A stretch of 64,000 nucleotides of DNA, from assembly GCA_040954595.2 (NCBI GenBank), contig CM082584.2, positions 1,350,281-1,414,280 of the forward strand, written 5' to 3'. Below the pieces are notes generated by a model that saw only the letters and a list, made by a program, of their open reading frames with translations, ran no database searches and was not told the DNA's origin. This document shows, in pieces, positions 1-64,000 of this stretch; position 1 is the stretch's first letter, and each line of letters begins with the position of its first letter. The translations under genes were made by a program, and so were the position numbers. The DNA comes from Balanoglossus misakiensis. Taxonomy: Eukaryota; Animalia; Hemichordata.

Positions 1-1
1 T

Positions 2-1664
2 ATGCTTTACGTCCTTGTAAAAAGATTGAGAATCAAAATAGGCTGCCACAAACAGAACGACTTCTGGAAGGAAGTCAGAAAGCAAACTAGCATAAAAACG
101 CCGCTTTCTGACACTGTAGGTGGAGCGACTGGTGAGAGTGAAATTGCAATTATGTGGCACAAGCATTTCAGTGATATTTTGAATTCTGTCCAGGCTCAGA
201 CTGGTAAAAATGACATCGAGGAGAAAATGAAGTATGTTAAATTTTCTTCTGATATGTATGTTTCTGAAGACGAAGTAATTTCTGCTATACATAAGTTACC
301 TGACGGTAAGACAGCTGGCATTGACAATATTTTAGCTGAGCACCTCAAATTCTCAGACTCCTCTATTTTACCCTTTTTGACTTGTTGTATTAATGCAATG
401 ATTGTTCATGGTTACCTGCCAACTGAGGCTATCAATGTTATTTTAGTTCCAATTATTAAGGATAAAACTAAGCTTTGTAGTGATGCCAGTAACTACCGGC
501 CGATAGCACTAGCAACTGTTTTCTCTAAAGTTTTTGAGCATATTTTACTTTCTCGTTGTGAGGAGTTTCTTACCTCTCATTATTTACAATTTGGTTTCAA
601 GCGAGAACATTCAACTGACCTGTGTTTATTTGCATTTAAAGAAATCATTAGCTACTACACCAGCAATGGAAGACCAGTGTTTACTTGTTTTCTGGATGCT
701 TCAAAAGCTTTTGACAGAGTTAATCACGTTAAACTGGTTATAATTAACAAGCACATCGACAGGAATGTTCCCTTGTATGCTGTACGAATTTTATATTAAT
801 GGTACAGAAATCAATTGTTTACTGTGTTGTGGGGTAATGAAACCTCAGAGTTGTTTTCTGTTTCTAACGGTGTAAGACAAGGGGGAGTACTCTCTCCCTA
901 TCTTTTTAATGTCTACATTGATGATATTATCAATGCACTCTGTAAAGCCAAAGTTGGCTGTACCATGTGTGGTGTCAGCGCTAACATTTTAGGTTACGCT
1001 GACGACATGACTCTACTCAGTCCAAGTATTAAGGGTCTACGCCGTCTTCTTAGAATTTGTGAAATTTATGGCAAGGATTATGATATCATTTATAATTCTA
1101 GTAAAACTGTGTGCATGCGTTTTAATGGGAAGAATATGAGCGTTCAAAGAATTCCTTCGGTTAAACTTAATGATATCACTTTAAAGTTTGTACCTGTACA
1201 CACCTATCTGGGCCATGTTATATCTTGTGATGGTTGTGATAATGAAGATATTGAACGACAGAGAAGAGCATTTTGTGTAAGAGCAAACATGATATTGAGA
1301 CATTTTCAACATTGTAGTCAAGATGTGAAGAAAGTTTTATTTTTGGCATATTGTAGTAATATTTACTGTTGCAGTTTGTGGGCATCCTTTAAAGTTAAAC
1401 CGATGAAAAAATTTAAAACTATGTACAATAATGTTTGCAGAAGATTTCTCGGTCTTCCGCCATTTTGCTGTGCATCGGGTATGTTTGCTACAAACCATGT
1501 ACATGTATTGTCACTTGGTGAAGTTTTTAGACGCAATATGTACAGTTTTAAGCGTAGACTCGAAAATTCTTCTAATGTTTTACTTGATGCGATCTGTTCA
1601 TCAGATAGAGCGACTGACAGCATATTTTTTCAAACATTGGCGAAAGCAATTGTATATCATGTAA
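2..1664 (+). pseudogene. Disrupted LINE ORF2 reverse transcriptase
   Basis: ORFs 2..799 and 815..1837 are in the same frame, split by TAA at 797-799 (ILY*WYRNQ). A likely frameshift in the T-run at ~1625-1630 would restore the C-terminus ...IFFKHWRKQLYIM* (stop 1662-1664); the in-frame tail is low-complexity UTR read-through. Confidence 0.85.
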
Positions 1665-1736
1665 GTTTTTTTGTGTGTGTGTCTCAGTTTCAGATTTTTA
1701 TTATTGTTTTTTTTTCTTCTCTGTTTTGGGTATATG

Positions 1737-1775
1737 GACTTTTTTTAAAGTCTGAAATAAAGAATTATTATTATT
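1737..1775 (+). other. LINE 3' terminus: stem-loop, polyA signal and microsatellite tail
   Basis: GACTTT-TTTT-AAAGTC hairpin (1737-1752), AATAAA (1756-1761), ATTATTATTATT (1764-1775). Confidence 0.7.
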
Positions 1776-2104
1776 TGTTAGCTGTTGCCATTCAAATGTG
1801 TCTACGCAAACCCGGCTACACTGGCAGTGGGCTTTGACTCTAAGTCGCTAATGTTGTGGGAGGTTTCATTAGCATTGTAGTCACATGTAGTGGATAGTAG
1901 TTTGGGAAATTGCCTGAAATACGCCAGCAGACCAGTGATTTTCTTGCACGAAGGGAGTATGGTACCAGCAATAATCAGAGATCAGGCTTCGTTGCCGTTC
2001 AAAAGTTCCTACTTCAGTCGTGATGTTGCAACTGGACGTTCAGTATGGGGGTCGGCCCGCAGGTGGCCGTGTGGGTTATCAGGTCGCCCGTAACGGCACG
2101 CAGC

Positions 2105-2361
2105 TACATGCAGCTGTATGGGACCAAAATAATACACCCGATTCGGGGGTCACCTGTGACACCTGCTTAACTCAATAATTATGTGCATGCGTAATTGTGG
2201 GGTCAATGAAAGGGGTGGTAACGTGGTATTTGTTGCACATGGATCAATATGAAGTCCGATTTTCCCGTCAAGTTGTGGGCGACCTTATGTGACCTTTCAC
2301 CTACTTTTGCTTAGTGAGCATCCACAGAAGATGCATGCAGCTTTGGCTTGGGGGGGGGGGG
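2105..2361. repeat. Degenerate ~230-250 bp tandem repeat, left part (interrupted by the BEL insertion)
   Basis: ggggtcacctgtgacacctgcttaa (~2146) resembles ggggtcacctgttgcacctgcctaa (~11254). gtggtatttgttgcacatgga (~2223) resembles gtggtttttgttccacaggga (~11329). tgcagctttgg occurs at ~2336 and ~11443. Confidence 0.7.
2357..2361. other. Left target-site duplication GGGGG (partner 11212-11216)
   Basis: G12 at 2350-2361 precedes the 5' LTR and G6 at 11212-11217 follows the 3' LTR. The exact TSD length cannot be fixed in a homopolymer. Confidence 0.75.
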
Positions 2362-2971
2362 TGTGGCTGAAGCCATGCAAAAACAAAGGAATTTAGTATT
2401 TTTAATTATGAGGGATAAGCACGAACAGTTTGTTGCCTAAAAACCTTACTCCATAAAAATAGTTCCCTTTTTGTTACGAGTTTCGATATTGTAGACTTTT
2501 AATTTTCACAGAGAAAGATGTTGTGACTTTATGTGTACCTTTGAAGGTCATTGTGAACACATCGACAAACCATATTTCGCCCAAAAGTTTTACAAGTAGT
2601 CCATCTACGATTGTCATATCACTACACATTTTTTACCTCGTGTTTTCGACTTCGCTATGGGACGGTGAAGTACACCCTCGTCTCTCGTTTCGCACCCTTT
2701 GATATTTCGTTCGTATTTCGAAACTTCCCGACCACATACAAGGCTTTACAAGTCGCCAGCGAGGTAATATATCTTTCGGTATTCTTACAGATATGAATTG
2801 TATTTCGTGAAACTTTATTGCAATTAGACTTTGACGAGTTGTCTGCATCTTGTACATCAGTCACGTACATCGAACTGTGTTGCTTGCACATATCTGTTTT
2901 CGATTGAAATCATTCTCGATTTTCGTATATGTAATTCTTTCGATTTGACATTTTGTATTTGTATTTATGTT

Positions 2972-2977
2972 TCAGTT
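2972..2977 (+). promoter_or_regulatory. Putative Initiator (TCAGTT), predicted +1 at A2974
   Basis: Matches the invertebrate Inr consensus TCA(+1)GTY. It follows an AT-rich stretch and marks a compositional change to the microrepeat region. No clear TATA box at -30. Confidence 0.55.
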
Positions 2978-3242
2978 TTTACGGTTTACGGTTTACTCGG
3001 TCTATACCATTCGGTCTTGGTCTATTCGAGACAAGGTCTATTACGGTCTAAGACTATTCGGTTTACTCGGTCTTTTCGTACCACGGTTTATTCGGTCTAT
3101 TCGAATCAGTCTCGGTCATTCTCGAGGTCTATTTGGCCTATTCGCATCGAGGTCTGCGCACATCTCGTCTTTCGAAGTCTTTCGACTATTGTGTACAGTC
3201 TCGTACGGTCGCTTTCGGCGATCGCTCGATCGATTTATCGAT

Positions 3243-3248
3243 AATAAA
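3243..3248 (+). promoter_or_regulatory. LTR polyadenylation signal AATAAA (3' LTR copy at 11139-11144)
   Basis: AATAAA about 70 nt before the LTR end, the expected position near the R/U5 boundary. Confidence 0.65.
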
Positions 3249-3315
3249 CCGAAGACCCGTATATGGAAACTCGACTCTGACTTTTGAATATTACGGAAAA
3301 GCTTTGGCGGTCACA

Positions 3316-3324
3316 GTAAAAACT
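3316..3324 (+). other. Non-canonical primer-binding site GTAAAAACT
   Basis: Occupies the PBS position directly after the 5' LTR, lacks the TGG that pairs with tRNA CCA, and is complementary to 2974-2982. Confidence 0.6.
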
Positions 3325-4002
3325 CGGGCGCAAGTAAAAACTCGAGCGCGAGTAGGAACTCGGACCTTCGAAACAGAACTCGGAACGGACGTAAGTCTTT
3401 CAACGATTTTATTGCTGTTCGATCTGGAGGTGAAATTATCGTCCTACACCATTGTGTGTGACGTCATCGGTTCATCCGAAGACTCGTCGTCGAGGGCGCT
3501 GTTACATGGTTCAGCCAGTATTCGCCTATTACCCTACTGTTGAATCAACCCATGAAGACTACAGACTGCAGAGAAGAGTGAAGATGTTCAGCGACTGTTA
3601 ACAGAAGCAGCGGATTGAACATTCTGGACACTCTCCTTCGGAATTAGGACAGAATATTGAACATTGACTTTGAACATTAATATTGAACTTTGAACTCTGA
3701 GCACATTTCCTCATTGTCATTTTGGCTTGTGTGCATGTGTGATTTGAACATTCAGTTTTATCAATGTCCCCAAATTGTGCACATTAGTGTCACTCGTATC
3801 AGCCTTTGCGATACAAAGAGTCTCCTTTGTTGAAACTCACACAGTTTTGTATTTGTCAAAGTGTTTGAAATTGTTCACTGTCAGTACCCGGCATCAAATT
3901 GCTTGTGTTACTCCCTCGGGTTTAGATTTCTAAATTTGTATCTGCACTGAATAGTCACAGTGATTGTTTCAGCTCTCTAGTTGTGTTCACCCAAGTTCAA
4001 CT

Positions 4003-7000
4003 ATGGCCGAAAAGGACACACAGGAATCAGTGCCAACCGCTGATGATCAAGGTAAGCCTGATGAAACAGATCAAATTGTAACAAAAGCAGAGATCCATGA
4101 AACTGAAATGGATGAAAATGTGTATACATTACGCAGATCAGAACGAGTACCCAAGCTTACTGAGAAAGCTAGGGAAGGTAAGTTAATTGATTTGGAGAAG
4201 CAGTTCTGGCGTACTCACAATCGGTTGTTGTCATTTGTGAACAACCCTGACATATTCGACAAAGAGTCTGTAGAAAACATATATACTATTTTGAAAGAAA
4301 TAGAGCGCGAGCGCACTGTTTTGATTGAAATTCATGATCAGATACGCGCCGTGTCGGACACCCCCTTAGAGGATGTATTGAAAGCCGTCGATGTTTGAAT
4401 TTGCGCGTGGATAGTGTCATCAATTATGCACAGCGACTGATTGCGCGAGCCGATGCTCATAGCTCAGTTTCATTCGGATCCGTGCCTTCAAATCACACAA
4501 AGTCGAGCTCTAGGTCATCCAAACGATCCAGCTCTTCCAGTACGTCATCAGTACGGAGAAACGCTGCTGTCAGGGCAGCTGCCCTACAGGCGGAAATCGA
4601 GGCAAAACATGAAGAGACAGCACATGAAGAGGAATTGGAACACTTAGAGGCAGAAATACGTCGTAAGAAAAGAGTGTTAGAACGACAGAAACTGGTAGGA
4701 GAACTGCATGTGGAGAAAGCGAAGATAGCTGCTTGTGAAAGAGAAGAACTACTTGACAACCTGCCATTAGCAAAGACTATATTGCCACCGGTGACAAGCG
4801 AGTTGCCTGTCGTGAAGACCGAACCGATCAGCCAGTCGACACCAGCTGCTCACATTCCCACGCGTACTGTAAAAGCAGAACCAGTCACCCCGCCGACTAC
4901 CAAGCTGTCGACGTCGCAACCGAAACCACAAGATTATACACTACGTGCAACAGCTAACGAATATCGCCCATCGGAGAACAGAGAAGACCTCAAGGTATTG
5001 ACAGAAGCCTTGGCAACATCTGTGTCCTTGAGCAGACTTGCTACACCCGAACCACCAATATTCATGGGAGACGCACGTTCTTATCCAGATTGGATATCTT
5101 CTTTTACCACTTTAGTTGAATCACGAGGGGTCCCACCAATCGAAAGAATCCATCACCTGAAGAAGTATTTGGGTGGTCCTGCTAAGGAAGCAGTCGCCGG
5201 ATGCTTCTTACTCCGAAGTGAAGGAGCATACGAAGAGGCAAGAACCATTCTGGAAGAACGATACGGTAATTCTTTCGCCGTAACAGAGGCCTTCAGAGAA
5301 AAAATCGAAAGATGGCCGAGAATCTCCGGCAAGGACGGGAAGGCATTGCGAAAGTTCGCAGACTTCTTGAAACAATGCCGGATTGCAATGAAGGATATCC
5401 CAGACCTCGCAGTGCTGAACGATATCCACGAAAATAGGAAAATGCTCCAGAAGTTACCGGACTGGCTCGTAAACAGATGGAGCAGGATCGTAGAAAAAAT
5501 AAAAAAGGCTACGAACGCATACCCCCCATTCGAAAGATTTGTCTGCTTCATGATGGAGGAGGCAGATATTGCATGTGACCCATTGACCTCAATCGGCTCG
5601 CTAAGGTCACCAACGGACAGAGACCCGGAGAAAACTCCGACCAGCACCAGGAGGCGCACCCCAGGTGCACGTACGCTCTCGACCACAGCAAAACCAGGGG
5701 CGGTAAACCAGTCGTGTGTTTTCTGCAAAAAGACTGGGCACGCTATACAGGAATGTTATAGCTTCGCTTCCACGCCTATGTCTGAAAGACAGGAATTTGT
5801 TCGAAAGGGCGGTTACTGCTTCGGATGTCTTAACACGGGGCACATCTCAAAGAACTGCAAATCCCGTGGCGTGTGTAAAAAATGCAGTAGGAAACTTCCC
5901 ACCAGTCTGCATTCCGACGAAAAAATTGTTCAGCCGAGGACATTTAACTCGTCCATGAACGAAACCATGAGCACTGTTCAGTCTCCAGTGCGAGACTACA
6001 GAAAAGAAACCACACCTGAAACGAAGAAAGCGCACTGCTATGGTGTGACTTGCCCGCGAGGAAAGTCTATTTCGTCGATGATCGTTCCAGTATGGATTTC
6101 TGGATACGAAGAACCGAACAGAGAGATTCTAGTGTACGCGCTGTTGGACACACAGTCAGACACTACTTTCGTGTTGGATCATGTCGCTGAACAGCTACAC
6201 ACAGCATCTGAGCCAGCAAACCTTCGTATGACAACCATGACAACGAGCAACAAGGTTGTCGCCTGTCACAAGTATCGCAAACTCAGAGTTCGCGGATTTG
6301 ACTGTGACAAAATAGTTCCGTTGCCCACTACGTATTCGCTTGATTACATACCAGTGGAAAAATCGCACATACCCACTCATGATATGGCCAATGGGTGGCC
6401 TCATCTTAGAGAAATCGCTACTCGTATTCATCCTCAACAGAAATGTGAAGTTGGTCTGTTGATAGGTTATGATTGTCCCCAAGCCCTAGCACCTCGTAGC
6501 TGTGTCACAGGCAGTGGAAATCAGCCATTCACAGTAGAGACAGACTTAGGATGGAGCATCGTCGGACATCTTACACATCGAGATGAAAGGGAAGATGTCT
6601 TCAGTTTTACCCATAGAGTACTTACAAAGGTGATACCAGACAGTCTACAACCAGGTGTAGACAGTCAGCAGAGACTTCGTATGGAAGAGTCTCATTCGTC
6701 GGCAGTTCGTTATGCCTTTAAGACCACAGCCAAGGAGCAAGTCCTCAACCCTTTGGACGTGGTGAGAATTCTCGAATCGGACTTCAACGAACAAAGAGTT
6801 GAAGAAACCGCCATGTCTCAGGACGACATTCGATTTTTGAAGATCATGGAAAATGGTATTTCGAAAGAACCAGATGGATTCTATACAATGCCACTTCCAT
6901 TCAGACAAGATAGACCAGCGCTCCCAAACAACAGATGTATAGCGCAGCAGAGACTTCAGTACTTGAAAAGGCGCTTCAAGTCAAACCCAAAGTATCTGAA

Positions 7001-10000
7001 CGACTACAGAAACTTCATGGAAGACATTATCGCGTCAGGAGATGCGGAACTGGTCGACGACAACAATACACATGATGGATCGATGTGGTATATTCCACAC
7101 CATGGGGTGTATCACCCTAAAAAAACAGACAAAATTCGTGTCGTGTTCGATTGTAGTGCAAGGTTCAAGGGAACGAGCCTCAACGATCATTTGTTGCAGG
7201 GACCGGATCAGATAAATTCCCTCATCGGTGTACTTTGTCGTTTTCGCAAAGAGAACATCGCAGTCATGTGTGACATCGAGCGAATGTTCCACAGATTCAG
7301 AGTCAAGAAAGATGACAGAAACTATCTCCGATTCCTTTGGTGGAGAGATGGTAATGTCGACTCGGAACCAGTTACTTACAGGATGAATGTTCACCTATTC
7401 GGCGCTGTGTCCTCGCCAGGATGCGCGAACTACGGACTTCGACAAGTGGCCAAAGACAACCCACAACATGGAAAGAGTGCAGTAGATTTCGTCGCAAAGA
7501 ATTTCTATGTTGATGATGGTCTCCATAGTCTCGAGACTGCATCAGAGGCTGTCCAACTTATACAGGATGTTCGCAACCTTTGCGCAGAAGGAAATTTACG
7601 TCTGCACAAGTTCATATCGAATGACAGAACTACGATGGAATCTGTCCCTATTTCAGAGCGTGCCAAGAATGTCAAGGATTTGGATTTGTCGTTCAGTGAG
7701 CTACCTATCGAAAGAGCACTTGGAATCGAGTGGCGCGTTGAATCAGACTCGTTCCATTTTTCGCCTATCGTCAAGATGCACTCGCCTTCTCGCCGTGGAA
7801 TACTTTCAGCAGTAGCATCTGTTTTCGATCCTCTCGGATTTCTCGCACCTTTCGTACTTCGAGGAAAACGGATCTTGCAAGAGATGTGCAAGAAAGGAAC
7901 CGATTGGGATGATCCCTTGCCAGACGATTTACGTCCGAGGTGGGAATCATGGCTTGCTGAGTTGCCCAAGCTAGACGACTTGAAGATAAGAAGGTGCTTC
8001 AAGCCGCAACATTTCGGACCAGTGAAGAAAGTTGAGCTTCACCACTTCTCGGATGCCAGCCTGACAGGTTATGGGCAGTGTTCGTATATCAGACTAGTCG
8101 ACAGTCTAGATAATATTCATTGTTCGCTCGTGATGGGAAAGGCTAGAGTCGCCCCTTTGAAACCCATTACTGTTCCTCGATTGGAACTTCAAGCTGCTGT
8201 TGTTTCTATACAGGTCAGCAATCTACTGAACAAAGAGTTAGATTACCCAGTGATGGAGAACTTCTACTTGACAGACTCGAAAGTGGTACTCGGCTACATA
8301 GGAAATGATGCTCGCCGCTTCCACATATATGTCGCGAATCGCATACAAAGAATTAAAGGAATCATCTCAGCCAGAGCAGTGGCGCTATGTCCACACTGAG
8401 GAGAACCCTGCAGATCATGCATCTCGTTGACTCGGCGTTGATGGACTGATGAAGTCCAATTGGTTTAGAGGTCCTGCCTTTTTGTGGGACAAAGAGCTTC
8501 CTCTGTCCACTCGGGTATACGCACAGGTGTCAGCAGATGACCCCGAGGTAAAGAATACCAGAACATTGATGACTTCCTCGACTGCAACGTCATCCATGTT
8601 ACATCGTGTAGAGCGATTTTCGGATTGGAACAAGGTTGTAGGAGCATTCGCCACCTTGTATCGCTATGTATCCGGGAAGGGAAAGCGAAAGGAAATCGCT
8701 TCCGGAGAAACAAGACAGAAAGCTACCATGGCCATCGTGGCATGGGCCCAACAGGAAGCTTTCAAAGAAGAAATAGAGTCATTGAAATGTCGCACCTCAG
8801 AAGACAGTGAACCCTCAATGGTGAAACGTAACAGTCACCTGTACCCATTGAACCCATACCTAGATGATCAGCAGATACTCAGAGTTGGAGGCAGACTGAG
8901 TAGATCCTCCATGCCTGACTATGTCAAGCACCCTATTATTCTACCACGAAAAAGTCACGTGACTACACTGCTTATCAGGTGGTGTCATGAGCAAGTGGCC
9001 CACCAGGGACGTGGTATTACAGTGAACAAACTCAGATCGTGTGGATTCTGGATCATCAACTGCAACACAGCAGTCGCTTCGTATATACACAAGTGTGTTC
9101 AGTGTAGGAAACTCAGAGGCAAGGCCAACACACAGAGAATGGCAGATTTGCCCAAAGATCGTCTCGAGCCATCGCCGCCATTTACCTATTGTGGAATGGA
9201 CTGCTTTGGACCTTTCGTCGTGAAGGAACGCCGCAGTGATGTGAAACGATATGGTGTCATTTTCACTTGCCTAGCGCTTCGAGCCATACACATAGAGGTT
9301 GTCGAAGAAATGTCAACCGATGCATTTTTGAATTCGCTTCGCACATTCATCGCTATCAGAGGACCCGTACGACACTTGCGTTGTGATCGGGGATCCAATT
9401 TCGTAGGAGCCAGGAATGAGCTTCAGCTTGGATTGCAAGCTCTCGACGAAGGAAGAATCAAAGATGTGTTGTCCAAACGACAGTGTGAATTTGTTTTCAA
9501 TTCACCCTCCTCGAGTCATATGGGAGGCGTTTGGGAACGTCAAATACGGTCGGTCAGAAACGTTCTCGTAGGAATTCTGGAAAAGATGGGATCCAGATTG
9601 AACACTTCGTCTCTTCGTACTCTGATGTACGAAGCAATGGCGATCGTGAATAGTCGACCCTTATCAGCAGAAAACTTGAACGACCCTACTGGACCGATGC
9701 CTCTTACTCCAAATCAGCTGCTGACTATGAAATCGGATGTGATTTTGCCACCGCCAGGCAACTTCGTCAGAGAAGATCTGTATGCCAGGAAACGATGGCG
9801 TGCTGTTCAGTATCTTGCGAACGAGTTCTGGACAAGATGGCGTAAGGAATACTTACAGAATCTACAGGCCAGACAGAAGTGGCAGGAAACGAAGAGAAAC
9901 CTTGAAGTTGGAGATATTGTACTTCTGAAGGAAGATGACACTGTGAGAAATCAGTGGAGACTTGCAAAAGTAATAGACACTTTGCGCGATGATGATTGTT

Positions 10001-10152
10001 TGATACGCAGAGTCACTATCCTTGTGGGTGATCCCAACCTCTCGAAACAAGGACAAGGTAAGAAAGTAGACAAGGCAACAATTTTAGAAAGGCCTATTCA
10101 TAAGCTTGTTTTATTGGTAGAAAATCCCGAAGCAGAAAAAATGCTAAGGTAA
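4003..10152 (+). pseudogene. BEL/Pao gag-pol polyprotein (about 2050 aa when reconstructed), disrupted
   Basis: ATG at 4003; frameshift at ~4390-4398; Cys/His knuckles 5715-5912; protease LLDTQS (D at 6147); RT YVDD 7506-7517; RNaseH FSDAS 8046-8060; +1 frameshift at 8355-8359; TGA at 8428-8430; integrase HH-CC and D(9199)-D(9385)-E(9535); stop at 10150-10152. Confidence 0.93.
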
Positions 10153-10248
10153 GTTGTTCTCAGCGACACAGGGGAGAGCTGAGAAATAGCTTGGACGTAT
10201 TTGGTAGTTGTTTTCAGTGTTTCGATTAGGTAAAATCAATGTGATTTT

Positions 10249-10257
10249 AGGGGGGAG
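10249..10257 (+). other. Polypurine tract AGGGGGGAG
   Basis: Purine run preceded by TTTT and directly abutting the TGT of the 3' LTR. Confidence 0.9.
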
Positions 10258-11211
10258 TGTGGCTGAAGCCATGCAAAAACAAAGGAATTTAGTATTTTCA
10301 ATTATGAGGGATATGCACGAACAGTTTGTTGCCTAAAAACCTTACTCCATAAAAATAGTTCCCTTTTTGTTACGAGTTTCGATATTGTAGACTTTTAATT
10401 TTCACAGAGAAAGATGTTGTGACTTTATGTGTACCTTTGAAGGTCATTGTGAACACATCGACAAACCATATTTCGCCCAAAAGTTTTACAAGTAGTCCAT
10501 CTACGATTGTCATATCACTACACATTTTTTACCTCGTGTTTTCGACTTCGCTATGGGACGGTGAAGTACACCCTCGTCTCTCGTTTCGCACCCTTTGATA
10601 TTTCGTTCGTATTTCGAAACTTCCCGACCACATACAAGGCTTTACAAGTCGCCAGCGAGGTAATATATCTTTCGGTATTCTTACAGATATGAATTGTATT
10701 TCGTGAAACTTTATTGCAATTAGACTTTGACGAGTTGTCAGCATCTTGTACATCAGTCACGTACATCGAACTGTGTTGCTTGCACATATCTGTTTTCGAT
10801 TGAAATCATTCTCGATTTTCGTATATGTAATTCTTTCGATTTGACATTTTGTATTTGTATTTATGTTTCAGTTTTTACGGTTTACGGTTTACTCGGTCTA
10901 TACCATTCGGTCTTGGTCTATTCGAGACAAGGTCTATTACGGTCTAAGACTATTCGGTTTACTCGGTCTTTTCGTACCACGGTTTATTCGGTCTATTCGA
11001 ATCAGTCTCGGTCATTCTCGAGGTCTATTTGGCCTATTCGCATCGAGGTCTGCGCACATCTCGTCTTTCGAAGTCTTTCGACTATTGTGTACAGTCTCGT
11101 ACGGTCGCTTTCGGCGATCGCTCGATCGATTTATCGATAATAAACCGAAGACCCGTATATGGAAACTCGACTCTGACTTTTGAATATTACGGAAAAGCTT
11201 TGGCGGTCACA
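10258..11211 (+). repeat. 3' LTR
   Basis: Same length as the 5' LTR. Differences seen: 2403 T/10299 C, 2418 A/10314 T, 2844 T/10740 A. Confidence 0.96.
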
Positions 11212-11502
11212 GGGGGGCATATACGGATGGGACCATAATGATATACCAAAGGCGGGGTCACCTGTTGCACCTGCCTAAGTCATTGATTTTGTACATTTAA
11301 TTGGACACTAACCAACAGGGCGATAGGTGTGGTTTTTGTTCCACAGGGACGAATGTAAGTGTCAGTTGGTTTTTGCCCAAATGTATAAGGTGATTTTGAT
11401 GACCTCTGTCATACAGTGCCATATCTCATCCCGTTGTACAGGTGCAGCTTTGGTATTTGGAGGGATGAAATACCAAATACAGGGGGATACCTTTGACACC
11501 TG
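11212..11502. repeat. Degenerate ~230-250 bp tandem repeat, right part
   Basis: Co-linear similarity to 2105-2361. A third unit start, ggggatacctttgacacctg (11483-11502), is cut off by the satellite. Confidence 0.7.
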
Positions 11503-14500
11503 CCATGATTTTTTTCAAAAATCGATGAAATTTTGAGATTTTGCAAAGTCGAAAATTTGTCATTTTTTGATGATTTTCCCCCATGTTTTTTTTCAAAAAT
11601 CGACGAAATTTTGAGATTTTGCAGTCAAAAATTTGTCATTTTTTGATGATTTTCACCCATATTATTTTTCAAAAACCGACGAAATTTTGAGATTTTGCAA
11701 AGACGAAAATTTGTCATTTTTTGATGATTTTCACCCATGATTTTTTCATAAATTGACGAAATTTTGAAATTTTGCAAAGTCGAAAATTTGTCATTTTTTG
11801 ATGATTTTCACCCATGATTTTTGTCAAAAATCGACGAAATGTTGAGATTTTGCAAAGTCGAAAATTTGTCATTTTTTGATGATTTTCACCCATGATTTTT
11901 TTCAAAAATCGACGAAATGTTGAGATTTTGCAAAGTCGAAAATTTGTCATTTTTTGATGATTTTCACCCATGATTTTTTTCAAAAATCGACGAAATGTTG
12001 AGATTTTGCAGTCGAAAATTTGTCATTTTTGATGATTTTTACCCATGATTTTTTTTCAAAAATGGACGAAATTTTGAGCATTTGCAAAGTCGAAAATTTG
12101 TCATTTTTTGATGATTTTCACCCATGATTTTTTTCAAAAATCGACGAAATGTTGAGTTTTTGCAAAGTCGAAAATTTGTCATTTTTTGATGATTTTCACC
12201 CATGATTTTTTTCAAAAATCGACGAAATGTTGAGATTTTGCAGTCGAAAATTTGTCATTTTTGATGATTTTTACCCATGATTTTTTTTCAAAAATGGACG
12301 AAATTTTGAGCATTTGCAAAGTCGAAAATTTGTCATTTTTTGATGATTTTCACCTATGATTTTTTTCAAAAATCGACGAAATGTTGAGATTTTGCAAAGT
12401 CGAAAATTTGTCATTTTTTGATGATTTTCACCCATGATTTTTTTCAAAAATCGACGAAATGTTGAGATTTTGCAGTCGAAAATTTGTCATTTTTTAATGA
12501 TTTTCCCCCATGTTTTTTTTCAAAAATCGACGAAATTTTAAGATTTTGCAGTCAAAAATTTGTCATTTTTTGATGATTTTCACCTATGATTTTTTTCAAA
12601 AATCGACGAAATGTTGAGATTTTGCAAAGTCGAAAATTTGTCATTTTTTGATGATTTTCACCCATGATTTTTTTCAAAAATCGACGAAATGTTGAGATAT
12701 TACAGTCGTAAATTTGTCATTTTTTGATGATTTTTACCCATGATTTTTTTTCAAAAATGGACGAAATTCTGAGCTTTTGCAAAGTCGAAAATTTGTCATT
12801 TTTTGATTATTATCACCTATGATTTTTTTCAAAAATCGACGAAATGTTGAGATTTTGCAAAGTCGAAAATTTGTCATTTTTTGATGATTTTCACCCATGA
12901 TTTTTTCATAAATTGACGAAATTTTGAGATTTTGCAAAGTCGAAAATTTGTCATTTTTTGATGATTTTCACCCATGATTTTTTTCAAAAATCGACAAAAT
13001 GTTGAGATTTTGCAAAGTCGAAAATTTGTCATTTTTGATGATTTTTACCCATGATTTTTTTTCAAAAATGGACGAAATTTTGAGCATTTGCAAAGTCGAA
13101 AATTTGTCATTTTTTGATGATTTTTACCCATGATTTTTTTTCAAAAATGGACGAAATTTTGAGCTTTTGCAAAGTCGAAAATTTGTCATTTTTTGATTAT
13201 TATCACCTATGATTTTTTTCAAAAATCGACGAAATGTTGAGATTTTGCAAAGTCGAAAATTTGTCATTTTTTGATGATTTTCACCCATATTATTTTTCAA
13301 AAACCGACGAAATTTTGAGATTTTGCAAAGTCGAAAATTTGTCATTTTTTGATGATTTTCACCCATGATTTTTTTCAAAAATCGACGAAATGTTGAGATT
13401 TTGCAAAGTCGAAAATTTGTCATTTTTGATGATTTTTACCCATGATTTTTTTTCAAAAATGGACGAAATTTTGAGCATTTGCAAAGTCGAAAATTTGTCA
13501 TTTTTTGATGATTTTCACCTATGATTTTTTTCAAAAATCGACGAAATGTTGAGATTTTGCAAAGTCGAAAATTGTCATTTTTTGATGATTTTCACCCATG
13601 ATTTTTTTCAAAAATCGACGAAATGTTGAGATTTTGCAGTCGAAAATTTGTCATTTTTTAATGATTTACCCCCATGTTTTTTTTCAAAAATCGACGAAAT
13701 TTTAAGATTTTGCAGTCAAAAATTTGTCATTTTTTGATGATTTTCACCTATGATTTTTTTCAAAAATCGACGAAATGTTGAGATTTTGCAAAGTCGAAAA
13801 TTTGTCATTTTTTGATGATTTTCACCCATGATTTTTTTCAAAAATCGACGAAATGTTGAGATATTACAGTCGTAAATTTGTCATTTTTTGATGATTTTTA
13901 CCCATGATTTTTTTTCAAAAATGGACGAAATTTTGAGCTTTTGCAAACTCGAAAATTTGTCATTTTTTGATTATTATCACCTATGATTTTTTTCAAAAAT
14001 CGACGAAATGTTGAGATTTTGCAAAGTCGAAAATTTGTCATTTTTTGATGATTTTCACCCATATTATTTTTCAAAAACCGACGAAATTTTGAGATTTTGC
14101 AAAGACGAAAATTTGTCATTTTTTGATGATTTTCACCCATGATTTTTTCATAAATTGACGAAATTTTGAGATTTTGCAAAGTCGAAAATTTGTCATTTTT
14201 TGATGATTTTCACCCATGATTTTTTTCAAAAATCGACGAAATGTTGAGATTTTGCAAAGTCGAAAATTTGTCATTGTTTGATGATTTTCACCCATGATTT
14301 TTTTCAAAAATCGACGAAATGTTGAGATTTTGCAAAGTCGAAAATTTGTCATTTTTTGATGATTTTCACCCATGATTTTTTTCAAAAATCGACGAAATGT
14401 TGAGATTTTGCAGTCGAAAATTTGTCATTTTTTGATGATTTTCAACCATATTATTTTTCAAAAACCGACGAAATTTTGAGATTTTGCATAGACGAAAATT

Positions 14501-17500
14501 TGTAATTTTTTGATGATTTTCACCCATGATTTTTTGAAAAATTGACGAAATTTTGAGATTTTGCAAAGTCGAAAATTTGTCATTTTTTGATGATTTTCAC
14601 CCAAGATTTTTTTCAAAAATCGACGAAATGTTGAGATTTTGCAAAGTCGAAAATTTGTAATTTTTTGATGATTTTCACCCATGATTTTTTTCAAAAATCG
14701 ACGAAATTGTGAGATTTTGCAAAGTCGAAAATTTGTCATTTTTTGATGATTTTCCCCCATGTTTTTTTTTAAAATGGACGAAATTGTGAGATTTTGCAAA
14801 GTCAAAAATTTGTCATTTTTTGATGATTTTCACCCATGTTTTTTTTTAAAAAATCGACGAACCTATGATATTTTTAAAAATCGACGAAATTTTGAGATTT
14901 TGCAAAGTCGAAAATTTGTCATTTTTTGATGATTTTCACCAATGTTGTTTTTAAAAAATCGACGAACCCATGATTTTTTTCAAAATCGACGAAATTTTGA
15001 GATTTTGCAAAGTCCAAAATTTGTCATTTTTTGATGATTTTCAACCATTATTTTTTTTCAAAAATCGACGAAATTTTGAGATTTTGCAAAGTCGAAAATT
15101 TGTCATTTTTTGATGATTTTCACCCATGATTTTTTTCAAAAATCGACGAAATTTTGAGATTTCGCAAAGTCGAAAATTTGTCATTTTTTGATGATTTTCA
15201 CCCATGATTTTTTTCGAAAATCGACGAAATGTTGAGTTTTTGCAAAGTCGAAAATTTGTCATTTTTTGATGATTTTCATCCATGATTTTTTTTTAAAAAT
15301 CGACGAAATTTTGAGATTTTGCAAAGTCGAAAATTTGTCATTTTTTGATGATTTTCACCAATGTTGTTTTTAAAAAATCGACGAACCCATGATTTTTTTC
15401 AAAATCGACGAAATTTTGAGATTTTGCAAAGTCGAAAATTTGTAATTTTTTGATAATTTTCACCTATGATTTTTTTCTAAAAAAGACAAAATTTTGAGAT
15501 TTTGCAAAGTCGAAAATTTGTCATTTTTTGATGATTTTCACCAATGTTGTTTTTAAAAAATCGACGAACCCATGATTTTTTTCAAAAAAAGACAAAATTT
15601 TGAGATTTTGCAAAGTCGAAAATTTGTCATTTTTTGATGATTTTCACCAATGTTGTTTTTAAAAAATCGACGAACCCATGATTTTTTTCAAAATCGACGA
15701 AATTTTGAGATTTTGCAAAGTCGAAAATTTTGTCAATTTTGATGATTTTCACCCATGATTTTTTCAAAAATTGACGAAATTTTGAGATTTTGCAAAGTCG
15801 AAAATTTGTCATTTTTTGATGATTTTCACCCATGATTTTTTTTAAAAAATCGACGAAATTTTGAGATTTTGCAAAGTCGAAAATCTGTCATTTTTTGATG
15901 ATTTTCACCTATGTTTTTTTTAAAAAAATCGACGAACCTATAATTTTTTTCAAAATCGACGAAATTGTGTGATTTTGCAAACTCGAAAATGTTGTCATTT
16001 TTTGATGATTTTCAACCATGATTTTTTTTCAAAAATCGACGAAATTTTGAGATTTTGCAAAGTTGAAAATTTTGTCATTTTTTGATGATTTTCACCCATG
16101 ATTTTTTCAAAAATTGATGAAATTTTGAGATTTTGCAAAGTCGAAAATTTGTCATTTTTTGATGATTTTCACCCATGATTTTTTTTCAAAAATGGACGAA
16201 ATTTTGAGCTTTTGCAAAGTCGAAAATTTGTCATTTTTTGATGATTTTCACCTATGATTTTTTTCAAAAATCGACGAAATGTTGAGATTTTGCAAAGTCG
16301 AAAATTTGTCATTTTTTGATGATTTTCACCCATGATTTTTTTCAAAAATCGACGAAATTTTGAGATTTTGCAAAGTCGAAAATCTGTCATTTTTTGATGA
16401 TTTTCAACCATTATTTTTTTTCAAAAATCGACGAAATTTTGAGATTTTGCAAAGTCGAAAATTTGTCATTTTTTGATAATTTTCACCTATGATTTTTTTC
16501 AAAAAAAAGACAAAATTTTGAGATTTTGCGAAGTCGAAAATTTTGTCATTTTTTGATGATTTTCACCCATGATTTTTTCAAAAATTGACGAAATTGTGAG
16601 ATTTTGCAAAGTCGAAAATTTGTCATTTTTTGATGATTTTCCCCCAATGGTTTTTTGCAAAATCGACGAAATTTTGAGATTTTGCAAAGTCGAAAATTTT
16701 GTCATTTTTTGATGATTTTCACCCATGATTTTTTCAAAAATTGACGAAATTTTGAGATTTTGCAAAGTCGAAAATTTGTCATTTTTTGATGATTTTCACC
16801 CATGATTTTTTTCAAAAATCGACGAAATGTTGAGATTTTGCAAAGTCGAAAATTTGTCATTTTTTGATGATTTTCACCCATGATTTTTTTCAAAATCGAC
16901 GAAATGTTGAGATTTTGCAAAGTCGAAAATTTGTCATTTTTTGATGATTTTCTCCCATGATTTTTTTCAAAAATCGACGAAATTGTGAGATTTTGCAAAG
17001 TCGAAAATTTGTCATTTTTTGATGATTTTCACCCATGTTTTTTTTTTAAAAATCGACGAACCTATGATTTTTTTCAAAATCGACGAAATTTTGTGATTTT
17101 GCAAAGTCGAAAATTTGTCATTTTTTGATGATTTTCCCCCAATGGTTTTTTTCAAAATCGACGAACTTTTGGGATTTTGCAAAGTCGAAAATTTGTCATT
17201 TTTTGATGATTTTCACCCATGATTTTTTTCAAAAATCGACGAAATTGTGAGATTTTGCAAAATCGACGAAATTTTGAGATTTTGCAAAGTCGAAAATTTT
17301 GTCATTTTTTGATGATTTTCACCCATGATTTTTTCAAAAATTGACGAAATTTTGAGATTTTGCAAAGTCGAAAATTTGTCATTTTTTGATGATTTTCACC
17401 CATGATTTTTTTCAAAAATCGACGAAATGTTGAGATTTTGCAAAGTCGAAAATTTGTCATTTTTTGATGATTTTCACCCATGATTTTTTTCAAAATCGAC

Positions 17501-19929
17501 GAAATGTTGAGATTTTGCAAAGTCGAAAATTTGTCATTTTTTGATGATTTTCTCCCATGATTTTTTTCAAAAATCGACGAAATTGTGAGATTTTGCAAAG
17601 TCGAAAATTTGTCATTTTTTGATGATTTTCACCCATGTTTTTTTTTTTAAAAATCGACGAACCTATGATTTTTTTCAAAATCGACGAAATTTTGTGATTT
17701 TACAAAGTCGAAAATTTTGTCATTTTTTGATGATTTTCACCCATGATTTTTTTTCAAAAATCGACGAAATTTTGAGATTTTGCATAGACGAAAATTTGTC
17801 ATTTTTTATGATTTTCACCCATGATTTTTTCAAAAATTGACGAAATTTTGAGATTTGCAAAGTCGAAAATTTGTCATTTTTTGATGATTTTCACCCATGA
17901 TTTTTTTCAAAAATCGACGAAATGTTGAGATTTTGCAAAGTCGAAAATTTGTAATTTTTTGATGATTTTCACCCATGATTTTTTTCTAAAATCGACGAAA
18001 TTGTGAGATTTTGCAAAGTCGATAATTTGTCATTTTTTGATGATTTTCCCCCAATGGTTTTTTTCAAAATCGACGAAATTTTGAGATTTTGCAAAGTCGA
18101 AAATTTGTCATTTTTTGATGATTTTCCCCCATGTTTTTTTTTTTAAAATGGACGAAATTTTGAGATTTTGCAAAGTCGAAAATTTGTCATTTTTTGATGA
18201 TTTTCACCCATGATTTTTTTCAAAAATCGACGAAATGTTGAGATTTTGCAAAGTCGAAAATTTGTCATTTTTTGATGATTTTCACCTATGATTTTTTTCA
18301 AAAATCGACGAAATGTTGAGATTTTGCAAAGTCGAAAATTTGTCATTTTTTGATGATTTTCACCCATGATTTTTTTCAAAAATCGACGAAATGTTGAGAT
18401 ATTACAGTCGTAAATTTGTCATTTTTTGATGATTTTTACCCATGATTTTTTTTCAAAAATGGACGAAATTTTGAGCTTTTGCAAACTCGAAAATTTGTCA
18501 TTTTTTGATTATTATCACCTATGATTTTTTTCAAAAATCGACGAAATGTTGAGATTTTGCAAAGTCGAAAATTTGTCATTTTTTGATGATTTTCACCCAT
18601 ATTATTTTTCAAAAACCGACGAAATTTTGAGATTTTGCAAAGACGAAAATTTGTCATTTTTTGATGATTTTCACCCATGATTTTTTCATAAATTGACGAA
18701 ATTTTGAGATTTTGCAAAGTCGAAAATTTGTCATTTTTTGATGATTTTCACCCATGATTTTTTTCAAAAATCGACGAAATGTTGAGATTTTGCAAAGTCG
18801 AAAATTTGTCATTGTTTGATGATTTTCACCCATGATTTTTTTCAAAAATCGACGAAATGTTGAGATTTTGCAAAGTCGAAAATTTGTCATTTTTTGATGA
18901 TTTTCACCCATGATTTTTTTCAAAAATCGACGAAATGTTGAGATTTTGCAGTCGAAAATTTGTCATTTTTTGATGATTTTCAACCATATTATTTTTCAAA
19001 AACCGACGAAATTTTGAGATTTTGCATAGACGAAAATTTGTAATTTTTTGATGATTTTCACCCATGATTTTTTGAAAAATTGACGAAATTTTGAGATTTT
19101 GCAAAGTCGAAAATTTGTCATTTTTTGATGATTTTCACCCAAGATTTTTTTCAAAAATCGACGAAATGTTGAGATTTTGCAAAGTCGAAAATTTGTAATT
19201 TTTTGATGATTTTCACCCATGATTTTTTTCAAAAATCGACGAAATTGTGAGATTTTGCAAAGTCGAAAATTTGTCATTTTTTGATGATTTTCCCCCATGT
19301 TTTTTTTTAAAATGGACGAAATTGTGAGATTTTGCAAAGTCAAAAATTTGTCATTTTTTGATGATTTTCACCCATGTTTTTTTTTAAAAAATCGACGAAC
19401 CTATGATATTTTTCAAAATCGACGAAATTTTGAGATTTTGCAAAGTCGAAAATTTGTCATTTTTTGATGATTTTCACCCATGATTTTTTTCAAAAATCGA
19501 CGAAATGTTGAGATTTTGCAAAGTCGAAAATTTGTAATTTTTTGATGATTTTCACCCATGATTTTTTTCTAAAATCGACGAAATTGTGAGATTTTGCAAA
19601 GTCGATAATTTGTCATTTTTTGATGATTTTCCCCCAATGGTTTTTTTCAAAATCGACGAAATTTTGAGATTTTGCAAAGTCGAAAATTTGTCATTTTTTG
19701 ATGATTTTCCCCCATGTTTTTTTTTTTAAAATGGACGAAATTTTGAGATTTTGCAAAGTCGAAAATTTGTCATTTTTTGATGATTTTCACCTATAATTTT
19801 TTTCAAAAATCGACGAAATTGTGAGATTTTGCAAAGTCAAAAATTTGTCATTTTTTGATGATTTTCACCCATGTTTTTTTTTTAAAAATCGACGAACCTA
19901 TGATTTTTTTCAAAATCGACGAAATTTTG

Positions 19930-22900
19930 AGATTTTGCAAAGTCGAAAATTTTGTCATTTTTTGATGATTTTCACCCATGATTTTTTCAAAAATTGACGA
20001 AATTTTGAGATTTTGCAAAGTCGAAAATTTGTCATTTTTTGATGATTTTCACCCATGATTTTTTTCAAAAATCGACGAAATGTTGAGATTTTGCAAAGTC
20101 GAAAATTTGTCATTTTTTGATGATTTTCACCTATGATTTTTTTCAAAAATCGACGAAATGTTGAGATTTTGCAAAGTCGAAAATTTGTCATTTTTTGATG
20201 ATTTTCACCCATGATTTTTTTCAAAAATCGACGAAATGTTGAGATATTACAGTCGTAAATTTGTCATTTTTTGATGATTTTTACCCATGATTTTTTTTCA
20301 AAAATGGACGAAATTTTGAGCTTTTGCAAACTCGAAAATTTGTCATTTTTTGATTATTATCACCTATGATTTTTTTCAAAAATCGACGAAATGTTGAGAT
20401 TTTGCAAAGTCGAAAATTTGTCATTTTTTGATGATTTTCACCCATATTATTTTTCAAAAACCGACGAAATTTTGAGATTTTGCAAAGACGAAAATTTGTC
20501 ATTTTTTGATGATTTTCACCCATGATTTTTTCATAAATTGACGAAATTTTGAGATTTTGCAAAGTCGAAAATTTGTCATTTTTTGATGATTTTCACCCAT
20601 GATTTTTTTCAAAAATCGACGAAATGTTGAGATTTTGCAAAGTCGAAAATTTGTCATTGTTTGATGATTTTCACCCATGATTTTTTTCAAAAATCGACGA
20701 AATGTTGAGATTTTGCAAAGTCGAAAATTTGTCATTTTTTGATGATTTTCACCCATGATTTTTTTCAAAAATCGACGAAATGTTGAGATTTTGCAGTCGA
20801 AAATTTGTCATTTTTTGATGATTTTCAACCATATTATTTTTCAAAAACCGACGAAATTTTGAGATTTTGCATAGACGAAAATTTGTAATTTTTTGATGAT
20901 TTTCACCCATGATTTTTTGAAAAATTGACGAAATTTTGAGATTTTGCAAAGTCGAAAATTTGTCATTTTTTGATGATTTTCACCCAAGATTTTTTTCAAA
21001 AATCGACGAAATGTTGAGATTTTGCAAAGTCGAAAATTTGTAATTTTTTGATGATTTTCACCCATGATTTTTTTCAAAAATCGACGAAATTGTGAGATTT
21101 TGCAAAGTCGAAAATTTGTCATTTTTTGATGATTTTCCCCCATGTTTTTTTTTAAAATGGACGAAATTGTGAGATTTTGCAAAGTCAAAAATTTGTCATT
21201 TTTTGATGATTTTCACCCATGTTTTTTTTTAAAAAATCGACGAACCTATGATATTTTTCAAAATCGACGAAATTTTGAGATTTTGCAAAGTCGAAAATTT
21301 TGTCATTTTTTGATGATTTTCACCCATGATTTTTTCAAAAATTGACGAAATTGTGAGATTTTGCAAAGTCGAAAATTTGTCATTTTTTGATGATTTTCCC
21401 CCAATGGTTTTTTGCAAAATCGACGAAATTTTGAGATTTTGCAAAGTCGAAAATTTTGTCATTTTTTGATGATTTTCACCCATGATTTTTTCAAAAATTG
21501 ACGAAATTTTGAGATTTTGCAAAGTCGAAAATTTGTCATTTTTTGATGATTTTCACCCATGATTTTTTTCAAAAATAGACGAAATGTTGAGATTTTGCAA
21601 AGTCGAAAATTTGTCATTTTTTGATGATTTTCACCCATGATTTTTTTCAAAATCGACGAAATGTTGAGATTTTGCAAAGTCGAAAATTTGTCATTTTTTG
21701 ATGATTTTCTCCCATGATTTTTTTCAAAAATCGACGAAATTGTGAGATTTTGCAAAGTCGAAAATTTGTCATTTTTTGATGATTTTCACCCATGTTTTTT
21801 TTTTAAAAATCGACGAACCTATGATTTTTTTCAAAATCGACGAAATTTTGTGATTTTGCAAAGTCGAAAATTTGTCATTTTTTGATGATTTTCCCCCAAT
21901 GGTTTTTTTCAAAATCGACGAACTTTTGGGATTTTGCAAAGTCGAAAATTTGTCATTTTTTGATGATTTTCACCCATGATTTTTTTCAAAAATCGACGAA
22001 ATTGTGAGATTTTGCAAAATCGACGAAATTTTGAGATTTTGCAAAGTCGAAAATTTTGTCATTTTTTGATGATTTTCACCCATGATTTTTTCAAAAATTG
22101 ACGAAATTTTGAGATTTTGCAAAGTCGAAAATTTGTCATTTTTTGATGATTTTCACCCATGATTTTTTTCAAAAATCGACGAAATGTTGAGATTTTGCAA
22201 AGTCTAAAATTTGTCATTTTTTGATGATTTTCACCCATGATTTTTTTCAAAATCGACGAAATGTTGAGATTTTGCAAAGTCGAAAATTTGTCATTTTTTG
22301 ATGATTTTCTCCCATGATTTTTTTCAAAAATCGACGAAATTGTGAGATTTTGCAAAGTCGAAAATTTGTCATTTTTTGATGATTTTCACCCATGTTTTTT
22401 TTTTTAAAAATCGACGAACCTATGATTTTTTTCAAAATTGACGAAATTGTGAGATTTTGCAAAGTCGAAAATTTGTCATTTTTTGATGATTTTCCCCCAA
22501 TGGTTTTTTGCAAAATCGACGAAATTTTGAGATTTTGCAAAGTCGAAAATTTTGTCATTTTTTGATGATTTTCACCCATGATTTTTTCAAAAATTGACGA
22601 AATTTTGAGATTTTGCAAAGTCGAAAATTTGTCATTTTTTGATGATTTTCACCCATGATTTTTTTCAAAAATCGACGAAATGTTGAGATTTTGCAAAGTC
22701 GAAAATTTGTCATTTTTTGATGATTTTCACCTATGATTTTTTTCAAAAATCGACGAAATGTTGAGATTTTGCAAAGTCGAAAATTTGTCATTTTTTGATG
22801 ATTTTCACCCATGATTTTTTTCAAAAATCGACGAAATGTTGAGATATTACAGTCGTAAATTTGTCATTTTTTGATGATTTTTACCCATGATTTTTTTTCA

Positions 22901-25300
22901 AAAATGGACGAAATTTTGAGCTTTTGCAAACTCGAAAATTTGTCATTTTTTGATTATTATCACCTATGATTTTTTTCAAAAATCGACAAAATGTTGAGAT
23001 TTTGCAAAGTCGAAAATTTGTCATTTTTTGATGATTTTCACCCATATTATTTTTCAAAAACCGACGAAATTTTGAGATTTTGCAAAGACGAAAATTTGTC
23101 ATTTTTTGATGATTTTCACCCATGATTTTTTCATAAATTGACGAAATTTTGAGATTTTGCAAAGTCGAAAATTTGTCATTTTTTGATGATTTTCACCCAT
23201 GATTTTTTTCAAAAATCGACGAAATGTTGAGATTTTGCAAAGTCGAAAATTTGTCATTGTTTGATGATTTTCACCCATGATTTTTTTCAAAAATCGACGA
23301 AATGTTGAGATTTTGCAAAGTCGAAAATTTGTCATTTTTTGATGATTTTCACCCATGATTTTTTTCAAAAATCGACGAAATGTTGAGATTTTGCAGTCGA
23401 AAATTTGTCATTTTTTGATGATTTTCAACCATATTATTTTTCAAAAACCGACGAAATTTTGAGATTTTGCATAGACGAAAATTTGTAATTTTTTGATGAT
23501 TTTCACCCATGATTTTTTGAAAAATTGACGAAATTTTGAGATTTTGCAAAGTCGAAAATTTGTCATTTTTTGATGATTTTCACCCAAGATTTTTTTCAAA
23601 AATCGACGAAATGTTGAGATTTTGCAAAGTCGAAAATTTGTAATTTTTTGATGATTTTCACCCATGATTTTTTTCAAAAATCGACGAAATTGTGAGATTT
23701 TGCAAAGTCGAAAATTTGTCATTTTTTGATGATTTTCCCCCATGTTTTTTTTTAAAATGGACGAAATTGTGAGATTTTGCAAAGTCAAAAATTTGTCATT
23801 TTTTGATGATTTTCACCCATGTTTTTTTTTAAAAAATCGACGAACCTATGATATTTTTCAAAATCGACGAAATTTTGAGATTTTGCAAAGTCGAAAATTT
23901 TGTCATTTTTTGATGATTTTCACCCATGATTTTTTCAAAAATTGACGAAATTGTGAGATTTTGCAAAGTCGAAAATTTGTCATTTTTTGATGATTTTCCC
24001 CCAATGGTTTTTTGCAAAATCGACGAAATTTTGAGATTTTGCAAAGTCGAAAATTTTGTCATTTTTTGATGATTTTCACCCATGATTTTTTCAAAAATTG
24101 ACGAAATTTTGAGATTTTGCAAAGTCGAAAATTTGTCATTTTTTGATGATTTTCACCCATGATTTTTTTCAAAAATCGACGAAATGTTGAGATTTTGCAA
24201 AGTCGAAAATTTGTCATTTTTTGATGATTTTCACCCATGATTTTTTTCAAAATCGACGAAATGTTGAGATTTTGCAAAGTCGAAAATTTGTCATTTTTTG
24301 ATGATTTTCTCCCATGATTTTTTTCAAAAATCGACGAAATTGTGAGATTTTGCAAAGTCGAAAATTTGTCATTTTTTGATGATTTTCACCCATGTTTTTT
24401 TTTTAAAAATCGACGAACCTATGATTTTTTTCAAAATCGACGAAATTTTGTGATTTTGCAAAGTCGAAAATTTGTCATTTTTTGATGATTTTCCCCCAAT
24501 GGTTTTTTTCAAAATCGACGAACTTTTGGGATTTTGCAAAGTCGAAAATTTGTCATTTTTTGATGATTTTCACCCATGATTTTTTTCAAAAATCGACGAA
24601 ATTGTGAGATTTTGCAAAATCGACGAAATTTTGAGATTTTGCAAAGTCGAAAATTTTGTCATTTTTTGATGATTTTCACCCATGATTTTTTCAAAAATTG
24701 ACGAAATTTTGAGATTTTGCAAAGTCGAAAATTTGTCATTTTTTGATGATTTTCACCCATGATTTTTTTCAAAAATCGACGAAATGTTGAGATTTTGCAA
24801 AGTCTAAAATTTGTCATTTTTTGATGATTTTCACCCATGATTTTTTTCAAAATCGACGAAATGTTGAGATTTTGCAAAGTCGAAAATTTGTCATTTTTTG
24901 ATGATTTTCTCCCATGATTTTTTTCAAAAATCGACGAAATTGTGAGATTTTGCAAAGTCGAAAATTTGTCATTTTTTGATGATTTTCACCCATGTTTTTT
25001 TTTTTAAAAATCGACGAACCTATGATTTTTTTCAAAATTGACGAAATTGTGAGATTTTGCAAAGTCGAAAATTTGTCATTTTTTGATGATTTTCCCCCAA
25101 TGGTTTTTTGCAAAATCGACGAAATTTTGAGATTTTGCAAAGTCGAAAATTTTGTCATTTTTTGATGATTTTCACCCATGATTTTTTCAAAAATTGACGA
25201 AATTTTGAGATTTTGCAAAGTCGAAAATTTGTCATTTTTTGATGATTTTCACCCATGATTTTTTTCAAAAATCGACGAAATGTTGAGATTTTGCAAAGTC
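19930..25300. repeat. Tandem duplication, 2600-bp period
   Basis: Marker offsets 19955/22555, 20281/22881, 21229/23829 and 22247/24847. Confidence 0.85.
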
Positions 25301-28300
25301 GAAAATTTGTCATTTTTTGATGATTTTCACCCATGATTTTTTTCAAAATCGACGAAATGTTGAGATTTTGCAAAGTCGAAAATTTGTCATTTTTTGATGA
25401 TTTTCTCCCATGATTTTTTTCAAAAATCGACGAAATTGTGAGATTTTGCAAAGTCGAAAATTTGTCATTTTTTGATGATTTTCACCCATGTTTTTTTTTT
25501 AAAAATCGACGAACCTATGATTTTTTTCAAAATCGACGAAATTTTGTGATTTTGCAAAGTCGAAAATTTGTCATTTTTTGATGATTTTCCCCCAATGGTT
25601 TTTTTCAAAATCGACGAACTTTTGGGATTTTGCAAAGTCGAAAATTTGTCATTTTTTGATGATTTTCACCCATGATTTTTTTCAAAAATCGACGAAATTG
25701 TGAGATTTTGCAAAATCGACGAAATTTTGAGATTTTGCAAAGTCGAAAATTTTGTCATTTTTTGATGATTTTCACCCATGATTTTTTCAAAAATTGACGA
25801 AATTTTGAGATTTTGCAAAGTCGAAAATTTGTCATTTTTTGATGATTTTCACCCATGATTTTTTTCAAAAATCGACGAAATGTTGAGATTTTGCAAAGTC
25901 TAAAATTTGTCATTTTTTGATGATTTTCACCCATGATTTTTTTCAAAATCGACGAAATGTTGAGATTTTGCAAAGTCGAAAATTTGTCATTTTTTGATGA
26001 TTTTCTCCCATGATTTTTTTCAAAAATCGACGAAATTGTGAGATTTTGCAAAGTCGAAAATTTGTCATTTTTTGATGATTTTCCCCCATGTTTTTTTTTT
26101 TAAAATGGACGAAATTTTGAGATTTTGCAAAGTCGAAAATTTGTCATTTTTTGATGATTTTCACCTATAATTTTTTTCAAAAATCGACGAAATTGTGAGA
26201 TTTTGCAAAGTCAAAAATTTGTCATTTTTTGATGATTTTCACCCATGTTTTTTTTTTAAAAATCGACGAACCTATGATTTTTTTCAAAATCGACGAAATT
26301 TTGAGATTTTGCAAAGTCGAAAATTTTGTCATTTTTTGATGATTTTCACCCATGATTTTTTCAAAAATTGACGAAATTTTGAGATTTTGCAAAGTCGAAA
26401 ATTTGTCATTTTTTGATGATTTTCACCCATGATTTTTTTCAAAAATCGACGAAATGTTGAGATTTTGCAAAGTCGAAAATTTGTATTTTTTGATGATTTT
26501 CACCCATGATTTTTTTCAAAAATTGACGAAATTTCGAGATTTTGCAAAGTCGAAAATTTGTCATTTTTTGATGATTTTCACCCATGATTTTTTTCAAAAA
26601 TTGACGAAATTTCGAGATTTTGCAAAGTCGAAAATTTGTCATTTTTTGATGATTTTCACCCATGATTTTTTTTCAAAAATCGACGAAATGTTGAGATTTT
26701 GCAAAGTCGAAAATTTGTAATTTTTTGATGATTTTCACCCATGATTTTTTTCAAAAATCGATTAAATTGTGAGATTTTGCAAAGTCGAAAATTTGTCATT
26801 TTTTGATGATTTTCTCCCATGATTTTTTTCAAAAATCGACGAAATTGTGAGATTTTGCAAAGTCGAAAATTTGTCATTTTTTGATGATTTTCACCCATGT
26901 TTTTTTTTAAAAAATCGACGAACCTATAATTTTTTTCAAAATCGACGAAATTTTGTGATTTTACAAAGTCGAAAATTTTGTCATTTTTTGATGATTTTCA
27001 CCCATGATTTTTTTTCAAAAATCGACGAAATTTTGAGATTTTGCATAGACGAAAATTTGTCATTTTTTTATGATTTTCACCCATGATTTTTTCAAAAATT
27101 GACGAAATTTTGAGATTTTGCAAAGTCGAAAATTTGTCATTTTTTGATGATTTTCACCCATGATTTTTTTCAAAAATCGACGAAATGTTGAGATTTTGCA
27201 AAGTCGAAAATTTGTAATTTTTTGATGATTTTCACCCATGATTTTTTTCAAAAATCGACGAAATTTTGAGATTTTGCAAAGTCGATAATTTGTCATTTTT
27301 GATGATTTTCCCCCAATGGTTTTTTTCAAAATCGACGAAATTTTGAGATTTTGCAAAGTCGAAAATTTGTCATTTTTTGATGATTTTCCCCCATGTTTTT
27401 TTTTTTTTAAATGGACGAAATTTTGAGATTTTGCAAAGTCGAAAATTTGTCATTTTTTGATGATTTTCACCTATAATTTTTTTCAAAAATCGACGAAATT
27501 GTGAGATTTTGCAAAGTCAAAAATTTGTCATTTTTTGATGATTTTCACCCATGTTTTTTTTTTAAAAATCGACGAACCTATGATTTTTTTCAAAATCGAC
27601 GAAATTTTGAGATTTTGCAAAGTCGAAAATTTTGTCATTTTTTGATGATTTTCACCCATGATTTTTTCAAAAATTGACGAAATTTTGAGATTTTGCAAAG
27701 TCGAAAATTTGTCATTTTTTGATGATTTTCACCCATGATTTTTTTCAAAAATCGACGAAATGTTGAGATTTTGCAAAGTCGAAAATTTGTCATTTTTTGA
27801 TGATTTTCACCCATGATTTTTTTCAAAAATTGACGAAATTTCGAGATTTTGCAAAGTCGAAAATTTGTCATTTTTTGATGATTTTCACCCATGATTTTTT
27901 TTCAAAAATCGACGAAATGTTGAGATTTTGCAAAGTCGAAAATTTGTAATTTTTTGATGATTTTCACCCATGATTTTTTTCAAAAATCGACGAAATTGTG
28001 AGATTTTGCAAAGTCGAAAATTTGTCATTTTTTGATGATTTTCTCCCATGATTTTTTTCAAAAATCGACGAAATTGTGAGATTTTGCAAAGTCGAAAATT
28101 TGTCATTTTTTGATGATTTTCACCCATGTTTTTTTTTAAAAAATCGACGAACCTATGATTTTTTTCAAAATCGACGAAATTTTGTGATTTTACAAAGTCG
28201 AAAATTTTGTCATTTTTTGATGATTTTCACCCATGATTTTTTTTCAAAAATCGACGAAATTTTGAGATTTTGCATAGACGAAAATTTGTCATTTTTTTAT

Positions 28301-31300
28301 GATTTTCACCCATGATTTTTTCAAAAATTGACGAAATTTTGAGATTTTGCAAAGTCGAAAATTTGTCATTTTTTGATGATTTTCACCCATGATTTTTTTC
28401 AAAAATCGACGAAATGTTGAGATTTTGCAAAGTCGAAAATTTGTAATTTTTTGATGATTTTCACCCATGATTTTTTTCAAAAATCGACGAAATTTTGAGA
28501 TTTTGCAAAGTCGATAATTTGTCATTTTTGATGATTTTCCCCCAATGGTTTTTTTCAAAATCGACGAAATTTTGAGATTTTGCAAAGTCGAAAATTTGTC
28601 ATTTTTTGATGATTTTCCCCCATGTTTTTTTTTTTTTAAATGGACGAAATTTTGAGATTTTGCAAAGTCGAAAATTTGTCATTTTTTGATGATTTTCACC
28701 TATAATTTTTTTCAAAAATCGACGAAATTGTGAGATTTTGCAAAGTCAAAAATTTGTCATTTTTTGATGATTTTCACCCATGTTTTTTTTTTTAAAATCG
28801 ACGAACCTATGATTTTTTTCAAAATTGACGAAATTGTGAGATTTTGCAAAGTCGAAAATTTGTCATTTTTTGATGATTTTCCCCCAATGGTTTTTTGCAA
28901 AATCGACGAAATTTTGAGATTTTGCAAAGTCGAAAATTTTGTCATTTTTTGATGATTTTCACCCATGATTTTTTCAAAAATTGACGAAATTTTGAGATTT
29001 TGCAAAGTCGAAAATTTGTCATTTTTTGATGATTTTCACCCATGATTTTTTTCAAAAATCGACGAAATGTTGAGATTTTGCAAAGTCGAAAATTTGTCAT
29101 TTTTTGATGATTTTCACCCATGATTTTTTTCAAAATCGACGAAATGTTGAGATTTTGCAAAGTCGAAAATTTGTCATTTTTTGATGATTTTCTCCCATGA
29201 TTTTTTTCAAAAATCGACGAAATTGTGAGATTTTGCAAAGTCGAAAATTTGTCATTTTTTGATGATTTTCACCCATGTTTTTTTTTTAAAAATCGACGAA
29301 CCTATGATTTTTTTCAAAATCGACGAAATTTTGTGATTTTGCAAAGTCGAAAATTTGTCATTTTTTGATGATTTTCCCCCAATGGTTTTTTTCAAAATCG
29401 ACGAACTTTTGGGATTTTGCAAAGTCGAAAATTTGTCATTTTTTGATGATTTTCACCCATGATTTTTTTCAAAAATCGACGAAATTGTGAGATTTTGCAA
29501 AATCGACGAAATTTTGAGATTTTGCAAAGTCGAAAATTTTGTCATTTTTTGATGATTTTCACCCATGATTTTTTCAAAAATTGACGAAATTTTGAGATTT
29601 TGCAAAGTCGAAAATTTGTCATTTTTTGATGATTTTCACCCATGATTTTTTTCAAAAATCGACGAAATGTTGAGATTTTGCAAAGTCTAAAATTTGTCAT
29701 TTTTTGATGATTTTCACCCATGATTTTTTTCAAAATCGACGAAATGTTGAGATTTTGCAAAGTCGAAAATTTGTCATTTTTTGATGATTTTCTCCCATGA
29801 TTTTTTTCAAAAATCGACGAAATTGTGAGATTTTGCAAAGTCGAAAATTTGTCATTTTTTGATGATTTTCCCCCATGTTTTTTTTTTTAAAATGGACGAA
29901 ATTTTGAGATTTTGCAAAGTCGAAAATTTGTCATTTTTTGATGATTTTCACCTATAATTTTTTTCAAAAATCGACGAAATTGTGAGATTTTGCAAAGTCA
30001 AAAATTTGTCATTTTTTGATGATTTTCACCCATGTTTTTTTTTTAAAAATCGACGAACCTATGATTTTTTTCAAAATCGACGAAATTTTGAGATTTTGCA
30101 AAGTCGAAAATTTTGTCATTTTTTGATGATTTTCACCCATGATTTTTTCAAAAATTGACGAAATTTTGAGATTTTGCAAAGTCGAAAATTTGTCATTTTT
30201 TGATGATTTTCACCCATGATTTTTTTCAAAAATCGACGAAATGTTGAGATTTTGCAAAGTCGAAAATTTGTCATTTTTTGATGATTTTCACCCATGATTT
30301 TTTTCAAAAATTGACGAAATTTCGAGATTTTGCAAAGTCGAAAATTTGTCATTTTTTGATGATTTTCACCCATGATTTTTTTTCAAAAATCGACGAAATG
30401 TTGAGATTTTGCAAAGTCGAAAATTTGTAATTTTTTGATGATTTTCACCCATGATTTTTTTCAAAAATCGACGAAATTGTGAGATTTTGCAAAGTCGAAA
30501 ATTTGTCATTTTTTGATGATTTTCTCCCATGATTTTTTTCAAAAATCGACGAAATTGTGAGATTTTGCAAAGTCGAAAATTTGTCATTTTTTGATGATTT
30601 TCACCCATGTTTTTTTTTAAAAAATCGACGAACCTATGATTTTTTTCAAAATCGACGAAATTTTGTGATTTTACAAAGTCGAAAATTTTGTCATTTTTTG
30701 ATGATTTTCACCCATGATTTTTTTTCAAAAATCGACGAAATTTTGAGATTTTGCATAGACGAAAATTTGTCATTTTTTTATGATTTTCACCCATGATTTT
30801 TTCAAAAATTGACGAAATTTTGAGATTTTGCAAAGTCGAAAATTTGTCATTTTTTGATGATTTTCACCCATGATTTTTTTCAAAAATCGACGAAATGTTG
30901 AGATTTTGCAAAGTCGAAAATTTGTAATTTTTTGATGATTTTTACCCATGATTTTTTTCAAAAATCGACGAAATTGTGAGATTTTGCAAAGTCGATAATT
31001 TGTCATTTTTGATGATTTTCCCCCAATGGTTTTTTTCAAAATCGACGAAATTTTGAGATTTTGCAAAGTCGAAAATTTGTCATTTTTTGATGATTTTCCC
31101 CCATGTTTTTTTTTTTAAAATGGACGAAATTTTGAGATTTTGCAAAGTCGAAAATTTGTCATTTTTTGATGATTTTCACCTATAATTTTTTTCAAAAATC
31201 GACGAAATTGTGAGATTTTGCAAAGTCAAAAATTTGTCATTTTTTGATGATTTTCACCCATGTTTTTTTTTTTAAAATCGACGAACCTATGATTTTTTTC

Positions 31301-33329
31301 AAAATTGACGAAATTGTGAGATTTTGCAAAGTCGAAAATTTGTCATTTTTTGATGATTTTCCCCCAATGGTTTTTTGCAAAATCGACGAAATTTTGAGAT
31401 TTTGCAAAGTCGAAAATTTTGTCATTTTTTGATGATTTTCACCCATGATTTTTTCAAAAATTGACGAAATTTTGAGATTTTGCAAAGTCGAAAATTTGTC
31501 ATTTTTTGATGATTTTCACCCATGATTTTTTTCAAAAATCGACGAAATGTTGAGATTTTGCAAAGTCGAAAATTTGTCATTTTTTGATGATTTTCACCCA
31601 TGATTTTTTTCAAAATCGACGAAATGTTGAGATTTTGCAAAGTCGAAAATTTGTCATTTTTTGATGATTTTCTCCCATGATTTTTTTCAAAAATCGACGA
31701 AATTGTGAGATTTTGCAAAGTCGAAAATTTGTCATTTTTTGATGATTTTCACCCATGTTTTTTTTTTAAAAATCGACGAACCTATGATTTTTTTCAAAAT
31801 CGACGAAATTTTGTGATTTTGCAAAGTCGAAAATTTGTCATTTTTTGATGATTTTCCCCCAATGGTTTTTTTCAAAATCGACGAACTTTTGGGATTTTGC
31901 AAAGTCGAAAATTTGTCATTTTTTGATGATTTTCACCCATGATTTTTTTCAAAAATCGACGAAATTGTGAGATTTTGCAAAATCGACGAAATTTTGAGAT
32001 TTTGCAAAGTCGAAAATTTTGTCATTTTTTGATGATTTTCACCCATGATTTTTTCAAAAATTGACGAAATTTTGAGATTTTGCAAAGTCGAAAATTTGTC
32101 ATTTTTTGATGATTTTCACCCATGATTTTTTTCAAAAATCGACGAAATGTTGAGATTTTGCAAAGTCTAAAATTTGTCATTTTTTGATGATTTTCACCCA
32201 TGATTTTTTTCAAAATCGACGAAATGTTGAGATTTTGCAAAGTCGAAAATTTGTCATTTTTTGATGATTTTCTCCCATGATTTTTTTCAAAAATCGACGA
32301 AATTGTGAGATTTTGCAAAGTCGAAAATTTGTCATTTTTTGATGATTTTCCCCCATGTTTTTTTTTTTAAAATGGACGAAATTTTGAGATTTTGCAAAGT
32401 CGAAAATTTGTCATTTTTTGATGATTTTCACCTATAATTTTTTTCAAAAATCGACGAAATTGTGAGATTTTGCAAAGTCAAAAATTTGTCATTTTTTGAT
32501 GATTTTCACCCATGTTTTTTTTTTAAAAATCGACGAACCTATGATTTTTTTCAAAATCGACGAAATTTTGAGATTTTGCAAAGTCGAAAATTTTGTCATT
32601 TTTTGATGATTTTCACCCATGATTTTTTCAAAAATTGACGAAATTTTGAGATTTTGCAAAGTCGAAAATTTGTCATTTTTTGATGATTTTCACCCATGAT
32701 TTTTTTCAAAAATCGACGAAATGTTGAGATTTTGCAAAGTCGAAAATTTGTATTTTTTGATGATTTTCACCCATGATTTTTTTCAAAAATTGACGAAATT
32801 TCGAGATTTTGCAAAGTCGAAAATTTGTCATTTTTTGATGATTTTCACCCATGATTTTTTTCAAAAAATTGACGAAATTTCGAGATTTTGCAAAGTCGAA
32901 AATTTGTCATTTTTTGATGATTTTCACCCATGATTTTTTTTCAAAAATCGACGAAATGTTGAGATTTTGCAAAGTCGAAAATTTGTAATTTTTTGATGAT
33001 TTTCACCCATGATTTTTTTCAAAAATCGATTAAATTGTGAGATTTTGCAAAGTCGAAAATTTGTCATTTTTTGATGATTTTCTCCCATGATTTTTTTCAA
33101 AAATCGACGAAATTGTGAGATTTTGCAAAGTCGAAAATTTGTCATTTTTTGATGATTTTCACCCATGTTTTTTTTTAAAAAATCGACGAACCTATAATTT
33201 TTTTCAAAATCGACGAAATTTTGTGATTTTACAAAGTCGAAAATTTTGTCATTTTTTGATGATTTTCACCCATGATTTTTTTTCAAAAATCGACGAAATT
33301 TTGAGATTTTGCATAGACGAAAATTTGTC

Positions 33330-36300
33330 ATTTTTTTATGATTTTCACCCATGATTTTTTCAAAAATTGACGAAATTTTGAGATTTTGCAAAGTCGAAAA
33401 TTTGTCATTTTTTGATGATTTTCACCCATGATTTTTTTCAAAAATCGACGAAATGTTGAGATTTTGCAAAGTCGAAAATTTGTAATTTTTTGATGATTTT
33501 CACCCATGATTTTTTTCAAAAATCGACGAAATTGTGAGATTTTGCAAAGTTGATAATTTGTCATTTTTGATGATTTTCCCCCAATGGTTTTTTTCAAAAT
33601 CGACGAAATTTTGAGATTTTGCAAAGTCGAAAATTTGTCATTTTTTGATTATTTTCCCCCATGTTTTTTTTTTTTAAAATGGACGAAATTTTGAGATTTT
33701 GCAAAGTCGAAAATTTGTCATTTTTTGATGATTTTCACCTATAATTTTTTTCAAAAATCGACGAAATTGTGAGATTTTGCAAAGTCAAAAATTTGTCATT
33801 TTTTGATGATTTTCACCCATGTTTTTTTTTTAAAAATCGACGAACCTATGATTTTTTTCAAAATCGACGAAATTTTGAGATTTTGCAAAGTCGAAAATTT
33901 TGTCATTTTTTGATGATTTTCACCCATGATTTTTTCAAAAATTGACGAAATTTTGAGATTTTGCAAAGTCGAAAATTTGTCATTTTTTGATGATTTTCAC
34001 CCATGATTTTTTTCAAAAATCGACGAAATGTTGAGATTTTGCAAAGTCGAAAATTTGTCATTTTTTGATGATTTTCACCCATGATTTTTTTCAAAAATTG
34101 ACGAAATTTCGAGATTTTGCAAAGTCGAAAATTTGTCATTTTTTGATGATTTTCACCCATGATTTTTTTTCAAAAATCGACGAAATGTTGAGATTTTGCA
34201 AAGTCGAAAATTTGTAATTTTTTGATGATTTTCACCCATGATTTTTTTCAAAAATCGACGAAATTGTGAGATTTTGCAAAGTCGAAAATTTGTCATTTTT
34301 TGATGATTTTCTCCCATGATTTTTTTCAAAAATCGACGAAATTGTGAGATTTTGCAAAGTCGAAAATTTGTCATTTTTTGATGATTTTCACCCATGTTTT
34401 TTTTTAAAAAATCGACGAACCTATGATTTTTTTCAAAATCGACGAAATTTTGTGATTTTACAAAGTCGAAAATTTTGTCATTTTTTGATGATTTTCACCC
34501 ATGATTTTTTTTCAAAAATCGACGAAATTTTGAGATTTTGCATAGACGAAAATTTGTCATTTTTTTATGATTTTCACCCATGATTTTTTCAAAAATTGAC
34601 GAAATTTTGAGATTTTGCAAAGTCGAAAATTTGTCATTTTTTGATGATTTTCACCCATGATTTTTTTCAAAAATCGACGAAATGTTGAGATTTTGCAAAG
34701 TCGAAAATTTGTAATTTTTTGATGATTTTTACCCATGATTTTTTTCAAAAATCGACGAAATTGTGAGATTTTGCAAAGTCGATAATTTGTCATTTTTGAT
34801 GATTTTCCCCCAATGGTTTTTTTCAAAATCGACGAAATTTTGAGATTTTGCAAAGTCGAAAATTTGTCATTTTTTGATGATTTTCCCCCATGTTTTTTTT
34901 TTTAAAATGGACGAAATTTTGAGATTTTGCAAAGTCGAAAATTTGTCATTTTTTGATGATTTTCACCTATAATTTTTTTCAAAAATCGACGAAATTGTGA
35001 GATTTTGCAAAGTCAAAAATTTGTCATTTTTTGATGATTTTCACCCATGTTTTTTTTTTTAAAATCGACGAACCTATGATTTTTTTCAAAATCGACGAAA
35101 TTTTGAGATTTTGCAAAGTCGAAAATTTTGTCATTTTTTGATGATTTTCACCCATGATTTTTTCAAAAATTGACGAAATGTTGAGATTTTGCAAAGTCGA
35201 AAATTTGTAATTTTTTGATGATTTTCACCCATGATTTTTTTCAAAAATCGACGAAATTGTGAGATTTTGCAAAGTCGATAATTTGTCATTTTTGATGATT
35301 TTCCCCCAATGGTTTTTTTCAAAATCGACGAAATTTTGAGATTTTGCAAAGTCGAAAATTTGTCATTTTTTGATTATTTTCCCCCATGTTTTTTTTTTTT
35401 TAAATGGACGAAATTTTGAGATTTTGCAAAGTCGAAAATTTGTCATTTTTTGATGATTTTCACCTATAATTTTTTTCAAAAATCGACGAAATTGTGAGAT
35501 TTTGCAAAGTCAAAAATTTGTCATTTTTTGATGATTTTCACCCATGTTTTTTTTTTAAAAATCGACGAACCTATGATTTTTTTCAAAATCGACGAAATTT
35601 TGAGATTTTGCAAAGTCGAAAATTTTGTCATTTTTTGATGATTTTCACCCATGATTTTTTCAAAAATTGACGAAATTTTGAGATTTTGCAAAGTCGAAAA
35701 TTTGTCATTTTTTGATGATTTTCACCCATGATTTTTTTCAAAAATCGACGAAATGTTGAGATTTTGCAAAGTCGAAAATTTGTCATTTTTTGATGATTTT
35801 CACCCATGATTTTTTTCAAAAATTGACGAAATTTCGAGATTTTGCAAAGTCGAAAATTTGTCATTTTTTGATGATTTTCACCCATGATTTTTTTTCAAAA
35901 ATCGACGAAATGTTGAGATTTTGCAAAGTCGAAAATTTGTAATTTTTTGATGATTTTCACCCATGATTTTTTTCAAAAATCGACGAAATTGTGAGATTTT
36001 GCAAAGTCGAAAATTTGTCATTTTTTGATGATTTTCTCCCATGATTTTTTTCAAAAATCGACGAAATTGTGAGATTTTGCAAAGTCGAAAATTTGTCATT
36101 TTTTGATGATTTTCACCCATGTTTTTTTTTAAAAAATCGACGAACCTATGATTTTTTTCAAAATCGACGAAATTTTGTGATTTTACAAAGTCGAAAATTT
36201 TGTCATTTTTTGATGATTTTCACCCATGATTTTTTTTCAAAAATCGACGAAATTTTGAGATTTTGCATAGACGAAAATTTGTCATTTTTTTATGATTTTC

Positions 36301-39300
36301 ACCCATGATTTTTTCAAAAATTGACGAAATTTTGAGATTTTGCAAAGTCGAAAATTTGTCATTTTTTGATGATTTTCACCCATGATTTTTTTCAAAAATC
36401 GACGAAATGTTGAGATTTTGCAAAGTCGAAAATTTGTAATTTTTTGATGATTTTTACCCATGATTTTTTTCAAAAATCGACGAAATTGTGAGATTTTGCA
36501 AAGTCGATAATTTGTCATTTTTGATGATTTTCCCCCAATGGTTTTTTTCAAAATCGACGAAATTTTGAGATTTTGCAAAGTCGAAAATTTGTCATTTTTT
36601 GATGATTTTCCCCCATGTTTTTTTTTTTAAAATGGACGAAATTTTGAGATTTTGCAAAGTCGAAAATTTGTCATTTTTTGATGATTTTCACCTATAATTT
36701 TTTTCAAAAATCGACGAAATTGTGAGATTTTGCAAAGTCAAAAATTTGTCATTTTTTGATGATTTTCACCCATGTTTTTTTTTTTAAAATCGACGAACCT
36801 ATGATTTTTTTCAAAATCGACGAAATTTTGAGATTTTGCAAAGTCGAAAATTTTGTCATTTTTTGATGATTTTCACCCATGATTTTTTCAAAAATTGACG
36901 AAATGTTGAGATTTTGCAAAGTCGAAAATTTGTAATTTTTTGATGATTTTCACCCATGATTTTTTTCAAAAATCGACGAAATTGTGAGATTTTGCAAAGT
37001 CGATAATTTGTCATTTTTGATGATTTTCCCCCAATGGTTTTTTTCAAAATCGACGAAATTTTGAGATTTTGCAAAGTCGAAAATTTGTCATTTTTTGATT
37101 ATTTTCCCCCATGTTTTTTTTTTTTTAAATGGACGAAATTTTGAGATTTTGCAAAGTCGAAAATTTGTCATTTTTTGATGATTTTCACCTATAATTTTTT
37201 TCAAAAATCGACGAAATTGTGAGATTTTGCAAAGTCAAAAATTTGTCATTTTTTGATGATTTTCACCCATGTTTTTTTTTTAAAAATCGACGAACCTATG
37301 ATTTTTTTCAAAATCGACGAAATTTTGAGATTTTGCAAAGTCGAAAATTTTGTCATTTTTTGATGATTTTCACCCATGATTTTTTCAAAAATTGACGAAA
37401 TTTTGAGATTTTGCAAAGTCGAAAATTTGTCATTTTTTGATGATTTTCACCCATGATTTTTTTCAAAAATCGACGAAATGTTGAGATTTTGCAAAGTCGA
37501 AAATTTGTCATTTTTTGATGATTTTCACCCATGATTTTTTTCAAAAATTGACGAAATTTCGAGATTTTGCAAAGTCGAAAATTTGTCATTTTTTGATGAT
37601 TTTCACCCATGATTTTTTTTCAAAAATCGACGAAATGTTGAGATTTTGCAAAGTCGAAAATTTGTAATTTTTTGATGATTTTCACCCATGATTTTTTTCA
37701 AAAATCGACGAAATTGTGAGATTTTGCAAAGTCGAAAATTTGTCATTTTTTGATGATTTTCTCCCATGATTTTTTTCAAAAATCGACGAAATTGTGAGAT
37801 TTTGCAAAGTCGAAAATTTGTCATTTTTTGATGATTTTCACCCATGTTTTTTTTTAAAAAATCGACGAACCTATGATTTTTTTCAAAATCGACGAAATTT
37901 TGTGATTTTACAAAGTCGAAAATTTTGTCATTTTTTGATGATTTTCACCCATGATTTTTTTTCAAAAATCGACGAAATTTTGAGATTTTGCATAGACGAA
38001 AATTTGTCATTTTTTTATGATTTTCACCCATGATTTTTTCAAAAATTGACGAAATTTTGAGATTTTGCAAAGTCGAAAATTTGTCATTTTTTGATGATTT
38101 TCACCCATGATTTTTTTCAAAAATCGACGAAATGTTGAGATTTTGCAAAGTCGAAAATTTGTAATTTTTTGATGATTTTTACCCATGATTTTTTTCAAAA
38201 ATCGACGAAATTGTGAGATTTTGCAAAGTCGATAATTTGTCATTTTTGATGATTTTCCCCCAATGGTTTTTTTCAAAATCGACGAAATTTTGAGATTTTG
38301 CAAAGTCGAAAATTTGTCATTTTTTGATGATTTTCCCCCATGTTTTTTTTTTTAAAATGGACGAAATTTTGAGATTTTGCAAAGTCGAAAATTTGTCATT
38401 TTTTGATGATTTTCACCTATAATTTTTTTCAAAAATCGACGAAATTGTGAGATTTTGCAAAGTCAAAAATTTGTCATTTTTTGATGATTTTCACCCATGT
38501 TTTTTTTTTTAAAATCGACGAACCTATGATTTTTTTCAAAATCGACGAAATTTTGAGATTTTGCAAAGTCGAAAATTTTGTCATTTTTTGATGATTTTCA
38601 CCCATGATTTTTTCAAAAATTGACGAAATTTTGAGATTTTGCAAAGTCGAAAATTTGTAATTTTTTGATGATTTTCACCCATGATTTTTTTCAAAAATCG
38701 ACGAAATTTTGAGATTTTGCAAAGTCGATAATTTGTCATTTTTGATGATTTTCCCCCAATGGTTTTTTTCAAAATCGACGAAATTTTGAGATTTTGCAAA
38801 GTCGAAAATTTGTCATTTTTTGATTATTTTCCCCCATGTTTTTTTTTTTTAAAATGGACGAAATTTTGAGATTTTGCAAAGTCGAAAATTTGTCATTTTT
38901 TGATGATTTTCACCTATAATTTTTTTCAAAAATCGACGAAATTGTGAGATTTTGCAAAGTCAAAAATTTGTCATTTTTTGATGATTTTCACCCATGTTTT
39001 TTTTTTAAAAATCGACGAACCTATGATTTTTTTCAAAATCGACGAAATTTTGAGATTTTGCAAAGTCGAAAATTTTGTCATTTTTTGATGATTTTCACCC
39101 ATGATTTTTTCAAAAATTGACGAAATTTTGAGATTTTGCAAAGTCGAAAATTTGTCATTTTTTGATGATTTTCACCCATGATTTTTTTCAAAAATCGACG
39201 AAATGTTGAGATTTTGCAAAGTCGAAAATTTGTCATTTTTTGATGATTTTCACCCATGATTTTTTTCAAAAATTGACGAAATTTCGAGATTTTGCAAAGT

Positions 39301-39500
39301 CGAAAATTTGTCATTTTTTGATGATTTTCACCCATGATTTTTTTTCAAAAATCGACGAAATGTTGAGATTTTGCAAAGTCGAAAATTTGTAATTTTTTGA
39401 TGATTTTCACCCATGATTTTTTTCAAAAATCGACGAAATTGTGAGATTTTGCAAAGTCGAAAATTTGTCATTTTTTGATGATTTTCTCCCATGATTTTTT
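33330..39500. repeat. Higher-order repeat, 1725-bp period, about 3.5 copies
   Basis: Identical spurious ORFs recur at 33903, 35628, 37353 and 39078, and at 34557, 36282 and 38007. Confidence 0.85.
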
Positions 39501-42500
39501 TCAAAAATCGACAAAATTGTGAGATTTTGCAAAGTCGAAAATTTGTCATTTTTTGATGATTTTCACCCATGTTTTTTTTTAAAAAATCGACGAACCTATG
39601 ATTTTTTTCAAAAATCGACGAAATTTTGAGATTTTGCATAGACGAAAATTTGTCATTTTTTTATGATTTTCACCCATGATTTTTTCAAAAATTGACGAAA
39701 TTTTGAGATTTTGCAAAGTCGAAAATTTGTCATTTTTTGATGATTTTCACCCATGATTTTTTTCAAAAATCGACGAAATGTTGAGATTTTGCAAAGTCGA
39801 AAATTTGTAATTTTTTGATGATTTTTACCCATGATTTTTTTCAAAAATCGACGAAATTGTGAGATTTTGCAAAGTCGATAATTTGTCATTTTTGATGATT
39901 TTCCCCCAATGGTTTTTTTCAAAATCGACGAAATTTTGAGATTTTGCAAAGTCGAAAATTTGTCATTTTTTGATGATTTTCCCCCATGTTTTTTTTTTTA
40001 AAATGGACGAAATTTTGAGATTTTGCAAAGTCGAAAATTTGTCATTTTTTGATGATTTTCACCTATAATTTTTTTCAAAAATCGACGAAATTGTGAGATT
40101 TTGCAAAGTCAAAAATTTGTCATTTTTTGATGATTTTCACCCATGTTTTTTTTTTTAAAATCGACGAACCTATGATTTTTTTCAAAATCGACGAAATTTT
40201 GAGATTTTGCAAAGTCGAAAATTTTGTCATTTTTTGATGATTTTCACCCATGATTTTTTCAAAAATTGACGAAATTTTGAGATTTTGCAAAGTCGAAAAT
40301 TTGTCATTTTTTGATGATTTTCACCCATGATTTTTTTCAAAAATCGACGAAATGTTGAGATTTTGCAAAGTCGAAAATTTGTCATTTTTTGATGATTTTC
40401 ACCCATGATTTTTTTCAAAAATTGACGAAATTTCGAGATTTTGCAAAGTCGAAAATTTGTCATTTTTTGATGATTTTCACCCATGATTTTTTTTCAAAAA
40501 TCGACGAAATGTTGAGATTTTGCAAAGTCGAAAATTTGTAATTTTTTGATGATTTTCACCCATGATTTTTTTCAAAAATCGACGAAATTGTGAGATTTTG
40601 CAAAGTCGATAATTTGTCATTTTTTGATGATTTTCCCCCAATGGTTTTTTTCAAAATCGACGAAATTTTGAGATTTTGCAAAGTCGAAAATTTGTCATTT
40701 TTTGATGATTTTCACCCATGATTTTTTTCAAAAATCGACGAAATTGTGAGATTTTGCAAAGTCAAAAATTTGTCATTTTTTGATGATTTTCACCCATGTT
40801 TTTTTTTTTAAAAATCGACGAACCTATGATATTTTTCAAAATCGACGAAATTTTGAGATTTTGCAAAGTCGAAAATTTGTAATTTTTTGATGATTTTCAC
40901 CCATGATTTTTTCAAAAATTGACGAAATTTCGAGATTTTGCAAAGTCGAAAATTTGTCATTTTTGATGATTTTCAGCCATGATTTTTTTCAAAAATCGAC
41001 GAAATGTTGAGATTTTGCAAAGTCGAAAATTTGTCATTTTTTGATGATTTTCACCCATGATTTTTTTCAAAAATCGACGAAATGTTGAGATTTTGCAAAG
41101 TCGAAAATTTGTCATTTTTTGATGATTTTCTCCCATGATTTTTTTCAAAAATCGACGTAATTGTGAGATTTTGCAAAGTCGAAAATTTGTCATTTTTTGA
41201 TGATTTTCACCCATGTTTTTTTTTTAAAAATCGACGAACCTATGATTTTTTTCAAAATCGACGAAATTTTGTGATTTTACAAAGTCGAAAATTTTGTCAT
41301 TTTTTGATGATTTTCACCCATGATTTTTTTTCAAAAATCGACGAAATTTTGAGATTTTGCATAGACGAAAATTTGTCATTTTTTTATGATTTTCACCCAT
41401 GATTTTTTCAAAAATTGACGAAATTTTGAGATTTTGCAAAGTCGAAAATTTGTCATTTTTTGATGATTTTCACCCATGATTTTTTTTCAAAAATCGACGA
41501 AATGTTGAGATTTTGCAAAGTCGAAAATTTGTAATTTTTTGATGATTTTCACCCATGATTTTTTTCAAAAATCGACGAAATTGTGAGATTTTGCAAAGTC
41601 GATAATTTGTCATTTTTTGATGATTTTCCCCCAATGGTTTTTTTCAAAATCGACGAAATTTTGAGATTTTGCAAAGTCGAAAATTTGTCATTTTTTGATG
41701 ATTTTCACCCATGATTTTTTTCAAAAATCGACGAAATTGTGAGATTTTGCAAAGTCAAAAATTTGTCATTTTTTGATGATTTTCACCCATGTTTTTTTTT
41801 TAAAAAATCGACGAACCTATGATATTTTTCAAAATCGACGAAATTTTGAGATTTTGCAAAGTCGAAAATTTGTAATTTTTTGATGATTTTCACCCATGAT
41901 TTTTTCAAAAATTGACGAAATTTCGAGATTTTGCAAAGTCGAAAATTTGTCATTTTTGATGATTTTCAGCCATGATTTTTTTCAAAAATCGACGAAATTT
42001 TGTGATTTTGCAAAGTCGAAAATTTGTCATTTTTTGATGATTTTCTCCCATGATTTTTTTCAAAAATCGACGAAATTTTGTGATTTTGCAAAGTCGAAAA
42101 TTTGTCATTTTTGATGATTTTCAGCCATGATTTTTTTCAAAAATCGACGAAATGTTGAGATTTTGCAAAGTCGAAAATTTGTCATTTTTTGATGATTTTC
42201 ACCCATGATTTTTTTCAAAAATCGACGAAATGTTGAGATTTTGCAAAGTCAAAAATTTGTCATTTTTTGATGATTTTCACCCATGTTTTTTTTTTTAAAA
42301 ATCGACGAACCTATGATATTTTTCAAAATCGACGAAATTTTGAGATTTTGCAAAGTCGAAAATTTGTAATTTTTTGATGATTTTCACCCATGATTTTTTC
42401 AAAAATTGACGAAATTTCGAGATTTTGCAAAGTCGAAAATTTGTCATTTTTGATGATTTTCAGCCATGATTTTTTTCAAAAATCGACGAAATTTTGTGAT

Positions 42501-44379
42501 TTTGCAAAGTCGAAAATTTGTCATTTTTTGATGATTTTCTCCCATGATTTTTTTCAAAAATCGACGAAATTTTGTGATTTTGCAAAGTCGAAAATTTGTC
42601 ATTTTTGATGATTTTCAGCCATGATTTTTTTCAAAAATCGACGAAATGTTGAGATTTTGCAAAGTCGAAAATTTGTCATTTTTTGATGATTTTCACCCAT
42701 GATTTTTTTCAAAAATCGACGAAATTTTGAGATTTTGCAAAGTCGAAAATTTGTCATTTTTTGATGATTTTCACCCATGATTTTTTTTCAAAAATCGACG
42801 AAATGTTGAGATTTTGCAAAGTCGAAAATTTGTAATTTTTTGATGATTTTCACCCATGATTTTTTTCAAAAATCGACGAAATTGTGAGATTTTGCAAAGT
42901 CGATAATTTGTCATTTTTTGATGATTTTCCCCCAATGGTTTTTTTCAAAATCGACGAAATTTTGAGATTTTGCAAAGTCGAAAATTTGTCATTTTTTGAT
43001 GATTTTCACCCATGATTTTTTTCAAAAATCGACGAAATTGTGAGATTTTGCAAAGTCAAAAATTTGTCATTTTTTGATGATTTTCACCCATGTTTTTTTT
43101 TTAAAAAATCGACGAACCTATGATATTTTTCAAAATCGACGAAATTTTGAGATTTTGCAAAGTCGAAAATTTGTAATTTTTTGATGATTTTCACCCATGA
43201 TTTTTTCAAAAATTGACGAAATTTCGAGATTTTGCAAAGTCGAAAATTTGTCATTTTTGATGATTTTCAGCCATGATTTTTTTCAAAAATCGACGAAATT
43301 TTGTGATTTTGCAAAGTCGAAAATTTGTCATTTTTTGATGATTTTCTCCCATGATTTTTTTCAAAAATCGACGAAATTTTGTGATTTTGCAAAGTCGAAA
43401 ATTTGTCATTTTTGATGATTTTCAGCCATGATTTTTTTCAAAAATCGACGAAATGTTGAGATTTTGCAAAGTCGAAAATTTGTCATTTTTTGATGATTTT
43501 CACCCATGATTTTTTTCAAAAATCGACGAAATGTTGAGATTTTGCAAAGTCAAAAATTTGTCATTTTTTGATGATTTTCACCCATGTTTTTTTTTTAAAA
43601 AATCGACGAACCTATGATATTTTTCAAAATCGACGAAATTTTGAGATTTTGCAAAGTCGAAAATTTGTAATTTTTTGATGATTTTCACCCATGATTTTTT
43701 CAAAAATTGACGAAATTTCGAGATTTTGCAAAGTCGAAAATTTGTCATTTTTGATGATTTTCAGCCATGATTTTTTTCAAAAATCGACGAAATTTTGTGA
43801 TTTTGCAAAGTCGAAAATTTGTCATTTTTTGATGATTTTCTCCCATGATTTTTTTCAAAAATCGACGAAATTTTGTGATTTTGCAAAGTCGAAAATTTGT
43901 CATTTTTGATGATTTTCAGCCATGTTTTTTTTTAAAAAAATCGACGAACCTATGATATTTTTCAAAATCGACGAAATTTTGAGATTTTGCAAAGTCGAAA
44001 ATTTGTAATTTTTTGATGATTTTCACCCATGATTTTTTCAAAAATTGACGAAATTTCGAGATTTTGCAAAGTCGAAAATTTGTCATTTTTGATGATTTTC
44101 AGCCATGATTTTTTTCAAAAATCGACGAAATTTTGTGATTTTGCAAAGTCGAAAATTTGTCATTTTTTGATGATTTTCTCCCATGATTTTTTTCAAAAAT
44201 CGACGAAATTTTGTGATTTTGCAAAGTCGAAAATTTGTCATTTTTGATGATTTTCAGCCATGATTTTTTTCAAAAATCGACGAAATGTTGAGATTTTGCA
44301 AAGTCGAAAATTTGTCATTTTTTGATGATTTTCACCCATGATTTTTTTCAAAAATCGACGAAATGTTGAGATTTTGCAA

Positions 44380-47300
44380 AGTGGAAAATTTGTCATTTTT
44401 TGATGATTTTCTCCCATGATTTTTTTCAAAAATCGACGTAATTGTGAGATTTTGCAAAGTCGAAAATTTGTCATTTTTTGATGATTTTCACCCATGTTTT
44501 TTTTTTAAAAATCGACGAACCTATGATTTTTTTCAAAATCGACGAAATTTTGTGATTTTACAAAGTCGAAAATTTTGTCATTTTTTGATGATTTTCACCC
44601 ATGATTTTTTTTCAAAAATCGACGAAATTTTGAGATTTTGCATAGACGAAAATTTGTCATTTTTTTATGATTTTCACCCATGATTTTTTCAAAAATTGAC
44701 GAAATTTTGAGATTTTGCAAAGTCGAAAATTTGTCATTTTTTGATGATTTTCACCCATGATTTTTTTTCAAAAATCGACGAAATGTTGAGATTTTGCAAA
44801 GTCGAAAATTTGTAATTTTTTGATGATTTTCACCCATGATTTTTTTCAAAAATCGACGAAATTGTGAGATTTTGCAAAGTCGATAATTTGTCATTTTTTG
44901 ATGATTTTCCCCCAATGGTTTTTTTCAAAATCGACGAAATGTTGAGATTTTGCAAAGTCGAAAATTTGTCATTTTTTGATGATTTTCTCCCATGATTTTT
45001 TTCAAAAATCGACGAAATTGTGAGATTTTGCAAAGTCAAAAATTTGTCATTTTTTGATGATTTTCACCCATGTTTTTTTTTTAAAAAATCGACGAACCTA
45101 TGATATTTTTCAAAATCGACGAAATTTTGAGATTTTGCAAAGTCGAAAATTTGTAATTTTTTGATGATTTTCACCCATGATTTTTTCAAAAATTGACGAA
45201 ATTTCGAGATTTTGCAAAGTCGAAAATTTGTCATTTTTGATGATTTTCAGCCATGATTTTTTTCAAAAATCGACGAAATTTTGTGATTTTGCAAAGTCGA
45301 AAATTTGTCATTTTTTGATGATTTTCTCCCATGATTTTTTTCAAAAATCGACGAAATTTTGTGATTTTGCAAAGTCGAAAATTTGTCATTTTTGATGATT
45401 TTCAGCCATGATTTTTTTCAAAAATCGACGAAATGTTGAGATTTTGCAAAGTCGAAAATTTGTCATTTTTTGATGATTTTCACCCATGATTTTTTTCAAA
45501 AATCGACGAAATGTTGAGATTTTGCAAAGTCAAAAATTTGTCATTTTTTGATGATTTTCACCCATGTTTTTTTTTTAAAAAATCGACGAACCTATGATAT
45601 TTTTCAAAATCGACGAAATTTTGAGATTTTGCAAAGTCGAAAATTTGTAATTTTTTGATGATTTTCACCCATGATTTTTTCAAAAATTGACGAAATTTCG
45701 AGATTTTGCAAAGTCGAAAATTTGTCATTTTTGATGATTTTCAGCCATGATTTTTTTCAAAAATCGACGAAATTTTGTGATTTTGCAAAGTCGAAAATTT
45801 GTCATTTTTTGATGATTTTCTCCCATGATTTTTTTCAAAAATCGACGAAATTTTGTGATTTTGCAAAGTCGAAAATTTGTCATTTTTGATGATTTTCAGC
45901 CATGTTTTTTTTTTAAAAAATCGACGAACCTATGATATTTTTCAAAATCGACGAAATTTTGAGATTTTGCAAAGTCGAAAATTTGTAATTTTTTGATGAT
46001 TTTCACCCATGATTTTTTCAAAAATTGACGAAATTTCGAGATTTTGCAAAGTCGAAAATTTGTCATTTTTGATGATTTTCTCCCATGATTTTTTTCAAAA
46101 ATCGACGAAATTTTGTGATTTTGCAAAGTCGAAAATTTGTCATTTTTGATGATTTTCAGCCATGTTTTTTTTAAAAAAATCGACGAACCTATGATATTTT
46201 TCAAAATCGACGAAATTTTGAGATTTTGCAAAGTCGAAAATTTGTAATTTTTTGATGATTTTCACCCATGATTTTTTCAAAAATTGACGAAATTTCGAGA
46301 TTTTGCAAAGTCGAAAATTTGTCATTTTTGATGATTTTCAGCCATGATTTTTTTCAAAAATCGACGAAATTTTGTGATTTTGCAAAGTCGAAAATTTGTC
46401 ATTTTTTGATGATTTTCTCCCATGATTTTTTTCAAAAATCGACGAAATTTTGTGATTTTGCAAAGTCGAAAATTTGTCATTTTTGATGATTTTCAGCCAT
46501 GATTTTTTTCAAAAATCGACGAAATGTTGAGATTTTGCAAAGTCGAAAATTTGTCATTTTTTGATGATTTTCACCCATGATTTTTTTCAAAAATCGACGA
46601 AATGTTGAGATTTTGCAAAGTGGAAAATTTGTCATTTTTTGATGATTTTCTCCCATGATTTTTTTCAAAAATCGACGTAATTGTGAGATTTTGCAAAGTC
46701 GAAAATTTGTCATTTTTTGATGATTTTCACCCATGTTTTTTTTTTAAAAATCGACGAACCTATGATTTTTTTCAAAATCGACGAAATTTTGTGATTTTAC
46801 AAAGTCGAAAATTTTGTCATTTTTTGATGATTTTCACCCATGATTTTTTTTCAAAAATCGACGAAATTTTGAGATTTTGCATAGACGAAAATTTGTCATT
46901 TTTTTATGATTTTCACCCATGATTTTTTCAAAAATTGACGAAATTTTGAGATTTTGCAAAGTCGAAAATTTGTCATTTTTTGATGATTTTCACCCATGAT
47001 TTTTTTTCAAAAATCGACGAAATGTTGAGATTTTGCAAAGTCGAAAATTTGTAATTTTTTGATGATTTTCACCCATGATTTTTTTCAAAAATCGACGAAA
47101 TTGTGAGATTTTGCAAAGTCGATAATTTGTCATTTTTTGATGATTTTCCCCCAATGGTTTTTTTCAAAATCGACGAAATGTTGAGATTTTGCAAAGTCGA
47201 AAATTTGTCATTTTTTGATGATTTTCTCCCATGATTTTTTTCAAAAATCGACGAAATTGTGAGATTTTGCAAAGTCGAAAATTTGTCATTTTTTGATGAT

Positions 47301-50300
47301 TTTCACCCATGTTTTTTTTTTAAAAATCGACGAACCTATGATTTTTTTCAAAATCGACGAAATTTTGTGATTTTACAAAGTCGAAAATTTTGTCATTTTT
47401 TGATGATTTTCACCCATGATTTTTTTTCAAAAATCGACGAAATTTTGAGATTTTGCATAGACGAAAATTTGTCATTTTTTTATGATTTTCACCCATGATT
47501 TTTTCAAAAATTGACGAAATTTTGAGATTTGCAAAGTCGAAAATTTGTCATTTTTTGATGATTTTCACCCATGATTTTTTTCAAAAATCGACGAAATGTT
47601 GAGATTTTGCAAAGTCGAAAATTTGTAATTTTTTGATGATTTTCACCCATGATTTTTTTCTAAAATCGACGAAATTGTGAGATTTTGCAAAGTCGATAAT
47701 TTGTCATTTTTTGATGATTTTCCCCCAATGGTTTTTTTCAAAATCGACGAAATTTTGAGATTTTGCAAAGTCGAAAATTTGTCATTTTTTGATGATTTTC
47801 ACCTATAATTTTTTTCAAAAATCGACGAAATTGTGAGATTTTGCAAAGTCAAAAATTTGTCATTTTTTGATGATTTTCACCCATGTTTTTTTTTTAAAAA
47901 TCGACGAACCTATGATTTTTTTCAAAATCGACGAAATTTTGAGATTTTGCAAAGTCGAAAATTTTGTCATTTTTTGATGATTTTCACCCATGATTTTTTC
48001 AAAAATTGACGAAATTTTGAGATTTTGCAAAGTCGAAAATTTGTCATTTTTTGATGATTTTCACCCATGATTTTTTTCAAAAATCGACGAAATGTTGAGA
48101 TTTTGCAAAGTCGAAAATTTGTATTTTTTGATGATTTTCACCCATGATTTTTTTCAAAAATTGACGAAATTTCGAGATTTTGCAAAGTCGAAAATTTGTC
48201 ATTTTTTGATGATTTTCACCCATGATTTTTTTCAAAAATTGACGAAATTTCGAGATTTTGCAAAGTCGAAAATTTGTCATTTTTTGATGATTTTCACCCA
48301 TGATTTTTTTTCAAAAATCGACGAAATGTTGAGATTTTGCAAAGTCGAAAATTTGTAATTTTTTGATGATTTTCACCCATGATTTTTTTCAAAAATCGAT
48401 TAAATTGTGAGATTTTGCAAAGTGGAAAATTTGTCATTTTTTGATGATTTTCTCCCATGATTTTTTTCAAAAATCGACGTAATTGTGAGATTTTGCAAAG
48501 TCGAAAATTTGTCATTTTTTGATGATTTTCACCCATGTTTTTTTTTTAAAAATCGACGAACCTATGATTTTTTTCAAAATCGACGAAATTTTGTGATTTT
48601 ACAAAGTCGAAAATTTTGTCATTTTTTGATGATTTTCACCCATGATTTTTTTTCAAAAATCGACGAAATTTTGAGATTTTGCATAGACGAAAATTTGTCA
48701 TTTTTTTATGATTTTCACCCATGATTTTTTCAAAAATTGACGAAATTTTGAGATTTTGCAAAGTCGAAAATTTGTCATTTTTTGATGATTTTCACCCATG
48801 ATTTTTTTTCAAAAATCGACGAAATGTTGAGATTTTGCAAAGTCGAAAATTTGTAATTTTTTGATGATTTTCACCCATGATTTTTTTCAAAAATCGACGA
48901 AATTGTGAGATTTTGCAAAGTCGATAATTTGTCATTTTTTGATGATTTTCCCCCAATGGTTTTTTTCAAAATCGACGAAATGTTGAGATTTTGCAAAGTC
49001 GAAAATTTGTCATTTTTTGATGATTTTCTCCCATGATTTTTTTCAAAAATCGACGAAATTGTGAGATTTTGCAAAGTCAAAAATTTGTCATTTTTTGATG
49101 ATTTTCACCCATGTTTTTTTTTTTAAAAATCGACGAACCTATGATATTTTTCAAAATCGACGAAATTTTGAGATTTTGCAAAGTCGAAAATTTGTAATTT
49201 TTTGATGATTTTCACCCATGATTTTTTCAAAAATTGACGAAATTTCGAGATTTTGCAAAGTCGAAAATTTGTCATTTTTGATGATTTTCAGCCATGATTT
49301 TTTTCAAAAATCGACGAAATTTTGTGATTTTGCAAAGTCGAAAATTTGTCATTTTTTGATGATTTTCTCCCATGATTTTTTTCAAAAATCGACGAAATTT
49401 TGTGATTTTGCAAAGTCGAAAATTTGTCATTTTTGATGATTTTCAGCCATGATTTTTTTCAAAAATCGACGAAATGTTGAGATTTTGCAAAGTCGAAAAT
49501 TTGTCATTTTTTGATGATTTTCACCCATGATTTTTTTCAAAAATCGACGAAATGTTGAGATTTTGCAAAGTCAAAAATTTGTCATTTTTTGATGATTTTC
49601 ACCCATGTTTTTTTTTTAAAAAATCGACGAACCTATGATATTTTTCAAAATCGACGAAATTTTGAGATTTTGCAAAGTCGAAAATTTGTAATTTTTTGAT
49701 GATTTTCACCCATGATTTTTTCAAAAATTGACGAAATTTCGAGATTTTGCAAAGTCGAAAATTTGTCATTTTTGATGATTTTCAGCCATGATTTTTTTCA
49801 AAAATCGACGAAATTTTGTGATTTTGCAAAGTCGAAAATTTGTCATTTTTTGATGATTTTCTCCCATGATTTTTTTCAAAAATCGACGAAATTTTGTGAT
49901 TTTGCAAAGTCGAAAATTTGTCATTTTTGATGATTTTCAGCCATGTTTTTTTTTAAAAAAATCGACGAACCTATGATATTTTTCAAAATCGACGAAATTT
50001 TGAGATTTTGCAAAGTCGAAAATTTGTAATTTTTTGATGATTTTCACCCATGATTTTTTCAAAAATTGACGAAATTTCGAGATTTTGCAAAGTCGAAAAT
50101 TTGTCATTTTTGATGATTTTCTCCCATGATTTTTTTCAAAAATCGACGAAATTTTGTGATTTTGCAAAGTCGAAAATTTGTCATTTTTGATGATTTTCAG
50201 CCATGTTTTTTTTTAAAAAAATCGACGAACCTATGATATTTTTCAAAATCGACGAAATTTTGAGATTTTGCAAAGTCGAAAATTTGTAATTTTTTGATGA

Positions 50301-52460
50301 TTTTCACCCATGATTTTTTCAAAAATTGACGAAATTTCGAGATTTTGCAAAGTCGAAAATTTGTCATTTTTGATGATTTTCAGCCATGATTTTTTTCAAA
50401 AATCGACGAAATTTTGTGATTTTGCAAAGTCGAAAATTTGTCATTTTTTGATGATTTTCTCCCATGATTTTTTTCAAAAATCGACGAAATTTTGTGATTT
50501 TGCAAAGTCGAAAATTTGTCATTTTTGATGATTTTCAGCCATGATTTTTTTCAAAAATCGACGAAATGTTGAGATTTTGCAAAGTCGAAAATTTGTCATT
50601 TTTTGATGATTTTCACCCATGATTTTTTTCAAAAATCGACGAAATGTTGAGATTTTGCAAAGTGGAAAATTTGTCATTTTTTGATGATTTTCTCCCATGA
50701 TTTTTTTCAAAAATCGACGTAATTGTGAGATTTTGCAAAGTCGAAAATTTGTCATTTTTTGATGATTTTCACCCATGTTTTTTTTTAAAAATCGACGAAC
50801 CTATGATTTTTTTCAAAATCGACGAAATTTTGTGATTTTACAAAGTCGAAAATTTTGTCATTTTTTGATGATTTTCACCCATGATTTTTTTTCAAAAATC
50901 GACGAAATTTTGAGATTTTGCATAGACGAAAATTTGTCATTTTTTTATGATTTTCACCCATGATTTTTTCAAAAATTGACGAAATTTTGAGATTTTGCAA
51001 AGTCGAAAATTTGTCATTTTTTGATGATTTTCACCCATGATTTTTTTTCAAAAATCGACGAAATGTTGAGATTTTGCAAAGTCGAAAATTTGTAATTTTT
51101 TGATGATTTTCACCCATGATTTTTTTCAAAAATCGACGAAATTGTGAGATTTTGCAAAGTCGATAATTTGTCATTTTTTGATGATTTTCCCCCAATGGTT
51201 TTTTTCAAAATCGACGAAATGTTGAGATTTTGCAAAGTCGAAAATTTGTCATTTTTTGATGATTTTCTCCCATGATTTTTTTCAAAAATCGACGAAATTG
51301 TGAGATTTTGCAAAGTCGAAAATTTGTCATTTTTTGATGATTTTCACCCATGTTTTTTTTTTAAAAATCGACGAACCTATGATTTTTTTCAAAATCGACG
51401 AAATTTTGTGATTTTACAAAGTCGAAAATTTTGTCATTTTTTGATGATTTTCACCCATGATTTTTTTTCAAAAATCGACGAAATTTTGAGATTTTGCATA
51501 GACGAAAATTTGTCATTTTTTTATGATTTTCACCCATGATTTTTTCAAAAATTGACGAAATTTTGAGATTTGCAAAGTCGAAAATTTGTCATTTTTTGAT
51601 GATTTTCACCCATGATTTTTTTCAAAAATCGACGAAATGTTGAGATTTTGCAAAGTCGAAAATTTGTAATTTTTTGATGATTTTCACCCATGATTTTTTT
51701 CTAAAATCGACGAAATTGTGAGATTTTGCAAAGTCGATAATTTGTCATTTTTTGATGATTTTCCCCCAATGGTTTTTTTCAAAATCGACGAAATTTTGAG
51801 ATTTTGCAAAGTCGAAAATTTGTCATTTTTTGATGATTTTCACCTATAATTTTTTTCAAAAATCGACGAAATTGTGAGATTTTGCAAAGTCAAAAATTTG
51901 TCATTTTTTGATGATTTTCACCCATGTTTTTTTTTTAAAAATCGACGAACCTATGATTTTTTTCAAAATCGACGAAATTTTGAGATTTTGCAAAGTCGAA
52001 AATTTTGTCATTTTTTGATGATTTTCACCCATGATTTTTTCAAAAATTGACGAAATTTTGAGATTTTGCAAAGTCGAAAATTTGTCATTTTTTGATGATT
52101 TTCACCCATGATTTTTTTCAAAAATCGACGAAATGTTGAGATTTTGCAAAGTCGAAAATTTGTATTTTTTGATGATTTTCACCCATGATTTTTTTCAAAA
52201 ATTGACGAAATTTCGAGATTTTGCAAAGTCGAAAATTTGTCATTTTTTGATGATTTTCACCCATGATTTTTTTCAAAAATTGACGAAATTTCGAGATTTT
52301 GCAAAGTCGAAAATTTGTCATTTTTTGATGATTTTCACCCATGATTTTTTTTCAAAAATCGACGAAATGTTGAGATTTTGCAAAGTCGAAAATTTGTAAT
52401 TTTTTGATGATTTTCACCCATGATTTTTTTCAAAAATCGATTAAATTGTGAGATTTTGCA
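44380..52460. repeat. Tandem duplication, ~4041-bp period
   Basis: Marker offsets 44444/48485, 45177/49218, 47069/51110 and 48077/52118. The rare GTGGAAAA variant occurs at ~44381/48422 and ~46620/50662. Confidence 0.85.
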
Positions 52461-55400
52461 AAGTCGAAAATTTGTCATTTTTTGATGATTTTCTCCCATG
52501 ATTTTTTTCAAAAATCGACGAAATTGTGAGATTTTGCAAAGTCGAAAATTTGTAATTTTTTGATGATTTTCACCCATGATTTTTTTCAAAAATCGATTAA
52601 ATTGTGAGATTTTGCAAAGTCGAAAATTTGTCATTTTTTGATGATTTTCTCCCATGATTTTTTTCAAAAATCGACGAAATTTTGTGATTTTGCAAAGTCG
52701 AAAATTTGTCATTTTTGATGATTTTCAGCCATGATTTTTTTCAAAAATCGACGAAATGTTGAGATTTTGCAAAGTCGAAAATTTGTCATTTTTTGATGAT
52801 TTTCACCCATGATTTTTTTCAAAAATCGACGAAATGTTGAGATTTTGCAAAGTCAAAAATTTGTCATTTTTTGATGATTTTCACCCATGTTTTTTTTTTA
52901 AAAAATCGACGAACCTATGATATTTTTCAAAATCGACGAAATTTTGAGATTTTGCAAAGTCGAAAATTTGTAATTTTTTGATGATTTTCACCCATGATTT
53001 TTTCAAAAATTGACGAAATTTCGAGATTTTGCAAAGTCGAAAATTTGTCATTTTTGATGATTTTCAGCCATGATTTTTTTCAAAAATCGACGAAATTTTG
53101 TGATTTTGCAAAGTCGAAAATTTGTCATTTTTTGATGATTTTCTCCCATGATTTTTTTCAAAAATCGACGAAATTTTGTGATTTTGCAAAGTCGAAAATT
53201 TGTCATTTTTGATGATTTTCAGCCATGATTTTTTTCAAAAATCGACGAAATGTTGAGATTTTGCAAAGTCGAAAATTTGTCATTTTTTGATGATTTTCAC
53301 CCATGATTTTTTTCAAAAATCGACGAAATTTTGAGATTTTGCAAAGTCGAAAATTTGTCATTTTTTGATGATTTTCACCCATGATTTTTTTTCAAAAATC
53401 GACGAAATGTTGAGATTTTGCAAAGTCGAAAATTTGTAATTTTTTGATGATTTTCACCCATGATTTTTTTCAAAAATCGACGAAATTGTGAGATTTTGCA
53501 AAGTCGATAATTTGTCATTTTTTGATGATTTTCCCCCAATGGTTTTTTTCAAAATCGACGAAATTTTGAGATTTTGCAAAGTCGAAAATTTGTCATTTTT
53601 TGATGATTTTCACCCATGATTTTTTTCAAAAATCGACGAAATTGTGAGATTTTGCAAAGTCAAAAATTTGTCATTTTTTGATGATTTTCACCCATGTTTT
53701 TTTTTTAAAAAATCGACGAACCTATGATATTTTTCAAAATCGACGAAATTTTGAGATTTTGCAAAGTCGAAAATTTGTAATTTTTTGATGATTTTCACCC
53801 ATGATTTTTTCAAAAATTGACGAAATTTCGAGATTTTGCAAAGTCGAAAATTTGTCATTTTTGATGATTTTCAGCCATGATTTTTTTCAAAAATCGACGA
53901 AATTTTGTGATTTTGCAAAGTCGAAAATTTGTCATTTTTTGATGATTTTCTCCCATGATTTTTTTCAAAAATCGACGAAATTTTGTGATTTTGCAAAGTC
54001 GAAAATTTGTCATTTTTGATGATTTTCAGCCATGATTTTTTTCAAAAATCGACGAAATGTTGAGATTTTGCAAAGTCGAAAATTTGTCATTTTTTGATGA
54101 TTTTCACCCATGATTTTTTTCAAAAATCGACGAAATGTTGAGATTTTGCAAAGTCAAAAATTTGTCATTTTTTGATGATTTTCACCCATGTTTTTTTTTT
54201 AAAAAATCGACGAACCTATGATATTTTTCAAAATCGACGAAATTTTGAGATTTTGCAAAGTCGAAAATTTGTAATTTTTTGATGATTTTCACCCATGATT
54301 TTTTCAAAAATTGACGAAATTTCGAGATTTTGCAAAGTCGAAAATTTGTCATTTTTGATGATTTTCAGCCATGATTTTTTTCAAAAATCGACGAAATTTT
54401 GTGATTTTGCAAAGTCGAAAATTTGTCATTTTTTGATGATTTTCTCCCATGATTTTTTTCAAAAATCGACGAAATTTTGTGATTTTGCAAAGTCGAAAAT
54501 TTGTCATTTTTGATGATTTTCAGCCATGTTTTTTTTTAAAAAAAATCGACGAACCTATGATATTTTTCAAAATCGACGAAATTTTGAGATTTTGCAAAGT
54601 CGAAAATTTGTAATTTTTTGATGATTTTCACCCATGATTTTTTCAAAAATTGACGAAATTTCGAGATTTTGCAAAGTCGAAAATTTGTCATTTTTGATGA
54701 TTTTCAGCCATGATTTTTTTCAAAAATCGACGAAATTTTGTGATTTTGCAAAGTCGAAAATTTGTCATTTTTTGATGATTTTCTCCCATGATTTTTTTCA
54801 AAAATCGACGAAATTTTGTGATTTTGCAAAGTCGAAAGTTTGTCATTTTTGATGATTTTCAGCCATGATTTTTTTCAAAAATCGACGAAATGTTGAGATT
54901 TTGCAAAGTCGAAAATTTGTCATTTTTTGATGATTTTCACCCATGATTTTTTTCAAAAATCGACGAAATGTTGAGATTTTGCAAAGTGGAAAATTTGTCA
55001 TTTTTTGATGATTTTCTCCCATGATTTTTTTCAAAAATCGACGTAATTGTGAGATTTTGCAAAGTCGAAAATTTGTCATTTTTTGATGATTTTCACCCAT
55101 GTTTTTTTTTTAAAAATCGACGAACCTATGATTTTTTTCAAAATCGACGAAATTTTGTGATTTTACAAAGTCGAAAATTTTGTCATTTTTTGATGATTTT
55201 CACCCATGATTTTTTTTCAAAAATCGACGAAATTTTGAGATTTTGCATAGACGAAAATTTGTCATTTTTTTATGATTTTCACCCATGATTTTTTCAAAAA
55301 TTGACGAAATTTTGAGATTTTGCAAAGTCGAAAATTTGTCATTTTTTGATGATTTTCACCCATGATTTTTTTTCAAAAATCGACGAAATGTTGAGATTTT

Positions 55401-58400
55401 GCAAAGTCGAAAATTTGTAATTTTTTGATGATTTTCACCCATGATTTTTTTCAAAAATCGACGAAATTGTGAGATTTTGCAAAGTCGATAATTTGTCATT
55501 TTTTGATGATTTTCCCCCAATGGTTTTTTTCAAAATCGACGAAATGTTGAGATTTTGCAAAGTCGAAAATTTGTCATTTTTTGATGATTTTCTCCCATGA
55601 TTTTTTTCAAAAATCGACGAAATTGTGAGATTTTGCAAAGTCGAAAATTTGTCATTTTTTGATGATTTTCACCCATGTTTTTTTTTTAAAAATCGACGAA
55701 CCTATGATTTTTTTCAAAATCGACGAAATTTTGTGATTTTACAAAGTCGAAAATTTTGTCATTTTTTGATGATTTTCACCCATGATTTTTTTTCAAAAAT
55801 CGACGAAATTTTGAGATTTTGCATAGACGAAAATTTGTCATTTTTTTATGATTTTCACCCATGATTTTTTCAAAAATTGACGAAATTTTGAGATTTGCAA
55901 AGTCGAAAATTTGTCATTTTTTGATGATTTTCACCCATGATTTTTTTCAAAAATCGACGAAATGTTGAGATTTTGCAAAGTCGAAAATTTGTAATTTTTT
56001 GATGATTTTCACCCATGATTTTTTTCTAAAATCGACGAAATTGTGAGATTTTGCAAAGTCGATAATTTGTCATTTTTTGATGATTTTCCCCCAATGGTTT
56101 TTTTCAAAATCGACGAAATTTTGAGATTTTGCAAAGTCGAAAATTTGTCATTTTTTGATGATTTTCACCTATAATTTTTTTCAAAAATCGACGAAATTGT
56201 GAGATTTTGCAAAGTCAAAAATTTGTCATTTTTTGATGATTTTCACCCATGTTTTTTTTTTAAAAATCGACGAACCTATGATTTTTTTCAAAATCGACGA
56301 AATTTTGAGATTTTGCAAAGTCGAAAATTTTGTCATTTTTTGATGATTTTCACCCATGATTTTTTCAAAAATTGACGAAATTTTGAGATTTTGCAAAGTC
56401 GAAAATTTGTCATTTTTTGATGATTTTCACCCATGATTTTTTTCAAAAATCGACGAAATGTTGAGATTTTGCAAAGTCGAAAATTTGTATTTTTTGATGA
56501 TTTTCACCCATGATTTTTTTCAAAAATTGACGAAATTTCGAGATTTTGCAAAGTCGAAAATTTGTCATTTTTTGATGATTTTCACCCATGATTTTTTTCA
56601 AAAATTGACGAAATTTCGAGATTTTGCAAAGTCGAAAATTTGTCATTTTTTGATGATTTTCACCCATGATTTTTTTTCAAAAATCGACGAAATGTTGAGA
56701 TTTTGCAAAGTCGAAAATTTGTAATTTTTTGATGATTTTCACCCATGATTTTTTTCAAAAATCGATTAAATTGTGAGATTTTGCAAAGTCGAAAATTTGT
56801 CATTTTTTGATGATTTTCTCCCATGATTTTTTTCAAAAATCGACGAAATTGTGAGATTTTGCAAAGTCGAAAATTTGTCATTTTTTGATGATTTTCACCC
56901 ATGTTTTTTTTTTAAAAATCGACGAACCTATAATTTTTTTCAAAATCGACGAAATTTTGTGATTTTACAAAGTCGAAAATTTTGTCATTTTTTGATGATT
57001 TTCACCCATGATTTTTTTTCAAAAATCGACGAAATTTTGAGATTTTGCATAGACGAAAATTTGTCATTTTTTTATGATTTTCACCCATGATTTTTTCAAA
57101 AATTGACGAAATTTTGAGATTTTGCAAAGTCGAAAATTTGTCATTTTTTGATGATTTTCACCCATGATTTTTTTCAAAAATCGACGAAATGTTGAGATTT
57201 TGCAAAGTCGAAAATTTGTAATTTTTTGATGATTTTCACCCATGATTTTTTTCAAAAATCGACGAAATTGTGAGATTTTGCAAAGTCGATAATTTGTCAT
57301 TTTTGATGATTTTCCCCCAATGGTTTTTTTCAAAATCGACGAAATTTTGAGATTTTGCAAAGTCGAAAATTTGTCATTTTTTGATTATTTTCCCCCATGT
57401 TTTTTTTTTTTAAATGGACGAAATTTTGAGATTTTGCAAAGTCGAAAATTTGTCATTTTTTGATGATTTTCACCTATAATTTTTTTCAAAAATCGACGAA
57501 ATTGTGAGATTTTGCAAAGTCAAAAATTTGTCATTTTTTGATGATTTTCACCCATGTTTTTTTTTTAAAAATCGACGAAACTATGATTTTTTTCAAAATC
57601 GACGAAATTTTGAGATTTTGCAAAGTCGAAAATTTTGTCATTTTTTGATGATTTTCACCCATGATTTTTTCAAAAATTGACGAAATTTTGAGATTTTGCA
57701 AAGTCGAAAATTTGTCATTTTTTGATGATTTTCACCCATGATTTTTTTCAAAAATCGACGAAATGTTGAGATTTTGCAAAGTCGAAAATTTGTCATTTTT
57801 TGATGATTTTCACCCATGATTTTTTTCAAAAATTGACGAAATTTCGAGATTTTGCAAAGTCGAAAATTTGTCATTTTTTGATGATTTTCACCCATGATTT
57901 TTTTTCAAAAATCGACGAAATGTTGAGATTTTGCAAAGTCGAAAATTTGTAATTTTTTGATGATTTTCACCCATGATTTTTTTCAAAAATCGACGAAATT
58001 GTGAGATTTTGCAAAGTCGAAAATTTGTCATTTTTTGATGATTTTCTCCCATGATTTTTTTCAAAAATCGACGAAATTGTGAGATTTTGCAAAGTCGAAA
58101 ATTTGTCATTTTTTGATGATTTTCACCCATGTTTTTTTTTTAAAAATCGACGAACCTATGATTTTTTTCAAAATCGACGAAATTTTGTGATTTTACAAAG
58201 TCGAAAATTTTGTCATTTTTTGATGATTTTCACCCATGATTTTTTTTCAAAAATCGACGAAATTTTGAGATTTTGCATAGACGAAAATTTGTCATTTTTT
58301 TATGATTTTCACCCATGATTTTTTCAAAAATTGACGAAATTTTGAGATTTTGCAAAGTCGAAAATTTGTCATTTTTTGATGATTTTCACCCATGATTTTT

Positions 58401-61400
58401 TTCAAAAATCGACGAAATGTTGAGATTTTGCAAAGTCGAAAATTTGTAATTTTTTGATGATTTTCACCCATGATTTTTTTCAAAAATCGACGAAATTGTG
58501 AGATTTTGCAAAGTCGATAATTTGTCATTTTTGATGATTTTCCCCCAATGGTTTTTTTCAAAATCGACGAAATTTTGAGATTTTGCAAAGTCGAAAATTT
58601 GTCATTTTTTGATGATTTTCCCCCATGTTTTTTTTTTTTAAATGGACGAAATTTTGAGATTTTGCAAAGTCGAAAATTTGTCATTTTTTGATGATTTTCA
58701 CCTATAATTTTTTTCAAAAATCGACGAAATTGTGAGATTTTGCAAAGTCAAAAATTTGTCATTTTTTGATGATTTTCACCCATGTTTTTTTTTTTAAAAT
58801 TGACGAACCTATGATTTTTTTCAAAATCGACGAAATTTTGAGATTTTGCAAAGTCGAAAATTTTGTCATTTTTTGATGATTTTCACCCATGATTTTTTCA
58901 AAAATTGACGAAATTTTGAGATTTTGCAAAGTCGAAAATTTGTCATTTTTTGATGATTTTCACCCATGATTTTTTTCAAAAATCGACGAAATGTTGAGAT
59001 TTTGCAAAGTCGAAAATTTGTCATTTTTTGATGATTTTCACCCATGATTTTTTTCAAAAATTGACGAAATTTCGAGATTTTGCAAAGTCGAAAATTTGTC
59101 ATTTTTTGATGATTTTCACCCATGATTTTTTTTCAAAAATCGACGAAATGTTGAGATTTTGCAAAGTCGAAAATTTGTAATTTTTTGATGATTTTCACCC
59201 ATGATTTTTTTCAAAAATCGACGAAATTGTGAGATTTTGCAAAGTCGATAATTTGTCATTTTTTGATGATTTTCCCCCAATGGTTTTTTTCAAAATCGAC
59301 GAAATTTTGAGATTTTGCAAAGTCGAAAATTTGTCATTTTTTGATGATTTTCACCCATGATTTTTTTCAAAAATCGACGAAATTGTGAGATTTTGCAAAG
59401 TCCAAAATTTGTCATTTTTTGATGATTTTCACCCATGTTTTTTTTTTAAAAAATCGACGAACCTATGATATTTTTCAAAATCGACGAAATTTTGAGATTT
59501 TGCAAAGTCGAAAATTTGTAATTTTTTGATGATTTTCAGCCATGATTTTTTTCAAAAATCGACGAAATGTTGAGATTTTGCAAAGTCGAAAATTTGTCAT
59601 TTTTTGATGATTTTCACCCATGATTTTTTTCAAAAATCGACGAAATTGTGAGATTTTGCAAAGTCGATAATTTGTCATTTTTTGATGATTTTCCCCCAAT
59701 GGTTTTTTTCAAAATCGACGAAATTTTGAGATTTTGCAAAGTCGAAAATTTGTCATTTTTTGATGATTTTCACCCATGATTTTTTTCAAAAATCGACGAA
59801 ATTGTGAGATTTTGCAAAGTCAAAAATTTGTCATTTTTTGATGATTTTCACCCATGTTTTTTTTTTAAAAAATCGACGAACCTATGATATTTTTCAAAAT
59901 CGACGAAATTTTGAGATTTTGCAAAGTCGAAAATTTGTAATTTTTTGATGATTTTCAGCCATGATTTTTTTCAAAAATCGACGAAATGTTGAGATTTTGC
60001 AAAGTCGAAAATTTGTCATTTTTTGATGATTTTCACCCATGATTTTTTTCAAAAATCGACGAAATGTTGAGATTTTGCAAAGTCGAAAATTTGTCATTTT
60101 TTGATGATTTTCTCCCATGATTTTTTTCAAAAATCGACGAAATTGTGAGATTTTGCAAAGTCGAAAATTTGTCATTTTTTGATGATTTTCACCCATGTTT
60201 TTTTTTTTTAAATCGACGAACCTATGATTTTTTTCAAAATCGACGAAATTTTGTGATTTTACAAAGTCGAAAATTTTGTCATTTTTTGATGATTTTCAAC
60301 TTCTATTTTTTTTCAAAAATCGACGAAAATTTGAGATTTTGCAAAGACGAAAATTTGTCATTTTTGATGATTTTTACCCATGATTTTTTTCAAAAATCGA
60401 CGAAATTTTGAGATTTTGCGAAGTCGAAAATGTGTCATTTTTTGATGATTTTCACCCGTTTTTTTTCAAAATTTGTCATTTTTTGATGATTTTCACCGAT
60501 GATTTTTTTCAAAAATCTACGAAATTTTGAGATTTTGCATAGACGAAAATTTGTAATTTTTTGATGATTTTCACCCATGATTTTTTTCAAAAATCGACGA
60601 AATTGTGAGATTTTGCAAAGTCGATAATTTGTCATTTTTTGATGATTTTCCCCCAATGGTTTTTTTCAAAATCGACGAAATTTTGAGATTTTGCAAAGTC
60701 GAAAATTTGTCATTTTTTGATGATTTTCACCCATGATTTTTTTCAAAAATCGACGAAATTGTGAGAATTTGCAAAGTCAAAAATTTGTCATTTTTTGATG
60801 ATTTTCACCCATGTTTTTTTTTAAAAAATCGACGAACCTATGATATTTTTCAAAATCGACGAAATTTTGAGATTTTGCAAAGTCGAAAATTTGTAATTTT
60901 TTGATGATTTTCACCCATGATTTTTTTCAAAAATTGACGAAATTTCGAGATTTTGCAAAGTCGAAAATTTGTCATTTTTTGATGATTTTCACCCATGATT
61001 TTTTTTCAAAAATCGACGAAATGTTGAGATTTTGCAAAGTCGAAAATTTGTAATTTTTTGATGATTTTCACCCATGATTTTTTTCAAAAATCGACGAAAT
61101 TGTGAGATTTTGCAAAGTCGATAATTTGTCATTTTTTGATGATTTTCCCCCAATGTTTTTTTTCAAAATCGACGAAATTGTGAGATTTTGCAAAGTCGAA
61201 AATTTGTCATTTTTTGATGATTTTCACCCATGATTTTTTTCAAAGATCGACGAAATTGTGAGATTTTGCAAAGTCAAAAATTTGTCATTTTTTGATGATT
61301 TTCACCCATGATTTTGATGATTTTCACCCATGATTTTTTCAAAAATTGACGAAATTTTGAGATTTTGCAAAGTCGAAAATTTGTCATTTTTTGATGATTT

Positions 61401-64000
61401 TCACCCATGATTTTTTTCAAAAATCGACGAAATGTTGAGATTTTGCAAAGTCGAAAATTTGTCATTTTTTGATGATCTTCACCCATGATTTTTTTCAAAA
61501 ATCGACGAAATGTTGAGATTTTGCAAAGTCGAAAATTTGTCATTTTTTGATGATTTTCTCCCATGATTTTTTTCAAAAATCGACGAAATTGTGAGATTTT
61601 GCAAAGTCGAAAATTTGTCATTTTTTGATGATTTTCACCCATGTTTTTTTTTTTAAAATCGACGAACCTATGATTTTTTTCAAAATCGACGAAATTTTGT
61701 GATTTTACAAAGTCGAAAATTTTGTCATTTTTTGATGATTTTCACCCATGATTTTTTTTCAAAAATCGACGAAATTTTGAGATTTTGCAAAGTCGAAAAT
61801 TTGTCATTTTTTGATGATTTTCACCCATAATTTTTTTCAAAAATCGACGAAATTGTGAGATTTTGCAAAGTCAAAAATTTGTAATTTTTTGATGATTTTC
61901 ACCCATGATTTTTTTCAAAAATCGACGAAATTGTGAGATTTTGCAAAGTCGATAATTTGTCATTTTTTGATGATTTTCCCCCAATGGTTTTTTTCAAAAT
62001 CGACGAAATTTTGAGATTTTGCAAAGTCGAAAATTTGTCATTTTTTGATGATTTTCCCCCATGTTTTTTTTTTAAAATGGACGAAATTTTGAGATTTTGC
62101 AAAGTCGAAAATTTGTCATTTTTTGATGATTTTCACCCATGATTTTTTTCAAAAATTGACGAAATTTCGAGATTTTGCAAAGTCGAAAATTTGTCATTTT
62201 TTGATGATTTTCACCCATGATTTTTTTTCAAAAATCGACGAAATGTTGAGATTTTGCAAAGTCGAAAATTTGTAATTTTTTGATGATTTTCACCCATGAT
62301 TTTTTTCAAAAATCGACGAAATTGTGAGATTTTGCAAAGTCGATAATTTGTCATTTTTTGATGATTTTCCCCCAATGGTTTTTTTCAAAATCGACGAAAT
62401 TTTGAGATTTTGCAAAGTCGAAAATTTGTCATTTTTTGATGATTTTCACCCATGATTTTTTTCAAAAATCGACGAAATTGTGAGATTTTGCAAAGTCAAA
62501 AATTTGTCATTTTTTGATGATTTTCACCCATGTTTTTTTTAAAAAATCGACGAACCTATGATATTTTTCAAAATCGACGAAATTTTGAGATTTTGCAAAG
62601 TCGAAAATTTTGTCATTTTTTGATGATTTTCACCCATGATTTTTTTCAAAAATCGACGAAATGTTGAGATTTTGCAAAGTCGAAAATTTGTTATTTTTTG
62701 ATGATTTTCACCCATGATTTTTTTCAAAAATCGACGAAATTGTGAGATTTTGCAAAGTCGATAATTTGTCATTTTTTGATGATTTTACCCCAATGGTTTT
62801 TTTCAAAATCGACGAAATTTTGAGATTTTGCAAAGTCGAAAATTTGTCATTTTTTGATGATTTTCCCCCATGTTTTTTTTTTAAAATGGACGAAATTTTG
62901 AGATTTTGCAAAGTCGAAAATTTGTCATTTTTTGATGATTTTCACCCATAATTTTTTTCAAAAATCGACGAAATTGTGAGATTTTGCAAAGTCAAAAATT
63001 TGTCATTTTTTGATGATTTTCACCCATGTTTTTTTTCAAAAATCGACGAAATTGTGAGATTTTGCAAAGTCGAAAATTTGTCATTTTTTGATGATTTTCA
63101 CCCATGTTTTTTTTTTAAAAATCGACGAACCTATGATTTTTTTCAAAATCGACGAAATTTTGTGATTTTACAAAGTCGAAAATTTTGTCATTTTTTGATG
63201 ATTTTCAACCATGATTTTTTTTCAAAAATCGACGAAAATTTGAGATTTTGCATAGACGAAAATTTGTCATTTTTTGATGATTTTCACCCATGATTTTGAT
63301 GATTTTCACCCATGATTTTTTCAAAAATTGACGAAATTTTGAGATTTTGCAAAGTCGAAAATTTGTCATTTTTTGATGATTTTCACCCATGATTTTTTTC
63401 AAAAATCGACGAAATGTTGAGATTTTGCAAAGTCGAAAATTTGTCATTTTTTGATGATTTTCACCCATGATTTTTTTCAAAAATCGACGAAATGTTGAGA
63501 TTTTGCAAAGTCGAAAATTTGTCATTTTTTGATGATTTTCTCCCATGATTTTTTTCAAAAATCGACGAAATTGTGAGATTTTGCAAAGTCGAAAATTTGT
63601 CATTTTTTGATGATTTTCCCCCATGTTTTTTTTTTAAAATGGACGAAATTTTGAGATTTTGCAAAGTCGAAAATTTGTCATTTTTTGATGATTTTCACCC
63701 ATGATTTTTTTCAAAAATTGACGAAATTTCGAGATTTTGCAAAGTCGAAAATTTGTCATTTTTTGATGATTTTCACCCATGATTTTTTTTCAAAAATCGA
63801 CGAAATGTTGAGATTTTGCAAAGTCGAAAATTTGTAATTTTTTGATGATTTTCACCCATGATTTTTTTCAAAAATCGACGAAATTGTGAGATTTTGCAAA
63901 GTCGATAATTTGTCATTTTTTGATGATTTTCCCCCAATGGTTTTTTTCAAAATCGACGAAATTTTGAGATTTTGCAAAGTCGAAAATTTGTCATTTTTTG

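Follow-up and report, generated by a model that had tools for sequence, protein, structure and literature searches.

A BEL/Pao Retrotransposon Predicted to Prime Reverse Transcription with a Splice-Assembled Segment of Its Own RNA

The 64,000-nt stretch of DNA analyzed here, referred to as the window, carries a young BEL/Pao retrotransposon that very probably primes minus-strand DNA with its own RNA, through a predicted exon–exon junction supplied by host splicing. Sequence comparison supports self-priming with a primer assembled by splicing, rather than one formed by the first 9 nt from an initiator (Inr). If true, the spliceosome makes the primer, and self-priming in BEL/Pao would be without precedent in the literature searched. 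Replication would then be tied to host splicing control and not to tRNA supply, and many aquatic BEL/Pao elements without a recognizable tRNA site would be explained. A simple annotation rule would follow, with the U3/R boundary of such elements shifted upstream of a hidden intron.

Results

The Element and Its Surroundings

The element spans window 2362–11211 and is bounded by two LTRs that differ at 3 positions (Table 1). Its reading frame is broken in this copy, with frame changes near 4390 and near 8380 and an in-frame stop near 8430. The assignment to BEL/Pao made in an initial annotation was borne out by Pao-type domains (Peptidase_A17, DUF1759, and DUF5641). The domain order is DUF1759, RVT_1 (weak, below cut-off), Peptidase_A17, integrase H2C2 (below cut-off), and DUF5641. 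The Belpaoviridae traits found are a Pao-type Gag-PR-RT-RH-IN order, TG...CA LTRs within 0.2–1.2 kb, and a polypurine tract (PPT) before the 3′ LTR. The tRNA-site trait of that family (18 nt, tRNA-Arg/Gly) is not among them: no TGG follows the LTR end, confirming the earlier remark that the internal region lacks a TGG-type primer-binding site at its start. Since the tRNA site is a descriptive trait in the ICTV profile and not a phylogenetic criterion, the element remains BEL/Pao by its proteins while appearing to depart from the described priming mode.

The insertion point is a G run on both flanks, so the exact length of the target duplication is unreadable. Segments of 77% similarity flank the element (2118–2188 and 11227–11296), and the G run lies inside a high-copy repeat. 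Contig joints that skip the whole element, considered as an empty allele, probably represent other copies of this surrounding repeat instead. Elsewhere in the window, 1–1837 holds the RT region of a broken non-LTR retrotransposon (RVT_1, E 1.6e-15) with an AATAA/TTA-like tail near 1756–1775, and 11503–64000 is filled by a 78-nt AT-rich satellite in well over 500 copies, possibly centromeric or pericentromeric.

Table 1. Features of the element and of its predicted priming apparatus, in window coordinates
Feature	Position	Strand	Description
5′ LTR	2362..3315	+	TG...CA ends, 954 nt, 99.7% identity to 10258-11211
Exon-1 part of predicted primer	2760..2763	+	Pairs with 3323-3326; pairing best among 54 upstream GT/GC sites
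Predicted 212-nt GT-AG intron	2764..2975	+	Donor CGAG|GTAATA, branch-like TTGAC at 2945, pyrimidine tract, acceptor TTTCAG
Exon-2 part of predicted primer	2976..2982	+	Pairs with 3316-3322; 3′ end at C2982
AATAAA poly(A) signal	3243..3248	+	Sole AATAAA in the LTR; downstream of the primer
11-nt predicted primer-binding site	3316..3326	+	Abuts the LTR end, without TGG; exact complement of the spliced junction
Primer-binding motif repeats	3334..3363	+	Second exact 11-mer at 3334-3344, degenerate third copy, 18-nt period
gag-pol, BEL/Pao type	4003..10152	+	Peptidase_A17 E 1e-45, DUF1759, DUF5641 E 1e-25, integrase H2C2
Polypurine tract	10249..10257	+	Adjoins the 3′ LTR; read from sequence
3′ LTR	10258..11211	+	Intron kept here too, at 10660-10871

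A Complement in the LTR Interrupted by a Predicted Intron

The initial annotation had drawn attention to a 9-nt complement between the LTR and the first internal bases. Checked base by base, 3316–3324 is indeed the exact reverse complement of 2974–2982, and pairing halts at the LTR boundary, with C2982:G3316 paired and G2983:A3315 unpaired. The accompanying chance estimate of 1–2% agrees with 83 of 5000 dinucleotide shuffles (1.7%) in which the 9-mer was matched somewhere in the LTR; 41 of 6934 internal 9-mers find a complement there. The geometry fits a primer, since elongation from C2982 as the 3′ end would proceed into the LTR. Taken alone, a 9-nt complement at a single locus is weak evidence.

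The 9-mer begins within TCAGTT at 2972, the sole occurrence of this hexamer in the LTR. TTTCAG (2970–2975), with a pyrimidine tract before it, looks like a splice acceptor. The donor of the predicted intron, 2763|2764, has a moderate consensus fit (6 of 9 positions) and is tied second among 39 upstream GT sites. In silico removal of the intron extends the match from 9 to 11 nt (4 + 7) against 3316–3326, ending at the LTR edge. The window has 9 contiguous paired bases because exon 1 happens to end in AG, the same as the acceptor.

Exon 2 is expanded at 2978–3185 by short 7–10 nt repeats, and the poly(A) signal thus lies 260 nt from the primer. The primer-binding motif also recurs with an 18-nt period at 3315–3363, where only the first copy abuts the LTR, possibly as a relic of slippage at plus-strand transfer.

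Relatives and Choice of Junctions

A protein search yielded 6038 relatives from 7969 scored candidates; among the 120 matches listed, fish, hemichordate, and echinoderm proteins stand at ~57–66% RT-RNase H identity. The third Gag knuckle, CX2CX3HX4H, was present in 86 of 92 matched relatives. With a query alignment of 30 sequences, we recovered 79 loci in metagenome contigs (best 80 of 368 confirmed, in a scan over 48 of 64 parts) and a further 10 in genome contigs, 89 loci altogether. BEL/Pao loci L080–L089 lie on bacterial-bin contigs (Endozoicomonas, Sedimenticola, Brevinema, and Poribacteria titles) and are probably animal host DNA binned with symbiont genomes. No relatives of the element were found in the viral contigs searched.

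LTR–internal junctions were picked for the window element and 58 of the 89 loci. Three picks that were not LTR ends were dropped (L021, L059, and L075, the last with a different candidate junction found later that gives a 10-nt spliced match), and the junction of L088 was reassigned following an initial inspection. The 56 remaining picks represent 42 families at 90% RT identity, of which 33 (the window and 32 others) have at least 300 contiguous LTR bases up to the LTR end and were tested; 9 were too short. A second LTR copy fixed the LTR end in 12 of the 33, and the other 21 ends were chosen by eye on an ACA|GT motif, a possible bias.

To gauge this bias, we re-examined the 34 unpicked loci, most of which lack the 5′ end; none contained a credible tRNA-type site. 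In L032, whose site starts with AT and whose end is fixed by two LTRs that are 71% identical, both LTRs give a 12-nt spliced match. L039 is a repeat of the L088 family, and L049 is a miss, with a full 333-nt LTR, 9 contiguous nt, and no donor. A CA|TGG candidate in L040 turned out to be the gag start codon. In a junction-free scan of 1300-nt AT-rich texts, chance matches of at least 10 nt arose at up to ~4% of CA positions, so single 10-nt matches without a fixed LTR end are weak.

Spliced Complementarity Across Families

For the family test, any GT–AG pair at least 50 nt apart was allowed and the match was anchored at site base 1. Spliced matches of at least 10 nt occurred in 29 of 33 families (28 of 32 excluding the window): 3 at 10 nt, 20 at 11 nt, and 6 at 12–14 nt. 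Matches of at least 11 nt, found in 26 of the 33, appeared in controls with other families' sites in 6/1024, 6/964, and 2/890 pairs (sites with at least 1, 2, and 3 differences). GT-starting pseudo-sites from coding DNA gave at least 11 nt in 4/1980 and 10 nt in 16/1980; the control rate at 11 nt is 0.2–0.6%. The 12 families with a fixed end comprised 9 spliced matches of at least 11 nt, 1 contiguous match of 11 nt, and 2 misses. Predicted intron lengths range from 76 to 1321 nt.

In 13 of the 29 spliced-match families, exon 1 lacks a terminal AG, and the contiguous match is just 5–8 nt where the spliced match is 10–11. Some relatives have no contiguous complement at all; they carry an upstream textbook donor and a pyrimidine tract with YAG, and exon joining yields the exact post-LTR complement. 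Of the earlier proposal of self-priming from the element's own LTR, an LTR-derived primer with its 3′ end at C2982 is supported; a contiguous 9-nt primer is not, since these 13 families pair over 10–11 nt only across the junction.

Families outside the spliced class take several forms. In L055 and L082, which miss in the test, the expected donor is present, and a single base change affects the acceptor or exon 2. L002 and L073 have contiguous matches of 11 and 10 nt, respectively. Their LTRs (L002:6647–6954 and L073:1412–1791) are short, making them candidate intron-less families or copies, and L002 clusters weakly with intron-bearing L012/L064 on the RT tree. As apparently intron-less cases, L002 and L073 show that the intron would be dispensable in some copies or families.

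Covariation and Splice-Site Consensus

The initial annotation had pointed to covariation among relatives as a check, and many relatives do repeat the pattern with compensatory changes: 21 distinct 11-mer sites occur among the 29 spliced-match families, each matched by the LTR of its own family. The RT tree was built from 33 sequences (the window and 32 loci, without named reference elements); 15 of its 30 inner branches are starred, and two rows are long. Along this tree, site positions 3–11 changed at least 56 times in all, and the position of the intron within the primer shifted at least 9 times. Pairing holds in 26 of 29 families at base 11 vs. 7 of 29, i.e., chance level, at base 12. Because positions 1–10 pair by selection of the matches, it is this sharp end at 11, together with the controls, that carries weight.

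The splice sites were chosen by pairing and GT/AG alone, leaving the remaining consensus positions as an independent check. Across the 29 families, the donor has A at +3 in 23, A at +4 in 17, G at +5 in 24, and T at +6 in 17 (background 25, 29, 17, and 36%). Acceptor position −3 is C or T in all 29 (background 51%), and the tract is 66% pyrimidine (background 53%).

Just before primer base 1 lies a purine motif (G at −4 in 22/29, A at −2 in 23/29) whose alignment is better when anchored to the primer than to the donor. It occupies 5 nt, is GGGA(C/A)-like and in register with the 11-nt primer (GCCAG in the window), and could mark 5′ trimming or a binding site. Immediately 3′ of the primer, 25 of 29 families have a G, and the base at this position never pairs with the LTR terminal A. 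No TATA-like motif keeps a constant spacing from the start of the primer.

Precise Intron Loss and a Candidate Primer–cDNA Joint

The 3′ LTR of L061 corresponds to the L065 LTR minus its 536-nt intron, with exact removal (92% over 319 nt); the L061 5′ LTR retains the acceptor. A precise loss of this kind would be the mark of spliced RNA copied into DNA, and the contig may be a two-copy chimera.

One contig from sequencing run X1, which contains this element, follows the window up to 2763 and then continues with 21 letters that are the reverse complement of 3302–3322. In one reading it consists of exon 1, 7 exon-2 bases, and minus-strand DNA of the LTR end—the predicted primer–cDNA joint; in the opposite reading, plus-strand synthesis ran beyond the site and copied the primer. 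The breakpoint coincides with the predicted position to the base. The joint could possibly be a template switch, as it is a single contig with 4 nt of microhomology, from a run presumed to be DNA. The initial annotation had taken the Inr-like TCAGTT as the start of the primer; the X1 contig puts sequence upstream of 2974 in the primer, and that start is better read as an acceptor mistaken for an initiator. In this sense the earlier reading is partly supported: it had the location and the general type of mechanism right.

Among the contig joints listed for X1–X3, none runs from 2763 to 2976, as would an intron-less LTR of the window family; this is no proof of absence. A depth peak of run X2 over 3084–3311 was considered as strong-stop DNA and rejected: it is centered on a GATC cluster, and the loose ends of that run resemble ligation joints.

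Duplex Stability and Leader Folding

The isolated duplex has an energy of −13.4 kcal/mol for the 11-nt spliced match vs. −6.9 kcal/mol for the 9-mer. In equilibrium folding of naked RNA, the helix reaches P ≥ 0.5 in 15 of 29 spliced leaders vs. 4 of 28 unspliced ones. For the window leader P is ~0; its exon 2 is long and repetitive.

Discussion

Proposed Mechanism

In the mechanism that we propose, transcription would start somewhere upstream of 2760, and the host spliceosome would remove the cap-proximal predicted intron from the LTR transcript. The spliced junction would fold onto 3316–3326, probably with nucleocapsid help, and a cut after C2982—by RNase H, by analogy to Tf1—would free a 3′ OH. 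RT would then copy U5 and R back to the cut and jump to the RNA 3′ end, a strand transfer that would use the sequence between the cut and the poly(A) site. The intron copy in the 3′ LTR would usually have to stay unspliced, so that the intron survives in both new LTRs; rare splicing of this copy would give intron-less LTRs such as that of L061, and perhaps those of L002 and L073. Plus-strand synthesis would copy the primer, so that site and primer stay matched during evolution (concerted change).

For the relatives as a whole, we lean toward a widespread animal BEL/Pao clade with a spliceosomal intron inside the RT primer. Splicing of the 5′ LTR would license replication, and the identical 3′ copy, left unspliced, would pass the intron on; the same splice switch might also set which LTR is polyadenylated. 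This would be a third way of priming, beside tRNA and a contiguous 5′ self-primer. It raises the puzzle of how the intron persists through reverse transcription, and of how splicing can treat two identical LTRs in one RNA differently.

Alternative Readings

A splice-built primer might act in trans. In that case a short LTR RNA, spliced and ending at the nearby poly(A) signal, would originate from the 5′, the 3′, or a solo LTR, be trimmed, and anneal to unspliced genomic RNA. We count this variant within our overall confidence in a splice-built primer and regard it as rather unlikely. It explains intron survival in both LTRs without extra rules; the poly(A) hexamer lies 5–74 nt past the primer in 20 of 29 families (260 nt in the window, absent in 8); and the cis helix is not favored in 14 of 29 folds, the window among them. 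On the other side, Tf1 acts in cis (PMC7175516), and a trans primer requires co-packaging and a way of making the primer 3′ end. By analogy with Tf1, folding in cis is favored, with the short spliced LTR RNA in trans as the main variant.

We consider it very improbable that a small RNA of the host, such as a tRNA fragment, serves as primer and that the LTR complement is an RNA structure with another role, such as packaging or translation control. The ICTV profile does give tRNA-Arg or tRNA-Gly priming for Belpaoviridae (PMC8742986), but none of the 56 picked sites starts with TGG (35 GTA, 20 GTC, 1 GTG; about 44 were picked by the ACA|GT motif). The many forms of the site, each tracked by its own LTR, also argue against this reading, as do a duplex that stops at the LTR boundary, the point from which priming has to proceed, and the covalent joint in the X1 contig. 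No tRNA gene was found in the 64,000-nt window, and positions 2300–4100 gave no Rfam match with E ≤ 1.

Slimmer still are the prospects of a Tf1-like transcription start at Inr A2974 with the first 9 unspliced nt as primer, a model already contradicted as a general mechanism: the 9-nt match does begin at the only TCAGTT of the LTR and many relatives whose exon 1 ends in AG show 7–9 contiguous nt, but in 13 of 29 families the pairing breaks at the AG and 10–11 nt are attained after splicing only, intron loss in L061 is precise, the X1 joint contains exon 1, and the 9-mer duplex is about half as stable.

Comparison with Known Systems

Our literature search found no report of BEL/Pao self-priming or of a splice-built primer in the accessible texts; subscription journals, Repbase Reports, GyDB, or supplements could hold one. 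By term search, the available text of the BEL/Pao surveys PMC3118150, PMC8556966, PMC6238403, and PMC12440569 contains no mention of priming, and that of PMC554778 contains none of "PBS," "tRNA," or "priming"; the accessible sections of PMC8220671 mention the primer-binding site only generically.

In domain content and order, LTR size, and PPT, the window element resembles Belpaoviridae and the aquatic Sinbad-like (Sailor) lineages, and the third Gag knuckle of most matched relatives, CX2CX3HX4H, is as in Sinbad/Pao, unlike Suzu (PMC554778). The ICTV profile describes the Belpaoviridae site as 18 nt, tRNA-Arg/Gly, and calls replication poorly understood (PMC8742986); the clade described here, unlike that profile, lacks such a site.

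Self-priming has been predicted from LTR-to-site complementarity in the Ty1/copia TAR lineage (Houba, Osr-1) and in plant Tcn1 chromoviruses (PMC6317226), and these predictions show that it arose more than once; hairpin priming has been put forward as a possible ancestral state (PMC3601003). Those elements have plant hosts and belong to other superfamilies, and the accessible account of them mentions no primer intron, unlike the predicted primer here.

The closest parallel is with Tf1/Tf2 of Schizosaccharomyces pombe, which self-prime (PMC7175516, PMC5341516); in Tf1, bases 1–11 of the transcript anneal to the site, and RNase H cleaves directly after base 11 (PMC7175516). Like Tf1/Tf2 and the Tf1/sushi group of Ty3/gypsy, the window element would use no tRNA, an element-derived primer, and an 11-nt duplex adjoining the LTR, and the modal spliced match of 11 nt (20 of 33 families), with chance level from base 12, equals the Tf1 length. 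It is not a member of that group: it belongs to the BEL/Pao superfamily, and its proteins are Pao-specific, not those of a Ty3/gypsy chromovirus. The Tf1 primer is one uninterrupted stretch of the DNA and forms the 5′ terminus of the RNA, whereas in 29 of 33 families an intron divides the primer predicted here, which would exist after splicing only and, to judge from the 12–14 nt matches in 6 families, need not be 5′-terminal.
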